This document shows positions 1-38,095 of a stretch of 38,095 nucleotides of DNA, piece after piece. A program made the translations under genes and the position numbers. Source of the stretch: a virus. Its lineage: Duplodnaviria > Heunggongvirae > Uroviricota > Caudoviricetes. The stretch lies in the IMG/VR virus record IMGVR_UViG_2526164613_000026, one strand, 5' to 3'. A model generated the notes under the pieces. That model searched no databases, was not told where the DNA came from, and saw only the letters and a program-made list of their open reading frames with translations. How positions within the stretch are numbered: the first letter of the stretch is position 1; the number at the start of each line of letters is the position of its first letter.

Positions 1-618
1 TGCATGATCCATAATTGTGTGTGATTGCCCTGAAAGTAGGGTACGTCCGACATCAATCCCGCGCCCATCATCCCAGATACGAATGAAATCACCGCGTGCG
101 TCAGGTAATGCCAGCGCCGGAAACACTTTCGCCAGCACAGGGTAATCAGTGGCAGAGAATTTCGCGCCGTTGAACTTCAAAAACACCATACCGGACCAGC
201 TATCGATTACGGTATCTGGCATTGCAGCGGACGGCCAGAAGAACGGAACGCCAATAGCTGGAGCTCCTTCTCCCAAACCAAGGTTTTCGAGAGCCGTTTT
301 CACCGTGCCATCCGATTTGATATCACCAAACGGATTCTTGCGGCTCAGGTATTCAACAGCAAACCCCGATCCCAGCAATTCAACAAAACCGGGCAGATCA
401 CCATTATCAAGCACATCCCGTTGCGTTTTATCACTTACAAACTGGGCCAGAGCTGCAGCAATAAAGCTGGCCTGCCGAATAACCTTATTGACTTGCGCAC
501 TGGAGGCTTTCCCTGCTGTAAATCCGGATAAAAGCGCGGGCAACGCTTCCCATTCCTCCTGCGATATAACATTGGCATTTCGATCCGTTGCAAACGCTTT
601 AAAGTCATTTTTCGTCAT
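1..618 (-). CDS. Tail fibre protein, N-terminal part (gene continues beyond window start)
   Basis: Minus-strand frame open from ATG at 618 to position 1 with no stop (hand-translated). ATGA overlap with upstream gene stop. Residues about 150-206 match the phage tail-collar motif ([42 protein letters not shown]). Confidence 0.7.
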
Positions 619-1298
619 CAGAGTAATACTCCCCATGCTCCTACATCAAAACCACTGATGAATTCGTTATCCATATCAAAACCAAAAAATTTTGAGCCTT
701 CCGATGGGGTTTCCACCGAAGGTGTTTCAATGCCACCCGCCCATACCCCGGCGGCTTTTACTGTGAGATACCCCTGTTTAATTGCCGCAATTAACTCACG
801 CGATACATCTGAAATATCAGTATCAGGAAAGACCCAGACCGATATCGTCATGTCCTGGTTATCGACTATCTGCATTCGCAGCCCGGATCCTGCTGTTGCC
901 GCGTCAAGAATTGCCGGAAGCGAATCATTCCGTCCGTCCCAGTTATTAATCGCAATCTTCGCTTTAAGAATGACACGATAAGTTTCATCGCTGAGATACA
1001 TGTATCCTGAATCAGGATCGTATGGTCCCTGCCATACCCCCTGATCATATCCAAGCCCGTCGGTATCCCAGCTGAAATAGACACCTGAGATAGGCTGGCT
1101 GACAACACGGCTACGTCCGATCCACAATCCAAGAATGTCAAGTTGCACACCAACCGCAGAGTCAATATCAAATGCAGTAATCAGCCCTCTGGTGGCAGCC
1201 GCAACATCAATAAGTGGCCGGGTCATCAGATCAACATGCGCAAGAAATTTAGGTTTGGTGGCGTGGTAGTTCGTGATTAGTTCGGTGTATTTGCTCAT
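618..1298 (-). CDS. Baseplate/tail fibre-associated protein (position of Mu gp48 / P2 gpI)
   Basis: 226 aa ORF, ATG verified at 1298, translationally coupled to J-like gene upstream and fibre gene downstream. Family assignment by synteny only. Confidence 0.55.
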
Positions 1299-2494
1299 GA
1301 CTCCACCGTTATAACGATATTTTCCGGGGTACAGGACACAGATTCGTTGTATCTGATATCAATGTTTGATGACGACAAAGCCCCCGGGGATTTCCCAATC
1401 GTCAGTTCCTGAATATCGTAATAGCGTGCATTCCCGCCACTCACCACGCCAAGATTCGCCGGTGAGTAAATGCGACTTAAAAGGACCGAATCACCAATCA
1501 TCAGACTATTGATATAGTCGGAAATAGCCTGCTGGATCTGCTGCCCTATCTGTGAGGTATAACCCGTAAAAACTTGTAATTTGATCCGGGCATAAACAGG
1601 TACATCACTGGAACGCGAGAACTTGATTACATGGGGATTGCCGTATTTATCCGGAATCGTAACGGATGTTGTACCGTGAGTGGCTGTCCCCTGACCTTTA
1701 TTCCCTCTGATAGCCTGAGCAATATCCGTCACATCACCGCCATCCACAATCACAGCAACAGAGTGTGGCGGTAACCCGTTACCGTCCTCCGAACCAGTAT
1801 CATTTTCATAGAGTTTGTGGCGGGTTACACCGGTAACATTAGAAACAGCACCATCCAGTGCTTCAAATGGGGTTATTGATGGCAACGCAACACTTTGCGA
1901 CTGACGGATACGTAACTCCGCATCAGTTTCTGCCGGAGAGCCAACAGTAGCCGCAGCAGGATTAGTTACCGAAACCCAGCCACGGGTTGGCGTATTAATT
2001 TCAGTGATTGTTCCAGCCAGCGCCGCCACTGCACCACTGACGGAACATGTTGCGGTCGCCATCACTGTACCATCCACGCCGACCACCACTGAAGCAGGCA
2101 AACGCCATATCACATTATTACTGTCTTTCACGCTGCCATTAATGATGGTTGTTCCGGCAGTTCCTGTAAGAAGCAAATCAACCGTAGAGTTCGTCGCGCC
2201 TTTACGTGAAATACCATTTATTTTCACGTTACTGGTCAGTGCAGCCCCATAGCCGGTTGCCGGTGAAAAACAGTTGTAGACAGTTATCGCCGTATTATTG
2301 GCATCATGAATCGCCAGTGCCATCAGAGCCACCATCTGGCCGTCTTTGCTGTCCGGTTCGAGGTAGGCATCACTGCCATAAATCTGCTGAAAATAGCTAA
2401 TCAGGGTGCTGAGTATCGTCTGATAATCAGGCGCACTGATCCCCTCTGCGGTTACCTTTGCAGATAAACCGAGAGAATCAAGGTTCAGAGCCAT
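1295..2494 (-). CDS. Baseplate J-like protein
   Basis: 399 aa, ATG at 2494, overlaps neighbours. Size and position after W-like and V-like genes fit baseplate J / Mu gp47. Confidence 0.75.
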   Translation of the reverse strand: MALNLDSLGLSAKVTAEGISAPDYQTILSTLISYFQQIYGSDAYLEPDSKDGQMVALMALAIHDANNTAITVYNCFSPATGYGAALTSNVKINGISRKGATNSTVDLLLTGTAGTTIINGSVKDSNNVIWRLPASVVVGVDGTVMATATCSVSGAVAALAGTITEINTPTRGWVSVTNPAAATVGSPAETDAELRIRQSQSVALPSITPFEALDGAVSNVTGVTRHKLYENDTGSEDGNGLPPHSVAVIVDGGDVTDIAQAIRGNKGQGTATHGTTSVTIPDKYGNPHVIKFSRSSDVPVYARIKLQVFTGYTSQIGQQIQQAISDYINSLMIGDSVLLSRIYSPANLGVVSGGNARYYDIQELTIGKSPGALSSSNIDIRYNESVSCTPENIVITVES

Positions 2495-2847
2495 TACGCC
2501 TCCGATGTAACAGTCGTTATTCCATAAAGAGTGTCGATTTCAGCGGAAAACATGACACGTCGGGTCGTGGTATCCACCGTCGTATTGAAAGAGAGGATTG
2601 ATTTAACGCCCCGAGTTTCGAGGATGCGCTTACGGATCGCCAGGTTGTAGGTTTCCGGCTTCTGCTTACCGAGCACAGACCGGATCCACGGAGTCCCTTC
2701 GGTGGTATCGAGAAACCATTGCCCATACCACAATTCGAATCGCGTTTTTACCGCCTGCGCCACGGCCTCCGGTGAGTTAATCAGCCAGGTGTCATCACCG
2801 CTGCCAAAGGTGTAATCGCCATCGGCGTCTTCACGTCTGTATCGCAT
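2494..2847 (-). CDS. Baseplate protein, W/gp25-like (Mu gp46-like)
   Basis: 117 aa, ATG at 2847, ATGA overlap with V-like stop. Size and position typical. Confidence 0.6.
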   Translation of the reverse strand: MRYRREDADGDYTFGSGDDTWLINSPEAVAQAVKTRFELWYGQWFLDTTEGTPWIRSVLGKQKPETYNLAIRKRILETRGVKSILSFNTTVDTTTRRVMFSAEIDTLYGITTVTSEA

Positions 2848-3599
2848 CAGTTTACCCCGTCGGTACTGCTTCCACCGCGCTGAACACCGCCATGAGAGTG
2901 CGTATCATCGATTGGCTTGCCGTTAGCCTTCACGCTCCCCAAGAACTCAACAGCACCAGTGATTTTTGAAGCCACACCAGAAACCACAGACCCCACCATG
3001 CCCCCCATCCAGGTTAACAGGCCATGAATGGTTACTTTCTCAGAAAAATCAGCCAGAGGGGCAACCACATCAAGACCACCCGGAGCGACAATTTTAATTT
3101 TCCTGGTATCAGGATTAAGCTCAAAATAGGTGCTGCCGTCGTCACTACGCAACTGTGTGGCACTGGTATTAATGCCGCTAATCTTCCTCGCCTGCGACTG
3201 GGGACCGACAATACAAAACGCATCCGATAAATCATGCATTCTGTCATCAACAGGCTCCTGTATCCCGCCGTTCTGCCACCAGAAATCAATACAACGATCG
3301 GCAAAAACGACAAGACACTCATCCCCGGCTTTTACCGGAAAAGTCAACGTACAGCCTCCGCCGCGCGGGAATACCACTGGCACATCCACCAGCAATGGGT
3401 AATTTTTGGTAATGCGGTTACCGTAATTATCCTTTTCAACCGAACGGATAGCTGGCTGCACAACCGCCGTCACCGCGTCAGGATCGAATGACTGAATAAT
3501 GCCAGGCAAGGCGACGCGGATCTGGTTCTTTGTTGTTTCCCGCTCGGACTTGAATGTTTCGGCAAGGTCACCGCTACGAGTCTGGTCTGATATGGCCAT
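2847..3599 (-). CDS. Baseplate assembly protein V / central spike
   Basis: ORF track starts at TTG 3632 inside a terminator hairpin. First ATG is at 3599 with AGGAG 8 nt upstream (250 aa). C-terminal HSHGGVQRGGSSTDG is typical of gpV / Mu gp45 spikes. Confidence 0.8.
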   Translation of the reverse strand: MAISDQTRSGDLAETFKSERETTKNQIRVALPGIIQSFDPDAVTAVVQPAIRSVEKDNYGNRITKNYPLLVDVPVVFPRGGGCTLTFPVKAGDECLVVFADRCIDFWWQNGGIQEPVDDRMHDLSDAFCIVGPQSQARKISGINTSATQLRSDDGSTYFELNPDTRKIKIVAPGGLDVVAPLADFSEKVTIHGLLTWMGGMVGSVVSGVASKITGAVEFLGSVKANGKPIDDTHSHGGVQRGGSSTDGVN

Positions 3600-3613
3600 T
3601 TGATAAACTCCTG

Positions 3614-3640
3614 AAAACAAAAAACCCGCCAAGTGGCGGG
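3614..3640 (-). terminator. Intrinsic terminator ending the accessory cassette, 24 nt upstream of the V-like start
   Basis: Minus-strand RNA CCCGCC-ACUU-GGCGGG (perfect 6-bp stem) followed by UUUUUUGUUUU. Confidence 0.7.
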
Positions 3641-3661
3641 TCTACAGGAACAACTCTAAGT

Positions 3662-3832
3662 TTATTTTTTCTGTTTAAAATTGTCCAACTCAGGTTCTTT
3701 AACGCTTTCTGTCATGTAATCCAATCCACCAAAAGGTACTTCAAGCATTATACTGCTTTCATAATCAGCCATGGATTGCTCTGCTTGCGTTGGCTTGCTT
3801 TGCTGTGAGTTGTCATTATTTGATGTTGTCAT
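3662..3832 (-). CDS. Small hydrophilic protein, 56 aa (third gene of tail-module cassette)
   Basis: Hand-translated (MTTSNNDNSQQSKPTQAEQSMADYESSIMLEVPFGGLDYMTESVKEPELDNFKQKK). Below ORF-track size cutoff. ATG 6 nt after upstream stop, AAGG 9 nt upstream. Confidence 0.35.
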   Translation of the reverse strand: MTTSNNDNSQQSKPTQAEQSMADYESSIMLEVPFGGLDYMTESVKEPELDNFKQKK

Positions 3833-3835
3833 CAA

Positions 3836-4390
3836 CTATGCCTTATTTATCAAAAGAAAAGTAACCGATAATATGAAAAAACCGAAAGATAACGCAATTC
3901 CTTCAAAAAGATAACGAGCGTAAACTGCCTTTTCTTTATGAAGACTTTCGATCAATTCAACAGCTTTACCATACTGAAACATATGGTATCTAAGCGTTTT
4001 AATTTTATCACCGTAAAATAAAAAATCATGCTCTTCTTTTCGCTTATGAATAGGCATTTTTGGTATATCTTTCAGTCCCCAAGTACGCCATAGGAAAAAA
4101 AAGCACATAACAATACAAACAAAGCACAGATATGCACAAAGTATAGATAATGTTAAAAACCAATTACTCTTTAGCCCACTTTTGAAATCAACAGTCCCAA
4201 ATACAGCCAGTAGAGCAGAGGTTTCTACAGCTAAAATAGCAAGAAGGTAGTTAACTTTGTCCTCAAGACGACGATATGTTGATTTTGCTTCCTCATATCT
4301 ATCTTTATAATATGACGAAATAAAATCAGCGCCTATAGTCTCAATTGCCTTTTGTTCTTCTGTTGTATCTATTGACGAACGCTTGCTCAT
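3836..4390 (-). CDS. Accessory inner-membrane protein, 184 aa, three predicted TM helices, unknown function
   Basis: ATG verified at 4390, 7 nt after the secreted-protein stop. AT-rich by eye. Hydrophobic stretches LLAILAVETSALLAVFGTV, WFLTLSILCAYLCFVCIVMCFFFLW, ALSFGFFILSVTFLLI. Sits between baseplate genes. Confidence 0.6.
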   Translation of the reverse strand: MSKRSSIDTTEEQKAIETIGADFISSYYKDRYEEAKSTYRRLEDKVNYLLAILAVETSALLAVFGTVDFKSGLKSNWFLTLSILCAYLCFVCIVMCFFFLWRTWGLKDIPKMPIHKRKEEHDFLFYGDKIKTLRYHMFQYGKAVELIESLHKEKAVYARYLFEGIALSFGFFILSVTFLLINKA

Positions 4391-4397
4391 TTCTCAA

Positions 4398-4745
4398 TCA
4401 ACCAACAACTTTCTTACACGGGAAAGAGCCAATAATTTTCGGAGCATCCATGCTGTTCTGCAACAACTGGACGTTCAGGAAACGCGTTTTAGTGCCAGGT
4501 CGATGGATATACTCGAACCCATAATTGTTGCCATCTTTGGCAGGCATCAGGTCCATTTTGATCTGCATGCCTGTACCGTCTTTACCCAACATTTTTACTT
4601 TTTGGGACGTTACTGTTTCGCCATTGATTTTAAATAATGAATCAGGGATCGCATCCATACGAAAGTTGCCGCATTGCATCGTTATGGTGTTTGCACTTAC
4701 ACCAACAGACACTAATGCCAGCAATGAAAATATCCATCGTTTCAT
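4398..4745 (-). CDS. Accessory secreted/periplasmic protein, 115 aa precursor, unknown function
   Basis: ORF-track N-terminal extension overlaps the hub gene. Internal ATG at 4745 has GAGAGGA upstream and gives MKRWIFSLLALVSVGVSA followed by NT (signal peptide with AxA-like cleavage site, no lipobox Cys). Two Cys in mature part. Confidence 0.6.
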   Translation of the reverse strand: MKRWIFSLLALVSVGVSANTITMQCGNFRMDAIPDSLFKINGETVTSQKVKMLGKDGTGMQIKMDLMPAKDGNNYGFEYIHRPGTKTRFLNVQLLQNSMDAPKIIGSFPCKKVVG

Positions 4746-4747
4746 TT

Positions 4748-5812
4748 CTATAATCCTCTCTGAAAAGCAGTGCTGGATGGGATATCCTGCGCACCGCGCG
4801 CTTCGCACATCATATCCATGTACCACGCCTGGCCCCTTGTGTCGCCAGTGTACATAATCCCGCGCACAATATAAACGCCATCCGTTGCGATGCTGGCAGG
4901 CTGCGATGTGGTGCCGCTTAGCGTGATATTTCCATCCGTGTTCTGGTCGGTGATCTGACCACCAGCCATCGCGATATCGTTGTTCGACAACGCGGTACGA
5001 TACACTGAAGCCTGATCCAGTTGAATGAGCCCGTTAACCCGGATGTTCGGATTAATAAGCGCGCGGACATTTACGCCGTTGCCGATGGTCTGCTGCGGCA
5101 TGCCAATAAGCCCGGTAGCGCTGTTGAGCACAATCGCTTTGTGAACATATTCATTATTCTCCACCATCTGGCGTTGACCGTCCACGAATTGCCATGTTGC
5201 GCCACATTGACCGGCTACGTTATCCATAAGATGCCGCGTCATGCCAAAGAGTACCCGCCCCCGGGGGAATACAGTAGCAGGCATTTCAGGCGTCAGGCCT
5301 TCGGTCGCGCCTTTGGCTTCGAAGTCTTTCATCAGCGCACGGTTCACATCAGCGACCGTGTAACCGGCAGCCAGCGTCTGTGAGGTTATACTGGTGGCAA
5401 AAGCCAGATCAGTATCTGCTGCCTGAATCAGGACGTAGGAATCAACCGGACTGTCTTTTCCTGTGACCGAGTAGCGAATTTCACCGCTGAAAATCAGTCC
5501 GTAGTTGCGACCATCACTCTGGCCCACGTCCGCCGCGTCAACTTCCCGCACTGTCCCGACGTCGCTTGCCGACACCTCCGGCGCGATACCGTCGTAACCC
5601 GCAATCAGACGCACTTTCGAAAACTCCTGCCCGGTAATTCGGTTCACAGTATCTGCCGAAAGGTTATAAATTTTGATAGTCCCTACCCGGGACGCGCTGC
5701 TGATGTTGAACCAGTCGATCGTAAAGGTGACTTTGAAATCACTTAGCTCAATTCCCTGACCGTTCCCGTCCACAAGCTGCAGCTCGAAATGTCTCATCCA
5801 GTTCTGTGACAT
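4748..5812 (-). CDS. Baseplate hub-like tail protein (position of Mu gp44 / P2 gpD)
   Basis: 354 aa, ATG verified at 5812. Assignment by size and synteny, downstream of the tape measure and upstream of the V-like spike. Confidence 0.55.
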   Translation of the reverse strand: MSQNWMRHFELQLVDGNGQGIELSDFKVTFTIDWFNISSASRVGTIKIYNLSADTVNRITGQEFSKVRLIAGYDGIAPEVSASDVGTVREVDAADVGQSDGRNYGLIFSGEIRYSVTGKDSPVDSYVLIQAADTDLAFATSITSQTLAAGYTVADVNRALMKDFEAKGATEGLTPEMPATVFPRGRVLFGMTRHLMDNVAGQCGATWQFVDGQRQMVENNEYVHKAIVLNSATGLIGMPQQTIGNGVNVRALINPNIRVNGLIQLDQASVYRTALSNNDIAMAGGQITDQNTDGNITLSGTTSQPASIATDGVYIVRGIMYTGDTRGQAWYMDMMCEARGAQDIPSSTAFQRGL

Positions 5813-5814
5813 GC

Positions 5815-6117
5815 TTATTCCGTTGATACCAGTAAATGACTGCGCCCGCCCAAGTCTGTTTTCGTGGGATAATCCTGTGTGCTGTCATCGCAGACCACCA
5901 ACAGCTTAAAACCAAGTCCCATACAGGCGTACTGCGCCAGCAGATCAGCGCCAGTGACGAGAGGAATACCGGAGATTACCGGCTCCCCTCTGTCATTCTG
6001 CAGGTCCATAATCCAGTAAAGATCGCGCCATATGATGCTAATTCGCCAGGTGACACCACCCAGGACGATGCTGAACTGCTGGTTGTCCGCTGTCAGCGGA
6101 ATTTCCTGAATTGTCAT
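5815..6117 (-). CDS. Tail/baseplate protein, 100 aa
   Basis: ATG at 6117 with ATGA overlap to upstream gene. Conserved position after tape measure. Confidence 0.5.
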   Translation of the reverse strand: MTIQEIPLTADNQQFSIVLGGVTWRISIIWRDLYWIMDLQNDRGEPVISGIPLVTGADLLAQYACMGLGFKLLVVCDDSTQDYPTKTDLGGRSHLLVSTE

Positions 6118-6704
6118 TAGCCGCCCCCCAGTAATGACGCCACGTTACCCGTGATGCTTTTCAGCAGTGAAGTATCTGGAGGCTTTGTGGTTTTGTTGCC
6201 GCTATTCTGTACCGCCGACGTGCTGGCCCCTTCCTTCATGTTGGTTTTATCCGCGACGGTAATCTGCTGTGTCCGGGAGATAAGGACCTCCCTCAGGGTG
6301 AGGACGGCGGACAGGACGTTTTCGGTTGTCTTGTCCGTCGTCACTTCCAGCGCCCGGATCAACATGTTGCTGTACAGCCGTTTACCGGTTACCACATCGA
6401 AGGGGATACGACTTTCCTGCAGATCCAGTAGCTCCTGATACGTCTGCTGAGGACTCAGGCCGAGCAGGCTGGTAGCCGTCAGGTTACTGGCAAAATCCAG
6501 CAATGCGCCGCCACCGGCGAAACCAACCTCCATCACCACTTCTGACGGTTTTTTATAGGCATGATCAGCGACAGCGGCCCCGACCTCTACCGGATGCTCT
6601 GTTATTTCAAGCATATCTGTATGCTTCTCTGAAATAACAACACTGGGAACAATCATTCCTATTTTTCTGCTCTGCTGATGAAAAAGTGTAGAGAGAATAT
6701 CCAC
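6117..6704 (-). CDS. Tail protein following tape measure, 195 aa (GTG start) or shorter from ATG 6656
   Basis: GTG at 6704 is preceded by GGTGAGGGTGGG. Alternative ATG at 6656. Function by position only. Confidence 0.5.
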   Translation of the reverse strand: MDILSTLFHQQSRKIGMIVPSVVISEKHTDMLEITEHPVEVGAAVADHAYKKPSEVVMEVGFAGGGALLDFASNLTATSLLGLSPQQTYQELLDLQESRIPFDVVTGKRLYSNMLIRALEVTTDKTTENVLSAVLTLREVLISRTQQITVADKTNMKEGASTSAVQNSGNKTTKPPDTSLLKSITGNVASLLGGG

Positions 6705-8692
6705 TAACCCACCCTCACCTGATTACTTCGCATGACCTGAGCATTTGCAGACTGTTGCCGACGTGCAACCTCATTACCGACAGCGTGCGGATCTCCGCCA
6801 CCGTAAATGTGGTAAGTATTTTGCTGGTTAACCTCTGTCACTTTGCCACTAATTCCTGCCACGGCAGCCTTATTAATCAGCTCTCGGGAATAGATATTTC
6901 TTCCATTTTCATGCTGGATAATACTGCTCATCAATGCTGACATGGTTTGCGGATCGCTCATATTCAGGGCAGCCCGGGGATCCACTCCCAGTCGTTGCGA
7001 TACAGCCCTGATATACGCAGTTGTGTTGTTATTATCAGACGCAGGTGCCCAGGTAGAGATAATTTTCTCCACACTGTTTATTCCCCGTCCGGCGTACAGC
7101 ATTAACTGACGAGCAAGAGCCCGTAATCCATCAAAGGCAGTTTCAAATCTGGCAAATCGCCCGCCCGGGCGTTCAAGAGAAGCCCCTGCCTGACCAGCAA
7201 AATTAAGGTTTCCCGGATTGTTATTCCGTTCTCCTCGTTTCGTAGCCTGTGCATGTTGTTCCGGCTCATCATCACCAAACCAGCTGCGTACCGTCCGGCC
7301 CACGCTACGGGGATCGAATCCCCAGTGCTCTTTAATCCAGTCGGCAGTACTGTTAGCGCTGTCTGTAACCATCGGCATCGCTGACGGATTTGCGCTGCCC
7401 TGATTAAGTATCTGTTTGCCGATGCTGACGGCATCAGCCCAGCGGCCATCTTTGATAGCGTTGAGCAGGTCGGCGATCATGTTCAGCATTTTGCTGAATT
7501 CGCCCATCTGGTCGATGAAGTTGCTGAAATCCCACTTCAGGGACCATGATTTGGGGTCAATATTGAGTAGTTTCGCCAGCGCTTTCGCCAGGTCGTTAAC
7601 GGTCGTTTTAAGGTCACGAACCATCTTCAGCGCGGCATCGACCTCCGGTTTCCACTTGCCCCAGTCAATCAGGCTGTCGCCGCCTTCCTTCCAGGTCTGA
7701 TAGTCCTCCCACAGGAGGGCAATACCCGCCGCCAGCGCGGTAATGAGGCCAATCGGCGACATCCAGAACGTACTGTTCAGAATGCGCAGCGCAATCGTCA
7801 GTGCGCCAAACAGCGAGATCAACTCCCGCGTTTGCTTATCCAGCGATTGCCACCAGGTGATGAGGCTTGATGTTCCTTCAATCAGTCTGAAGAACAGCCG
7901 CCCGATAATATCCCCGAGCGCCAGAATGCCTTTTATGGCTTTCGTCAGGGTCTGCTCGATACGAGGGAAGTTGTCCAGGATATGGCGGCGCAGGGTGTCC
8001 AGCGAACCCGCAAGCCCACCCGCAAGATTAGAGCCGATTTTGTCACGGGCCATGCCTGCCATCGCGCCAAACTCACGCAGGGAGGTCATAAATTTGTTGG
8101 AGCTTCTGGCCGCCTCGTCAGCATTGAAGCCGATAGCTTTCGCCATTGCGCTGTACTGCCCGGAGAAGCCACCCACACCCCGGCGCATCGCCATAAGGGT
8201 ATTTTCGTCAATGCCCAGCATCTGCGCATACTGGTTAGCCCGGTAATACGGCATGCCGCTGAGCTTCTGGCCTACACCTGTAAAAATAGCGGCCATGTCA
8301 CGCATGTTACCGCTGGCATCCCGTGTCTGTACCCCCAGGCGATTCAGAAATCCCTCTGCCCCGGGATTGTTACGAATAAACCGGGAGAGGCTTTCCAGAG
8401 AAGATCGCGCAGCGTCCACGCTGCCGCCAACCTGCGAAACCGCATAGCCAATAGACTGAATTCCCTGGACTGTCGCGCCAGTGCGCTGTGACGCCCAGTA
8501 AAGATTATCCAGGCCGGAGGCAATCTTAGCCGTAAAGGCCACCACGGACAGTGCAGCTCCTTCAACGGCCAACCCCATTTTGATGACATTTGCAGTTGTC
8601 CCGGCGAGGACAGAACCGAATTTTTTTGCTCCAGCATCATCCACACTGAAGCCAAGCGAGACGAGGAAATCTTTAATAGTTTCAGCGTTCAT
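6704..8692 (-). CDS. Tail tape measure protein
   Basis: About 660 aa. ORF track starts at TTG 8713; first ATG is 8692 with GAGAGGA upstream. Ala/Gly-rich repeats and hydrophobic segment, directly downstream of chaperone. Confidence 0.8.
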   Translation of the reverse strand: MNAETIKDFLVSLGFSVDDAGAKKFGSVLAGTTANVIKMGLAVEGAALSVVAFTAKIASGLDNLYWASQRTGATVQGIQSIGYAVSQVGGSVDAARSSLESLSRFIRNNPGAEGFLNRLGVQTRDASGNMRDMAAIFTGVGQKLSGMPYYRANQYAQMLGIDENTLMAMRRGVGGFSGQYSAMAKAIGFNADEAARSSNKFMTSLREFGAMAGMARDKIGSNLAGGLAGSLDTLRRHILDNFPRIEQTLTKAIKGILALGDIIGRLFFRLIEGTSSLITWWQSLDKQTRELISLFGALTIALRILNSTFWMSPIGLITALAAGIALLWEDYQTWKEGGDSLIDWGKWKPEVDAALKMVRDLKTTVNDLAKALAKLLNIDPKSWSLKWDFSNFIDQMGEFSKMLNMIADLLNAIKDGRWADAVSIGKQILNQGSANPSAMPMVTDSANSTADWIKEHWGFDPRSVGRTVRSWFGDDEPEQHAQATKRGERNNNPGNLNFAGQAGASLERPGGRFARFETAFDGLRALARQLMLYAGRGINSVEKIISTWAPASDNNNTTAYIRAVSQRLGVDPRAALNMSDPQTMSALMSSIIQHENGRNIYSRELINKAAVAGISGKVTEVNQQNTYHIYGGGDPHAVGNEVARRQQSANAQVMRSNQVRVG

Positions 8693-8921
8693 TATCCTCT
8701 CTCCATTTCTCAATGCGCCGCTGGTTATCCGCTTTTACCGCCAGATGGTCATTCAAGAGAGCAATATCGTACAAATCGACAGAGCCATCTTTAAGTGCTG
8801 TATAAGGAATTAACCCGGCGTCAACCGGATTGAGAAGGTAGGACAGCCCGTCCGGCAGGCTGTTAAACGTCAGCCCTGTTGCAGGCTCTGCGTCGTACTG
8901 GTAAGGGATGTAGGCAAAAAA
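8682..8921 (-). CDS. Minus-1 frameshift extension of tail assembly chaperone (G-T-like fusion product)
   Basis: Slippery run GGG-AAA-TTTTTT-G in the chaperone 0 frame (A_AAT_TTT / T_TTT_TTG, plus 8915..8924). The -1 frame is open for 80 codons with no start codon of its own and ends at TGA 8684..8682, just inside the tape-measure start. Confidence 0.5.
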   Translation of the reverse strand, partial: FFAYIPYQYDAEPATGLTFNSLPDGLSYLLNPVDAGLIPYTALKDGSVDLYDIALLNDHLAVKADNQRRIEKWREDNER

Positions 8922-9322
8922 TTTCCCAGCGAATTGGCGACCACCCGCGCCACCAGATGAAGCATGACCAGCAGGTCAATATCATCAAACATCAGTTCGC
9001 CCTGGGTAAATACCGGCACCCATCCGTCCATATGACGCCGCGATACCACCGCAAGACAGGGATGAATAATCGCATCGGTGTCATCTTCGGTCAGGGAAGA
9101 CAGTTCCTCAGCGATACGCGGGAGCATGGTTTCAAACACCGGTTTTAACTGCTCGAATTTCACGGTGTCGATTTTACCATCAGCAGGCAAACGGGAGCGA
9201 ATGCTCCCGAAATCTGACATCATTCCCGCCAGCACCGGCAGAAGTTTGCGGGTCACTTTCAGCTGGTCAAAAACGCTGAGTTTTGCCACGCGATATTTCA
9301 CGCCTTTAATTTCGAATTCCAT
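8870..9322 (-). CDS. Tail assembly chaperone
   Basis: 150 aa, ATG verified at 9322, between tube and tape measure genes. Carries the slippery site 15 codons before its stop. Confidence 0.7.
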   Translation of the reverse strand: MEFEIKGVKYRVAKLSVFDQLKVTRKLLPVLAGMMSDFGSIRSRLPADGKIDTVKFEQLKPVFETMLPRIAEELSSLTEDDTDAIIHPCLAVVSRRHMDGWVPVFTQGELMFDDIDLLVMLHLVARVVANSLGNFLPTSLTSTTQSLQQG

Positions 9323-9325
9323 GCA

Positions 9326-9766
9326 TTAAAACTCCCCGAGAACCTGGTCAATCTTGCCGCAGTCAAACACCCACGGCATCGTATTACCGGTTTTAGCGTT
9401 GGCGTTATCCGGTTGTTTCTGGAACGCAACACTGCGTGCCGTGATGATGTCGCCGCTGACCTTGTTGCGGATCACGATAACGTTATTCCCCCATGTGGCA
9501 GAAGACTGGCTCTGTGCGTTATACGCCAGCGACAATTTTTTATTTGTCGGTGATGTCTTCAGAAGGTTAACGGTAATTGTCCCGCTTTTATCTGCATGGA
9601 GACTGTGCATCACTTCGCCATCAGAACCGATGGTCATGGTGTTTTTAGGACCGCCCATCGCAACCACAATCCCCTCTTCAGAACTTGCCGAACCGTACCC
9701 GAGGTCAATCGAACCGGTCGGCCCGGTCAGCGTCGCAGTGACATCCATAAAAGAATAGGTAGACAT
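9326..9766 (-). CDS. Tail tube protein
   Basis: 146 aa, ATG at 9766, directly downstream of sheath gene. Confidence 0.7.
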   Translation of the reverse strand: MSTYSFMDVTATLTGPTGSIDLGYGSASSEEGIVVAMGGPKNTMTIGSDGEVMHSLHADKSGTITVNLLKTSPTNKKLSLAYNAQSQSSATWGNNVIVIRNKVSGDIITARSVAFQKQPDNANAKTGNTMPWVFDCGKIDQVLGEF

Positions 9767-9776
9767 TCACTTCCCC

Positions 9777-10922
9777 TTAGCGAACAACGTTAATCTGTAC
9801 GTCAGCGTAATGAACCGCGCCTGCAAGTTTTATTGCAGCCTGAATCACCGGAGCCTTACGGGCTTCACGTTCTGATTGTGCCTGTTCATCCAGCGGCTGG
9901 GCGTATACGTAATAACCTTTGGGCAGCGTGTCACCTGATGACAACTGACCAAGGTCGCCCCCGTTCCATACGCCCGGAGCAATCAGTCCATTCTGAACGG
10001 CCTGATCCAGTGATTTTTCAACATTTGATAACAGTCGGGTAATACCGGCTTCAGTCTGGGGAACTTTCGTGGTGCTGGTATAAAGCAGGTTATAAAGGTT
10101 GGTCTGCACATAATTCTGTAACCAGTCCAGGCCGTGGCGTTCATCAAAGAAATCGCCGTTAGCCATCACTCCCTGCTGGAGGATAGCCGTATCATTCTGG
10201 TAGTACACGAACACATTGCAGTTTTTTGCATCAAGTGCCGATGCCTGGCTGACTGTCAGTGTTTCATACCCGACACCCGGCTCCTGCTTAAACTTGAGCG
10301 TAATCGCGGTATTACTGCCATTGAAATTAACCGTGAATGCCCGGCCAAATGCAGATAACGCAGCGTATTTATTACCCGATGAATACTGAATAAAACTGCG
10401 TGAATATCCGGCGGTTTTCAGTTTTGATGCCAAATCATCGCTGGATGCAGTCTGCAGGCATTTCTCATCGCTTGTCGTAATCGCCAGAATACGGCTTACA
10501 GAAGAGGATTCGATCGCCGCAGCCACTTTCAGCCAGTCTGCATCCGGAATATCTTCATCGTCTGCAATCCCCAGCCCATACCATGAAGTATAATCAAGCA
10601 TGGCATTCACAGCCTGCTCCAGCGTCTCATGCGTGGCCTGTTCGCTGTCTCCCTTCGTTTTCACCCAACGACCAACAAAAACCTCCTGAGGTTTCGGTGA
10701 TTGTGAGAAAAACACCTGCGCAGCCTTATATTCTGGTGATTCCACGCCAAAATCTTTTCCAATATCTTCCGCGGCAGAATAACGGCGAATGCGCTCACTT
10801 ACCGGAATGATTGTGGACGGGCCGAGAATGAGTAATGCACCAAAATTTCGCCCTGATGCTGCACGCGGCGACATGATCACATCAACATTAACAACGTTTG
10901 ATACAGGCAAGCCCTGTGCCAT
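9777..10922 (-). CDS. Tail sheath protein (short sheath family of contractile tails)
   Basis: 381 aa, ATG at 10922. Position before tube/chaperone/tape measure; family recalled from memory as DUF3383-type sheath. Confidence 0.7.
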
Positions 10923-10925
10923 AGC

Positions 10926-11489
10926 TTAATCTCCGAAAAAGATGACTGGTGCTTCCACCAGCGATTTAATACCGTACTCGCGCACAACCTTCCGGCGCAG
11001 ACGCACCGTCATATCGTAGCGGCGGACCCATTGCTGATTAATAAGTTCAGGGAAGGGAGTCAGACCTGTGTAATCGCCAAGAGACAGCCCCAGCGCATTC
11101 AGTGCTGCGTTGTTCTGCGGTACAGATATACCGTCACGAAACCGGGACGCATACACCATCCCCGCCGGACCATAAAACGAAGCCATACACTCAATCGTTT
11201 CATGCCGCCAGAGCTGAGAGCCATCATCGGTCTGTCTGGTGAATGCCGGACTGTCATCACCTGACCATCCGATAACCCCAAACGCACACCAGTTCGTTTC
11301 AGCCGGTAGCAGTGGCGGTTGCTCTTTCTGCCAGCGCGGACGAACCATCCCGGCAGACAGACCGGAAACGTTACGCATCCACTGGCTTAACAGCCTGTCG
11401 AGCGCTTCGTCATAATCCGGATCGCCACTGGTTGGTATCAGCCATCCGCGCTCTGTGCTGGTGTTATTGCTCAACCGGAATTCCCCCAT
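10926..11489 (-). CDS. Virion protein (neck / tail completion region), unknown function
   Basis: ORF track gives 202 aa from ATG 11534, which overlaps the upstream gene by 71 nt. ATG at 11489 gives 187 aa. Start uncertain. Confidence 0.5.
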   Translation of the reverse strand: MGEFRLSNNTSTERGWLIPTSGDPDYDEALDRLLSQWMRNVSGLSAGMVRPRWQKEQPPLLPAETNWCAFGVIGWSGDDSPAFTRQTDDGSQLWRHETIECMASFYGPAGMVYASRFRDGISVPQNNAALNALGLSLGDYTGLTPFPELINQQWVRRYDMTVRLRRKVVREYGIKSLVEAPVIFFGD

Positions 11490-11853
11490 CAAACGGCAGC
11501 AACTCACAATGCGCCTGAACGAATCCGGCACCATACGCTGTATACGGGTCGACGAAAGTCACACGATAATCACGGCCCTGATACGTCACGATATCGGCAT
11601 CACGGCCAGTCTGTCCCTGCGTCAGTCGCTCAGTCGTCACAATCAGAATTGCACCACTGATTACCTGCCCGGCCTGCATACGACGGTTTTCCAGAGAGCG
11701 ATCAACAGTTACGACTCCGGCAAACTGCTTTTTAACTTCGCTGTCGCTGCCGATCCCGTCCTCATCCACCGTTTGCACACGGCGTGTTACCCACAAATTG
11801 AAGTCGCAAAAATCGGGGTCAAAAAGCACATCTGTTACATCAAGAGTCGGCAT
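11464..11853 (-). CDS. Virion protein (head-tail joining region), 129 aa
   Basis: ATG at 11853. Coupled gene series between capsid and sheath genes. Confidence 0.5.
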   Translation of the reverse strand: MPTLDVTDVLFDPDFCDFNLWVTRRVQTVDEDGIGSDSEVKKQFAGVVTVDRSLENRRMQAGQVISGAILIVTTERLTQGQTGRDADIVTYQGRDYRVTFVDPYTAYGAGFVQAHCELLPFDGGIPVEQ

Positions 11854-12394
11854 TTTTATCCCTCACAACATGGGTAATCGCTCTGCGATATTGCCCGGTG
11901 TCAATTAATGGTTTCGCCAGTTCGGTTCCCGGGGATTCGCCAGCAGCACGCCGGGCAAGTTCCAGTGTTGCCCCCTTGCGCCCCCGACGAGCCCGGGCTT
12001 CAACAGTACTGTCAGCAAGCGGCGTAAAGCCGGTAATGGTCATGTAACGCCTGACGCCATTAGCGGCCAGTGTTCCGGCACGGTTGAGTGCGCTTTCTGC
12101 TCCCGCAGCATTACCATCAAGTGCAGCCTGCGCCGCGGCTTTGAGCTGCGGCACCGTCTGCTCTTCTGCCGATTTAACGCCGGGGACCAGGTGAGGTCGT
12201 GGCGGGATGTTCTGCTCTGGTGAGCCGTATTCGTTGAGGTAACCGATGCCCGCATTACCAAACGGAACATCATCCCGCTCGCTGTCTTCCGAAGGGATGC
12301 CGACCAGAACATCTTTTTTGGTTAACGACCTGAGCGCATCCAGAATGGCCTTAGCGTTATCCACCCTCGTTGTTACACCGCTTTTGAAACTCAT
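11840..12394 (-). CDS. Virion protein (head-tail connector region), 184 aa
   Basis: ATG at 12394 with ATGA overlap to upstream gene. Confidence 0.5.
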
Positions 12395-12798
12395 AGCTGG
12401 CGACCACCTGCACCGAACATCGTGATCAACTGATAAAATTCAGCGCCATATCGGGTGTTATTCCAGAAACCTGCATCAGGATTCAGCGTCGCGCTGGTGT
12501 CATAACTGACGCTTACCTTATCCACGGACTTTGAGGACTGAACACCATTGGTTGAACCGCCCGGCCCGCCAGCCAGCATCGCCCGGATGTCTGCCGCCCA
12601 GAGCGTCATGTAGTGTGCAACGAACAATCCGGCAAAGTACGGAAACAACTTTTTGCTGGTGACGTTTTCGCTCAGCAGTTCATCGGCCAGATTCAGACGA
12701 AACTGGATTTGCGCTTCGGGATATTTGGCAGGGTCAGCAAACTGCGGGAAGTCGCGGCGAAAATCACTTACCGCTGGCAGACTTTGATTCTTTGGCAT
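12391..12798 (-). CDS. Head-tail adaptor-like protein, 135 aa
   Basis: ATG at 12798. Size and position downstream of major capsid gene. Confidence 0.5.
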
Positions 12799-12985
12799 TT
12801 TTTACCTCGTTACGCGCGTCTGTGGCTTTGCCAACGGATACTTCCGCGTGCGCACGAGTGAACCAGTGCGTGGCAACGTCTTCCTCCACAGCATGACGGC
12901 CTTTAACAAACTCGCTCCGCGAACCGTCGGGAAGCGTGAGCACAAACGGGGTATGTACGTGTATTACTGCATTATTTTTTGCCAT
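12764..12985 (-). CDS. Small phage protein, 73 aa
   Basis: ATG at 12985 with AAGGA upstream. Overlaps downstream gene by 35 nt. Confidence 0.4.
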
Positions 12986-13026
12986 CGGGTCATCCTTAAT
13001 GGCCCCGCCAGGGGGCCATATGGCTG

Positions 13027-13968
13027 TTAAATGCCATCAACGTACGAAATGGTTTCTTTGTACACTGGCTCGACTGCACCCAGCTTGCCGTAGTAAGTGA
13101 CGATCTGATACAGACCGCGATACTGCACCGGCACGCTCTGAAGCGGAACCAGCGGGTAGCGGACGTATTTTTTATCGTTGGTGTACGCAACCATGCGATC
13201 CTTATTCCCCACACCACGGCCTTTCAGCCATTTAACCGCGCGGATATTCAGCGGAACACCGTTCTGGTGATAGCTGATGGTGTTGGTCTGAAGGTACGTC
13301 AACAGGGACTGGTTACCCGCAGATGAAACGATGATGCTGGACAACAGAGCAAACTGCTCAGGCGGGATCAGCAAATCACGCGGAACCACAGAGTAACCGG
13401 AAGCGGCCCACGCATCAGACAGCACCTGGTTAATGCTTGCGCGGATTTCGTCCGATGTTGAGGTTGCCCACGTTTTGGCAGCGTTGTTGACAGGCACGCC
13501 GTCCAGGGTAACAAGGCCTTTCAGGTTTAATGCGGAATCGCCAACATATACCTGTTCATCGTTATCCATCTGCCATTTCAGTTGCATACCGTCATACTTC
13601 TGCGTATCAATCGGGCGGCCGACCTGCTGAGCAGCCTGCAATTCTATGACCGTCCAGCCAAGTTCCATCCCCCACAGGTTCAGCGGGTTACCGGATTTGC
13701 CGATATCCACGTTCACGCCAGCAATAGCGGTTGAGTCTTTGCCTACCCAGTTTTTTCCATTCGGATTTGCACCAGTACCCGCAGCGGCGAAGCTGGTATT
13801 CGTCCAGCTGGAAATGTCATCTGCGATGGAGACGTCTTCACGCAGTTGAATATCGCGGCTCCAGGTGTACCCCACCAGTGGCAGGTTCAGCGTCTGGTCG
13901 AGTCGTTCCAGCTCCCCGATGAGAAAGGCACCAGAGCTGTCAACGGTTGCCTGATCAAAAGTAATCAT
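13027..13968 (-). CDS. Major capsid protein
   Basis: 313 aa, ATG at 13968. Follows scaffold-like and decoration-like genes. Family recalled as the DUF2184-type coat that co-occurs with DUF2213 and Mu F-like proteins. Confidence 0.75.
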   Translation of the reverse strand: MITFDQATVDSSGAFLIGELERLDQTLNLPLVGYTWSRDIQLREDVSIADDISSWTNTSFAAAGTGANPNGKNWVGKDSTAIAGVNVDIGKSGNPLNLWGMELGWTVIELQAAQQVGRPIDTQKYDGMQLKWQMDNDEQVYVGDSALNLKGLVTLDGVPVNNAAKTWATSTSDEIRASINQVLSDAWAASGYSVVPRDLLIPPEQFALLSSIIVSSAGNQSLLTYLQTNTISYHQNGVPLNIRAVKWLKGRGVGNKDRMVAYTNDKKYVRYPLVPLQSVPVQYRGLYQIVTYYGKLGAVEPVYKETISYVDGI

Positions 13969-13979
13969 TCGTCTGTTCC

Positions 13980-14486
13980 TTAAATCTTCCAGGAAATTTC
14001 TGCATTGCCGTCAGCATCACCGGCACCTGTGAATTCAGCGTTGGTCAGCACCACGTTTTTGCCACTGACTGACGTGGCCATGAATCCACCCAGCGGCACT
14101 TTGATGGATTCATCAGTGGAGACGACAACGTATACCGGGTCGCCTTTTTTGATGGTGCTGGCATCAAAATCAGAACCGAGATTAACGGTCACGTAGCCAC
14201 GCTTCATGGCGTCGCCCGGGAAGTTCTTGCCACTCCCCACCTGGCGAACCATGTCCGGCTGCGACGTGGTCGGATAAGGGCGCACGTAGATCCCCTTCAC
14301 CTTGTCTGCGGTATCACCATCTGCCAGCGGCACGAAAAAACCGTCATCATCGTATTTACCAGCCAGCCCATAGGCAGCGAAGGCGTTATCGGATTTAAGG
14401 GCCACCGGTTCGACGGTTAAGTCCTGCGGGCGAGAGACAGCCCCGGCAATGCCAACAGGCATCCGATACAGAAATACATTATTCAT
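13980..14486 (-). CDS. Head structural protein (decoration/cement-like), 168 aa
   Basis: ATG at 14486. Between scaffold-like gene and capsid gene. Confidence 0.5.
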   Translation of the reverse strand: MNNVFLYRMPVGIAGAVSRPQDLTVEPVALKSDNAFAAYGLAGKYDDDGFFVPLADGDTADKVKGIYVRPYPTTSQPDMVRQVGSGKNFPGDAMKRGYVTVNLGSDFDASTIKKGDPVYVVVSTDESIKVPLGGFMATSVSGKNVVLTNAEFTGAGDADGNAEISWKI

Positions 14487-14489
14487 TTT

Positions 14490-15710
14490 TTACCCTTTAC
14501 GGTTTGCCCAGAATTCAGCGTTTTGTTTGTTCAGGGAAGCGATACTGGTCATGCCCATGTTTGGGCGCTGTGCATCGCCGGTGGTGGCGCGGGTGTTTCG
14601 CCCTTTGGCAATCTCTAACACGGCATTAAACGCCATGTCGACCGATTGTTTCGGTAATTTGCGGATATCCGCATCACCGACTATCTGGCGAACCAGCGTT
14701 TTGTCAGCAGAAGCCAGAACCTCGCGTTTGAACGCGGTCGGTTTCATCTTACGGCTCAGATCGATACCCGGAACGATAACTTCGGCACGCCAGGCTGAGT
14801 CACCAGTAATCGTGGTTTCCTCTTCATCGTCCTCGCCGTCACCGGTCGGATTATCGTCAGGCTTATTGTCGTTATCGCCCGTCGCATTTCCTTCCAGCTT
14901 AGCCAGCAGGGCTTTCAGTAATGTTTTGAGGTCATCATCACTGTCGCCGGTTGGACCTCCGCCCATCTCTGGTGCTTTGTCCGGTAGCGGTTGCTGCGGG
15001 GACAGATTGATGTTGAGATTAACGCCCTGCGGCAAATCCCCCTCATCTCCTGTAACCGATGCGGGAGCCGACTCCACCAGTTCGTTCATGGTGTCAGCGT
15101 CACCCGTTTTGATGGCCGTGCGCATGCGGGTCCACCAGCTTTTCTTTTGATTTGCCATTGTGTCTCTGTCTCCAATTGCACAACGATTTCCGGCTCTGCC
15201 TTTAGGGACAAGAGCCACATGGTTTCCGGTAATATCGACCTGCCCGGCTTTACCTGGCTCGGTCTGCTCATACTCCGCGTCATAGCCGCACGACACTTCG
15301 CGCAGGCCATCTTCGATAAGCTGAATGGCGTTTTCGTCTTTGACGATAAGGTCAGCCAGCATCAAATCAGACTGCTCACCCGTCCCGCGCCGGACATTCT
15401 GGAGGTGCCCGACAGCAAGCTCTTTCCAGTTCTCGGGATTTACCAGCCGCACATTCCCGTTTTCATCTTCAGGATGCAGAATCGTGATGCTCATCCCTTC
15501 GAATGAGGCAAGCGTGGCCGGATGGAATACCTGCACAGGAGAACGCGTGACGACTATTTCACCGAACTTATCGGGTTTCAGTTTTGGCAGGTCATCAGCA
15601 CCATAGAGCTGCTTACCTGTTCGTCCTATCGGCACGTCTCTGCACAGCAACGAGCCGTCAGCCAGCTGATAGCGGGTTTCCCCCAGCCGGGTATTGAAAA
15701 AATATTTCAT
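14490..15710 (-). CDS. Prohead scaffold-like protein with acidic low-complexity linker
   Basis: 406 aa, ATG at 15710. Asp/Glu/Gly-rich central stretch (GDSDDDLK, NPTGDGEDDEEETT). Family recalled as DUF2213-like. Confidence 0.6.
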   Translation of the reverse strand: MKYFFNTRLGETRYQLADGSLLCRDVPIGRTGKQLYGADDLPKLKPDKFGEIVVTRSPVQVFHPATLASFEGMSITILHPEDENGNVRLVNPENWKELAVGHLQNVRRGTGEQSDLMLADLIVKDENAIQLIEDGLREVSCGYDAEYEQTEPGKAGQVDITGNHVALVPKGRAGNRCAIGDRDTMANQKKSWWTRMRTAIKTGDADTMNELVESAPASVTGDEGDLPQGVNLNINLSPQQPLPDKAPEMGGGPTGDSDDDLKTLLKALLAKLEGNATGDNDNKPDDNPTGDGEDDEEETTITGDSAWRAEVIVPGIDLSRKMKPTAFKREVLASADKTLVRQIVGDADIRKLPKQSVDMAFNAVLEIAKGRNTRATTGDAQRPNMGMTSIASLNKQNAEFWANRKG

Positions 15711-15724
15711 GTGTTACCTGCGAT

Positions 15725-16498
15725 TCAGGCGGGATAAGATTGGGAGGTGGGAAAAACGATTTCTTTATAACAGCGACAATTCGGGAGCTCGCCAGCGTGA
15801 CCTGTCATGCCGTCAAGCGTTGGAGGTTTGCCCCATTCGACAAATTTACCTTCCATTTCCCGATGAGAATGCCTGACGTCACCATCTTCGGCTGTACGCC
15901 AGATATAACCATTCGAACCAATTGACAGCGCACGCGCCTGATCCAGCGCGCCGGTTGCACGTCCAAGTTCAGTACGGGCAATCAGGTCAGCTCTGGACTT
16001 TGCTATATCACCCGATGCGGCTATTTCTTTAGCAAAATATTCTGCTCTCCCACCGGTCACAACAGCTTCTGTCGCCCGATTCTGGATGTCGTACACCCTG
16101 TCAGCCGCCTCGAGGGGGAGCGATTTGATGTACTTGACCTGTTCGGCGATGATGGATTGCATCACCTGGCCCACAGGAGCGCTTTCCACAAGATTGCGGA
16201 GCTCGCGACTGATGTTCTTGCTGTGTTGCCGCCAAACTTTCTCGTTCTGCCGGGTTAGGTCCGCAGTAAAGTTTTCCGCGACCTTTGTCGCCCAGGGGGT
16301 GATGATTTCACTGTAGCGTTCCAGCGCCTCAATAATTTCCGTGATACTGTCATTTGAACCATCGTAGCGACCATTTACGATGTCTCCGACCGCCCGCGCT
16401 ATCCTGCGTAGGCTGGTTCGATAGCGGATTTCCGCCTGACGGTTCCTGCGGTTCGTCATCAGATTCGCCGATGCCGGGCGGCGCTTCATCTTCGGCAT
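15725..16498 (-). CDS. Phage Mu F-like minor head (head morphogenesis) protein
   Basis: 257 aa, ATG at 16498. Overlaps portal 3' end by 149 nt. C-terminal HSHREMEG, Cys-rich tail, and position right after portal. Confidence 0.7.
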   Translation of the reverse strand: MPKMKRRPASANLMTNRRNRQAEIRYRTSLRRIARAVGDIVNGRYDGSNDSITEIIEALERYSEIITPWATKVAENFTADLTRQNEKVWRQHSKNISRELRNLVESAPVGQVMQSIIAEQVKYIKSLPLEAADRVYDIQNRATEAVVTGGRAEYFAKEIAASGDIAKSRADLIARTELGRATGALDQARALSIGSNGYIWRTAEDGDVRHSHREMEGKFVEWGKPPTLDGMTGHAGELPNCRCYKEIVFPTSQSYPA

Positions 16499-17816
16499 TC
16501 TCGATGTCCTCGTCGGTAATGGATGCCCCGATGCCGGTTACGTCAGAATTTTCGCGCAAATCAGTCATAGCGGCTTTCAGTGTCATCAGACCATCACCCA
16601 GCGCCGTACTGATTGCGTTGGTAGTGTTTAACGCCACCGTTGAGCGATCGACATCAGACATTTGCCAGAGCGGGTTAAACTCAAACGTGAAATCGTCCGG
16701 CAGCGGCTTGCCAAGCTCCGAACGATGCATGATGTCCAGTATCCGCCGCACCGGAAGACGTAAACGCCTCTCCTGTAACGAGCTTACCCGGTCGTAATAG
16801 TTGGCAAGGTCTGCATCGCCGGTAGAAAATCCTTTCGGGGACTGTCCGAACAACCGCACCAGTGGGATACCAACAGCGCCACTAATCTGTTCTGCAAACT
16901 GCGAAAGGATGTCATCCAGACCACTGAAGCTGTACTGATGCGTTTCAAACTTATCCCGCGAGTCCATGAGTGTCATACCTTCATTGCTCTGGAACTGTCG
17001 AATCAGGTCGATATTCTTCAGCAACGCTTCATACGCAGGACCACCAAGTGCGATAAGCTCGCGTAGCTTCTCCACGCTGTAGGTGCGCAGATGCGCCTTG
17101 TAGACCAGCTGCGCCGCGCCGACAGTAGCGCTGTCGAACGCGGTAAGACGATCCCAGATACGCTCTACAACCGACATTCCCCATTCGTTCTCGGTCATCT
17201 TCTGCTGAAATGGCAGCGTGACGCCATCAAAGCGAATCAGGCGACTGTGATGAATGCGCCAGGCTGGAATGCCCGTTGCTGTGGTCACCACATCGTAAAA
17301 CTCAGGTTTACCCAGGTCCGGCCCCATATCTTTAATGCGGCGGGTCAGTACCGGGTCGATCATCCAGCGGTCGAGCGGGAGAATCCCCTTAAACTTGCCC
17401 TTACCGATGGTTTCGGGTCGCAGCGGGGTCATTGGTGCCTGCCCCTCAATCATGATGAAACCCACCGCGCCGCCGTAGAGGCGCGACCATTTCAGCACGT
17501 CATTCAGCGCATCCCAGATTTGCAACTCATCCAGTTGTGATTCGAGAATGCCACGATCTTTTGCATCAATTTCCGACGTGATGCGAATGCCTTTGCGGGT
17601 CATATCATCCGGGATAGCATCGACTGCTTCGCCGATGATCCAGGATGAACGATAGGACCATTCCACCAGCATGCGGTTACGACTGGTGAAATTAGCCCGG
17701 TAGGTGGATGCTGAGTGCTGGTTAGGTGTCTGCATCCCTACGCGGGCAATAAAATTCTCATAACCATCAGCTGTGGCCTGCGCAGTTCGCCGCAGGGCTT
17801 GTTTGTTTCGTGCCAT
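16350..17816 (-). CDS. Portal protein
   Basis: 488 aa, ATG at 17816 with ATGA overlap to large terminase stop. Acidic C-terminal tail. Confidence 0.8.
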   Translation of the reverse strand: MARNKQALRRTAQATADGYENFIARVGMQTPNQHSASTYRANFTSRNRMLVEWSYRSSWIIGEAVDAIPDDMTRKGIRITSEIDAKDRGILESQLDELQIWDALNDVLKWSRLYGGAVGFIMIEGQAPMTPLRPETIGKGKFKGILPLDRWMIDPVLTRRIKDMGPDLGKPEFYDVVTTATGIPAWRIHHSRLIRFDGVTLPFQQKMTENEWGMSVVERIWDRLTAFDSATVGAAQLVYKAHLRTYSVEKLRELIALGGPAYEALLKNIDLIRQFQSNEGMTLMDSRDKFETHQYSFSGLDDILSQFAEQISGAVGIPLVRLFGQSPKGFSTGDADLANYYDRVSSLQERRLRLPVRRILDIMHRSELGKPLPDDFTFEFNPLWQMSDVDRSTVALNTTNAISTALGDGLMTLKAAMTDLRENSDVTGIGASITDEDIENAEDEAPPGIGESDDEPQEPSGGNPLSNQPTQDSAGGRRHRKWSLRWFK

Positions 17817-19438
17817 CAGGCCTGTCTCCCTAGCAGCTCCCAGATGTTCAGGGCTGAATTCATTGGGGCATAGTTGATCATCACCGAGTCGGCAAGGTTT
17901 GGCGATCGGGTTCCATCAGGCTGTTTATCAATAACGATTTTTCCCACACCATTAATGGAATAGGTCGGCTGCGAAAGCTCGATGATGAGTTTATCTTTGA
18001 GTGCCATGCTACTGCTGATTGAGATGATTTCGTCCGGGTTGTAAGCCATACCTTCAACCACGGCGCGCCAGGTATTCTGAAAAAGTTTACGTAACCGCCA
18101 CCAGCTCTGGGCTTTGGCGTTAGCGAAGAAGTCCTTGTTCAGACGTGCGGCTTGCCCGTTGTCCCCGCGAACAGCTTCATCATCCGGATCAAATACCGCG
18201 CCACTACCTCGAAACGGTGTGGCAAGTATTGACGGTCGACGCGCAGCGTTACGCAGTTCGTTGATAGCGCGTGCATCGCCGCGAACGCCAGCGCCCAGCC
18301 CGTCCTCGTCAAAGCGAAACTCTTCGAGGTTGTCCTGTTCGCAAAAGCCGAAAACCTTCTCGACGGACTGATAAATGTCGCTGCCCACACCGGACCATTC
18401 CCGCACATTTTCCAGGAGGAAGCCATGACGGGTGGAAAAGGCATTTTTGTCCCTGCCTTCGTCGGCGACATCCATCGCGCCAAGTCGTTTGCCTGTTGGC
18501 TGGATACCCAGTTTGATATGCGCATCAACGGCAGCCTGTACCCATTCGGATGGAATCAGAACGCCTTCCGCTGATGCGCTGTAGTTCAGATCAAGTTCCT
18601 GTGCCACCACCACCGGATTATCGATTTTCTCGCATTCCCTGCGATACCACTCTTCATCCTTGCGAGGATCATCCCGCCAGTGGAATGTGAATACCGGTAT
18701 CTTCCCGCCATGACGCTTCTGAGCGAACGGGTTAGCCATGCCGTTAACTGAACTCAGGTCGATACGGCAACGCGTTGTTTGTGACAACGCCGCATCAATC
18801 AGCAGAGGACGCTGAAGGAATGCAGCCTCATCAACCAGATAAAGCGTGGTACGGTCACCACGACCAATATTATCGCCAGCCTCGCCTTTGATAACGGCAC
18901 CAGTTTCAGGAAACTCAACACGCATATATGGCGCGTGCTTCTTCTCGCTCCACGAACCGCGAAACTCTACAGGTAGCGTTTCCACGAACTTGCGTGCCTT
19001 CCAGAACAATGCTTTCGGGTCACCGGTGCTGTCGACGTATTCCTCTTTACGGGAGCCGAAACCGATAACCATTTCTTTGTTGAAGAGACAAAGCGAGCAG
19101 GCCAGTCCGATCGCGGTCCAACTGAGCCCCATTTCACGGGATTTTTCGGTAATACCATTCTCCCGATTGCCCCAGCGTTCCATAATCCAGTGGATCCACT
19201 CCTCCTGCTTAGGGAAGAGTAAAAACGGAATGGTCACCGGCAGGCCATAATCAATATTACGCGGGTCCGTTGTCATGCCCCAGTCGATGATGAACTGAGC
19301 CGGATTGGTTCGGTAAAACTGCTTCAATACGGGCAATATTTCAGGATTCTGGCGAATGCGCTGTAGGCGTTCCATCCGCCATTCAAAAACCATCTGGTAA
19401 TCAGGATGTTTAAAATCGAAGGGGAATGGTAACGGCAT
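17816..19438 (-). CDS. Terminase large subunit
   Basis: 540 aa, ATG at 19438. ATPase-like N-terminal and nuclease-like C-terminal halves. Immediately downstream of small terminase. Confidence 0.9.
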
Positions 19439-19440
19439 AC

Positions 19441-20013
19441 TTAGCCCATCATTTTTCTATACGCCTCTGCGGCCTGCTCCGGCGTTAAGTTGGTAATTTC
19501 TGTTCTGACGGGTCCTCCATCAGCGCCAGTCACTTCATTTTTGACGTTGTCTTTAAACGCCTGAACAGAAACATGACGCCCAAGCAACTCAAGGTTTTTA
19601 ACCTTATCAGGCCACTTAATCTTTTTAAGGATCCCGACCATTTCTCTGTCATCTCCTCGCCCCTCAAACATTTCAGCGAGGTTAAATCCACTCAGGTACC
19701 GACGCCACGATTCCGGCCACGCAGACAGAGGCTTAATACTTAAATCGTCCTCCAGGATGTCAGCCACATCGAGCCTGTCGATCTCAACCAGTCGCATCAG
19801 CACATAATTAGCATCAATGCCCAGTTGATCAATACGCTCCTGCTTTAGCTCGTTAATACGGGCGCGTATCTCAGGTTTACCGTATAGTTCAGCCCCCGTA
19901 ACATGTGCTCGCCTGGAGACGTAGCCTGCGCGAATAGCTGCTTGTGTAGCATTCAGATCGACAAGAAACTCGCGACAAAACACCTCGTGTTTTGCTTTCA
20001 GCTTCTTAGTCAT
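19441..20013 (-). CDS. Terminase small subunit
   Basis: 190 aa, ATG at 20013. N-terminal [25 protein letters not shown] is typical of small terminase DNA-binding domains. Confidence 0.75.
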
Positions 20014-20074
20014 TTTATTTTCCAGTTATCAGGTCATTATCGAAGCCCCTCCTGGAAGAGCTTCTGTAATGCTA

Positions 20075-20599
20075 TTACCGGGACTGTTCTATTTGTCGGA
20101 CACCAGCCAACTGGTTATTCGCCTTCTCGATGGCTGCCAACAGTGGGTTAATCCACAGAACAGCCTGGCAATATGTCAACGTTCTGGTGGTAGTGGCACG
20201 ATCACCGGCTGAGTCAATGTCCCCGGAATCGGCGTGCAATGCGCTGGCGCGTAAACGGTTCGCGTAGTTGAGCAACCCGACAGCAATATCAACAGGAACA
20301 GGGAAATCACAGTTCTTTTCACGGAGCAGAACCTCACGGTATTTGATGACTGTCTTCTCGTGACCGATGTCGACCAGAGAATTTAATCGGCTTGCGTTTT
20401 CTGCTATCTGGTTAAAACGATTGAAGTTTAATGCCTGATTAGCTATCACTTTCCCTTGATATTCAGCTTCACCTTCCGCTTTATCAGCCCGCAACTTTTC
20501 TGCCTGATACTTGCTGTGGTAATGGTTTGCAGACCAGACGAGCGCCCCAAAGGCAGAGAAGAAAAATGCCGCGATGACAATCTTATAAGTCAGCTTCAT
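20075..20599 (-). CDS. Rz: Rz-like i-spanin
   Basis: 174 aa, ATG at 20599. N-terminal signal-anchor (IVIAAFFFSAFGALVWSANHYH), coiled-coil-like periplasmic part, directly after endolysin. Confidence 0.8.
   Translation of the reverse strand: MKLTYKIVIAAFFFSAFGALVWSANHYHSKYQAEKLRADKAEGEAEYQGKVIANQALNFNRFNQIAENASRLNSLVDIGHEKTVIKYREVLLREKNCDFPVPVDIAVGLLNYANRLRASALHADSGDIDSAGDRATTTRTLTYCQAVLWINPLLAAIEKANNQLAGVRQIEQSR
20176..20322 (-). CDS. Rz1: Rz1-like o-spanin lipoprotein embedded in Rz (+1 frame)
   Basis: Hand-translated 48 aa: MKRTVISLFLLILLSGC-STTRTVYAPAHCTPIPGTLTQPVIVPLPPER. GTG start at 20322 with GAGG upstream, lipobox LLSGC, proline-rich C-terminus. Absent from ORF track (GTG start, under 60 aa). 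Confidence 0.6.
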   Translation of the reverse strand: MKRTVISLFLLILLSGCSTTRTVYAPAHCTPIPGTLTQPVIVPLPPER

Positions 20600-21059
20600 T
20601 TACCATCCCACCAGCATCTTTAAACCTGGAAATCAGGTCACCGATTTTATGTTCATACTGACCGTAACCTGCACCAGGTAACGACGCCCAGATATTGCTG
20701 CAACGGTCGATTGCCTGACGAATATCGCCACGGTCAATCATCGGTAAAGCGCCACGCTCTTTAATCTGCTGCAGCGCCACAGCGTCCTGACTTTCTGGCG
20801 AAAAATCTTTCAGGCCAAGCTGCTTGCGGTAGGCATCCCACCAGCGTGAAAGAAGCTGATACCGGCCTGCGGCTGTTGATTTAAGCTTCGGGTTTAGCGT
20901 GACAAGTTTGCGAGGGTGATCGGAGTAATCAGTGAACAACTCACCTCCGACGATAACGTCATAACCGTGATTACGTGTCGGTTGTCGCCCGTTATCCGTT
21001 CCTTCTGACCATGCCACCATATCCAGGAAAGCTTTGCGTTGGGAATTTAGTGTCTGCAT
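20583..21059 (-). CDS. R: Endolysin, lambda R-type lytic transglycosylase
   Basis: 158 aa, near-identical over most of its length to lambda R as recalled (NSQRKAFLDMVAWSEGTDNGRQ...DRGDIRQAIDRCSNIWASLPGAGYGQ). Confidence 0.9.
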   Translation of the reverse strand: MQTLNSQRKAFLDMVAWSEGTDNGRQPTRNHGYDVIVGGELFTDYSDHPRKLVTLNPKLKSTAAGRYQLLSRWWDAYRKQLGLKDFSPESQDAVALQQIKERGALPMIDRGDIRQAIDRCSNIWASLPGAGYGQYEHKIGDLISRFKDAGGMVNEADL

Positions 21060-21062
21060 GAA

Positions 21063-21404
21063 TTACTCCTTAGAGCCACCAAACTTGTTACCGATTACTC
21101 GCATTGCAGCCCCACGAATAGCATCGACACCGATCAGCCCAACACCACCACCAATGGCAACAGAAAGAGATTTAGGCCATCCAACATACTCAAGAGCGGA
21201 TGCAAAGGTCAGCGTCAGAGCACCACAGAGCAAAATCTCAAGCGTTTTTCGTTTCCAGCCGCCGCCACCGCCAAAATAGGCAATGCGCAAGCCAGCCATA
21301 ACAATTGACATAACCACTGCGCCCAACGGCGTATCTCCACGCCACCAACTTTGTAAGAGTTCCAGTAAGTCAGGCCAGGAATGAGGAGCATTGTGCATTT
21401 TCAT
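21063..21404 (-). CDS. Holin, class I-like with dual-start motif
   Basis: ORF track starts at ATG 21422 (119 aa). GGAGGTG sits before the ATG at 21404 (MKMHNAPHSW, 113 aa), with a further ATG at 21398. Three hydrophobic segments. Immediately upstream of R. Confidence 0.75.
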   Translation of the reverse strand: MKMHNAPHSWPDLLELLQSWWRGDTPLGAVVMSIVMAGLRIAYFGGGGGWKRKTLEILLCGALTLTFASALEYVGWPKSLSVAIGGGVGLIGVDAIRGAAMRVIGNKFGGSKE

Positions 21405-21503
21405 ACTTCCCACCTCCGCCATTACGGGGTGTTGTTGAAAGGCGGGCCCTGCGTATACGCCCGTAGGATTGGGTTATGAGCCGTCCTTCGGTGGGCCCTG
21501 AAT

Positions 21504-21527
21504 ACAAAAAAGTTCGCCATAGCGAAC
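21504..21527 (-). terminator. Intrinsic terminator about 80 nt upstream of holin (tR'-like position)
   Basis: Minus-strand RNA GUUCGC-UAUG-GCGAAC (6-bp stem) followed by UUUUUUGUAUU. Confidence 0.6.
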
Positions 21528-21753
21528 CTTGTTAAATTTGTTAAAAAGGAAGTTATTTAACATAATGTACGTTATAGGAACCACACGATCCCCGCTCGCA
21601 ATAGATTTGCGATGAAAGGCCTATTTAATCAACTTAAGTGGTCCAGAATGACGAAATTCGAGTGAATAAAAGGTGCATAAAAAAGGGCAAAAACTGCATA
21701 GCGTTTTTTCGCAGCGAAAGCCCTGTTTTATTAACTTTTCCCCAGAATGGGGC

Positions 21754-21780
21754 AATAAAAAAGGCCCCCTTGCGGAAGCC
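21754..21780 (-). terminator. Intrinsic terminator downstream of Q and the 113-aa gene, strand-specific
   Basis: Minus-strand RNA GGCUUCC-GCAA-GGGGGCC (7 pairs including two G-U) followed by UUUUUUAUU. The same helix on the plus-strand transcript would need C-A mispairs. Confidence 0.6.
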
Positions 21781-21847
21781 TCTTCGTGATGAACTGTTTT
21801 CAACAGATATCAGGCTAATCGGCTTTTTGGAATTCCACAACTATTTT

Positions 21848-22189
21848 TTATCTTACCTTGATGCCTGATGCCGTCAGATGTTTACGACAGTCCTGAATAC
21901 CTTCGTTATAACCCGCATCGTAGAAGCTATCCGGCTTTGCCTTCAGCGCAGGAAGCGTAACGCTGGTAGCTCTTCGTTCGGCCAGAACACCTGCCTGAAA
22001 GAGTGTCCACATCAACTGAACTGCTGAATCACAGTAAGTAACATCTTCACTGTACAATTCTCGTTCAATCCTGATGCCAAGTTGAGCCTTCATTGATGCG
22101 CCAATATTACCTTTGACCTGCAACGACAGGTCTGGGTACCTCTGTTCCATGAAGCTTTCAAATCTGTTGCGAACGCTGATCAGAGCCAT
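21848..22189 (-). CDS. Hypothetical protein, 113 aa, between Q and the late/lysis region
   Basis: ATG at 22189 with AAGGGAA 6 nt upstream. Only 31 nt after Q stop. No family recognised. Confidence 0.5.
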   Translation of the reverse strand: MALISVRNRFESFMEQRYPDLSLQVKGNIGASMKAQLGIRIERELYSEDVTYCDSAVQLMWTLFQAGVLAERRATSVTLPALKAKPDSFYDAGYNEGIQDCRKHLTASGIKVR

Positions 22190-22220
22190 CTGGTTCCCTT
22201 ACGTGATTGATTGCTGGATA

Positions 22221-22643
22221 TTATGCCGCCGAGCAGCTCCTACGCAAAGTCCTGATAGCCTGAGGCTTTGACTGAACCGACTGATCCATTTCGAGCACCA
22301 CATCCAGCATGGCTAAGCAACCGTCAATAAATCCCTCTGCCGCCTGAAGCCTCTTCAGAACGTGGGTGTGAGATACGCCGAGCTTCTCACCCATCGCCCG
22401 CACGGGCATGGCCTGGACGTAATGCCACTCAAGGAGCGTGCACAGATACGGATCTTTTTTCTTCAGGCAGCTCATAGCGGAGTTGATGATAAGACCGTCA
22501 TTGTCACTGCATTTCAGCCTTCCAGACTGCGTCGCGGGTAGCAGATTCTTAAACCCGGCTGCAACAGGAGGAAAGTAGACGCTACCACCTTCACTCGCTG
22601 CCCAGCCACCCCAGCGCTCTAAAACCTGTTGAATATTACGCAT
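22221..22643 (-). CDS. Late-gene antiterminator Q (QuuD-like family)
   Basis: 140 aa, ATG at 22643. N-terminus MRNIQQVLERWGGWAA and overall pattern resemble DLP12 QuuD as recalled. Sits immediately upstream of the late region. Confidence 0.75.
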   Translation of the reverse strand: MRNIQQVLERWGGWAASEGGSVYFPPVAAGFKNLLPATQSGRLKCSDNDGLIINSAMSCLKKKDPYLCTLLEWHYVQAMPVRAMGEKLGVSHTHVLKRLQAAEGFIDGCLAMLDVVLEMDQSVQSKPQAIRTLRRSCSAA

Positions 22644-22774
22644 GGCTCTGACCTCTACGTTTTGCTACGAAAAAATTTTCTGAGAACTACGTCTGTTTAT
22701 CCGTGGGTGTGGATAACGCAGTTCCGATTCGCATATTGCATGTATCAACATGCAAAAAGTTGCTAATGCGGAGT

Positions 22775-22962
22775 GGAACCACCTGCCCCCACCTGGAACC
22801 ACCTTTTCCTAACCTTTCCCTCAATCGACTTATATATATATATGGGGTTTCTAGTAGAAAGGCGGTTCCAGTGGTTCCAGTGGTTCCGCCCCGCTTGCCA
22901 CAAGGTCTGCAAGGTGGAACCACCTTCTCTTTTAGGTGGTTCCGCGTGGTTCCAGCGGTTCC
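22775..22962. repeat. Iteron cluster, putative replication origin
   Basis: Nine GGAACC/GGTTCC hexamers counted by hand (consensus about AGGTGGTTCCA): three in one orientation at 22775, 22795, 22916 and six inverted at 22864, 22873, 22882, 22938, 22948, 22957. They flank a (TA)n tract TATATATATATAT at 22831..22843 and overlap the primase-helicase 3' end. Confidence 0.65.
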
Positions 22963-25118
22963 CAAACCTTGCATTTTTTCCCCCCAATTCGCCTTTGGGC
23001 ACGCTTATACCCGCAATTTTGCAAAACATTACTAATTCGCATTTCTTCGCGTTTTCCGATGCGGTCAGGATTTAGCCCAATCGCATCACGCAAAACATCA
23101 CTTGCGCGTAAAAATTCGCAATTTCGCGGAAGTTCATTAGTCATCAGGTCTGGCGTGTCGAGCCATTTCTCTACCGTTTCAAGCCAAGCATCCTTGATGG
23201 TGTACTGTTCATGGACACTCGCTGCCAGTTGTTCAGCCTCACGGAACTGGATACCCCCCAGACGCTGAAACACCTCACGAGCCTCAGCCCAAAGTAAAAG
23301 GAGATCTCTTTTTATCACTTTCACGTCGACTTTCGACACTTCCACGGGGAGCCAGCGACGGTTACCAGTCTTGTCCGCAAGGAATTCGTCCTCATTGGTG
23401 GTACCAACGAACACCAAGCGACGAGGAAACTGGGTGGCGAACTCCCGGTATTTCGGGATCCAGTTTTCGTGAGTACGCGTCACAAACGCTTTGATTGACT
23501 CCAGCTCTTTGGTATTAAGTCCGCGCAGTTCACCAATCTCTGCCACCAGCCGACCACGCATTTTTCGAGCGAGATCATCGTCTTTTTCGGCAAAAGAGAT
23601 TTCAGTAAAAAACGCAGGATCAGGGCTCAGTGCCTCCACTCCGGAAGACTTACCGCAGCCCTGCGGACCAACGAGGATCGGCACCATATCCGCTTTGATG
23701 CCTGGCTCCAGTACTCGCCCCGCCAACGCGGTCCACATGTACATAGACACCGCACGGGTATAAGGCGTGTCGGCTGTACCGAAGTGCGTATGGTAGAAAC
23801 ATTCGATGCGCGGCACGCCATCCCACTCCAGCCCGTTCAGCCAGGTGATCGCTGAATCGAATGGTTGTTCATCGGCTGCAAGTAACACCACATCGCGAAT
23901 AAGTTCACGACCAACAGGTTTAAATCCCCGCTTTTCCATCGTGATGCGCAGGCGCGCATAATCCGCATCGGTGAATGCCCGCCATTGTCCGGATCCTGCA
24001 GGGGCAAACATGATTTCGTCGCGGAACTGGTCAAAGCGAATATCGATGTCCACAAAATCAGGGCGTACTACTGCTTTGGCTGCGTTGCTGATGGTTGCCT
24101 CGATACGCCCCCATTTATCACGCTCGAAAGCAGGCAGCGGTAAAGGTTCCGCCACTTCGGTGCTGGTCAGATCTTCGAAATCGTCGTTGCGGATCCCGAT
24201 GGCATTAAGGAAATCTCCGTCATCACGATGCGCACAACTGGCATGCAGGCATTTAAAATGCCCCTGCTCAAAGCCCGCGGTTCCCGCAGGAAAATAAGCT
24301 GTGCTTGTTGGATCGCCCCCGCTACTGTGGCCGTCTTCAAACGGACAGCGGATATATCGTTCACCATTTGCGCCATCCAGCAGCGTCCAGCCATTGGCAT
24401 CAAGATATTCAGCTGTATCATCCGTCGCGCCGGGCGTGAATGCTGATCGGTCGCGCATCTTCGTGTTGCCCGCTTCGGTGGTTACCGACACAGGGAGTTG
24501 TTCAGCCAGGCGCTGCCACAGCGTTTCAAGCTGCTCACCAGTAATAGCCGGAGGTTCATCCGGCAAACCACCGTCCCATTCAATACGCGCGCCGCTGCTG
24601 TGCGTACCACAGGCAACGAACTGCTGCCCGTTCGCCAGCAACTCGATAATGCCCATATCCCCCGCCAGGCGATGGATACGCTTACGGAAATCACCATCAA
24701 CGGCCAGCAGATACAGACACTTATTACTGTTTGCTCGCCAGCGTCGCGGCGGCAACTCCCCCAGAAGTTGCACAAGCGTTTTGCGAATATCTGCCTGAAT
24801 GTCTTCATCTTCGCTATCGCAGTCCAGCGCCAGCCAGCCATGGCCTGTACGCACGCAGATGCCATAATCCGGTTCATTCGACCAGCGGGCAAAATCATGC
24901 TCAGTAGCAACATACCCGGTCCATTGAGCAATACCGGTGACCTGGCGGTCCCGGTTATAGCGACTTGGCGTCTTACCCAGCGCTTTCAGTTTACTATCAG
25001 GGGATATAGTCGCACCGGGGTTACATACAACTGGGAGAAGATGATCAGTTCTCCCCAATACCAGGTCGAAATGAAACCACTCATCAGGCGTAGCTCCCCA
25101 TGGTTTGCTATCGGACAT
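22932..25118 (-). CDS. Replicative primase-helicase (PrimPol-like N-terminus plus VirE-type P-loop C-terminus, P4 alpha-like architecture)
   Basis: 728 aa, ATG at 25118, 3 nt after Cro-like stop. Walker A ILVGPQGCGKSS and Walker B-like RLVFVGTTNE in the C-terminal half. Last codons are encoded by the iteron repeats. Confidence 0.8.
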   Translation of the reverse strand: MSDSKPWGATPDEWFHFDLVLGRTDHLLPVVCNPGATISPDSKLKALGKTPSRYNRDRQVTGIAQWTGYVATEHDFARWSNEPDYGICVRTGHGWLALDCDSEDEDIQADIRKTLVQLLGELPPRRWRANSNKCLYLLAVDGDFRKRIHRLAGDMGIIELLANGQQFVACGTHSSGARIEWDGGLPDEPPAITGEQLETLWQRLAEQLPVSVTTEAGNTKMRDRSAFTPGATDDTAEYLDANGWTLLDGANGERYIRCPFEDGHSSGGDPTSTAYFPAGTAGFEQGHFKCLHASCAHRDDGDFLNAIGIRNDDFEDLTSTEVAEPLPLPAFERDKWGRIEATISNAAKAVVRPDFVDIDIRFDQFRDEIMFAPAGSGQWRAFTDADYARLRITMEKRGFKPVGRELIRDVVLLAADEQPFDSAITWLNGLEWDGVPRIECFYHTHFGTADTPYTRAVSMYMWTALAGRVLEPGIKADMVPILVGPQGCGKSSGVEALSPDPAFFTEISFAEKDDDLARKMRGRLVAEIGELRGLNTKELESIKAFVTRTHENWIPKYREFATQFPRRLVFVGTTNEDEFLADKTGNRRWLPVEVSKVDVKVIKRDLLLLWAEAREVFQRLGGIQFREAEQLAASVHEQYTIKDAWLETVEKWLDTPDLMTNELPRNCEFLRASDVLRDAIGLNPDRIGKREEMRISNVLQNCGYKRAQRRIGGKKCKVWEPLEPRGTT

Positions 25119-25121
25119 GGG

Positions 25122-25334
25122 TTAAGCCTTTTTATCGTTTTGTGAGCCATACAACAGCCAATTAGGGTCGCAATCCAATGCTATAGACATTTCAAGAAGA
25201 TAACGTGGCCGAGCAATAACACCACTTTCAATTCTGTTTATTGCCTGCTGGCTCACTCCTGTGAGCTCAGCCAACGTAACTTGCGTCATTTTGAGTTCTT
25301 TACGTCGTTCTTTTACTCGGGTCGCTAAGGTCAT
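25122..25334 (-). CDS. Cro-like XRE-family HTH regulator
   Basis: ORF track starts at TTG 25352. ATG at 25334 has GAGGTG 6 nt upstream (70 aa). HTH pattern QVTLAELTGVSQQAINRIESG. Divergent from repressor gene. Confidence 0.7.
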   Translation of the reverse strand: MTLATRVKERRKELKMTQVTLAELTGVSQQAINRIESGVIARPRYLLEMSIALDCDPNWLLYGSQNDKKA

Positions 25335-25454
25335 TGCTTTCACCTCATACAATTTTAGTGGTATTTAGCAACAACAAACGGGGTTTGTCAAATACAACAA
25401 AAATTGTTTTTAATGTGGGTATACACATTAATACAACCCAGAAGGACTAATCCC
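25335..25454. promoter_or_regulatory. Divergent immunity-region promoter/operator interval
   Basis: Perfect -35 TTGACA on the minus strand (plus 25386..25391) directed toward cro. Overlapping inverted repeat ACAAAC-GGGG-TTTGT (about 25371..25386) plus further ACAA/TTGT half-sites. Confidence 0.5.
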
Positions 25455-26078
25455 ATGTCTCTCGCAGCCCGTTTTAAAGCACGTCGTTTGGAATTAGGAA
25501 TGACTCAAGTGGAAGTAGCGAATTCTGCAGGGGTTAGCCAACAATCCATAGAATCCATCGAAAGTGGACGAACCAAAAAGCCACGCAATCTTCTGGATCT
25601 GGCTAAGGCCTTGAAATGTAGCCCAGACTGGCTACTGAACGGTAAAAATATTATGCCTCTCGCGGAGATAAGTACCAGACGCATACCTATATTAAGTTAC
25701 ATTCAGGCAGGAGAGCTTACAGAAGCAAGAGACATAACAGATCTGACAGGGGAATTTGAATATATTTTGGCAGACTCTGACATTCCAGAAACATGCTTCG
25801 CATTACGTATTGATGGCGACAGCATGCAACCAGAGTTTAAAGAAGGAGACATTGTTATCATCGATCCTGATCTATGTCCTGCACCAGGGGAGTTTGTTGT
25901 CGCCAAAAACGACGGTCACGAAGCTACATTTAAAAAATACCGTCCATTAGGAATCGGCATCGACGACTTTGAATTAATCCCCCTAAATCCTGATTACCCT
26001 ATTTTTCGTAGTGCAGATATGAACTTACAGATCATAGGTGTAATGATCGAACACCGTATTTACCGCCGTAAACGTTAG
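25455..26078 (+). CDS. CI-like repressor (N-terminal HTH, C-terminal S24 LexA-like peptidase)
   Basis: ORF track starts at TTG 25404. ATG at 25455 has AAGGA upstream (207 aa). HTH QVEVANSAGVSQQSIESIESG. C-terminal catalytic-type pattern (DGDSM...K) as in lambda CI/LexA. Confidence 0.85.
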   Translation: MSLAARFKARRLELGMTQVEVANSAGVSQQSIESIESGRTKKPRNLLDLAKALKCSPDWLLNGKNIMPLAEISTRRIPILSYIQAGELTEARDITDLTGEFEYILADSDIPETCFALRIDGDSMQPEFKEGDIVIIDPDLCPAPGEFVVAKNDGHEATFKKYRPLGIGIDDFELIPLNPDYPIFRSADMNLQIIGVMIEHRIYRRKR

Positions 26079-26097
26079 TATTCCCACCGTAAATATC

Positions 26098-26117
26098 GGG
26101 AGGCGTAACAGCCTCCC
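26098..26117 (+). terminator. Hairpin after repressor gene (weak terminator)
   Basis: GGGAGGC-GTAACA-GCCTCCC, perfect 7-bp stem 20 nt after cI stop. Trailing U-tract is poor. Confidence 0.4.
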
Positions 26118-26191
26118 TTACCCCATTTGTAAAGTCTTACAAATTAAATTCACTTAAATATCAATAAAGTAGTATTCACATCCCACAAAAT

Positions 26192-26213
26192 ACCACGTTT
26201 GTGGTTTACACAA
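26192..26213. promoter_or_regulatory. Operator-like inverted repeat upstream of the rightward early operon (OL-like position)
   Basis: CCACAAA-N8-TTTGTGG, sharing the ACAAA/TTTGT half-site with the cI-cro intergenic palindrome. Followed by promoter-like TTTACA-17-TATCTT. Confidence 0.35.
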
Positions 26214-26400
26214 TACAACTCAAATTGTATCTTTAGCCACAAGTCGAACGGCGCGACTCTAAACCATGCGTCGGGACCGTGGCGGGACAGGATGTCGGCA
26301 ATACGGGTCAGTAAGTTCCCTTTGGGGTGCGGCGAAGCACTGTCTACTGATACAAGTCGAAGCCGCCGAACCACCAAAGTGAACTGAATGAGGAAACGGC

Positions 26401-26595
26401 GTGAAAACGTATAAACCGCTCAAAGGTGAATGCCCTGCTTGCCAAACACAGCTTCAGACACCAAAGCCAAAACGATACCAAATCAACGAATGTTATGAGC
26501 ACTGCCCTGGATGTGGTGCTTTCCTGCATACCATTGCAACGCACTGGCGTGTCCGCTTCAACCTTGTGGTACCACGTACGCACAATACCAACTGA
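26401..26595 (+). CDS. Small Zn-ribbon protein, 64 aa
   Basis: GTG start with GAGGAA 6 nt upstream. Two Cys pairs (CPAC ... CPGC). First gene after the OL-like promoter. Confidence 0.45.
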   Translation: MKTYKPLKGECPACQTQLQTPKPKRYQINECYEHCPGCGAFLHTIATHWRVRFNLVVPRTHNTN

Positions 26596-26626
26596 ATCAT
26601 CCATGTAATTGCTGTGTGTAGTCTTT

Positions 26627-26654
26627 GCCCGCCGCAAGTGACGGGCTTTTTTAT
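26627..26654 (+). terminator. Intrinsic terminator after the Zn-ribbon gene
   Basis: GC-rich stem (GCCCGCC ... CGGGC) followed by TTTTTTAT. Confidence 0.55.
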
Positions 26655-26711
26655 GTCTGAAAGCGCACTCGCAACAGCGCGCTCCCCGATATGAAAAAAG
26701 GAATACAACCG

Positions 26712-26861
26712 ATGAAACCTGAACACCTCTATCGACTGACGGGGCGCGATGTTCTCCGTTATCGCCGTAAAAACTTCGATTTGATGACCGGTCTGGCCGT
26801 TGCCACTGCGCTCGGTCTGATCATCACTTTCATTCTCCTTGTAGCGAGGACCATAGTATGA
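26712..26861 (+). CDS. Small membrane protein, 49 aa
   Basis: Hand-translated [55 protein letters not shown] 8 nt upstream. TGA overlaps ATG of next gene. Below ORF-track cutoff. Confidence 0.3.
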   Translation: MKPEHLYRLTGRDVLRYRRKNFDLMTGLAVATALGLIITFILLVARTIV

Positions 26862-27760
26862 GTTTAGAAACCAGTCTCGAACTTAATAATCAACTTCTGG
26901 CACAACATAATGCGCTGCTTGAACGTCTTATCCGCACAATGGCATCAGGTATTGTTATGCATCCTGACACGATTTCACGAGTGCAGGAATGTCGGGATAC
27001 AGCAACTGAAACTGAAAATATGTCAGCGGCAATGACACTGGATGATCTGGAGTTCAGCGACGTTATCGCACTGGCTGGTTTCTACCCGGTAGCCACCCCT
27101 ATCACAGAAGACATGCTGCAACGTGCTGTTGCCTACCGTGATGCTGAAGGCGATAAACGAGTAGTTCAGATTGATGCTCTCGACAGCGCGTTGCAGGGCG
27201 TCAAACGAGCCAGGGCGCTGCTTAAACCTGCTCTCCTGGACCTGTCCCGTAACATTCTTAAGTTCTGGGACGACCTGCCAACCATCGGCGAGCGACGTGC
27301 TTTTGCCGAGCAGCTACTTGATGCACCTGCAGATGGGCGTGATGAAGTTAAGCCGAAAAAGGCCAGTAACAAAGATGGAGAACGCACGGGGCCGTTTTAC
27401 GTCAAAAATGTATCCGGCACAGCAACCAGTGAACTCCACACCTTACGCAAGTTGAACGAGATGCTGAAAAAAGGCCATATCGAGATCAACCGTGTTGAGT
27501 ATCTTCAGCTGCAGGAAGAATTTGCACGCAGAGACGCAGCAAATTCCAGCCAGAATAATGACGCCAAAGATGACCATACAATTGATTTCGCGGCACTACG
27601 CAAACAAGCTGAAGGGTTGATCCTCCAGTTAGCAAAAGGGGGTTACCGGGCAGAAGCTATTGCAATTCTGGAAAAACAGGGAGCCAGGAAACTTGGTGAA
27701 GTAACGGATGAAAATCTCGCTGAAGTAATCACCCTGGCTGAAAAAGCACTGGAGGGTTAA
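26858..27760 (+). CDS. Hypothetical protein, 300 aa, first gene of replication/recombination module
   Basis: ATG at 26858, translationally coupled to the downstream nuclease gene. No family recognised. Confidence 0.55.
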
Positions 27761-27762
27761 TC

Positions 27763-29064
27763 ATGCCAGACGTTCATGCACAACTTTCTCCATCATCAGC
27801 GCATCGATGGATGCGCTGCCCAGGAAGTCTGGCGCTGGAGGCCACACAACCGGATAAAGAAACAACTTTTGCAATCGAGGGCACTGCAGCGCACGCGCTT
27901 GCTGAAAAAGTTCTACGAAACAGGCAAAGCCACCCGGAACACTACGCCGGATGCAATGTTTCTATGTTTCTCGGCTCATACCCCCTTCGCGAAAATCCTG
28001 ATAATACATCTGGCCCACAGGTGGATGATGAAATGGTCGAAGCCGTTGGCCGGTATGTTGATACGGTCTGGACTCTTGCACAGAATAATGAACTATTGGT
28101 TGAACAACGTGTTGATTTCTCACATATAACGGGGGTGGAAGAATCTTTCGGAACTGCCGACGGCATAATCATCGCTGGTAACGAATTACAAATCCACGAC
28201 CTGAAATATGGCAAAGGCGTCCGCATTGATGCAGAACAAAATGAGCAACTACAACTGTATGCTCTGGGTGCGCTCGAACAATTCAGCATGCTGTATGACT
28301 TTGAGACTGTAAGATTATTTATTCACCAGCCAAGGCTCAACCACGTTTCAGAATGGTCGTTAACCGTACAGGAACTTCAGTCTTTCGGTGAACGGGCACA
28401 GGAGGCCGCAACCAGTGCGATCCTTGTTCTCAATATTGCTGAATGCGAAGGCATTGAGACACTACCGCTGGAAAACTTCATACCTGGAGAAAAACAGTGC
28501 CGCTTCTGTAAAGCAAAAGCTATTTGCACTGCCCAGAAAATGCAGCATTTACAAACAGCGGCCAGCGATTTTGAAGATCTGACAAAGCCTGTCAGCGAAA
28601 TAATCACCAATGCCAGCGCACGTGTACCTCTGTTAACCATTGAGCAGCTTGCGGAGATCTATAGCCAGGCCGACTTTATTGAATCCTGGCTAAAGGCAGT
28701 ACGAGACCGGGTTCACAATGAACTCAATGCCGGACATCCGGTACCGGGGTTTAAACTGGTAACAGGAAAACAAGGTAACCGGGCCTGGAGTGATGAAGAG
28801 GCAGCACGCGCACTTCTGAAGGACCAGTTCAGGTACAAAACTGAAGAAGTATTCGACTTTAAACTTATTAGCCCCACAAAAGCCGAAAAACTTATCAAAA
28901 AGGCCAGTCCGCGCCGTTGGTCAAAAGTCGAGGCACTGATAACACGAGCTGATGGTAAACCCACCGTCGTTCCCGAGTCAGACCCACGCCCCGCACTCAA
29001 TATCAACCCTATAAATGATTTCGACGACGTATCCGACGATACGCTAACCGCAGACCTCATCTGA
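27763..29064 (+). CDS. PD-(D/E)XK (Cas4/RecB-like) nuclease, DUF2800-type
   Basis: 433 aa. N-terminal [15 protein letters not shown] and C-terminal Cys cluster [10 protein letters not shown] as recalled for this family, which co-occurs with family-A polymerases in phage replication modules. Confidence 0.7.
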
Positions 29065-29079
29065 TTTAAGGAAATCCCC

Positions 29080-29628
29080 ATGAAACTGAAGCTGAACAAT
29101 GTTCGTCTGGCCTTCCCGTCTCTGTTTGAAGCTAAAACTGTAAACGGCGAAGGCGATCCACGTTTCTCCGCAGTATTTTTAATGTCACCCAAACACCCAC
29201 AACTGGAAGAAATCCGTAAAGCTATGAAGCAGGTAGCGAAGGAAAAATGGGGAGAGAAGTGGGAGCCCATTTATAACCAGCTGGAGAAAAAACTCAATCT
29301 GTGCCTGCATGATGGTGATGAAAAAGCAGAGTATGAAGGCTTTCCCAGTAATTTCTTCCTGAATGCTGCTAACAAAGCGCGCCCAGCTGTTCTTGATCGC
29401 GATCGTTCGCCACTTATTCAGGCTGACGGACGTCCCTATGCAGGGTGCTATGTAAACGCCGTTATCGATATCTGGGCACAGGACAATAATTTCGGTAAAC
29501 GCATTAATGCCTCACTCGGCGGAGTCCAGTTCCTGCGAGACGGCGATGCATTCGCTGGCGGCGGAGTGGCAAGCGCTGACGATTTCGACGATATCAGCGA
29601 AGGTGCTGATGCTGAAGCACTAATTTAA
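29080..29628 (+). CDS. DUF2815-type protein (SSB-like, replication module)
   Basis: 182 aa, ATG with AAGGAA upstream. N-terminal MKLKLNNVRLAFPSLFE pattern. Conserved partner of the DUF2800 nuclease and PolA. Confidence 0.65.
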   Translation: MKLKLNNVRLAFPSLFEAKTVNGEGDPRFSAVFLMSPKHPQLEEIRKAMKQVAKEKWGEKWEPIYNQLEKKLNLCLHDGDEKAEYEGFPSNFFLNAANKARPAVLDRDRSPLIQADGRPYAGCYVNAVIDIWAQDNNFGKRINASLGGVQFLRDGDAFAGGGVASADDFDDISEGADAEALI

Positions 29629-29643
29629 CCCTACTTCATAGAC

Positions 29644-29662
29644 GCCCGGTTAAACACCGGGC
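29644..29662. terminator. Perfect hairpin between convergent genes (possible bidirectional terminator)
   Basis: GCCCGGT-TAAAC-ACCGGGC, 7-bp stem, no strong U-tract on either strand. Confidence 0.4.
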
Positions 29663-29680
29663 TACTGATTAGGCGTATAA

Positions 29681-30061
29681 TCACTCAGGAATCTTAATCT
29701 TTCTCAATTCTTTATTTAGTTCACAGATCTTTTTCTTAGACGGGAAAGTATCATACATCCAAAAACCAACAGTCTCTAAAACTATTATCATAACCATATA
29801 CACAAGATAATTTAAAAGGCCTTCATTTTGCCCTATGGAAATAATGCAGATAATAGAAAAAAGGGTAAACAGCACAAAACACAGAAAGGAAAACAGACGA
29901 CTAATAATAAATAAAAAACCTGAAAAATCAACATTAATAAAAAACACTCCGTTATCTTTCTCTATATAATTCTGAAGCTTAATCAACTGATTTATATACT
30001 GTCTTTTTTCTAATCTATTGCAAATGTAAATAACATCTCTTCGGTTATAAGAGGATTGCAA
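29681..30061 (-). CDS. Accessory membrane protein ORF, 126 aa from TTG (or C-terminal part of a longer gene interrupted by TAG)
   Basis: AT-rich, antisense to replication module. Two long hydrophobic segments. Starts at TTG without a Shine-Dalgarno. In frame with the ORF upstream across a single TAG. Confidence 0.45.
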   Translation of the reverse strand: MQSSYNRRDVIYICNRLEKRQYINQLIKLQNYIEKDNGVFFINVDFSGFLFIISRLFSFLCFVLFTLFSIICIISIGQNEGLLNYLVYMVMIIVLETVGFWMYDTFPSKKKICELNKELRKIKIPE

Positions 30062-30121
30062 TTTCAGCGCATCACGAATAATTTTATCATTTATTCTTTT
30101 TTCTATGGCTTTCTTATCCTC

Positions 30122-30310
30122 CTAATCCAGATAACGTTCATACTTAATTAAATATAAAATTAACTTCTTGACATATTTAGGCTCTTTATACTTATAATTA
30201 AAAATGATCTTTCTTATCCAGACTCCCATAACAATCAAACATGAAAAAATATATCCAGCTATTTTCTCCAGATGCTCTGTATGGTCAATCAAGTATTGGA
30301 TCATATGCAT
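30122..30310 (-). CDS. Small accessory membrane protein, 62 aa (or N-terminal part of interrupted gene)
   Basis: ATG at 30310, one hydrophobic segment (IAGYIFSCLIVMGVWI). Stop TAG at 30122..30124, followed in frame by 20 sense codons and then the 126-aa ORF. Confidence 0.4.
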   Translation of the reverse strand: MHMIQYLIDHTEHLEKIAGYIFSCLIVMGVWIRKIIFNYKYKEPKYVKKLILYLIKYERYLD

Positions 30311-30356
30311 AATTAATCTTTTAATCAGTTAATAGAATAAAAACCAAGGTAAACAC

Positions 30357-32420
30357 ATGTCCAATATACTATGGGGCGACCTGGAAACCTATTGCGAAAT
30401 CCCTATTACGAACGGTACCCATGCGTATGCCGAAGGCGTTGAAGTGATGCTTTTCGCATGGGCTATCAACGACGGGCCAGTAAACGTGTGGGATATCACT
30501 GCCGGTGGTGGTATTCCACACGGCTTATACGAAGCAATCGCAGCCCCTGAAACCCTGCTTTATTTCCATAACTCTCACTTCGACCGCACCGTTCTGCGTT
30601 ATGCAATGCCGCGACTGGCACCGCCAGTCGAACGTTGGCGCGACACGATGGTGCAGGCGCTGGCGCACGGTCTCCCGGGGTCTCTGGGGGAACTCTGCGA
30701 AATACTAGGCGTCCCGCAAGACAAAGCGAAGAACAAAGAAGGTAAAGCGCTGATCCAGCTGTTCTGTAAGCCACGCCCGAAAAACAGCAAACTGCGCCGT
30801 GCCACCAGCAAAACCCACCCGGAAGAATGGCGGCGCTTTGTTGCTTACGCCGGACTGGATATCGAGGCAATGCGCGAAGTCTATAAACGTCTGCCGAAGT
30901 GGAATTATCAGGGGACAGAGCTGGCGCTCTGGCATCGTGATCAGCAGATCAACGACCGGGGCGTCTGCATGGACATGCAACTCGCGCGCGCTGCGATCGA
31001 AGCGGTAGACCAGGAGCAAAAGCGCCTAGCAAAGCGTACACAGGAAATGACTGATGGCGAAGTGCAGGCAGCCACACAACGAGACGCGTTGATTAAGCAC
31101 ATTGTTGAATCCTACGGTGTGGAGCTACCAGACATGCAACGCAGTACTCTGGAACGTCGTATTGCCGACCCCCATTTACCATCTGCCGTGAAAGAACTGC
31201 TGGCTATCCGCCTGCAAGCCAGTACTACCAGCACCAGTAAATACAAGGCACTGATGAAAGGCGTAAGCCACGACGGGCGCTTACGCGGTACGCTACAGTT
31301 CTGCGGGGCGTCACGTACCGGTCGTTGGGCCGGACGGCTATTCCAGCCCCAGAACCTTCCCCGCCCTTCACTAAAACAGGAACAAATAGACGAAGGCATC
31401 GAAGCACTGAAAGCCGGATGTGCAGACCTGCTGTTTGACAATATCATGGAACTAACCAGTTCAGCGTTACGTGGCTGCATTATCGCGCCAACAGGCAAAA
31501 AACTGGTGGTAAGTGACTTGTCGAATATTGAAGGCCGTATGCTGGCATGGCTGGCGGGAGAAGAATGGAAACTGAATGCATTCAGAGAGTACGACGCCGG
31601 AACGGGTCCAGACTTATATAAACTGGCGTATGCAAAAGCTTTCGATATTGCACCAGATGATGTTGATAAACACATGCGTCAGATCGGTAAAGTCATGGAA
31701 CTCGGTCTGGGTTATGGAGGTGGTGTATCGGCTTTCATCACTTTTGCTCTGGTTTACGGTCTAGATCTCGACGAGCTGGCGAACGCCGCACTGCCAAACA
31801 TTCCCCGCGATGTTATCCGCGAGGCGAAAAGCTGGTACAACGAATCGGTTAAACATAAGTCGACCTTTGGCCTGTCCGAGCGTGTATTCATCGCATGTGA
31901 CTCGCTCAAGCGCCTGTGGCGCAGGGCGCACCCGGCGACCTGCGATTTCTGGTACGAGCTGGAGCGCACTGTCCGCACAGCAATCGCCACACCGCAAAAA
32001 ACATTGTATTGCGGCTATCTTAAAATCCGACGTGATGGCGCGTGGCTGCGCATACAGCTGCCATCTGGACGCGCTGTATGCTACCCGTCTCCGATTATCG
32101 AAAAAGGGAATATCACCTATATGGGTGTTAACTCTTATTCGCGTAAATGGCAACGACTCAAAACCTACGGCGGAAAGCTGGTAGAGAACGTCACCCAGGC
32201 GGCCGCCCGCGACGTTCTGGCCGGAAACATGCCGCTTATCGAAGATGCCGGTTACAGCATTGTGCTGACGGTACACGACGAGGTGATCACCGAAGCACCT
32301 AACACAGAAGATTTCAACGATAAAGCGCTTTCCGCGCTTCTCTCCACTAACCCCGAATGGGCGCCCGATATCCCACTGAACGCTGGCGGTTTTGAAGCGT
32401 ACCACTACCGTAAGGACTGA
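30357..32420 (+). CDS. DNA polymerase I family (family A) with N-terminal 3'-5' exonuclease-like domain
   Basis: 687 aa, ATG with AAGG upstream. Polymerase motifs seen directly: [15 protein letters not shown] (motif A-like), [16 protein letters not shown] (motif B-like), LTVHDEVI (motif C). Confidence 0.9.
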
Positions 32421-32505
32421 TCCCAGCTCACAAATCAGATACATGACATCATTGAAGATATATGTATCATATAGCTATCCTTAACAGATTGTTTTTGGTG
32501 CTTTA

Positions 32506-33015
32506 ATGGAAAATACAGATGTCTGGCTATCAAGGATAGGTACTTTTGTTACCATAATTGGTGCTATGTGTTCACTATGGGGGTGGAAAAAGTCGCGGGA
32601 TGCCGCCACAGAAGCTCAAAAGGCTTTAGCTACGGTCAATTATCAACGTAGTATAAGGGACGCAGGCAACCTTCATGGAAAGTTATCAACCGCCATAAAA
32701 TCTCTAAGAGCAATTGGTCCTGGTTCGAATGAGGAAAATGTTCGAGGCATAAGTTTAGAACCAATAATTTCGGAAATAGAGGATTTCATCGATTTATTTG
32801 CAGCCCAAGCAATAAAACCTAACAATAAAGTAAAATTGAGCATAGACTCAGAAAATTTTTGTGCTGAAATAAGGGAAAATATTTCTGAACTTTCAGATGC
32901 AAAAACTCCTGCGGAAAAGTTAAGAACAGGTAGAGTTTTGCATGCAAAAATATTGGCTATTCAACCTCACATAGATCTACTCGTTGATGATTTAACGTTT
33001 AACACTCAAGGATAA
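32506..33015 (+). CDS. Accessory membrane-anchored protein, 169 aa, unknown function
   Basis: AT-rich. N-terminal hydrophobic anchor (IGTFVTIIGAMCSLWGW). Upstream inverted repeat GATACAT-N17-ATGTATC at 32438..32468. Confidence 0.5.
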   Translation: MENTDVWLSRIGTFVTIIGAMCSLWGWKKSRDAATEAQKALATVNYQRSIRDAGNLHGKLSTAIKSLRAIGPGSNEENVRGISLEPIISEIEDFIDLFAAQAIKPNNKVKLSIDSENFCAEIRENISELSDAKTPAEKLRTGRVLHAKILAIQPHIDLLVDDLTFNTQG

Positions 33016-33020
33016 AAAAC

Positions 33021-33571
33021 ATGCAACTTTCAGATGGCGAAAAACTAATTCTAATGATGCTGTGTGACCTGTACGATAAAAACGAGATTGAAGGCGAAAT
33101 CGATCACACATTTGTCCGTGATGCTATATTCGAAAACCAAACATGGGCACTCCCTTGGAAATTTAGTGGTATTCCATTTAAAAACACCGAAACTCCACGT
33201 GTTGTAAAAAAAGTTCTAGACATCCTAGATATGTGGAGAGTTATTGAATATAGCTACAGTGAACTTACAGAAGAAGAAAAAAGAAGTTAAAAGAAAATGT
33301 TGAGTTATTTGGAAAAAAACCAATATTCAAAGGATTCGATGGAAATAACGAAACTGAGTATCTTGCAGCCGCTGATTTCGTCATCAATAAACTGGATAGA
33401 TTTGAAGAATTCAAATTAAGAGATCTTAATTCTCACATGCCTTCGCTGGCATCATACGAACGCATGATGCATGTATTCAATCCATTATTTCATGAGAATT
33501 TTGGCGAGCCATTGACACTAGAACAACTAACCTTAGTTCTCCGTGAAAAAATTCATCCCAGCCGTCGCTAA
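33021..33571 (+). pseudogene. YfbU-family (UPF0304) protein gene interrupted by a 1-nt frameshift in an A6 run
   Basis: Frame 0 (89 aa, ATG 33021, AGGA upstream) stops at TAA 33288..33290. The -1 frame is open from 33263 to TAA 33569..33571 with no start before codon 47 of the continuation. Both halves align with E. coli YfbU as recalled. Adding one A to the run at 33277..33282 would give a single ~183-aa ORF. Confidence 0.5.
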
Positions 33572-33580
33572 AGATTCCCA

Positions 33581-33600
33581 GCCCTCAAACTAGAGGGCTA
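33581..33600 (+). other. Perfect hairpin at 3' boundary of the accessory cassette
   Basis: AGCCCTC-AAACTA-GAGGGCT, 7-bp stem, immediately before the VRR-NUC ribosome-binding site. Confidence 0.35.
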
Positions 33601-33613
33601 AAGGAAACCTCAT

Positions 33614-33883
33614 ATGATATATGAACGTGAAAACCTAATCGAGAAGCATCTCGTCGCCGAAGTGAAAAAGGCTGGTGGGGTCGCCTTTAAGTTCATATCA
33701 CCTAGTCGCCGCTCGGTACCAGATCGCATTGTTCTGCTACCCGGCGGCCGTCTCGTTTTCGTTGAATGTAAATCTCCCGGCAAGCCACCACGGCCTGACC
33801 AGTTGCGCGAGCATGAACGTCTGCGAAAGCTGGGCTTTACCGTGGTAGTACTGGATAGCAAAAATTTAGAGGGGATATTGTGA
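33614..33883 (+). CDS. VRR-NUC domain nuclease
   Basis: 89 aa, ATG with AAGGAAA upstream. PD-(D/E)XK-type D...E.K core (PDRIVLLPGGRLVFVECKSPG). Confidence 0.7.
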   Translation: MIYERENLIEKHLVAEVKKAGGVAFKFISPSRRSVPDRIVLLPGGRLVFVECKSPGKPPRPDQLREHERLRKLGFTVVVLDSKNLEGIL

Positions 33884-33888
33884 GACAA

Positions 33889-34599
33889 TCATTCTGAGCG
33901 ACTTTTCTTGAGCTTAGAAGCTTTTAAAAAACATACTTTTAGTTGTTGTGTTTCTTTTATGCTTACAGGAATTAATTTCCCCTCAATTCCTTCGACACTC
34001 ATAAATTCAGAGCTATTTTTTTTACAGTTCCCCAAGACAAATTTTCCGTTATAGCTTTCGATAATATAAGCATTATATTTTTTAGAATAAAAAAGGGGCT
34101 CATCTGATAAGTATGCCCATGCCCACCCAAGGACTGAAGGAAGCATTGCTATGGATATAAAAAGCATAACCCCATGAGTTTTGTTTTTTATTCTAAATTC
34201 ATTCCTAATAAAAACAGATACTGCCCTGACACTGATAGGGCTAATAAATCCCAATAGTATTGCTTGGGTAGCCACATCCCTTATGGATTTTTCATAAAGG
34301 TATGAGCTACCGCCATATAAATACATTGTCCAGTATGAAAGCAAAGAGGCCAAAATGAAGAAAAATAAATACACCCACCATGGAATATTCTTCTCTTCAG
34401 TATCAATATGCAGCAAAGCGACTAAGGTGCACAAAAGTCCTAATGCAATAACAGAAAATTTAACTATTTCCTCAATCCCAATAGAAATAAAACTTACAGG
34501 GAATCCATAAAATGAGCTGTACCCTTTGTAAAAAGAAAAAGCCATAAAATAAAGGGCGGCCAAGAGAACCGTTGTAATTGATAAATCTTTTACATTCAT
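33889..34599 (-). CDS. Accessory polytopic membrane protein, 236 aa, unknown function
   Basis: ORF track starts at GTG 34614; ATG at 34599 (MNVKDL). About five hydrophobic helices then a soluble Lys-rich C-terminal domain. AT-rich, antisense, convergent with VRR-NUC (5-nt gap) and divergent from the SNF2 gene (38-nt gap). Confidence 0.55.
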   Translation of the reverse strand: MNVKDLSITTVLLAALYFMAFSFYKGYSSFYGFPVSFISIGIEEIVKFSVIALGLLCTLVALLHIDTEEKNIPWWVYLFFFILASLLSYWTMYLYGGSSYLYEKSIRDVATQAILLGFISPISVRAVSVFIRNEFRIKNKTHGVMLFISIAMLPSVLGWAWAYLSDEPLFYSKKYNAYIIESYNGKFVLGNCKKNSSEFMSVEGIEGKLIPVSIKETQQLKVCFLKASKLKKSRSE

Positions 34600-34637
34600 G
34601 ATGTTCAAGAGCACCTTTCTAATCAGGGATTTTCTTC

Positions 34638-36029
34638 ATGATAACTTTTAAACCACGTCCCTACCAAGATCTCATCATCAATCATCAAATCGAGACCCTG
34701 CGCGGCAACATCTGGGCAGGGATGGGGATGGGTAAAACCGTAGCGACACTCACCACGCTGGAAGATCTTTTCATGGCTGGAGCAGAAACACGCCCCGCGC
34801 TGGTCCTCGCGCCGCTACGCGTTGCAGCAAGCACTTGGCCTGATGAAGCTGTTAAATGGGGGCATCTGCGTAATATTGAGGTACAGCCGATCATCGGTAA
34901 CGCCAAAGCGCGCTCTACAGCGCTGGCGAACAGCAACGCGAGCGTGTTCACAATCAACTACGATAACCTTGTCTGGCTGGTTGAAGAATTGGGAGAACGA
35001 TGGCCGTTCGGTACTGTCATTCCAGATGAAAGCACCCGGCTAAAATCCTTCCGGCTGCGAGGTGGTGGTAAGCGCGCGGCGGCGCTGGGCAAAGTGGCGC
35101 ACAAGTATGTCCGGCGCTGGATAAATCTCACCGGTACGCCAGCACCGAACGGCCTGGTAGATTTGTGGGGACAATCGTGGTTTGTGGACCAGGGGCAACG
35201 TCTCGGGCGCACTTACGGTGCGTTTACCTCACGCTGGTTCAAATCGATACAGTTTCCGGGGCAGAGCTGGACCAAACTGGAGCCTTTTGCTCACTCACAG
35301 GGTGAAATACAGCGAGCGTTAGCCGATGTGACCCTCTCGCTGGATGCAGCCGACTGGTTCGATATCAAAGACCCCATCCATAACGTAATCCGCGTGGATA
35401 TGCCGCCGAAGGCCCGTCAGCAGTATCGTGAAATGGAAAAGGAAATGTTCCTCGAGCTGAATGGCGAAGGCATCGAAGCACCGAACGCCGCGGCAAAGAC
35501 ACTGAAGTGTCTGCAAATCGCCAGCGGCGCAGTATACACAGATGACACCGGAAGTTGGTCAGAACTGCATGACACCAAACTACAGGCGCTGGACAGCATA
35601 CTGACCGAAGCAGCTGGCGCACCTGTGCTGGTTGCTTATCACTGGAAACACGATCTTGAACGCTTGCTTAAAGCATTTCCTCGCGGTCGTCACCTCGACC
35701 AGGATCCACAGACACTACGTGACTGGAATTCCGGAAAGATTCCTGTTCTCTTTGCACACCCAGCCAGCGCGGGCCACGGTCTGAACATGCAGGACGGCGG
35801 AAACATACTGGTATTTTTCTCACATTGGTGGGACCTGGAGCAGTATCAGCAAATTATTGAACGTATCGGCCCAACCAGACAGATACAGGCCGGACACAAT
35901 CGTCCGGTATTTATTCACCACATTATTGCTGCCGACACTATGGACGAAATGGTGATGGAGCGGCGCAACTCAAAACGAACAGTGCAGGACATCCTGCTCG
36001 ATGCCATGAAAAAGAGAGGTATAGCATGA
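34638..36029 (+). CDS. SNF2/DEAD-like helicase
   Basis: 463 aa. Walker A GMGMGKT, DEAD-like box IPDESTRL, C-terminal helicase domain. Confidence 0.85.
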   Translation: MITFKPRPYQDLIINHQIETLRGNIWAGMGMGKTVATLTTLEDLFMAGAETRPALVLAPLRVAASTWPDEAVKWGHLRNIEVQPIIGNAKARSTALANSNASVFTINYDNLVWLVEELGERWPFGTVIPDESTRLKSFRLRGGGKRAAALGKVAHKYVRRWINLTGTPAPNGLVDLWGQSWFVDQGQRLGRTYGAFTSRWFKSIQFPGQSWTKLEPFAHSQGEIQRALADVTLSLDAADWFDIKDPIHNVIRVDMPPKARQQYREMEKEMFLELNGEGIEAPNAAAKTLKCLQIASGAVYTDDTGSWSELHDTKLQALDSILTEAAGAPVLVAYHWKHDLERLLKAFPRGRHLDQDPQTLRDWNSGKIPVLFAHPASAGHGLNMQDGGNILVFFSHWWDLEQYQQIIERIGPTRQIQAGHNRPVFIHHIIAADTMDEMVMERRNSKRTVQDILLDAMKKRGIA

Positions 36030-36226
36030 GCGAGAAACCCGACGATTTACTCACCCCGGATGAAGTATGCCAAAAGTTAGGTATTACACAGAAAACGCTA
36101 TGTGAGTGGAATATTAAGCATCGTCATCGGGCTATCCTGGCACCAATTCGTTTCAGTGCAAAAGTAGTTCGTTATGAGCGCCGAAATGTCGACGCTTTTA
36201 TTCAAAAATGTCGCAGCCAGTATTAA
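36026..36226 (+). CDS. AlpA/Xis-like excisionase or small HTH regulator
   Basis: 66 aa, ATG overlaps helicase stop. Pattern LLTPDEVCQKLGITQKTLCEW is typical of AlpA-family HTH proteins. Converges on the integrase gene. Confidence 0.65.
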   Translation: MSEKPDDLLTPDEVCQKLGITQKTLCEWNIKHRHRAILAPIRFSAKVVRYERRNVDAFIQKCRSQY

Positions 36227-37620
36227 CCTCGCCGCCGTAGCAATGCCACCTGCGCAAGTATGCTCCGCTCGTGAGCCTCGAAAGCTTCGCGCTTCAACGC
36301 AATCTCTTCCTGTAAAATCTCATCAGAAAAGTCGTAATGTTCTGCCATCGGGTCATCTGACTTGCTGGAGTGGTGAAGGCAAAGGAGGCTGATTTCCCTT
36401 CGGTCTGAGCGGGAATAGCCTCTTTCCTTCATCAAGGCAATAACATTGCTCTTAAGGAATTTACGGCACATCGTATTAAATGCACCGTCTTTCCCTTTAA
36501 CAGTTCCATCATGTTTTATTCCTTTTACAGCCCCGTCCGGGCTGTATGTTTTCACCAGCTTATCCAGTGATCGTTTTGAAAATGGCTGCATTGGATCACG
36601 TGGCTGCAAAAATACATAATCCCTGTTGCACTCAGGAACTGAATCACGCCAGGCTTTCTGCTCGTCGATAATCCGCCGGATCTCAGGCGTTATCGGCAGG
36701 CGGAAAGCCTTTTGTGTTTTCATAGCCCCTCGCATGCCGATAACCCCTTCCGGATAAACAATTTCACCAGCCTCCTCGTGAACGTAGTCCCAGCGCAGGT
36801 TATGGACATTAATCGGACGAACACCAGTGATGATCATGAAGCGAACAGCATTCTTCTGGTGTACAGAGGTGCAGGCAGCAACATTGAGCCAGAGTCGGGC
36901 GATTGATTCAATATCGGTAAAAAGCCGTGTGGGGGTAGGTTTCTGTACGCGGGAGGAAACATAATCATCTGGCAGACTGGCGGCAACATTGCGGCCGTTG
37001 CAAAGAGTAGGTGCGCAGAACTTCCAGAACCGACGGAGCTCGGCAAACAACTCCAGGGCGTTATTGTTCGAGCGAGTGGCGATCCACTCGTCCAGCACTT
37101 CCACCAGCCGACTGTATGTTACGTCGCTGAACACCTCGCGCTCGCCGAACGTTGATTTAATCCGGTCGATACGCACCCCATAGGTTGTGAAACTGTCCGG
37201 GCTCAGCTTCTGACGGGCTACTTTGGCTTTGAGGTCATCCCGGTACATTTCCAGCGCTGCATGTACGGACTCTGCCCGCAGTCCACCGTCAGCCATACCT
37301 AGTGCTTTTTCGCGCGCCAGCTGGATAGCGAGCTCCGGCCACTCGCCGAGCTTTTTACCTTTGAGGCCCATCTTTTTTGGAAACTCGGCGTAAAATGTAA
37401 CCTTACCGGCTTTGCTGAAATCGATACGGAGATAGTTCTCTTTTTCGTATTTGGAACGGCGAGCCACGCCGGAAGCAGCGAGGATGATTTTGGCGGCAGC
37501 AACACAGATTTTCATGTGTGCGCTGGTATAGGGGGGTTTACAGGCGTCCCATTTTTCAGAAGCGGCTAAAACATCGTCATTATTGGGGCTATCCGGATTA
37601 TGTGTTACAGTGCGCGGCAT
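36223..37620 (-). CDS. int: Tyrosine integrase
   Basis: ORF track starts at TTG 37626; ATG at 37620 has AAGGA 7 nt upstream (465 aa). Recombinase-like motifs (MIITGVRP, C-terminal LCLHHSSK...EHYDF). Terminal position next to a host gene. Confidence 0.8.
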   Translation of the reverse strand: MPRTVTHNPDSPNNDDVLAASEKWDACKPPYTSAHMKICVAAAKIILAASGVARRSKYEKENYLRIDFSKAGKVTFYAEFPKKMGLKGKKLGEWPELAIQLAREKALGMADGGLRAESVHAALEMYRDDLKAKVARQKLSPDSFTTYGVRIDRIKSTFGEREVFSDVTYSRLVEVLDEWIATRSNNNALELFAELRRFWKFCAPTLCNGRNVAASLPDDYVSSRVQKPTPTRLFTDIESIARLWLNVAACTSVHQKNAVRFMIITGVRPINVHNLRWDYVHEEAGEIVYPEGVIGMRGAMKTQKAFRLPITPEIRRIIDEQKAWRDSVPECNRDYVFLQPRDPMQPFSKRSLDKLVKTYSPDGAVKGIKHDGTVKGKDGAFNTMCRKFLKSNVIALMKERGYSRSDRREISLLCLHHSSKSDDPMAEHYDFSDEILQEEIALKREAFEAHERSILAQVALLRRRG

Positions 37621-37825
37621 TCTCAATCCTTATCTGCGTAGGCGCAGAAAACAAGCTCACACATACAAGTCTTTTCTACGGGACAAAATGCAATGTGTTG
37701 CGGTTTTGTGTTGCTGGACTGAGTTTATCAAGGTTAAATACACTGGATCAACATACAGTAAGTTAATGACAATAAAGCATACAAACTCGATACAACTTAC
37801 TGATTTTAAAATAATTTAACGGTAA

Positions 37826-38095
<270 letters not shown>

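Follow-up and report, generated by a model that had tools for sequence, protein, structure and literature searches.

The immunity region at positions 25335-26240 of IMG/VR record IMGVR_UViG_2526164613_000026 raises the question of whether one repressor serves both early promoters of this virus, and of which sites it would bind. The window, i.e., the whole stretch of 38,095 nucleotides that was analyzed, is a prophage of E. coli, and O55:H7 DEC5B matches it with 100% identity. Among 5,426 complete genomes of this species, about 44 (O55:H7 strains included) hold at least 80% of the immunity region, and an operator and promoter map is now available for this prophage family. An earlier note, made from the letters alone, proposed that a half-site ACAAA/TTTGT, shared by a palindrome in the cI-cro spacer and a second one past the end of cI, allows the same repressor to act at both promoters, with cI lying between them. 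Every string it described is present where it was placed. The core of that proposal, in which a single repressor acts at two regions, one OR-like and one OL-like, that flank cI, follows the usual lambdoid plan and is well supported by sequence comparison. The sites, however, appear to be others than the two palindromes: the two early promoters very probably answer to a single repressor via five 14-bp operators of the form ACAA-N6-TTGT. In all likelihood, this E. coli prophage has here an immunity cassette with the build of phage 434, and all of the sequence-level criteria tested mark the cassette as an ordinary member of the 434-type family of repressor/Cro switches. This result poses no challenge to current understanding, and is mainly of use in annotation.

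Gene order, strands and Pfam domains all place cI and cro in divergent transcription. The cI repressor gene (25455-26078, plus strand; stop codon TAG at 26076-26078) encodes 207 amino acids with a Peptidase_S24 domain (E = 2.8e-21) and an HTH_3 domain (E = 6.7e-14), and the cro-like gene (25122-25334, minus strand) encodes 70 amino acids with an HTH_3 domain (E = 1.7e-14). The same 70-aa cro ORF is called by RefSeq in E. coli B379; the RefSeq labels under the matches read only "LexA family protein" and "helix-turn-helix domain-containing protein". cro is the first gene of the leftward PR operon, the order of which is cro, VapE primase, Q, lysis, terminase. The VapE-type primase (25118-22932) begins 4 nt past cro, and the antiterminator Q (22643-22221) is followed by holin, terminase and structural genes; cro is not followed by a cII-like gene. 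On the opposite side of cI, the genes reached from the promoter TTTACA-17-TATCTT comprise small ORFs, a DUF2800 nuclease, an Enc34-type SSB, a family A DNA polymerase and an SNF2 helicase. A hairpin without a U-run, GGGAGGC-GTAACA-GCCTCCC (26098-26117, plus strand), was read from the sequence downstream of the cI stop codon, and B379 has an equivalent at the same place, GGAGGGC-TCCGCT-GCCCTCC. The terminator scan made no terminator call at 26098-26117; the hairpin probably represents the end of the cI transcript.

Both regulatory proteins find their nearest structural counterparts in phage 434. The top PDB match of the cI N-terminus is the 434 repressor (1per/2or1; E = 2.4e-16) and that of Cro is 434 Cro (3cro; E = 1.9e-19), in each case ungapped. 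The recognition helix reads SQQSIES in cI and SQQAINR in Cro, compared with TQQSIEQ in the 434 repressor and KQQSIQL in 434 Cro, and the DNA-reading residues Gln28-Gln29 are invariant in all 10 aligned proteins. The self-cleavage motifs of cI, namely QAG (with its Ala-Gly), GDSM (Ser) and ATFKK (Lys), align with the motifs of 434 cI. Judged from these matches, cI is a 434-like helix-turn-helix (HTH) protein with a self-cleaving domain of the LexA/S24 type, and since the Ala-Gly, the GDSM Ser and the FKK Lys all align with 434 cI, self-cleavage triggered by the SOS response is the probable route of induction. Unlike these motifs, the cI protein as a whole is only 38% identical to that of 434, and at residue 33, in the recognition helix, it has Ser where 434 has Gln.

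The 434 repressor and Cro bind 14-bp dyads, three in OR and three in OL, of which the outer four bases (ACAA...TTGT) are conserved (PMC1636474). The operators predicted here would therefore read ACAA-N6-TTGT, and not have the spacings of the earlier note. The cI-cro spacer aligns to phage 434 OR without a gap, and both have a frame of 14-8-14-9-14. In the window this frame is filled by ACAATTTTAGTGGT (OR1), atttagca, ACAACAAACGGGGT (OR2), ttgtcaaat and ACAACAAAAATTGT (OR3), and in 434 by ACAAACTTTCTTGT, attttcat, ACAATGTATCTTGT, ttgtcaaat and ACAGTTTTTCTTGT; the nonamer TTGTCAAAT that separates OR2 from OR3 is the same in both. The 434 operators were read directly from the sequence and not from record annotation: the operator annotations in the 434 record OL657227 fall inside the cI coding region, look misplaced, and were set aside. 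Predicted OR1 (25349-25362; half-sites ACAA and ACCA) occupies the position of 434 OR1, just downstream of the PR -10 and over the expected start site. Predicted OR2 (25371-25384; half-sites ACAA and ACCC) is degenerate and lies in the PR spacer, its frame being set by 434 and about 18 relatives. Predicted OR3 (25394-25407) is a perfect ACAA-N6-TTGT in the spacer of the putative PRM. Mismatches to ACAA-N6-TTGT number zero in OR3, one in OR1 and two in OR2.

The nonamer that separates OR2 from OR3 hardly varies among 434, B379 and most relatives, and the same holds for the element TTGTCAA (25385-25391), which appears to be a -35 shared by two opposing promoters. On the minus strand it contains the TTGACA toward cro to which the earlier note had pointed (25391-25386; TGTCAA on the plus strand), the conserved -35 of the cro promoter PR, and on the plus strand it contains TTGTCA (25385-25390), the likely -35 of PRM. 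The putative PR -10 is CTAAAT (25363-25368, minus strand), a weak match at a spacing of 17 bp (or TAAATA at 18 bp), placed where the OR1-OR2 spacer of 434 has its final 6 bp (GAAAAT), a positional homology that extends to relatives. The PRM -10 would be TTTAAT (25409-25414, plus strand), another weak match, 18 bp past TTGTCA, and relatives have NANNAT or TTTAAT-like hexamers directly 3' of OR3. A consensus promoter scan of 25000-26800 called neither PR nor PRM, and these hexamers were assigned by homology only. In 434, where the two promoters overlap, PR and PRM are reportedly used in a mutually exclusive manner.

The only sigma-70-like site called by the scan in 25000-26800 is TTTACA-17-TATCTT (26205-26233, plus strand), in agreement with the promoter-like string noted earlier. 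It is of the PL type: its -35 and -10 share alignment columns with those of the annotated HK022 PL (-35 TTTACA, -10 CATCAT; phage O276) and also align with the 434 PL, TTTACA being the -35 in both the window and 434, and a putL homologue lies downstream. Two operators are predicted here. OL2, ACCACGTTTGTGGT (26192-26205), takes the position of 434 OL2 with two ACCA half-sites (ACCA-N6-TGGT), a half-site that it has in common with OR1, and abuts the PL -35, overlapping its first base. OL1, ACAACTCAAATTGT (26215-26228), which had been missed by the earlier note, is a perfect ACAA-N6-TTGT at the position of 434 OL1, and takes up the PL spacer up to and including the first base of the -10. A 9-bp spacer, TTACANNAT, separates OL2 from OL1 in the window, and the 434 arrangement OL2-TTACAACAT-OL1 (ttacaacat) matches that of the window, OL2-TTACACAAT-OL1 (ttacacaat). 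Unlike 434, which has OL1 to OL3, the window yielded no candidate for OL3 in 26120-26190.

Directly downstream of PL, and in register with the annotated PL, the leader contains a putL-like antiterminator RNA at about 26242-26313 (plus strand). In blastn comparisons with annotated phages, this segment showed 82.4% identity over 72 nt to the putL of HK022, HK75 and O276, and the matching segment is annotated as putL or antiterminator RNA in HK75, O276 and HK639. HK022 putL lies just downstream of PL, with a -10-like NANNAT at +23 to +28 (PMC9378689). A conserved AACCAT at 26262-26267 would fall at +23 to +28 if +1 were 26240, so the start of PL is expected near 26240, 7 nt past the -10. The likeness to the PL-putL unit of HK022, a case of RNA-only antitermination, thus extends over the -35 TTTACA, the -10 columns and the 72-nt segment with its AACCAT. 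Immunity specificity, on the other hand, differs from that of HK022, and no second, putR-like copy of put was found by blastn within the window. No Rfam family matched the putL-like leader; its minimum free energy fold has two stems, with an energy no better than that of shuffled sequences (z-score 0.32). In relatives with other immunities, the same promoter position is followed by a put-like leader or by boxA (GCTCTTTAACAA).

Because the near-identical E. coli copies are 98-100% identical, they are uninformative for footprinting, and the conservation test drew on the diverged B379 and on relatives from genome contigs. The cI of B379 is 92% identical at the protein level and 77.5% identical at the DNA level, so silent sites have diverged. 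OR1, OR3, OL1, the nonamer and the spacers are nonetheless identical in B379, and OL2 has one central base changed with both half-sites kept; in Sodalis and Acerihabitans, one central base of OR3 is changed. A five-way alignment (the window, E. coli B379, Sodalis, Acerihabitans and 434) is gap-free across the OR segment, and AC at positions 1-2 and GT at positions 13-14 are invariant at every site in the five-way alignments. The same operator frame recurs in about 18 further relatives with ACAG-N6-CTGT or ACAA-type sites, the former being found in about a dozen further prophages and in phages CobraSix, vB_YenM_29.18 and ST16-OXA48phi5.2.

The exception to this conservation is OR2. It reads ACAGCTAATCATGT in B379, with 6 of 14 positions different and the outer AC..GT kept, and the roughly 60 bp around it contain one difference between the window and B379. 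OR2, the right half-site of which is poor (ACCC), is the sole element that varies between close relatives and the only hypervariable one between the otherwise identical cassettes of the window and B379.

The operator pattern itself is not enriched window-wide. Exact ACAA-N6-TTGT occurs only twice in the 38-kb window (0.89 expected), at 25394 (OR3) and 26215 (OL1), both in promoter spacers, and with one mismatch allowed there are 14 occurrences against 17.6 expected. As the 14-mer pattern is at chance level in the window, the case is one of position, comparison and conservation. Two relatives (L005 and L006) have the same backbone with a different repressor/Cro pair and a different dyad, ATATCT-N6-AGATAT, and return to 100% identity at window position 26237, right after the PL -10. 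Since homology resumes there, both operator regions move together with the repressor gene, as expected if one repressor serves both. The operators co-vary with the repressor: other repressors on this backbone are accompanied by other dyads, and ACAG-type sites in relatives by a different recognition helix.

In the version of the earlier note, the repressor would recognize the two palindromes, one per promoter. Both of them exist: ACAAAC-GGGG-TTTGT (ACAAACGGGGTTTGT) at 25374-25388, and CCACAAA-N8-TTTGTGG at 26183-26204, 105 bp past the cI stop (about 110 bp had been given). The motif ACAAA-N(4-8)-TTTGT is not common in the 38 kb, where a search found it at these two places only, against 0.25 expected (1 of 100 shuffles reached two). 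ACAA-N10-TTGT likewise occurs only twice, at 25371 and 26185. Yet the ACAA-to-TTGT spacings of the palindromes, 7 and 10 bp, differ from each other and from the N6 of 434-type dimers; both palindromes are disrupted in B379, whose 92%-identical repressor has an identical recognition helix; and neither is present in the Sodalis, Acerihabitans or 434 cassettes. Their arms are explained by the fact that each overlaps a conserved 14-mer or -35 element. The first is judged to be a by-product of the inner OR2 bases and the TTGT of the -35 element, and B379, Sodalis, Acerihabitans and 434 all lack its left arm, ACAAAC. The right arm of the second is the right half of OL2 and its left arm is unconserved flank, in that CCACAAA reads CCCATAA in B379 (3 of 7 bases differ) while the OL2 half-sites are kept. 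That the palindromes are the operators is therefore very improbable. The shared ACAA of the earlier note was right, but the frame of its ACAAA/TTTGT palindromes was not, the 434-type one being ACAA-N6-TTGT; the excess of ACAA/TTGT words, of which it had noted further half-sites, is explained by overlapping 14-bp operators in a different frame. ACAA-N10-TTGT was also considered as a second class of site and rejected, both of its occurrences being in this region and not conserved in B379.

A role in RNA might instead be considered for the inverted repeats, which could form hairpins or a terminator such as the minus-strand ACCAC-AAAC-GTGGT, and the terminator scan does list 26205-26192 (minus strand) with a 5-bp stem and a T-rich tail. 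But no convergent gene ends there, terminator-like hits number 2 against 1.7 expected, and the stem is the dyad symmetry of OL2, which, being upstream of the PL start, is absent from the PL transcript; this explanation is scarcely credible. A switch reduced to OR1, OR3 and OL1, with OR2 and OL2 as decayed or non-functional relics of the 434 layout, likewise seems unlikely. The two mismatches in one half-site of OR2, its 6 of 14 changed positions in B379, the deviation of both OL2 half-sites from ACAA, and one-mismatch 14-mers as common in the window as by chance would all fit such decay. Against it, the AC..GT ends of OR2 and OL2 are invariant in five of five aligned cassettes, B379 has OL2 with a single central base changed, and the ACCA half-site recurs in OR1. 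Moreover, in 434 and lambda, weak middle operators are filled cooperatively.

We thus favor the five-operator, 434-like model, and assign it as a whole (operators, promoters, and repression of PR and PL) a probability of roughly 0.85, given the protein homology to 434, the co-linearity of operators and promoters with 434 and HK022, the conservation of the operators and the boundaries of the cassette. Actual binding is inferred from these observations, and the switch would operate as follows. In the lysogen, dimers of the 434-like cI would bind the 14-bp ACAA-N6-TTGT operators. At OR1 and OR2, cI would cover the start site and spacer of PR, so that cro, the VapE primase, Q and the late genes are kept off. 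At OL1, in the PL spacer and -10, and at OL2, abutting the -35, it would block PL, and thereby keep off the put-antiterminated operon with the DUF2800 nuclease, Enc34-type SSB, DNA polymerase A and SNF2 helicase. cI itself would be expressed from PRM, a presumably weak promoter whose -35, TTGTCA, shares bases with the -35 of PR on the other strand, and OR3, situated in the PRM spacer, would let cI regulate itself and let Cro turn cI off. With RecA-stimulated self-cleavage at Ala-Gly, cI would lose its hold on both promoters.

Shared with phage 434 are the divergent cI and cro, the most similar HTH domains, Gln28-Gln29, the S24 self-cleavage domain, 14-bp operators with ACAA outer bases, the 14-8-14-9-14 frame with its nonamer, the OL2-9-OL1 arrangement and the -35 TTTACA. 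Unlike in 434, several half-sites are ACCA or ACCC, no OL3 was found, N and cII are both absent, and cI is not followed by a rex/hex-like gene. The perfect consensus, moreover, is at OR3 and not at OR1, whereas OR3 of 434 carries a deviant ACAG. As the perfect-consensus sites are OR3 and OL1, and not OR1, the occupancy order of 434 and lambda cannot simply be assumed. It is conceivable, though unlikely, that the cassette is wired differently from that of 434, either with an inverted order of occupancy or with OR2 as a tuning knob under diversifying selection; if true, the textbook switch logic would have a naturally occurring variant here.

Among phage records, the closest cI proteins (58-60% identity) belong to the ACAG-N6-CTGT lambdoid cassettes, which are found in Enterobacter phage CobraSix, Yersinia phage vB_YenM_29.18 and Klebsiella phage ST16-OXA48phi5.2, and also in Pantoea, Erwinia and Xenorhabdus prophages. 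In common with the window they have TTGTCAA(A/T)T, two operators at PL and the frame of the operators. They differ in the fourth operator base (G, and A here), in the recognition helix (RQQSWQS or TQQSWQS, and SQQSIES here), in their replication module, which is the standard lambda-like cII-O-P, and in mostly carrying boxA/nut where the window has put. The present prophage combines the operator architecture of 434 and the put device of HK022 on a replication backbone that departs from that of lambda, with a VapE primase under PR and PolA, SSB and the DUF2800 nuclease under PL. Without a cII-like gene, its switch would run with a put RNA in the place of N, in a prophage replicating with its own PolA, VapE primase and DUF2800 module.

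OR2, the 14-bp operator in the PR spacer between cI and cro (25371-25384), has diverged from its counterpart in B379, a diverged E. coli relative whose cI protein is 92% identical. Six of the 14 positions differ between this site and its B379 counterpart (2572-2585 of the B379 locus, L004), while a single difference was found in the rest of the ~75-bp operator region. OR2 is the sole diverged element of a region that is otherwise identical. Such a pattern could have arisen through local diversifying change or through micro-recombination.

Changes were also seen beyond the cI stop codon, where a hairpin without a U-tract is located (GGGAGGC-GTAACA-GCCTCCC; 26098-26117). At the matching position B379 carries GGAGGGC-TCCGCT-GCCCTCC, so that the sequence is changed and the stem retained; in most relatives, a canonical terminator with a T-run occupies this place. 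While this hairpin region has diverged, the neighboring block is nearly identical in B379. In it lie TTGTAA-AGTC-TTACAA (26127-26142), whose two arms are perfectly palindromic, and TATCAATAAAGTA (26159-26171), which resembles an IHF site and has one mismatch relative to WATCAANNNNTTR. A related motif, ACAAA(T/A)TAAAT, lies upstream of PL in many relatives. A role for this motif as a repressor site was considered and ruled out, because it is found there regardless of the immunity type.

The first open reading frame after PL encodes a 64-amino-acid Zn-ribbon protein (26401-26595), and no N-like gene was found 3' of PL. On the other side of the immunity region, a cII-like gene is absent next to cro, and the start of the VapE primase gene lies 4 nucleotides from the cro stop (25118-25122). 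An element resembling the small RNA RprA (Rfam RF00034) was detected on the plus strand at 26547-26656. Its score of 48.2 bits is below the gathering threshold of 70 (E value 2e-5, in an Rfam search of 241 nucleotides). Nearly every base of the 3' half, AAUUGCUGUGUGUAGUCUUUGCCCG...CGGGCUUUUUU, agrees with the RprA consensus, including the terminator hairpin, whereas the 5' half is divergent and shares bases with the end of the Zn-ribbon reading frame. Phages vB_EcoM-606R2, 689R2 and 611R5 match 26599-26700, which overlaps the element, with 99% identity. The element may be a mimic of a host small RNA carried by the prophage.

A candidate replication origin, read on the minus strand, was found at 22650-22960, covering the 3' end of the primase gene (stop at 22932) and the gap up to the start of Q (22643). 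Here GGAACCAC / GTGGTTCC occurs seven or more times, in both orientations, with copies on the flanks of a (TA)6 run near 22840. This region was designated a candidate origin because the arrangement resembles iterons with an AT-rich unwinding element. A search of the whole window found no tRNA genes.

In the phage 434 record OL657227.1, the protein_bind features OL1-OL3 (1941-2022) are probably misplaced, since they fall within the cI coding sequence, whereas the ACAA-N6-TTGT sites found in that record are elsewhere, downstream of the next gene.

Follow-up and report, generated by a model that had tools for sequence, protein, structure and literature searches.

A put-type antiterminator RNA and an RprA-like terminator cassette at the head of the early operon of an Enc34-like prophage of Escherichia coli

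How does RNA polymerase travel from the repressor-controlled early promoter of this prophage past the first terminator into the replication genes, and does the RNA or the small protein encoded on the way take part? The stretch of DNA that we analysed (the window, 38,095 nt) carries a leader and one small ORF between that promoter and that terminator. The first-pass annotation recognised here the position that N and tL1 occupy in lambda and proposed that either the leader or the 64-aa protein of the ORF could act in antitermination or attenuation. The comparison with lambda holds, as a put element lies just after an operator-bearing promoter and beside the repressor gene. To our knowledge, in no other well-understood case does a nascent RNA reprogram bacterial RNA polymerase by itself, as put RNAs do, and the members described so far are few.

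The leader is located between a CI-like repressor gene (25404–26078, with HTH_3 and Peptidase_S24 domains) and a block of replication genes, and the repressor gene, the elements described below and the replication genes all lie on the + strand. A cro-like HTH gene (25122–25352) and a VapE-type primase gene (22932–25118) are found on the strand opposite to the repressor gene. The downstream block comprises the genes of a DUF2800/PD-(D/E)XK nuclease (27763–29064), an Enc34-type ssDNA-binding protein (29080–29628), a family-A DNA polymerase (30357–32420) and an SNF2-type helicase (34638–36029); an integrase gene occupies 36223–37626. The host element is a temperate, Enc34-like E. coli prophage with a CI-repressed early operon. 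Across the leader region the window is identical to a prophage of E. coli O55:H7 DEC5B, and among complete E. coli genomes we found full-length copies in 36 of 5,426 and partial matches in 215. The RefSeq annotation is blank from the repressor gene to the next small gene.

Directly 3′ of the repressor gene, the hairpin GGGAGGC-GUAACA-GCCUCCC (26098–26117; −16.1 kcal/mol, z=−4.1) probably marks where the repressor transcript ends. The early promoter follows at 26185–26233, with −35 TTTACA (26205–26210) and −10 TATCTT (26228–26233). A promoter scan gave a sigma-70 match of 9/12, and the region aligns with the annotated −35 and −10 of HK022-type PL. Two operator-like palindromes (26185–26202 and 26212–26230) overlap the promoter and recur in the cro/cI intergenic region (25347–25411), in line with the earlier description of the promoter as OL-like. 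From the promoter, a transcript start at ~26240–26241 is predicted. The operon runs on the same strand as the CI-like repressor gene and directly after it; it is therefore the counterpart of the lambda PL (leftward) operon, but here with replication genes, a point of naming, as it had been called rightward before.

A distant blastn search of a phage collection revealed that positions 26229–26330 are 79–84% identical to HK022, HK75 and O276, and the leader also matched the putL-like antiterminator RNA of HK639. The matched stretch is annotated as 'putL: antiterminator RNA' in the O276 and HK75 records. By homology, a covariance model and a base-by-base check of the pairs, we delimited a putL-type antiterminator RNA at 26242–26309, in the first 70 nt of the leader. 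A covariance model of put (R1), built from the alignment of variants described below, assigned 92 bits to this element (E=8×10−23) and 40.7 bits to HK022-type putR, which served as the positive control. No second put equivalent to putR was detected in the window, where the next-best covariance-model match reached 11.6 bits; with one put only, the phage resembles HK639. With the promoter −10 ending at 26233 and its own start at 26242, put is placed relative to the predicted transcript start as putL is.

The fold of HK022 putL has been determined by cryo-EM: nucleotides 3–7 pair with 15–19, 10–14 pair with 30–34, A9 is placed with G35, and stem II spans 36–72, including three non-canonical pairs and U68 as a bulge (PMC9378689). 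Mapping HK022 position n to window position 26239 + n, up to the apical loop of stem II, we found that all 22 of the 22 canonical pairs of that structure are kept and that the bases of the three non-canonical pairs (A.G, G.A and C.A) are identical. The window element accordingly comprises a 5′-strand helix (26242–26246 with 26254–26258), stem I (26249–26253 with 26269–26273), an A.G platform (26248/26274) and stem II (26275–26309) with the internal loop GGC/CAA, the apical loop (A)GGA(U) and a bulge at G26305. In four pairs both bases differ from those of HK022 but pairing is preserved, which we read as compensatory swaps. The equivalents of A9, U28, G35 and A64, reported to be critical in HK022, are unchanged, and the sole change in the triplex strand is at C20, a position reported to be inert in HK022. 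Inside the element, the −10-like hexamer AACCAT (26262–26267) has the same sequence and position as in putL, where a −10-like NANNAT at +23 to +28 has been proposed to assist folding through a sigma-dependent pause (PMC9378689). The bulge of stem II is G26305 in the window vs U68 in HK022, and deletion of U68 abolishes antitermination in HK022 (PMC9378689). The length of upper stem II also differs between the two elements.

Covariation across related prophages had been named beforehand as a check on the leader, and it bore out the put pairs. We gathered put cores from IMG/VR (>120 loci, ~45 sequence variants). Across 32 distinct variants, 92.2% of cells were paired, compared with 77.4% in column shuffles and 24–47% in slid-partner controls, and double changes occurred at 11 pairs. 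The covariation score of the family was 0.378 vs 0.115 in shuffles, and none of 500 shuffles reached 0.378. As the search pattern imposed the core of stem I, that core carries no information; the signal is that of the 5′ helix and stem II. Between hosts, put is 100% identical in a prophage of Enterobacter bugandensis with the same gene order, whereas the flanks have diverged (promoter 75%, hairpin 74% and ORF 82% identical). Among species representatives the core was found in Morganella, Providencia, Erwinia, Pantoea, Mixta and Enterobacter, and further in Kluyvera, Siccibacter, Izhakiella and Gilliamella.

Minimum free energy (MFE) folding did not single out the element: neither the whole leader (z=−1.4) nor put alone (z=+0.8) folded better than shuffles. 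The value for put can be explained by its pseudoknot-like helix, which is beyond the reach of MFE folding, and for this reason the published structure was tested by pair counting instead. At Rfam gathering thresholds no match was obtained in the window; put is evidently not an Rfam family. Judged by its sequence and conserved pairing, the leader is an HK022-type put RNA, in agreement with all in silico tests of membership. Put-like RNAs are said to have been surveyed by King et al. in 2011, and this prophage lineage may already be listed there.

The complete leader (26240–26400, 161 nt) has a GC content of 57%, vs 50% in the window and 34% in the promoter region just upstream, as expected from its first description as GC-rich. 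It had also been called potentially structured. This was true of a long imperfect hairpin at 26314–26385, between put and the ribosome-binding site (−29.9 kcal/mol, z=−4.3; 0 of 200 shuffles equally stable), but not of the leader as a whole. Nine distinct relatives share 19 consensus pairs in this hairpin, none of which is broken and two of which show compensatory changes. Its base is kept in relatives despite differing downstream ORFs, and the apex varies in length and sequence. The hairpin probably insulates the folding of put from the cargo that follows, or serves as a processing site. The analogy is with the lambda N leader, which carries an RNase III hairpin. A direct repeat reported in the leader is also present: ACAAGTCGAA, 10 nt, occurs at 26239–26248 and 26352–26361, within 1 nt of the positions first given, and by our estimate ~0.01 such repeat pairs per 160 nt are expected by chance. 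Copy 1 is the 5′ strand of put and copy 2 lies in the variable hairpin apex. In relatives copy 2 is altered (CAAGCCGAA) or partly deleted, which indicates that the repeat itself is not conserved, and it is probably incidental.

Behind the hairpin, the Shine–Dalgarno sequence GAGGAA (26390–26395) is followed after 5 nt by a GTG-initiated ORF of 64 aa (26401–26595), just as had been described; its two Cys pairs lie in the motifs CPAC and CPGC. A homology search, likewise suggested at the outset, recovered three homologues, which agree in all four Cys and at most other positions, but no Pfam family above threshold: all matches were below the cut-off, including zf-IS66 (24.3 vs a cut-off of 27.3) and Zn_ribbon_TFIIB (E=5×10−4). 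The PHROG match was weak and PADLOC returned nothing for this protein. Compared with the Enterobacter copy, the differences fall mostly in third positions (dN/dS 0.26). This conservation marks the ORF as a real gene. It is nearly an orphan, with only three clusters in 5.8 billion proteins and only three clusters at 50% identity in 1.84 billion representatives. An AlphaFold model built from four sequences was of low confidence (pLDDT 63.8). As noted in the first-pass annotation, the protein is not N-like, the first ORF of this operon encoding a Cys-rich zinc ribbon.

The zinc-ribbon ORF occupies a variable slot. Between the same put and the same terminator cassette we found at least five unrelated ORFs, namely a 33-aa acidic ORF, an ORF of roughly 48–72 aa, a 69-aa ORF, a 174-aa beta-clamp-like ORF and the zinc-ribbon ORF itself. 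Conversely, the zinc-ribbon ORF was also found behind leaders of the boxA type. Since ORFs swap behind put and the zinc-ribbon ORF swaps leaders, leader and ORF assort independently, which argues against the zinc-ribbon protein as an antitermination partner. The ORF is an exchangeable accessory gene, and a partner role is unlikely.

Could the small protein nevertheless act in the manner of lambda N, binding the leader RNA or the polymerase and being required to pass the terminator? Its gene lies where N lies in lambda, from the early promoter to the first terminator, and zinc ribbons are known in transcription factors, to which the weak Zn_ribbon_TFIIB match would correspond. Yet this leader contains neither boxA nor boxB (boxA CGCTCTT... 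is absent from 26240–26400), and it is a put RNA, of a family that acts without a dedicated protein (PMC9378689). The exchange of ORFs behind an identical put, the occurrence of the gene behind boxA leaders and the tiny size of the zinc-ribbon family (three clusters) speak against an N-type role as well. Furthermore, the gene is upstream of the terminator and would be expressed regardless of read-through. We therefore regard an N/nut-type system as highly improbable here, and the suggestion that the 64-aa protein takes part in antitermination as not upheld. Attenuation, in which alternative structures of the leader, perhaps involving the ACAAGTCGAA repeat, would decide in a riboswitch-like way whether the terminator forms, is scarcely credible. 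The leader is GC-rich with stable hairpins, and the CGACU strand of the put 5′ helix is one for which the 10-nt repeat might in principle compete. However, copy 2 is altered or missing in relatives that retain put, the hairpin and the ORF, and no Rfam riboswitch or leader family matches. The terminator is ~300 nt away behind a swappable coding region, so that no conserved anti-terminator pairing is possible, and no alternative pairing between leader and terminator was found. It is also very unlikely that the put-like sequence is a non-functional relic recombined from an HK022-like phage. The bulge base and the upper-stem length of stem II, both unlike HK022, would fit such an origin, but put stays invariant between hosts while its flanks diverge, every pair and critical residue is kept, with compensatory changes, and the same put variant occurs in many contigs.

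The put reading is thus the one that we prefer, and the proposal that the leader acts in antitermination is very probably right, given its homology to the cis-acting put RNA of HK022. Upon loss of the repressor, RNA polymerase would start at ~26240, and the transcript of 26242–26309 would fold co-transcriptionally into put, a two-stem V in which the first stem is extended by the 5′-strand helix. The nascent put RNA would bind the polymerase that made it at the beta′ zinc-binding domain and travel with it, suppressing pausing and termination without a phage protein. The modified polymerase would then pass the terminator at 26627–26652 and transcribe genes of replication and recombination, namely those of the DUF2800 nuclease, the Enc34-type ssDNA-binding protein, the family-A DNA polymerase and the SNF2 helicase; polymerases without a folded put would stop at that terminator. 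From homology, conservation of structure, position and modularity we infer that such protein-independent read-through into the replication genes is quite probable. Some points weigh against the put reading, namely that the function is carried over from HK022, the bulge at G26305, the length of upper stem II and the unremarkable MFE.

The terminator ahead of the replication genes, which had been predicted from the sequence, consists of the hairpin GCCCGCCGCAAGUGACGGGC (26627–26646) and a U6 tail (26647–26652). It was missed by a simple terminator scanner because its loop exceeds the scanner's limit of 8. It is the only clear intrinsic terminator ahead of the replication genes and the first of the operon. 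A permissive Rfam scan matched 26547–26656 to the small RNA RprA with 48.2 bits (E=9×10−5), which is below the RprA gathering score of 70 bits; the RprA model aligned 26627–26646 as its terminator stem. The first-pass annotation did not mention this likeness. The match is driven by exact identity at AAUUGCUGUGUGUAGUCUUUGCCC, behind which a terminator lies. We thus define an RprAproc-like cassette at 26608–26652, consisting of the arm AUUGCUGUGUGUAGUCUUUGCCC (26608–26630), the terminator hairpin and the U6 tail, which are the parts that make up the 3′ module of RprA.

The arm is identical at 23 of 23 nt (a 22-mer and the preceding A) to E. coli rprA (L123:632–654), the 3′ end of which reads ...CGAAUUGCUGUGUGUAGUCUUUGCCCAUCUCCCACGAUGGGCUUUUUUUU. 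RprAproc, the last 47 nt of RprA, is made by RNase E, coexists with the full-length RNA and suffices to repress narP (PMC9262595, PMC6202311). The identity between phage and RprA begins exactly at the first nucleotide of RprAproc, and the RNase E site retains its A and UU. Moreover, no other stretch of the Rfam RprA consensus is as conserved as the 23-nt arm. The 5′ part of RprA is missing from the window: its 5′ stem-loop and its rpoS/narP-pairing region (~nt 30–70) are absent, and the 5′ half of the model aligns poorly, onto coding sequence of the ORF. Neither of the E. coli RprA boxes AUCCCCUGAGU and ACGAAUU occurs in the window; the AUCCCCUGAGU box is present in two relatives (L011 and L012).

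The arm 22-mer was found in at least 120 viral contigs and is nearly invariant. Behind the same arm there are 41 distinct variants of hairpin and tail, and the upstream sequences are unrelated. To avoid circular sampling, we rechecked the conservation of the arm at loci chosen via put and via the downstream gene phrog_11981. Among loci sampled through put, the arm was exact in 12 of 12 matches, with five mismatches allowed. Among those sampled through phrog_11981 it was exact in 56 of 75 and had one substitution in 16 of 75; at a few loci it had one GU repeat more or fewer. Other phage copies of the cassette scored 48–65.5 bits on the RprA model, just under the Rfam threshold, which leaves the cassettes unannotated. 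Complete E. coli genomes contain the arm at 6,065 places in 5,424 genomes, ~640 of which are beyond rprA.

The leader in front of the cassette is exchangeable too. Many relatives of the prophage in the window have put replaced by a leader that opens with a consensus boxA, CGCTCTTTAACAA. A third kind of early leader, here called type b, also precedes the cassette, which is the shared first terminator behind put, boxA and type b leaders. Phage Eeyore has the cassette at the end of another leader, of roughly 215 nt, which follows right after the CI-like repressor gene. Two other ideas about the cassette were abandoned. T-arm-like hairpins before some copies suggested tRNA genes, but ARAGORN finds none there. 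An attP origin, from a phage integrating into rprA, was rejected for the window, in which the cassette lies ~10 kb from the integrase gene and inside the operon.

What, then, is the arm for? The cassette may release an Hfq-type small RNA of ~45 nt from terminated or processed early transcripts, a proposal that we make tentatively and to which we give somewhat less than an even chance. It is suggested by the sharp boundary of conservation, by the invariant unpaired arm and by the A and UU retained at the processing site. Against the small RNA it can be said that efficient read-through by put would cut the yield of terminator-ended RNA, that the early promoter should be silent in the lysogen, and that the copy in the window is without the rpoS-pairing boxes, stays at 48.2 bits where Rfam asks for 70 and has no standout target in the window. 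For the 23-mer, the best duplex within the phage sequence of the window was −21.8 kcal/mol, which is within the range of shuffled seeds (−19.9 to −25.8 kcal/mol).

The competing explanation, that the cassette is a terminator only and shares its arm with RprA by descent or by phage–chromosome recombination, with no small-RNA function, has close to an even chance. The arm might then be kept for tuning termination efficiency or as a recombination junction for swapping cargo. Hairpin and U-run always follow the arm, and the leader ahead of the cassette is always of an antitermination type (put, boxA or type b). A variable gene slot would also be expected to have conserved junctions as flanks, and both the sub-threshold Rfam scores of the phage copies and the lack of a standout target in the window fit a terminator without further function. 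This explanation has difficulty with the arm itself, however, as intrinsic terminators need no 18 specific unpaired nucleotides upstream. It is the hairpin that is free to vary, with its 41 variants, whereas the arm is nearly invariant, also at independently chosen loci, and is the very stretch most conserved in the Rfam RprA consensus. Nor does termination alone require that conservation starts exactly at the 5′ end of RprAproc and takes in A and UU at the RNase E site. Beyond the release of an RNA, it is possible, though less likely than not, that these are mobile small-RNA cassettes which temperate phages of enterobacteria carry behind put, boxA or other leaders beside the repressor gene: induction or infection would free a mimic of RprAproc that acts on, or titrates, the Hfq-dependent partners of host RprAproc. 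Conversely, the 3′ half of RprA could be of phage origin.

A close counterpart of the leader is HK022 putL, with the cryo-EM structures 7XUE/7XUI (PMC9378689). It is found at the same place, directly after a CI-controlled promoter beside the repressor gene, and is ~80% identical in sequence to put of the window. Both share the two-stem fold, the 5′-strand helix, the A.G platform, the GGC/CAA loop and AACCAT, and both have a terminator downstream. The settings differ: HK022 has a lambda-like siphovirus genome, whereas the window holds an Enc34-like prophage encoding PolA, DUF2800 and a VapE-primase; HK022 carries putL and putR, the window one put; and the U bulge and other upper stem II length of HK022 stand against the G bulge of the window. 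The first downstream gene is nun in HK022, and in the window the zinc-ribbon ORF with the RprA-like first terminator. HK639 (HM208537 annotation) resembles the window in having a single put in the leader of the left operon, with 84% identity over the core, and in the additional structured RNA that separates put from the first gene, the feature being annotated with 126 nt. It differs in its own stem II sequence with no evident bulge and in having no RprA-like cassette downstream.

With lambda PL-nutL-N-tL1 the locus shares the order of repressor gene, operator/promoter, RNA signal, large hairpin, small first gene and first terminator. Lambda uses boxA/boxB and the Arg-rich N protein, whereas the window has put and a Cys-rich first ORF, and no protein should be needed. 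The terminator cassette compares with RprA and RprAproc (RF00034) in its identical 23-nt arm and in the order of arm, GC hairpin and U tail. RprA, in contrast, has its own 5′ stem-loop, rpoS-pairing region and promoter, where the phage cassette has coding sequence of the ORF, and the hairpins of the two differ in sequence. StxS, the short PR′ transcript of Stx phages that acts as a small RNA (PMC7547250), follows the same idea, in which an RNA that ends at the first terminator of an antiterminated phage operon could also serve as a regulator. StxS differs in its constitutive late promoter, its unrelated sequence and its demonstrated function, against a proposed one in the window.

The element described here adds to the known put RNAs and shows a well-preserved put in a phage of quite another make-up, whose replication genes encode PolA, DUF2800 and Enc34-SSB. 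The put family extends across many Enterobacterales and Gilliamella. Put and boxA leaders appear as interchangeable modules at one genomic position, giving rise to natural chimeras that could be used to dissect RNA-based and factor-based antitermination. The RprA-like terminator cassette downstream of put is unreported in the literature that we searched, in which we found no report of phage RprA-like elements. In about one of nine E. coli genomes there would be additional, unannotated copies of the active 3′ portion of RprA, a core stress small RNA, with an expression coupled to prophage induction. Such copies bear on the interpretation of RprA phenotypes and of RNA-seq reads that map to several copies.

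Between the terminator and the next gene lies a hairpin with the arms GAAAGCGCA and GCGCGCUCC (26657–26683), which is conserved in relatives with a variable loop. The next gene, phrog_11981, is contained in an ORF open from 26691; the PHROG match starts at residue 8, and the true start is likely ATG 26712. At its 5′ end, the type b leader has the same GAAAGCGCA/GCGCGCUCC arms around a longer loop.

The put antiterminator RNA (26242-26309, +), a homologue of the HK022 element, is only one of several leaders found at this position. Roughly half of the related prophages carry, in its place, a leader with a consensus boxA (CGCTCTTTAACAA) at its start, followed by ~190 nt of apparently structured RNA (L134, L138, L132, L145, L237, L243 and other loci related to window 26100-26700). 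These prophages share their promoter region, RprA-like terminator and downstream gene with the put-bearing ones. No match to this boxA-type leader was obtained in Rfam. We also observed chimeric leaders in which boxA lies directly 3' of put stem I and replaces stem II (…GCGTCGGAACCGCTCTTTAACAA…; L056, L073, L325 and L327 (Mixta mediterraneensis)). The putL core itself occurs outside Enterobacterales, in Gilliamella spp. (Orbaceae, bee gut; L320, L326 and L333), where the stem II sequences are divergent.

The RprAproc-like cassette (26608-26652), which resembles the 3' end of the host sRNA RprA, consists of a nearly invariant 22/23-mer, a variable hairpin and a U tail. It is widespread among enterobacterial phage contigs (L125, L130, L150, L134, L138, L129, L146, L165, L233 and more than 100 further loci), and the sequence upstream of it represents at least four different contexts. 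A set of 5,424 complete E. coli genomes contains ~640 copies besides rprA, 27 of them plasmid-borne.

A non-coding leader of ~215 nt, here called type b, lies 3' of a strong promoter adjoining a CI-like gene (L125:4250-4800 (-), L130 and, in phage Eeyore, L234:3289-3930). A long hairpin with the arms GAAAGCGCAYUCC/GGAGUGCGCUUCC is followed by GGUGGAGGCACCACC and then by the RprA-like cassette. The type b sequence, to which GenBank assigns small hypothetical ORFs, could be another RNA-based early-operon leader. The arms of its 5' hairpin are shared with a hairpin of the window (GAAAGCGCA…GCGCGCUCC, 26657-26683) that lies directly 3' of the terminator and is kept in relatives with a variable loop.

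The region between leader and terminator resembles a hot spot of small accessory genes, with ORFs of 174 aa (L042/L054/L272), 58 aa (L285), 69 aa (L240) and 33 aa (L011/L294). The cargo includes a beta-clamp-like protein of 170-175 aa (motif GTNGHRL/ATDGHRL) and a second CxxC…CxxC zinc-ribbon protein, unrelated to the 64-aa one of the window. Whichever cargo ORF is present, its stop codon is often provided by a box, (CC)CCUGA(A/G)UCAUCCA, that precedes the 23-mer (window 26585-26607; L011, L012, L145 and others) and is similar to RprA AUCCCCUGAGU, the rpoS-pairing region. The window version, CAACUGAAUCAUCCA, contains a TGA stop.

For the gene after the terminator, mechanical ORF calling gave 26691-26861 with ATG 26691 as start. 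In the PHROG family phrog_11981, RefSeq and relatives, the start is ATG 26712 (MKPEHLY…), yielding a 49-aa product whose C-terminal half is predicted to be hydrophobic.

Operator-like palindromes of two types (ACAAA-N8-TTTGT and ATACAA-N6-TTGTAT) occur both in the cro/cI divergent region (25347-25411) and at the promoter upstream of put (26185-26230), an indication of either a composite operator or two DNA-binding specificities. The repressor gene is followed by a stable hairpin (26098-26117; z = -4.1) whose U-run is only weak, and the put operon would receive any read-through from the repressor transcript past it.

Follow-up and report, generated by a model that had tools for sequence, protein, structure and literature searches.

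A strain-specific amber codon in a prophage membrane-protein gene of Escherichia coli O55:H7 DEC5B, and the candidate phage-exclusion family to which the gene belongs

On the strand opposite to the surrounding operon, a prophage of Escherichia coli O55:H7 strain DEC5B carries one 209-aa membrane-protein gene, inactivated by a single Lys63-to-amber change. The break is ordinary gene decay, and the DEC5B copy is a strain-specific pseudogene. The intact form probably acts at the inner membrane against phages in a manner like that of P22 SieA, and the whole of this reading, from broken gene to exclusion protein, is modestly favoured. The gene is dispensable, horizontally exchanged prophage cargo, and its family (phrog_10579) is carried on prophages and genomic islands. 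The family is uncharacterised and is best described as a probable addition to the prophage-encoded membrane proteins of exclusion and defence.

Layout of the disrupted locus

The stretch of DNA analysed (the window; IMG/VR record IMGVR_UViG_2526164613_000026, 38,095 nucleotides) is 100% identical to part of the chromosome of DEC5B (NZ_CP038389.1). The features of the locus are collected in Table 1. Between 29600 and 30400 the GC content is only 0.27-0.32, whereas the flanks have 0.45-0.59; the gene itself stands at ~0.29. Twenty sense codons (GAG GAT AAG ... CTG AAA) separate the amber codon from the ORF that a mechanical search opens at TTG, and one reading frame runs throughout. By hydropathy, the first piece has a single transmembrane (TM) segment (~aa 16-37), and the second piece has a pair of them (~aa 130-158 and 165-187). 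The TTG ORF comprises the latter half of the cytoplasmic domain, both helices of the TM2-TM3 hairpin and the conserved [FY]-P-x(8)-N tail. No Shine-Dalgarno (SD) sequence stands ahead of its TTG (upstream sequence CGTGATGCGCTGAAA) and no homologue starts there; the TTG ORF is not an independent gene.

Table 1. Features of the membrane-gene locus and its borders (positions in the window)
Feature	Coordinates	Strand	Remarks
DUF2815 / Enc34-type ssDNA-binding protein gene (Pfam PF10991)	29080..29628	+	Left border of the cargo slot
7-bp GC-rich hairpin GCCCGGU/ACCGGGC	29644..29662	.	Between the convergent DUF2815 gene and membrane gene
Whole disrupted gene	29681..30310	-	209 codons + TGA; phrog_10579 family, predicted three-TM inner-membrane protein
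Mechanical TTG ORF, 126 aa	29681..30061	-	Residues 84-209 of the intact protein; TGA at 29683..29681
N-terminal remnant ORF, 62 aa, ATG	30122..30310	-	Short acidic N-terminus, TM1 (~aa 16-37), start of basic cytoplasmic domain
Amber codon TAG at the Lys63 position	30122..30124	-	AAG in the closest allele; GAG (Glu) in others
46-bp divergent intergenic region and first polymerase-gene bases	30311..30363	-	Only promoter-like site upstream of the membrane gene
Family-A DNA polymerase gene, 687 aa	30357..32420	+	Right border of the cargo slot

The original prediction, made from the sequence without database searches, had described an AT-rich antisense segment between SSB-like and polymerase genes that encodes, in one frame, a 62-aa ATG ORF with one TM segment, a TAG, 20 sense codons and a 126-aa TTG ORF with two TM segments and no SD. 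Each element of this description stands: the coordinates were re-derived and hold, the bases upstream of the TTG contain no SD, hydropathy returns the same division of TM segments, and the GC values and the identification of the neighbours as a PF10991 gene and a family-A polymerase gene confirm the setting.

The promoter-like site upstream of the membrane gene, TGGACA-18-TATTCT, has 9/12 matches and is recorded for its position only, such sites being no commoner than in shuffled sequence. The scan for promoters and intrinsic terminators gave nothing above shuffle expectation and no convincing example of either, and expression in the lysogen is therefore assumed. The hairpin between the two convergent genes lies in a 61-nt fold of -19.5 kcal/mol (z = -2.5) and is identical in 4/4 aligned loci; no T-run follows it on either strand, and the terminator scan did not call it. 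A tRNA search found no tRNA gene in the window, so no suppressor tRNA is encoded there, and an Rfam search of the window found no element near the amber site.

Origin and consequence of the amber codon

In the DEC5B record, PGAP leaves a 728-bp gap without annotation at this locus. The same place in related prophages is occupied by a single 630-bp CDS for a 209-aa 'hypothetical protein'. The CDS is intact in O55:H7 strains CB9615 and BCE049, in many other strains and in three induced phages (vB_EcoM-606R2, -689R2 and -611R5); the protein of CB9615, BCE049 and phage vB_EcoM-606R2 is deposited as WP_000551014.1 / WP_021517263.1 / URC08724.1. DEC5B and CB9615 differ at one base in 721 bp, an A-to-T change that turns AAG (Lys63) into TAG. 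Of 5426 complete E. coli genomes, 67 carry the gene, each time in the chromosome, at 97.8-100% identity. Its ORF is continuous in 66 of these 67 carriers, all but DEC5B; one of the 67 has an in-frame deletion of 31 codons. A 61-nt probe centred on the TAG finds an exact match in one of the 34 genomes returned, that of DEC5B. Three contigs from a 60-aa look-up were considered as further carriers and rejected, as they stop at codon 63 and have there the A of AAG.

On these comparisons the TAG is a real nonsense mutation, private to the DEC5B lineage. A sequencing or assembly error is the explanation that a single-base difference in an AT-rich region might suggest, and it is hardly credible here: the same base stands in CP038389 and in two other assemblies, an independent 2012 draft of DEC5B (AIFR01000035.1), in which the 62-aa product is annotated as EHV29115.1, and the Logan assembly of SRR26718087. 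Neither of these two assemblies shows any other difference. A functional amber codon, either suppressed or read through or else dividing the gene into two working proteins (the 62-aa product and a restart product), is also highly improbable. The sequence AGGAGG directly after the TAG, together with a downstream frame that stays open for 146 codons, might be taken to favour a restart. The same AGGAGG is found in intact alleles, where it encodes Lys/Glu-Glu-Asp, so it was not created by the amber mutation and is ancestral coding sequence. No in-frame ATG, GTG or TTG lies within 60 nt of the AGGAGG, and the first TTG lacks an SD. The window holds no tRNA or Rfam element that would serve read-through, DEC5B is the only one of the 67 complete carrier genomes with the TAG, and ~40 distinct homologues are all continuous across codon 63.

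The original prediction had left two possibilities side by side, namely one ~209-aa three-TM gene inactivated or conditionally expressed through the amber codon, or two small membrane proteins, and had proposed alignment to homologous prophages as a check. This alignment settles the question for the single inactivated gene. The ORF is continuous in the 66 other complete genomes and the three phages, and distant homologues (20-42% identity) are likewise full length. Two separate genes are rejected, since the homologues are never split, and so is conditional expression, given a TAG that is confined to one strain lineage, with no suppressor tRNA in the window and no RNA element.

The DEC5B allele is most likely null. 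Codon 63 belongs to the cytoplasmic motif that is best conserved in the family, K-Y-x-x-Y-L-[SD]-x-E-D-K-x-x-I. After the amber codon, no canonical start occurs in frame before the TTG 60 nt downstream; as this TTG lacks an SD, only the 62-aa fragment would be made efficiently. This fragment comprises TM1 and ~25 cytoplasmic residues, retains Y57 as its only invariant residue and lacks the TM hairpin. A hypothetical product restarting at the TTG would be without TM1, the conserved motif and a ribosome-binding site.

Inactivation has occurred more than once. A frameshift disrupts the gene in EPEC C342-62, and a 31-codon in-frame deletion is present in F1022 and seven other contigs. Such repeated, independent disruptions are in keeping with a dispensable accessory gene. 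Eight E. coli alleles differ at 22 variable sites, of which 15 are nonsynonymous (the amber included) and 7 synonymous, a pattern that fits either diversifying or relaxed selection, the counts being too sparse to separate the two.

A membrane-protein family of Enterobacterales

The reconstructed protein matches phrog_10579 of PHROGs v4, a family of 'unknown function', at E = 7e-107, with aa 28-209 covering profile positions 1-182/182. Four remote homologues (P0004, P0007, P0010 and P0023) match the same profile at 7e-65 to 4e-15. The 182-position profile begins at Met28, so some phage annotations omit TM1; in the homologue alignment, the N-terminal 27 residues, TM1 included, are conserved.

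The family is small and taxonomically narrow. A word-indexed search returned, apart from two truncated variants, nothing but the E. coli/Enterobacteriaceae cluster of 456 member sequences. Exhaustive phmmer against 1.84 billion representatives found 11 proteins, seven of them full length and co-linear (209-218 aa, 23-42% identity), and a profile search added proteins of 199 and 204 aa from Citrobacter, Klebsiella, Enterobacter and Pluralibacter. Cluster look-ups extend the family to more distant members in Rahnella, Rouxiella, Pantoea/Erwiniaceae and Xenorhabdus. Full-length homologues thus measure 199-218 aa, reach down to ~20% identity, fall into subtypes of 209, 204 and 199 aa and come from Enterobacterales only; every one is named 'hypothetical protein'. 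An HMM trained on the 209-aa type alone (seven sequences) gives 60-74 bits to members of the 204-aa type and 31-62 bits to those of the 199-aa type, so all three types form one family. Homologue alignments leave six invariant residues: Y57, R90, Y95, F123, P190 and N199.

Database searches provide no functional label. Pfam (in a local Pfam-A copy without the SieA family PF26849) and NCBIfam gave nothing above noise for the 209-aa protein, 33 aligned homologues and the slot-mates. DUF2207_C was considered and set aside, its matches being weak (best E = 0.003; 17 bits, where the cut-off is 33). No PADLOC-DB 2.0 defence model matched the 209-aa protein at E <= 10 or the 199-aa slot-mate at E <= 0.01, and the PHROG and PADLOC scans matched no annotated exclusion family. 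A holin identity was rejected, as the PHROG matches to holins are at noise level (E = 0.07-0.37) and the gene lies outside the lysis cassette. A PDB sequence search with the family profile returned nothing meaningful (Poz1, E = 0.05). The literature searched contains no account of the gene or the family, and the gene is absent from the DefensePredictor supplements.

Charge and hydropathy outline a common architecture. Ahead of TM1 stands an acidic N-terminus, 10-16 aa long and nearly free of Lys and Arg; after TM1 comes a loop of 83-104 aa (~95 aa in the 209-aa protein) carrying ~20 Lys/Arg. TM2 and TM3 are joined by a turn of 0-6 residues, and the basic tail that follows measures 17-28 aa. 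The positive-inside rule predicts an N-out/C-in topology, placing the N-terminus in the periplasm and the helical domain and tail in the cytoplasm. The tail carries the motif [FY]-P-[SG]-x-K-x-I-x-x-L-N-x-E-L-x-K, which includes the invariant Pro190 and Asn199. An AlphaFold2 model from 33 sequences (mean pLDDT 74, pTM 0.50) contains helices at 2-39, 46-56, 63-82, 87-99, 103-111, 132-159, 165-188 and 192-203 and a beta-hairpin at 116-125. Structure searches returned generic helical hairpins only.

Exchangeable cargo slots beside the polymerase gene

The host prophage of DEC5B adjoins yfhL and is of myovirus type. Its genes include those for an integrase, SNF2, VRR-NUC, DNA polymerase, DUF2815, DUF2800, a LexA-family repressor, VapE and a Q antiterminator; it also has a lysis cassette and a tail module of baseplate (contractile-tail) type. 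A lambda-family holin and endolysin are encoded elsewhere, at ~21061..21402 on the minus strand, and an ORF in the spanin position is also present.

The DUF2815 and polymerase flanks occur in 159 of 5426 complete E. coli genomes, with the 209-aa type between them in 67 of the 159. A 199-aa family member (WP_032314218.1) takes the same slot in the same orientation in 13 of the 159, and these two slot alleles are only ~20% identical. Other occupants are Nmad5 with either an 89-aa two-TM ORF or a 229-aa ORF; BRO-N, AntA/B (antirepressor) or HNH genes; and an IS1 with a SIR2 protein that matches the PADLOC candidate PDC-S25 at 1.8e-136. The presence of non-defence cargo such as antirepressors and Nmad5 in the slot is counted against a defence reading of the membrane gene. 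A further slot, just after the polymerase gene, is occupied in sister prophages by a gene for a TIR protein (PDC-S35, 1.7e-109), in place of which a 169-aa ORF and a YfbU-family gene are found in the window. An exchangeable cargo slot of low GC thus lies on either side of the polymerase gene.

Outside E. coli the family keeps similar company. Homologues in Klebsiella, Enterobacter and Citrobacter are the last gene of a prophage, next to the host gene yedK and preceded by tail-fibre, invertase, (in some cases) reverse transcriptase and UmuDC genes. One Enterobacter homologue sits at the end of a CP4-type island, and one Pluralibacter homologue, flanked by eut genes and a LysR gene, is isolated from recognisable mobile elements. 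The earlier view of the locus as an acquired accessory gene is well supported by its low GC, its opposite orientation and its place in a variable cargo slot.

Hotspots of variable anti-phage cargo have been described in P2-like phages and P4-like satellites (Rousset et al., 2022; PMC9122126), and the literature searched contains no description of the junction between DUF2815 and the DNA polymerase as another. The slot resembles the P2 and P4 hotspots in its fixed backbone position and its mutually exclusive low-GC cargo, which includes recognised defence genes (PMC9122126). The defence-type cargo of the present locus consists of the SIR2 gene (PDC-S25) in the membrane-gene slot and the TIR gene (PDC-S35) in the next. 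Unlike the P2 and P4 hotspots, the slot belongs to another phage lineage and another backbone position, and its cargo is mixed, comprising also antirepressors, BRO-N, Nmad5 and HNH genes (PMC9122126).

Comparison with known exclusion proteins

Several coliphages block the genome entry of other phages with a single small inner-membrane protein, among them T4 Imm and Sp and HK97 gp15, the last of which is a moron. These proteins differ from the present family in size and TM number.

P22 SieA offers a closer likeness. SieA is a protein of the inner membrane, 162/164 aa long with three predicted TM segments, and it blocks DNA delivery via the ejection-protein conduit (Leavitt et al., 2024; PMC10883804). 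Its best-conserved motif, FxRYPxEAxxFNK, lies in the cytoplasmic tail, and SieA types at one locus can be only ~25% identical (PMC10883804). Both SieA and the present family are prophage morons in opposite orientation to their neighbours that encode small inner-membrane proteins (here by prediction). They share a predicted layout: TM1 leads into a basic helical loop in the cytoplasm, TM2 and TM3 form a hairpin whose periplasmic turn is very short, and the cytoplasmic tail is basic. The three-TM topology with cytoplasmic loop and tail is common to both families by hydropathy and K/R counts, and the AlphaFold2 secondary structure agrees. In each, the best-conserved residues are an aromatic-Pro pair and an Asn a few residues later, so that the tail of the family may hold a partial counterpart of the SieA motif, and in each, highly divergent types occupy one genomic position.

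The cytoplasmic loop of the family is ~95 aa, compared with ~50 in SieA. SieA is encoded between homologues of gene 16 (ejection protein) and gene 9 (tailspike) in P22-like podoviruses, whereas the present gene lies beside the DNA polymerase gene of a myovirus-type prophage. The tail is the only region that hhalign aligns; there, the Pro-Asn spacing of the family is two residues longer than in FxRYPxEAxxFNK, and the E, A, F and K of that motif are not conserved. The SieA family, phrog_7745, was not matched by any of eight members scanned (seven at E <= 1, the 209-aa protein at E <= 10), with P22 SieA (2e-108) and the E. coli HS1 type B SieA (6.5e-21) as positive controls. The family alignment reaches an hhalign probability of 3% against SieA, 0.1% against the HS1 protein and 0.5% against a SieA alignment, and the family HMM scores SieA at ~0 bits. 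Homology to P22 SieA, HS1 type B SieA and P22 SieB is therefore rejected by hhalign, PHROG profiles and the local HMM.

Proposed function and alternatives

The original prediction had offered an abortive-infection or exclusion role, which is a reasonable guess from context and topology. By analogy with SieA, exclusion is the most likely function of the intact protein, ahead of an abortive-infection effector and of a role apart from defence. The prophage would probably express the protein separately from its replication operon, the latter being presumably under repression in the lysogen, and the protein would probably act at the inner membrane against incoming phages. Most likely it would interfere with the channel that delivers phage DNA, or with a host factor of the inner membrane on which this channel depends, and the outcome would be superinfection exclusion in the manner of P22 SieA.

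Membrane-depolarising abortive infection, for which RexB-type and 2TM effectors are models, would give the same architecture a different use. With no phage cue at its cytoplasmic domain the membrane-borne protein would be inert; once such a cue arrived, the TM2-TM3 hairpins would oligomerise and depolarise the membrane, and the cell would die before phage release. A tight two-helix hairpin joined to a conserved cytoplasmic domain suits such an effector, as does a slot and neighbourhood shared with the SIR2 and TIR candidate defence genes, and the recurrent loss-of-function alleles could reflect a cost of toxicity. Resemblance to holin PHROGs (phrog_2508, E = 0.37; phrog_217, E = 0.07) points the same way, yet it is sub-threshold and of the noise level that any TM hairpin would yield. 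The gene also stands singly, without a sensor partner, and the PADLOC effector models are unmatched. Abortive infection by this route is accordingly rated quite unlikely, and infection-triggered membrane damage in general is less likely than exclusion at DNA entry.

Somewhat more weight, still well short of making it likely, goes to an accessory membrane protein unrelated to defence, be it a modulator of lysis timing or replication, a membrane-stress or colonisation factor, or functionless cargo. No defence homology of any kind was found, the slot also carries Nmad5, BRO-N and AntA/B, one chromosomal copy lies outside recognisable mobile elements, and the substitution pattern within E. coli is near neutral. 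A service to the phage itself is harder to reconcile with a gene that is dispensable for the phage, being absent from sister prophages and found in some induced phages but replaced by other cargo in others, and with a prophage already equipped with a lambda-family holin, an endolysin and a spanin-position ORF. Moreover, the exchange of ~20%-identical alleles in one slot is typical of conflict genes.

SieA-like exclusion is accordingly kept as the leading account of the single DEC5B gene. Its extension to the whole family is put forward tentatively, with rather more doubt than confidence: phrog_10579 may be an unrecognised superinfection-exclusion or abortive-infection family of Enterobacterales prophages and islands, built on the SieA blueprint by convergence or undetectable kinship, with divergent alleles swapped in an undescribed defence-cargo hotspot beside the polymerase gene.

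Implications

Recognition of the pseudogene corrects the annotation of a locus on which PGAP is silent, and it removes any hint of recoding. With the locus, a membrane-protein family is brought out that is uncharacterised and confined to Enterobacterales. The locus also points to exchangeable slots at the junction of DUF2815 and the DNA polymerase and at the junction just after the polymerase, in a prophage lineage that includes those of O55:H7, O103:H2, ETEC H10407 and IAI1 among the 159 slot-bearing genomes. DEC5B, with its null allele, and the near-isogenic CB9615, with an intact one, form a natural allele pair for a test of phage exclusion. If the family does act in exclusion, DEC5B would be a natural knockout for comparison.

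Alternative occupants of the main slot

The slot that carries the 209-aa gene, between the DUF2815 and DNA polymerase genes, is filled in E. coli 2014C-3061 and 12 further complete genomes by the gene for WP_032314218.1, a 199-aa three-TM protein. Identity between the 199-aa and 209-aa proteins is only ~17-20%; HMM scoring shows that both are members of one family. The alternation of the two at this slot is a deep allelic replacement inside a single prophage lineage. In the sister prophage of E. coli 23CRST009 (L008), the slot is occupied by an IS1 together with a SIR2-family protein of 494 aa. The best PADLOC match of this protein is the candidate system PDC-S25 (1.8e-136), followed by a weaker one to ThsA. 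Slots filled by Nmad5 have an extra minus-strand ORF adjoining the polymerase gene, with an 89-aa two-TM or 229-aa soluble product; neither has Pfam or PADLOC matches.

Variation within the 209-aa gene

Codon 63 lies within a short direct repeat, GGATAAG-GA-GGATAAG, and occurs as AAG, GAG or TAG. Three unrelated public contigs (L022, L023, L024) terminate precisely at this codon, probably because the polymorphism broke the assembly graphs. A 178-aa allele, seen on eight contigs, lacks residues 73-103 through an in-frame deletion of 31 codons between two repeated GAAAAAAGA (E-K-R) stretches.

Remote homologue in Klebsiella

The 204-aa homologue in Klebsiella sits at the prophage-host junction, adjoining yedK. 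Upstream of it, these prophage ends (L009-L011, 2692..4176) encode umuDC and a 494-aa reverse transcriptase (RVT_1), which may be a defence-type retroelement.

Further cargo and low-GC regions

A low-GC island at 3601..4800 of the window (GC 0.35-0.41), the third such region, lies within the baseplate/tail module, and PGAP annotates its genes as hypothetical proteins. On the opposite strand in the VRR-NUC/SNF2 interval, the gene for the hypothetical protein WP_001101053.1 may be a further moron. A second low-GC cargo slot immediately follows the polymerase gene (GC ~0.37). Sister prophages carry there a 253-aa TIR protein (PADLOC PDC-S35, 1.7e-109; Pfam CAP12-PCTIR_TIR). The window encodes instead a 169-aa protein and a YfbU-family protein; the pair has no PADLOC match and could be a candidate two-gene cargo.

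Coordinates of features in the window and in related loci
Feature	Location	Strand	Remark
199-aa WP_032314218.1	L005 1156..1755	-	same slot and strand as 209-aa gene
IS1 and SIR2 protein	L008 6898..8999		counterpart of window 29629..30356
Nmad5 companion ORFs	L006 1888..2157; L007 1816..2505	-	
Direct repeat	window 30105..30130	-	contains codon 63
178-aa allele (P0098)	L031 301..837	-	E. coli F1022
184-aa ORF	window 3836..4390	-	low-GC baseplate/tail island
142-aa ORF	window 4398..4826	-	low-GC baseplate/tail island
WP_001101053.1, ~236-241 aa	window 33890..34614	-	GC ~0.40
169-aa hypothetical protein	within window 32506..33572	+	hydrophobic N-terminus
YfbU-family protein	within window 32506..33572	+	partner of 169-aa ORF
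TIR protein, sister loci	L003 6486..7247; L004 6486..7247; L008 11205..11966		post-polymerase slot

Follow-up and report, generated by a model that had tools for sequence, protein, structure and literature searches.

A horizontally mobile gene pair for a putative membrane-anchored protein and a YfbU-clade protein, carried as cargo in an Escherichia coli O55:H7 prophage

The window, meaning the whole stretch of 38,095 nucleotides that was analysed, is a prophage of E. coli O55:H7 integrated adjoining yfhL. Between its polymerase and VRR-NUC genes lies an insert with two genes, the second of which is interrupted by an apparent frameshift. The features of this insert are:

32421–33613, + strand: variable-slot insert (the cassette), between the polymerase stop codon (32420) and the VRR-NUC start codon (33614)
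32438–32468, no strand assigned: inverted repeat GATACAT-N17-ATGTATC (I17 of 20), overlapping the promoter-like site
32443–32470, + strand: promoter-like site from a promoter scan, ATGACA-16 nt-TATCAT, 10 of 12 matches
32506–33015, + strand: partner gene, an ORF of 169 aa encoding an N-terminal membrane helix and a helical bundle, of a family without a name
33021–33571, + strand: YfbU-clade gene, 183 aa when intact, here split into 33021–33290 (89 aa) and a remainder in the −1 frame to 33571
33277–33282, + strand: A6 run, one A short of the A7 found in every related genome with which it was compared
33580–33599, + strand: perfect hairpin (I20) with a 7-bp stem and a 6-nt loop, without a T-run, just upstream of the VRR-NUC ribosome-binding site

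The GC content of 32438–33600 is 0.37, compared to 0.54 for the polymerase gene and 0.51 for the VRR-NUC gene. Prophages without the cassette are homologous to the window up to 32416 and again from 33620, so the insert exactly fills the gap between the two genes. An earlier note on this DNA had described a discrete AT-rich two-gene insert in the replication module, and both the coordinates and the 37% GC bear that description out. When a query consisting of the end of the polymerase gene, the cassette and the start of the VRR-NUC gene was run against 5,426 complete E. coli genomes, 153 matched, and five of the 153 contain the cassette. Other relatives have different genes in this slot – an ANR regulator with a DUF4406 protein, or an ANR regulator with a SAM methyltransferase – and the induced phage vB_EcoM-606R2 has a CAP12/Pycsar-type TIR protein there. 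The slot immediately upstream of the polymerase encodes a SIR2 protein in some relatives. The slots that flank the polymerase are typical cargo hot spots.

The first gene encodes a protein of 169 aa. Its sole hydrophobic segment is at residues 6–24 (Kyte-Doolittle mean 1.54), which agrees with the N-terminal membrane anchor proposed in the earlier note. This segment has an acidic flank on its N-terminal side and a basic flank on its C-terminal side, and the anchor is therefore predicted to be N-out, C-in. The hydrophobicity of the anchor helix is marginal in the protein of the window, at 1.54 against ca. 2.0 in most family members. In most members the membrane helix is rich in small residues (SIIGSIASIGGAIWAF), a pattern that is compatible with helix-helix packing in the membrane. 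A structural model of the protein is confident (pLDDT 84.8) and has a long helix that starts as the membrane segment and then enters a helical bundle. The bundle domain is predicted to face the cytoplasm, and the gene is predicted to encode a small protein that a single N-terminal helix anchors in the inner membrane. Structure searches with the model returned only generic four-helix bundles. No family match was found for the 169-aa protein in Pfam, PHROG, PADLOC or NCBIfam, the best being a weak match to a TorS sensor (E = 0.061).

Homologues of the partner nonetheless form a sizeable family. A first homologue search found seven close clusters only, while a profile search of 1.84 billion representatives found ca. 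300 clusters at 50% identity (E ≤ 0.001). Nearly all of these proteins are 150–185 aa long, and none is fused to another domain. They are found in Gamma- and Betaproteobacteria, Desulfobacterota, Campylobacterota (Arcobacter), Zetaproteobacteria and some Bacillota bins. One named candidate for the family was YfbV (PF04217), a membrane protein encoded near yfbU in E. coli. It was rejected: the partner has no Pfam match, the hhalign probability for the two is 0.2%, and the partner has one N-terminal helix where YfbV has two internal ones.

The second gene starts at 33021, just 5 nt past the stop codon of the first, the spacing that the earlier note had given. Its Shine-Dalgarno sequence, AAGGA, sits inside the 3’ end of the first gene, and the two are probably translationally coupled. 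When the frameshift is repaired, the 183-aa product matches the Pfam YfbU family, PF03887, with E = 5.5e-21 and 75.8 bits (cut-off 25). The match spans residues 1–171 of the protein and positions 1–161 of the 166 in the profile, so that the reconstructed protein belongs along its full length to the YfbU/UPF0304 family, which both of its halves resemble according to the earlier note; it has the two-domain helical YfbU fold. The restored protein also matches phrog_6084 (2e-42). Against the NCBIfam equivalog model for YfbU, NF003936, it scores 57.9 bits over residues 61–154 only, and since this is below the cut-off of 90, the protein belongs to a clade separate from the canonical YfbU. This clade is tightly conserved, with a mean column identity of 65–70% and the invariant motifs GFDGNNE and NSH. 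The product of the second gene is thus a cytoplasmic protein of a distinct 183-aa clade with the YfbU fold. Neither of the two proteins matches any of the PADLOC 2.0 models at E ≤ 0.1.

Upstream of the pair, the block CATGAC...TATGTATCAT...CCCTTAAC...GTTTTTGGTG is kept in the E. coli, Citrobacter-type, Morganella and metagenome copies; the promoter-like site travels together with the cassette. The inverted repeat to which the earlier note had drawn attention is indeed present at its place, though not as a distinct feature: the conserved element there is the −35/−10 pair of the promoter-like site. Within 1.26 kb there are 20 comparable inverted repeats including this one, and neither the Morganella copy nor the JGI copy of the cassette has kept its left arm; as an inverted repeat it is therefore not above chance and probably fortuitous. 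For the same reasons it was rejected as an operator. The perfect 3’ hairpin reported in the earlier note is also present. It was not called in a terminator scan and has no T-run, and was rejected as a terminator. It is kept only in the Citrobacter-type copy, with different hairpins in the other contexts.

The pairing of the two genes is widely conserved. An alignment of the YfbU-like protein was scanned against one genome per species, and 80 loci were returned. In these loci a homologue of the partner is found immediately upstream on the same strand, usually 10–14 nt away. Grouped by identity of the YfbU-like protein to that of the window, the loci with the partner directly upstream number:

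at least 50% identity: 31 of 32 loci
45–49% identity: 9 of 15 loci
less than 45% identity: 0 of 29 loci

Starting from the partner gives the same association. All four divergent representatives of the partner family that were tested adjoin a PF03887 gene. In three of the four the order is reversed, with the YfbU gene first, and in one of the four the stop and start codons overlap. Adjacency that is kept despite a change of order is strong evidence of a functional partnership. The earlier note had staked its claim of a cassette on the pair co-occurring elsewhere, and it strongly does, almost without exception at the highest level of identity.

Close homologues of the partner are found directly upstream of a matching YfbU-like gene in three further contexts: the same slot in a Citrobacter-type prophage; a Morganella site flanked by icd and a lambdoid integrase; and an integrative island from a metagenome, next to an AAA_23+MC2+CTD6 system. 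Three IMG/VR contigs and an IncFII conjugative plasmid of Raoultella carry the pair as well. Genes of defence type found near the pair elsewhere include those for type I restriction R subunits, GmrSD, PrrC, TIR_2 and DUF4062 proteins, and mobile-element neighbors include transposases, integrases, a Mu transposase and a conjugation ATPase. Housekeeping genes, such as those for alpha-2-macroglobulin and PBP, are present as well. Taken qualitatively, the neighborhoods have a mixed flavor of defence and mobile elements. No third gene is conserved beside the pair among the neighborhoods examined. The prophage thus carries as cargo a two-gene operon that is horizontally mobile and intact by design.

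The word “intact” applies in spite of the frameshift. Frame 0 of the YfbU-like gene ends after 89 codons at a TAA (33288–33290), and the protein goes on in the −1 frame. The record confirms the lesion in the A6 run that the earlier note had located, and one A added to this run restores the ORF of 183 aa, as the note had estimated. The window aligns over 37,832 bases with the complete genome of E. coli O55:H7 strain DEC5B (NZ_CP038389.1), from which it differs by one substitution and three one-base gaps. The substitution adjoins an invertible segment. In all three gaps (21505, 21542 and 33277–82) it is the window that is short of one A within an A-run, and every related genome checked has the longer run – DEC5B and CB9615 at all three sites, MLI108K3 at the first two and strain 48 at the third. 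All five of the complete E. coli genomes with the cassette have an intact 552-nt gene annotated as a “YfbU family protein”. In a collection of 15 billion proteins, the 89-aa product is found on two contigs and intact 183-aa forms on more than 370. Three contractions of A-runs with almost no substitutions are the signature of homopolymer under-calling, and judging from this pattern the frameshift is very probably an assembly under-call, A6 for A7. Of the three origins that the earlier note had allowed for the lesion, sequencing error is the one that the three shortfalls and the longer runs of all relatives make most likely.

The other two, a recent inactivation and a phase-variable switch, fare less well. 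A real slip from A7 to A6 in this isolate, which would make the YfbU-like gene a fresh pseudogene, is improbable. One of the two contigs with the 89-aa product, and so with the A6 allele, is from the Logan assembly of read set SRR094151 and equals the window over 6.27 kb save one indel, so the shorter run has been read in at least one raw data set and could be a genuine mutation private to the isolate. Runs of A7 are natural hot spots of slippage, of which the intact gene has three, and another cargo gene of the prophage (29681–30310) is truly inactivated, by a nonsense codon common to DEC5B. Against this, the contraction is one of three in 37.8 kb with only one substitution, the relatives all have A7, and in all else the window equals a complete genome. 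In the SRR094151 contig there is another one-base indel, 30 nt past the A6 run, which makes the read set look indel-prone, and it is probably the read set behind this very assembly and so not independent evidence. That the run is a contingency tract, with slipped-strand mispairing toggling the gene on and off, is very improbable. It is a coding homopolymer whose change in length flips the frame, and one other dataset (P0180/P0195) has a different frameshift near another A7 run of the gene. However, the tract is short (7 bases) and encodes an ordinary Glu/Lys-rich stretch; all enteric relatives have A7, Morganella has an in-frame A8 and most homologues lack the tract, so that it is unconserved outside the enteric copies; and the gene is in frame in the five complete genomes and on more than 370 contigs, against two contigs with A6. 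The locus was rejected as a contingency locus, a strain-variable and selected tract, as the run is A7 in all complete genomes checked. There is next to no chance that programmed −1 ribosomal frameshifting or transcriptional slippage at the A-run connects the two frames. A shift from frame 0 to −1 on A AAA AGA, before the rare codon AGA, is formally in the right direction, but this sequence does not make a proper slippery heptamer, no match to an RNA family turned up, and every homologue is a single ORF that needs no frameshift; its absence from every relative effectively refutes this mechanism. The eye-catching frameshift is thus almost certainly an assembly error, and neither a pseudogene nor a phase switch should be recorded for this gene.

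Some functional evidence is available for relatives of the second protein. The yfbU gene of E. coli is a “death gene”, needed for the MazF-dependent death that follows DNA damage (PMC2646832). Kamadhenu, a 180-aa YfbU-domain protein encoded on a Lactococcus plasmid, was validated in 2024 as a single-gene abortive-infection system (PMC11381338), and in 2025 its escape mutants were mapped to one residue of a Sak-like single-strand annealing protein (PMC12184496). The statement in the earlier note that no such module has been described as a defence is accordingly outdated for YfbU alone, because Kamadhenu was published in 2024. It stands for the pair of a membrane protein and a YfbU protein: no description of this pair was found in the full-text literature on the YfbU family and Kamadhenu.

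Kamadhenu (pUCCL624_130), compared by description only, resembles the protein of the window in size (180 against 183 aa), in its YfbU domain and in being carried on mobile DNA adjoining other defence genes. The window’s protein is likewise a YfbU-domain protein of ca. 180 aa on mobile DNA (183 aa, PF03887, prophage, plasmid and island). The two differ in that Kamadhenu reportedly works as a single gene, whereas the clade in the window is almost always accompanied by its dedicated membrane-anchored partner, and in their hosts, which are Lactococcus for Kamadhenu and Gram-negative bacteria for the pair. No Lactococcus plasmid is among the tblastn matches listed.

The chromosomal YfbU of E. coli (UPF0304; PDB 1WPB/4LR3) has the same fold and is in the same Pfam family. 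The relationship is a distant one: the two proteins match over the C-terminal half with a phmmer E of 4e-5, and over the C-terminal domain with an hhalign probability of 97%. There is also a parallel in gene arrangement, as a small membrane-protein gene, yfbV, is located upstream of yfbU on the same strand, at a distance of 82 nt in strain K-12. YfbV is needed to insulate the Ter macrodomain and has been proposed to tether DNA to the membrane (PMC3330122). The chromosomal protein is, however, a 164-aa product of a core gene, while the 183-aa protein of the window is encoded in a mobile, AT-rich cassette and belongs to a clade with its own GFDGNNE and NSH motifs. Because the mobile partner is not homologous to YfbV, this is a parallel with yfbV-yfbU and not membership.

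Two-gene defence systems that combine a small membrane protein with a cytoplasmic protein include Kiwa (KwaAB) and CBASS or Pycsar systems with transmembrane effectors. As in the cassette, a membrane component is encoded beside a soluble one in hot spots of prophages and islands. The resemblance does not extend to sequence or profile similarity (the PADLOC search was empty), and the pair has no nucleotide cyclase or recognizable signalling enzyme.

The cassette is real and widely conserved, a two-gene variant of a kind of defence protein that was recognized only recently, and we infer a defence function for the pair. The reading with somewhat better than an even chance of being right is that the pair is a mobile operon with an artefactual frameshift, acting as an anti-phage abortive-infection module related to Kamadhenu. 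For a role of the pair in defence or exclusion at large, the chances appear roughly balanced. Replication or recombination activity of a phage would set off the YfbU-like protein; such a trigger is proposed because Kamadhenu escapes hit an annealing protein and because E. coli cells need YfbU to die after DNA damage. The membrane partner might either restrain the YfbU-like protein at the membrane or itself inflict membrane damage. In favor of defence, relatives have a TIR protein in the same slot and a SIR2 protein in the adjacent one. Against it, neither protein is in PADLOC 2.0, and the neighborhoods of the pair are mixed with housekeeping genes; against a defence that requires two genes, there is the single-gene action of Kamadhenu. 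The more ambitious proposal, that the pair is a widespread undescribed anti-phage system in which a YfbU-type protein senses phage recombination or replication activity and is coupled to a component in the membrane, is a tentative one and rather doubtful.

Two other functions were considered for the pair. It could be a toxin-antitoxin or addiction-type module that stabilizes mobile elements and has no part in phage defence. In favor of this, it is a small, tightly coupled two-gene operon, found on plasmids, prophages and islands; YfbU is tied to programmed cell death downstream of MazF, and the conservation of both gene orders fits two interacting proteins. Yet neither protein resembles a known toxin or antitoxin family and both are bigger than typical type II components, and we consider an addiction module unlikely. 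The distinction is also not sharp, since many addiction modules act in defence too, so that this explanation overlaps with the first. Slightly less likely again is that the pair serves the DNA handling of the element itself, for example by tethering or organizing replicating DNA at the membrane. The nearness of yfbV to yfbU in K-12, the proposed role of YfbV as a tether between DNA and membrane, and the location of the cassette within a replication module would all suit this function. But the partner is not a homologue of YfbV (as given above, an hhalign probability of 0.2%), the cassette is dispensable (in five of the 153 complete genomes that matched the query), it has a foreign base composition and its own promoter-like region, and the pair is also found outside replication modules. 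Abortive infection remains the preferred function of the pair, at the strength given above.

To our knowledge, YfbU has been an orphan of structural genomics for twenty years, its only functional links being to DNA-damage death and to Kamadhenu. A large and mobile clade of YfbU proteins is now seen to be tied to a membrane-anchored partner of its own, whichever of the two genes comes first. The cassette offers two testable components with a defined E. coli source, as intact copies are present in DEC5B and CB9615, and the biochemistry of the YfbU fold could be approached from the DEC5B/CB9615 pair. If the pair is an anti-phage module, it would give a first handle on the role of the YfbU fold, and possibly on that of the chromosomal yfbV-yfbU genes.

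Outside the cassette, an Rfam search of the whole window gave no match. The first 286 bases of the window are an inverted copy relative to DEC5B, as expected for the invertible tail-fibre segment adjoining pinE.

The pairing of a membrane protein gene with a YfbU gene is not confined to the mobile cassette. In the E. coli K-12 chromosome (loci L130/L131, 2412100-2413132), yfbV lies 82 nt upstream of yfbU on the same strand and encodes a membrane protein of family PF04217 with two transmembrane segments; YfbV is required for insulation of the Ter macrodomain (PMC3330122). YfbV and the partner in the mobile cassette are both membrane proteins encoded beside YfbU, yet they are unrelated to each other. 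The arrangement of a membrane protein next to YfbU thus recurs.

In the partner family, the divergent members at loci L125, L126, L128 and L129 have two arrangements next to the YfbU gene. In one the order is reversed – the partner is downstream of a YfbU gene of 162-175 aa, with gaps of 0-3 nt – and in the other the partner is upstream and the stop and start codons overlap. The pairing of partner and YfbU persists despite changed gene order. The P2-like Yersinia phage vB_YenM_324 (L095, 2269-4552) encodes a 192-aa YfbU-like protein (50% identical, PF03887), preceded by the gene for a 551-aa protein without a clear domain in place of the small membrane partner; this protein may be another type of partner for the YfbU-like protein. 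In a Citrobacter-type relative (L012-L014, ca. 10400-16450), the same YfbU pair is closely followed on its downstream side by an MksB/E/F and DUF7281 cluster and a BrxR-like regulator, which adjoin a truncated SNF2 gene.

A search of a plasmid collection placed 147-149 of the ca. 190 plasmid records with a YfbU family match in Enterococcus. YfbU family genes were also found on Xanthomonas, Curtobacterium and mycobacterial plasmids, and all of these plasmid genes are distant from the YfbU clade of the window.

In related prophages the slots on both sides of the polymerase gene can be occupied: the one after it encodes a CAP12/Pycsar-type TIR protein in phage vB_EcoM-606R2 (L121, 3684-4445), and the one before it encodes a SIR2 family protein in E. 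coli 21KM1392 (L124, 1-1467). This makes the replication module of the prophage family a hot spot for cargo of the defence type. Further AT-rich genes in the window are:

29681..30310, - strand: cargo gene, phrog_10579, ca. 28% GC, hydrophobic segments
33889..34614, - strand: gene for a 241-aa product with several hydrophobic segments, between the VRR-NUC and SNF2 genes

A nonsense codon at 30122-30124 interrupts the phrog_10579 gene. Sequence comparison showed that position 30124 is A in the window and in DEC5B and T in CB9615, whose intact copy encodes 209 aa. This gene is a real pseudogene, because the complete DEC5B genome has the same change. The 241-aa protein matched nothing in Pfam, PHROG, PADLOC or NCBIfam; relatives have cytosine methyltransferase or Arc-family genes in this slot instead.

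Two intergenic A-runs upstream of the holin gene, at 21505 and 21542, are each one base short relative to DEC5B, CB9615 and MLI108K3, and are the same type of discrepancy as that in the YfbU-like gene. Positions 1..286, which adjoin tail-fibre assembly genes and pinE, are in the opposite orientation to the complete DEC5B genome; this has the appearance of an invertible tail-fibre segment of the Pin type, captured in its alternative orientation.

What the first reader, a model, noticed from the sequence alone, without database searches (positions are those of the whole stretch)
33889..34637. Antisense polytopic membrane protein wedged between VRR-NUC and SNF2 helicase genes
A 236-aa protein with about five TM helices and a Lys-rich soluble C-terminal domain is encoded on the opposite strand. 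It converges on the VRR-NUC stop with a 5-nt gap and diverges from the helicase start by 38 nt, so its promoter must lie inside helicase coding sequence and its transcript is antisense to read-through from the replication operon. The gene is AT-rich against a GC-richer module. This is a third independent accessory insertion in the same operon, suggesting this inter-gene space is a hotspot for cargo.
Basis: partly seen in the sequence, partly recalled or inferred. Interest (0 to 1): 0.6.

Follow-up and report, generated by a model that had tools for sequence, protein, structure and literature searches.

The report
Prophage cargo-slot membrane protein, probable exclusion
A real, selectively maintained gene for a five-helix inner-membrane protein of unknown family sits backwards in a swap-prone slot of an E. 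coli prophage's replication genes, a slot that in sister prophages carries known anti-phage genes, so it is most likely a new phage-exclusion or defence protein, though nothing has been tested.

Summary
ORF 33889-34599 (-) encodes 236 aa with five TM helices and a Lys-rich 72-aa tail. It lies 5 nt from the VRR-NUC stop and 38 nt from the SNF2 start, at 35% GC against 52-57% flanks. It is a real gene: dN/dS is 0.08-0.3 across genera.

The window is an E. coli O55:H7 DEC5B-type myovirus prophage at yfhL, with an APSE-like replication module. The VRR-NUC|SNF2 junction is a cassette-exchange hotspot. Of about 155 related E. coli prophages, 22 carry this gene. Others carry BstA (a proven abortive-infection protein), Dcm+BstA, a TIR-like protein, DUF6338, Arc/Rha regulators, small unknowns, or two very divergent homologues of the same family (265 aa, 243 aa).

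The family is rare and restricted to Enterobacterales. Most members match phrog_35408, of unknown function. It has no Pfam or PADLOC model and no PDB or BFVD fold match. Two cysteines in the C-terminal SH3-like domain are invariant, and charge bias predicts N-in, C-out.

Best reading: a lysogen-expressed inner-membrane superinfection-exclusion or defence protein acting at the periplasmic face. This is inferred, not shown.

Caveat: 12 of 22 E. coli copies differ in length, and all four of those inspected carry a +1 frameshift in an A8 tract.

The parts
33889..34599 (-). CDS of the 236-aa membrane protein (stop codon 33889-33891; ATG 34597-34599); identical to WP_001101053.1 of E. coli DEC5B
   Evidence: dN/dS 0.08-0.31; conserved N-terminus MNVKDL in homologues
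34108..34599 (-). Residues 1-164: five-helix transmembrane bundle. It includes the family motif after TM1 (Y17, G26, G32-x-P34, I38) and G158-W159 at the end of TM5
   Evidence: AlphaFold model pLDDT 81.5, pTM 0.80; hydropathy; conservation
33892..34107 (-). Residues 165-236: small SH3/Sm-like beta-barrel plus a basic C-terminal helix, predicted periplasmic. It carries the two family-invariant cysteines (Cys192 codon 34024-34026; Cys223 codon 33931-33933)
34016..34023 (-). A8 homopolymer on the coding strand, directly after the Cys192 codon. An A9 version (+1 frameshift, 195-aa product without Cys223) was seen in all four length-variant E. coli copies inspected and in one IMG/VR contig; 12 of 22 E. 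coli copies differ in length by 1-2 nt
34600..34637 (.). 38-nt divergent intergenic spacer. It holds the SNF2 ribosome-binding site (AGGGA, + strand) and a GAAAGG upstream of the membrane gene (- strand)
   Evidence: read from sequence
34638..34667 (-). Sigma-70-like promoter candidate for the membrane gene: -35 TTGGTA (34667-34662), 18-nt spacer, -10 TATCAT (34643-34638) overlapping the SNF2 start codon
   Evidence: count not above shuffles; the same match is present in the Salmonella, BFo2 and DUF6338 cassettes but not in other cassette types
33862..34652 (.). Approximate extent of the exchangeable cassette. Homology between prophages with different cargo breaks after CTGGATAGCAA near the end of VRR-NUC and resumes at CCNCGNCCNTAYCAAGA, codons 6-11 of SNF2
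33614..33883 (+). Left flank: VRR-NUC nuclease gene (89 aa)
34638..36029 (+). Right flank: SNF2-family helicase gene (463 aa), 74% identical to APSE phage P41

Best explanation
The gene is a prophage accessory ('moron'-type) cassette, probably expressed from its own promoter in the lysogen. It encodes a polytopic inner-membrane protein: N-terminus in the cytoplasm, five TM helices, and a ~70-residue disulfide-stabilised SH3-like domain in the periplasm. I propose it excludes superinfecting phages at the genome-entry step. The conserved periplasm-facing surface (the loop after TM1, the end of TM5 and the C-terminal domain) would bind or obstruct the incoming phage's tape-measure or ejection-protein conduit, or its inner-membrane receptor. 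This is functionally like P22 SieA or HK97 gp15, without being related to them. Shown: the gene is real and constrained, it is accessory, and it sits in a cassette hotspot that elsewhere carries a proven defence gene. Inferred: topology, disulfide, expression in the lysogen, and the exclusion mechanism itself.
For: 1. Accessory and swappable. Only 22 of ~155 related E. coli prophages have it. The cassette borders lie inside the ends of the flanking genes.

2. Guilt by location.
- The same slot carries BstA in other strains (PADLOC E=1e-115 and 2.5e-110). BstA is an experimentally proven, constitutively expressed prophage abortive-infection protein (PMC8585504).
- The slot also carries a weak TIR-like hit.
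- The neighbouring slot carries the PDC-S35 TIR candidate system.
- A distant family member lies next to GmrSD and HEPN genes.

3. Orientation. Most slot cargos, including this one, face against the replication operon. This fits transcription independent of the lytic programme.

4. Long-term purifying selection, dN/dS 0.08-0.31. The gene is intact in decayed prophages where SNF2, polymerase and SSB are broken: Enterobacter L005/L006 and Serratia L024/L025. This suggests a benefit to the host rather than to phage replication.

5. Three alleles (236, 265 and 243 aa) occupy the same slot in one E. coli prophage lineage. The 265-aa type is ~22% identical to the target in the alignment, and the 243-aa type is detectable only by profile comparison. 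P22 SieA shows a similar pattern, with three sequence types under 30% identical to one another (PMC10883804).

6. No invariant polar or catalytic residues across 32 members. Only C192 and C223 are invariant, and Y17, G26, G32, P34, I38 and G158 nearly so. This argues for a binding or structural role, not an enzyme.

7. Topology. K+R counts are 5.97 for N-terminus+loop2+loop4 against 1.91 for loop1+loop3, which gives N-in and, with five TMs, C-out. Two invariant Cys as the only Cys of the soluble domain fit a periplasmic disulfide.
Against: - No experiment, transcript or phenotype exists for any member.
- No sequence or profile relation to any known exclusion or defence protein: P22 SieA hhalign probability 0.3%, no PADLOC hit, and no PDB or BFVD fold match.
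- Location in a hotspot is circumstantial. The same slot also holds regulators (Arc, Rha, Ant) and a methyltransferase.
- Twelve of 22 E. coli copies differ in length by 1-2 nt. All four of those inspected have a +1 frameshift in the A8 tract that removes Cys223 and the terminal helix. In E. coli the intact gene is therefore often dispensable.
- The promoter match is no better than chance.
Confidence: 0.4

Rival explanations
1. Abortive-infection or membrane-effector protein. The protein sits inert in the inner membrane and, on sensing an infection cue, oligomerises into a pore or otherwise collapses membrane potential. This kills the infected cell before progeny are made, like lambda RexB or other membrane-disrupting defence effectors.
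For: The same defence-hotspot argument applies as above. The best-characterised alternative occupant of the slot, BstA, is itself an abortive-infection protein. It is a single-gene cassette with a helical bundle large enough to form oligomeric pores. It faces against the operon, with convergent transcription that could silence it during the prophage's own lytic cycle.
Against: No sensor-like cytoplasmic domain is present; cytoplasmic loops are about 10 residues. The conserved positions cluster on the predicted periplasmic side. There is no similarity to any PADLOC effector model. No partner gene is present, since the gaps to the neighbours are 5 and 38 nt.
Confidence: 0.22
2. A lysogenic-conversion or host-fitness membrane factor unrelated to phages. 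Examples: an immunity protein against a membrane-targeting bacteriocin or tailocin, an envelope-stress factor, or a colonisation factor.
For: Polytopic inner-membrane proteins of 110-240 aa are typical of pore-forming bacteriocin immunity proteins (my background knowledge, not tested here). The gene is retained in decayed prophages. It is restricted to Enterobacterales, including insect symbionts.
Against: No toxin or bacteriocin gene lies adjacent in any context examined. All located members are in prophage or defence-island-like surroundings.
Confidence: 0.15
3. A function in the phage's own lytic cycle, for example membrane tethering of the replication complex or modulation of lysis or injection for this phage.
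For: It is embedded in the replication module and keeps the same neighbours across genera, down to ~22% identity.
Against: It is absent from most related prophages, including the inducible phage vB_EcoM-689R2, which has a different cargo there. It is oriented against the operon. It is frameshifted in many otherwise intact-looking prophages. It remains intact where the replication genes are dead.
Confidence: 0.08
4. Functionless hitch-hiker. The ORF is a decaying remnant carried along by recombination, with no current role in E. coli.
For: Twelve of 22 E. coli copies differ in length, and all four inspected carry the A9 frameshift. Two neighbouring accessory genes in this very window are also broken: a nonsense codon in the 29681-30310 gene and a frameshift in the YfbU gene.
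Against: dN/dS is 0.08-0.31 between genera, with synonymous sites near saturation. Invariant residues are kept at ~20% identity across 32 members. The copy in this window is intact.
Confidence: 0.1

Closest known systems
P22 SieA (superinfection exclusion, Salmonella phage P22)
   Same: Both are small, prophage-encoded polytopic inner-membrane proteins, single genes encoded against the neighbouring genes. SieA exists as several sequence types under 30% identical to one another. SieA blocks DNA injection by interfering with the ejection-protein conduit (PMC10883804). This is the proposed working analogy.
   Different: No detectable homology (hhalign probability 0.3%). SieA is 162-164 aa with three predicted TMs and no C-terminal domain. 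The target has five TMs plus a 70-aa Cys-pair domain. The genomic position differs (immI/late region versus replication module). Function here is untested.
BstA (prophage abortive-infection protein with aba self-immunity)
   Same: It occupies exactly the same VRR-NUC|SNF2 slot, on the same strand, in sister E. coli prophages. BstA is constitutively expressed from prophages (PMC8585504).
   Different: BstA is a soluble DNA-associated protein of ~300 aa with KilA-N/HTH-like domains. There is no sequence relation: the target gets no hit to the BstA model. No aba-like element was looked for.
Defence hotspots of P2-like prophages and P4-like satellites (bioRxiv 10.1101/2021.01.21.427644; abstract only seen)
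   Same: Conserved core genes flank a fixed position that carries alternative, often AT-rich, often reverse-oriented cargo, including known defence systems.
   Different: The phage lineage differs: a myovirus prophage with an APSE/BPP-1-type replication module at yfhL. Here the slot is inside the replication operon, and the exchange borders run into the flanking coding sequences. I found no description of this hotspot in the searched literature.
phrog_35408 (PHROGs v4, unknown function)
   Same: Twenty of 32 family members match it, best E=1.6e-45. The 265-aa allele matches at E=0.0036. This is the only database family that covers the group.
   Different: The target protein itself does not reach E<=0.1 against it. 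The PHROG carries no functional annotation.
DUF6338 (PF19865)
   Same: It is another membrane protein with N-terminal TM helices and a C-terminal beta-rich part. It occupies the same slot and strand in E. coli ECONIH2.
   Different: No profile similarity (hhalign probability 0.3%). It comes with a 47-aa partner ORF. Its function is also unknown.

Membership tests
P22 SieA-type superinfection exclusion proteins | Sequence or profile homology to SieA | tested here: not met
   hhalign of the 32-sequence family profile against P22 SieA (NP_059639.1): probability 0.3%, 13 columns aligned
P22 SieA-type superinfection exclusion proteins | Integral inner-membrane protein expressed from the prophage | tested here: inconclusive
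   Five TM helices predicted. Membrane location and expression in the lysogen were not measured.
P22 SieA-type superinfection exclusion proteins | Blocks DNA injection of specific phages; escape mutations map to ejection or tape-measure proteins | not testable with these tools
   Requires plating, K+ efflux and DNA-entry assays.
BstA abortive-infection family | Match to the BstA profile (PADLOC PDLC02356 / phrog_6287) | tested here: not met
   No hit for the target at E<=1. The occupants of the same slot in L004 and L032 match at 1e-115 and 2.5e-110.
Known anti-phage defence proteins (PADLOC-DB v2.0.0) | Match to any of 5,027 defence-protein models | tested here: not met
   0 families at E<=1
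Prophage accessory/defence hotspot cargo | Conserved flanking core genes with alternative, unrelated gene content at one position among related elements | tested here: met
   At least 11 different contents between VRR-NUC and SNF2 in E. coli, Yersinia and Hamiltonella phages and prophages
Prophage accessory/defence hotspot cargo | Some alternative occupants are experimentally validated defence systems | tested here: met
   BstA in L004 and L032; function from PMC8585504
Moron (independently transcribed prophage accessory gene) | Deviant base composition relative to neighbours | tested here: met
   GC 0.35 against 0.52-0.57
Moron (independently transcribed prophage accessory gene) | Own promoter and terminator; expressed in the lysogen | tested here: inconclusive
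   One 9/12 sigma-70-like match overlaps the SNF2 ATG, and one terminator-like hairpin lies inside VRR-NUC (33653-33640). Both counts are at chance level. No expression data.
DUF6338 (PF19865) | Match to the Pfam model or profile similarity | tested here: not met
   No Pfam hit for the target or any of 32 members; hhalign probability 0.3%
phrog_35408 (unknown function) | Match to the PHROG profile | tested here: inconclusive
   The target itself gets no hit at E<=0.1. Twenty of 32 homologues in its alignment match, best 1.6e-45. It is linked to them by the profile search and by hhalign.

The most novel reading that the evidence does not exclude
The gene founds an undescribed family of single-gene, inner-membrane anti-phage proteins. 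The family would be specific to Enterobacterales prophages and would have a fold without known relatives: a 5-TM bundle plus a disulfide-locked periplasmic SH3-like domain. It would have diversified into barely recognisable alleles at one fixed slot of the APSE-type replication module, in an arms race with phage injection machinery. In E. coli its expression may be switched on and off by slippage in an A8 tract placed right after the first invariant cysteine.
Probability: 0.3. Interest if true: 0.6.

Novelty: new member of a known kind. Interest (0 to 1): 0.45.

Why it matters
If the protein excludes phages, it adds a new, structurally unprecedented family to the short list of inner-membrane proteins that stop phage genome entry. 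It would also offer a tool for dissecting how myovirus or siphovirus tape-measure or ejection complexes cross the inner membrane.

Independently of function, the VRR-NUC|SNF2 junction is a compact, easily PCR-able hotspot. It sits in a widespread prophage lineage (E. coli, Salmonella, Yersinia, Serratia, insect symbionts, APSE). It already contains one validated defence gene and several uncharacterised candidates: the 305-aa TIR-like protein, DUF6338+47 aa, and proteins of 108, 106 and 164 aa. It could be mined the way the P2/P4 hotspots were.

Carriers include EHEC/EPEC lineages (O55:H7, and strains 97-3250 and O111:H11 8D), where prophage-encoded exclusion shapes which Stx phages can enter. 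That last point is my inference.

Tried and rejected
Searches with no informative result for the target:
- Single-sequence scans of Pfam, NCBIfam, PADLOC and PHROGs: no hit.
- tblastn against 50,697 deposited phage genomes: no match.
- PDB sequence profile search: only chance-level membrane hits.
- Foldseek against BFVD: nothing at E<=0.001.
- The afdb50 library was unavailable.
- The search for related loci with the broad alignment failed for lack of conserved stretches. With the close alignment it found nothing in GTDB representative genomes.

Ideas tested and rejected:
- A universal 'resident' antisense promoter in the conserved 5' end of SNF2 that would drive whatever cargo is in the slot. 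Rejected: the match exists only where SNF2 starts ATGATA (the target and DUF6338 cassettes), not for the BstA, 265-aa, 243-aa, 108-aa or YeP4 cassettes.
- The slot is the APSE toxin-cassette locus. Rejected: in APSE-1 and APSE-2 the P44|P41 interval holds Ant and a regulator, not the toxins.
- Relation to the other membrane protein of this module (phrog_10579 in the DUF2815|pol slot). Rejected: hhalign probability 1.5%.

Literature searches for the accession numbers, DUF6338, or this hotspot found nothing relevant.
Full report
**1. What is in the sequence**

The minus-strand ORF 33889..34614 (241 aa from GTG) contains an ATG at 34599 that gives 236 aa. This ATG is the start conserved in all close homologues (MNVKDLSITT...). 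It is also the one RefSeq uses for the identical protein WP_001101053.1 in E. coli O55:H7 DEC5B.

- The VRR-NUC gene (33614-33883, +) ends 5 nt before the ORF's stop codon.
- The SNF2 helicase ATG (34638, +) lies 38 nt from the ORF's ATG.

GC is 0.35 over the gene, against 0.52-0.57 in the polymerase and helicase genes.

The protein has the described architecture:
- Hydropathy and an AlphaFold2 model (13-sequence alignment, mean pLDDT 81.5, pTM 0.80) both give five long helices: 8-31, 42-63, 74-96, 106-132 and 140-164.
- A beta-rich domain (170-211) and a basic helix (214-235) follow.
- The last 72 residues hold 12 Lys.

The ORF is not a chance reading frame. At local composition the chance of 236 stop-free codons is about 2e-8. 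Orthologues from Salmonella, Enterobacter, the thrips symbiont BFo2 and an IMG/VR contig give pairwise dN/dS of 0.08-0.31, with dS of 0.2-1.6.

**2. Where the window comes from**

The region is 100% identical to E. coli O55:H7 DEC5B (NZ_CP038389.1), apart from one 1-nt indel. It is a prophage integrated beside yfhL/shoB.

The left 25 kb encode a myovirus-type virion: sheath, tape measure, baseplate, portal, terminase and holin. A primase-helicase and a CI/LexA-like repressor are also present.

The + strand operon from about 26.8 kb carries DUF2800 nuclease, DUF2815/Enc34-type SSB, family-A DNA polymerase, VRR-NUC, SNF2 helicase and an HTH/excisionase-like gene. The integrase follows on the minus strand. 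This is the replication module of the APSE (Hamiltonella), BPP-1, BcepC6B and Xfas53 phages. The SNF2 protein is 74% identical to APSE P41.

**3. The junction is a cassette hotspot**

About 151-155 of 5,426 complete E. coli genomes carry closely related VRR-NUC and SNF2 genes, always chromosomal. Only 22 have this gene between them.

Contents of the same interval that I retrieved:

| Content | Strand relative to the operon | Locus / source |
|---|---|---|
| BstA | opposite | L004 |
| Dcm methyltransferase + BstA | Dcm same, BstA opposite | L032 |
| Dcm + 106-aa ORF | Dcm same, ORF opposite | L033 |
| 305-aa protein, weak TIR-effector hit | same | L012; also inducible phage vB_EcoM-689R2 |
| DUF6338 membrane protein + 47-aa ORF | opposite | L010 |
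| 108-aa protein (phrog_28127) | opposite | L002 |
| Arc, Arc and Rha-type regulators | mixed | L034 |
| 164-aa ORF | opposite | Yersinia phage YeP4 |
| Ant + regulator | same | APSE-1, APSE-2 |
| 265-aa protein (homologue, see section 4) | opposite | L003, L011 |
| 243-aa protein (homologue, see section 4) | opposite | L035 |

The two other intervals in the operon also vary between relatives:
- DUF2815|pol holds a 209-aa membrane protein, or Nmad5 plus an 89-aa ORF.
- pol|VRR-NUC holds 169 aa + YfbU, or ANR + DUF4406, or TIR/PDC-S35 + ANR, or a GHKL-ATPase protein.

Aligning the junctions shows where homology breaks. It holds up to CTGGATAGCAA, about 20 nt before the VRR-NUC stop. It resumes at CCNCGNCCNTAYCAAGA, codons 6-11 of SNF2. 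The C-terminal residues of VRR-NUC and the first ~5 residues of SNF2 therefore travel with the cargo. This is the signature of cassette exchange by homologous recombination within the flanking genes, rather than insertion into an intergenic space.

In strain FDAARGOS_144 the cargo gene is 99.0% identical to the window. The whole 1.78-kb interval is only 96.6% identical, so the flanks are about 95% identical by my arithmetic. This is consistent with recent lateral spread of the cassette.

**4. The protein family**

A word-indexed search of 5.8 billion proteins found 17 clusters, all Enterobacterales, down to 51% identity. An exhaustive profile search of 1.84 billion representatives found 35 at E<=0.001, and the full-length ones are 228-265 aa. 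Named members come from Escherichia, Salmonella, Enterobacter, Izhakiella, Serratia, Yersinia and the BFo2 symbiont. All are annotated 'hypothetical'.

Database coverage is minimal:
- No Pfam, NCBIfam or PADLOC family covers the group.
- Twenty of 32 members match phrog_35408, 'unknown function'.

Two slot occupants in other E. coli prophages turn out to be homologues:
- The 265-aa occupant is nearly identical to representative P0043.
- The 243-aa occupant aligns to the family profile with hhalign probability 99.4%, E=5e-22.

One prophage lineage in one species therefore carries three very divergent alleles of this family in the same slot. The 265-aa type is about 22% identical to the target in the alignment. 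The three occur in 22, 17 and 6 genomes.

The association with the slot is old:
- The Salmonella (68% identity, different integrase and att site) and BFo2 (75%) orthologues sit in the same place, with the same 38-nt and 5-6-nt gaps.
- The 51% allele in IMG/VR contigs does too.
- So does a 22% Serratia member.

Other distant members lie next to an integrase and holins in a prophage remnant, beside GmrSD and HEPN genes, or near a toxin-antitoxin pair.

In Enterobacter (L005/L006) and Serratia (L024/L025) the surrounding replication genes are fragmented while this gene is intact.

**5. Clues to mechanism**

Across 32 members at about 20% identity, only Cys192 and Cys223 are invariant. They are the only cysteines of the soluble domain. 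Y17, G26, G32, P34, I38 and G158 are nearly invariant. No invariant acidic, basic, His or Ser residue exists, so an enzyme is unlikely.

Family-averaged K+R counts are 5.97 for N-terminus+loop2+loop4 against 1.91 for loop1+loop3. This predicts N-in and, with five helices, a periplasmic C-terminal domain. A conserved Cys pair makes sense there as a disulfide. The conserved GY..F.G(Y/F)P..FI motif after TM1 and the G-W at the end of TM5 would also face the periplasm.

It is unrelated to P22 SieA, DUF6338 or the module's other membrane protein.

Taken together, the following features point to a lysogen-expressed anti-phage function:
- accessory status;
- a slot shared with a proven abortive-infection gene;
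- reverse orientation;
- retention in dead prophages;
- hyperdivergent alleles;
- a non-enzymatic, periplasm-facing conserved surface.

I favour exclusion at the genome-entry step, by analogy with the inner-membrane protein SieA (PMC10883804). SieA blocks the ejection-protein conduit and likewise exists as sequence types under 30% identical to one another. I put this at about 0.4. A membrane-effector abortive-infection role is next, at about 0.2. The topology, the disulfide, expression and the phenotype are all inferred.

**6. Transcription geometry**

With 38 nt between the start codons, any sigma-70 promoter for the gene must overlap SNF2. The scan finds one candidate: -35 TTGGTA at 34667-34662, an 18-nt spacer, and -10 TATCAT at 34643-34638, where CAT is the complement of the SNF2 ATG. 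However, two promoter-like sites in 1.6 kb is what shuffled sequence gives.

The motif recurs in the Salmonella and BFo2 orthologous cassettes and in the DUF6338 cassette, but not in the other cassette types. It is therefore cassette-borne, not a resident promoter. Its conservation cannot be separated from coding constraint on SNF2.

There is no room for a terminator before VRR-NUC. The only terminator-like hairpin on the minus strand downstream lies inside VRR-NUC at 33653-33640, again at chance level. Read-through of the + strand operon must cross the gene antisense to reach SNF2. Mutual interference is plausible but untested.

**7. A caveat found on the way**

The coding strand has an A8 run (window 34016-34023) immediately after the Cys192 codon.

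In strains 97-3250, O111:H11 8D, M-17 and A34, and in one IMG/VR contig, the run is A9. The frame shifts and the product ends at 195 aa without Cys223. RefSeq annotates that product as WP_001101050.1 in 97-3250 and 8D, and as a different 195-aa protein, WP_001520093.1, in M-17. A34 has a second indel as well and ends earlier.

Twelve of the 22 E. coli copies show the 712- or 713-nt length, of which I inspected four. This is either repeated or inherited inactivation or a slippage switch. Either way, the intact protein is not indispensable in E. coli.

**8. Verdict**

It is a new member of a known kind of thing, namely prophage hotspot cargo and a probable exclusion or defence protein. It is not a new kind of system. 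Interest is moderate: it is a good, cheap experimental candidate, and the hotspot is worth mining, but the function is unproven.

Noticed in passing
window 33021-33571 (indel near 33276): The YfbU-family gene is split into two frames in the window (33021-33290 and 33437-33571). RefSeq DEC5B has one extra base in an AGAAGAAGAAA stretch and annotates an intact 183-aa protein. This is the only difference in 10.7 kb, so it is either a strain difference or a sequencing error.
   Followed up: partly
window 29681-30310 (-): The reverse-strand accessory gene between DUF2815 and DNA polymerase encodes a 209-aa membrane protein (phrog_10579). It carries an in-frame stop at codon 63 here, is intact in E. 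coli strain 48 (L003 281-910), and is not annotated in DEC5B.
   Followed up: yes
window 34016-34023; L036-L039, L014: The A8 tract right after the Cys192 codon is A9 (+1 frameshift, 195-aa product) in strains 97-3250, 8D, M-17 and A34 and in an IMG/VR contig. Twelve of 22 E. coli copies have the altered length. Possible phase variation or recurrent inactivation.
   Followed up: partly
window 33862-33883 and 34638-34652: The last codons of VRR-NUC and the first ~5 codons of SNF2 differ according to which cargo lies between them. The recombination borders therefore lie inside the flanking genes.
   Followed up: yes
window 32506-33571; L010 1957-2718; L011 1906-2934; L035 976-2166: The polymerase|VRR-NUC interval is a second hotspot. 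The window has an unknown 169-aa protein plus YfbU. Relatives have ANR+DUF4406, a TIR protein matching candidate system PDC-S35 (E=1.7e-109), or a reverse-strand GHKL-ATPase protein. One relative has an ISEc60 insertion.
   Followed up: partly
L005/L006 (Enterobacter cloacae), L024/L025 (Serratia marcescens): Decayed prophages in which the SNF2, polymerase and SSB genes are fragmented still keep an intact member of the membrane-protein family. In Serratia they also keep an intact TIR gene.
   Followed up: partly
L012 3295-4212 (+); L029 1458-2375 (phage vB_EcoM-689R2): A 305-aa same-strand occupant of the slot has a weak match to a TIR effector model (PADLOC E=1e-6) and no Pfam domain. It is the commonest alternative in the sampled E. 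coli rows and is present in an inducible phage.
   Followed up: no
window 34638-36029; L027, L028: The replication module is the APSE/BPP-1/BcepC6B type (SNF2 74% identical to APSE P41), joined here to a myovirus structural module. In APSE the equivalent P44|P41 interval carries Ant and a regulator, and it differs between APSE-1 and APSE-2 (extra gene G).
   Followed up: partly
L021 132-3860: A distant family member (P0050) lies directly downstream of a GmrSD-type (DUF262) gene, a HEPN (RiboL-PSP/MAE_28990) gene and DUF1493, on a short metagenomic contig. This looks like a defence-island context.
   Followed up: no
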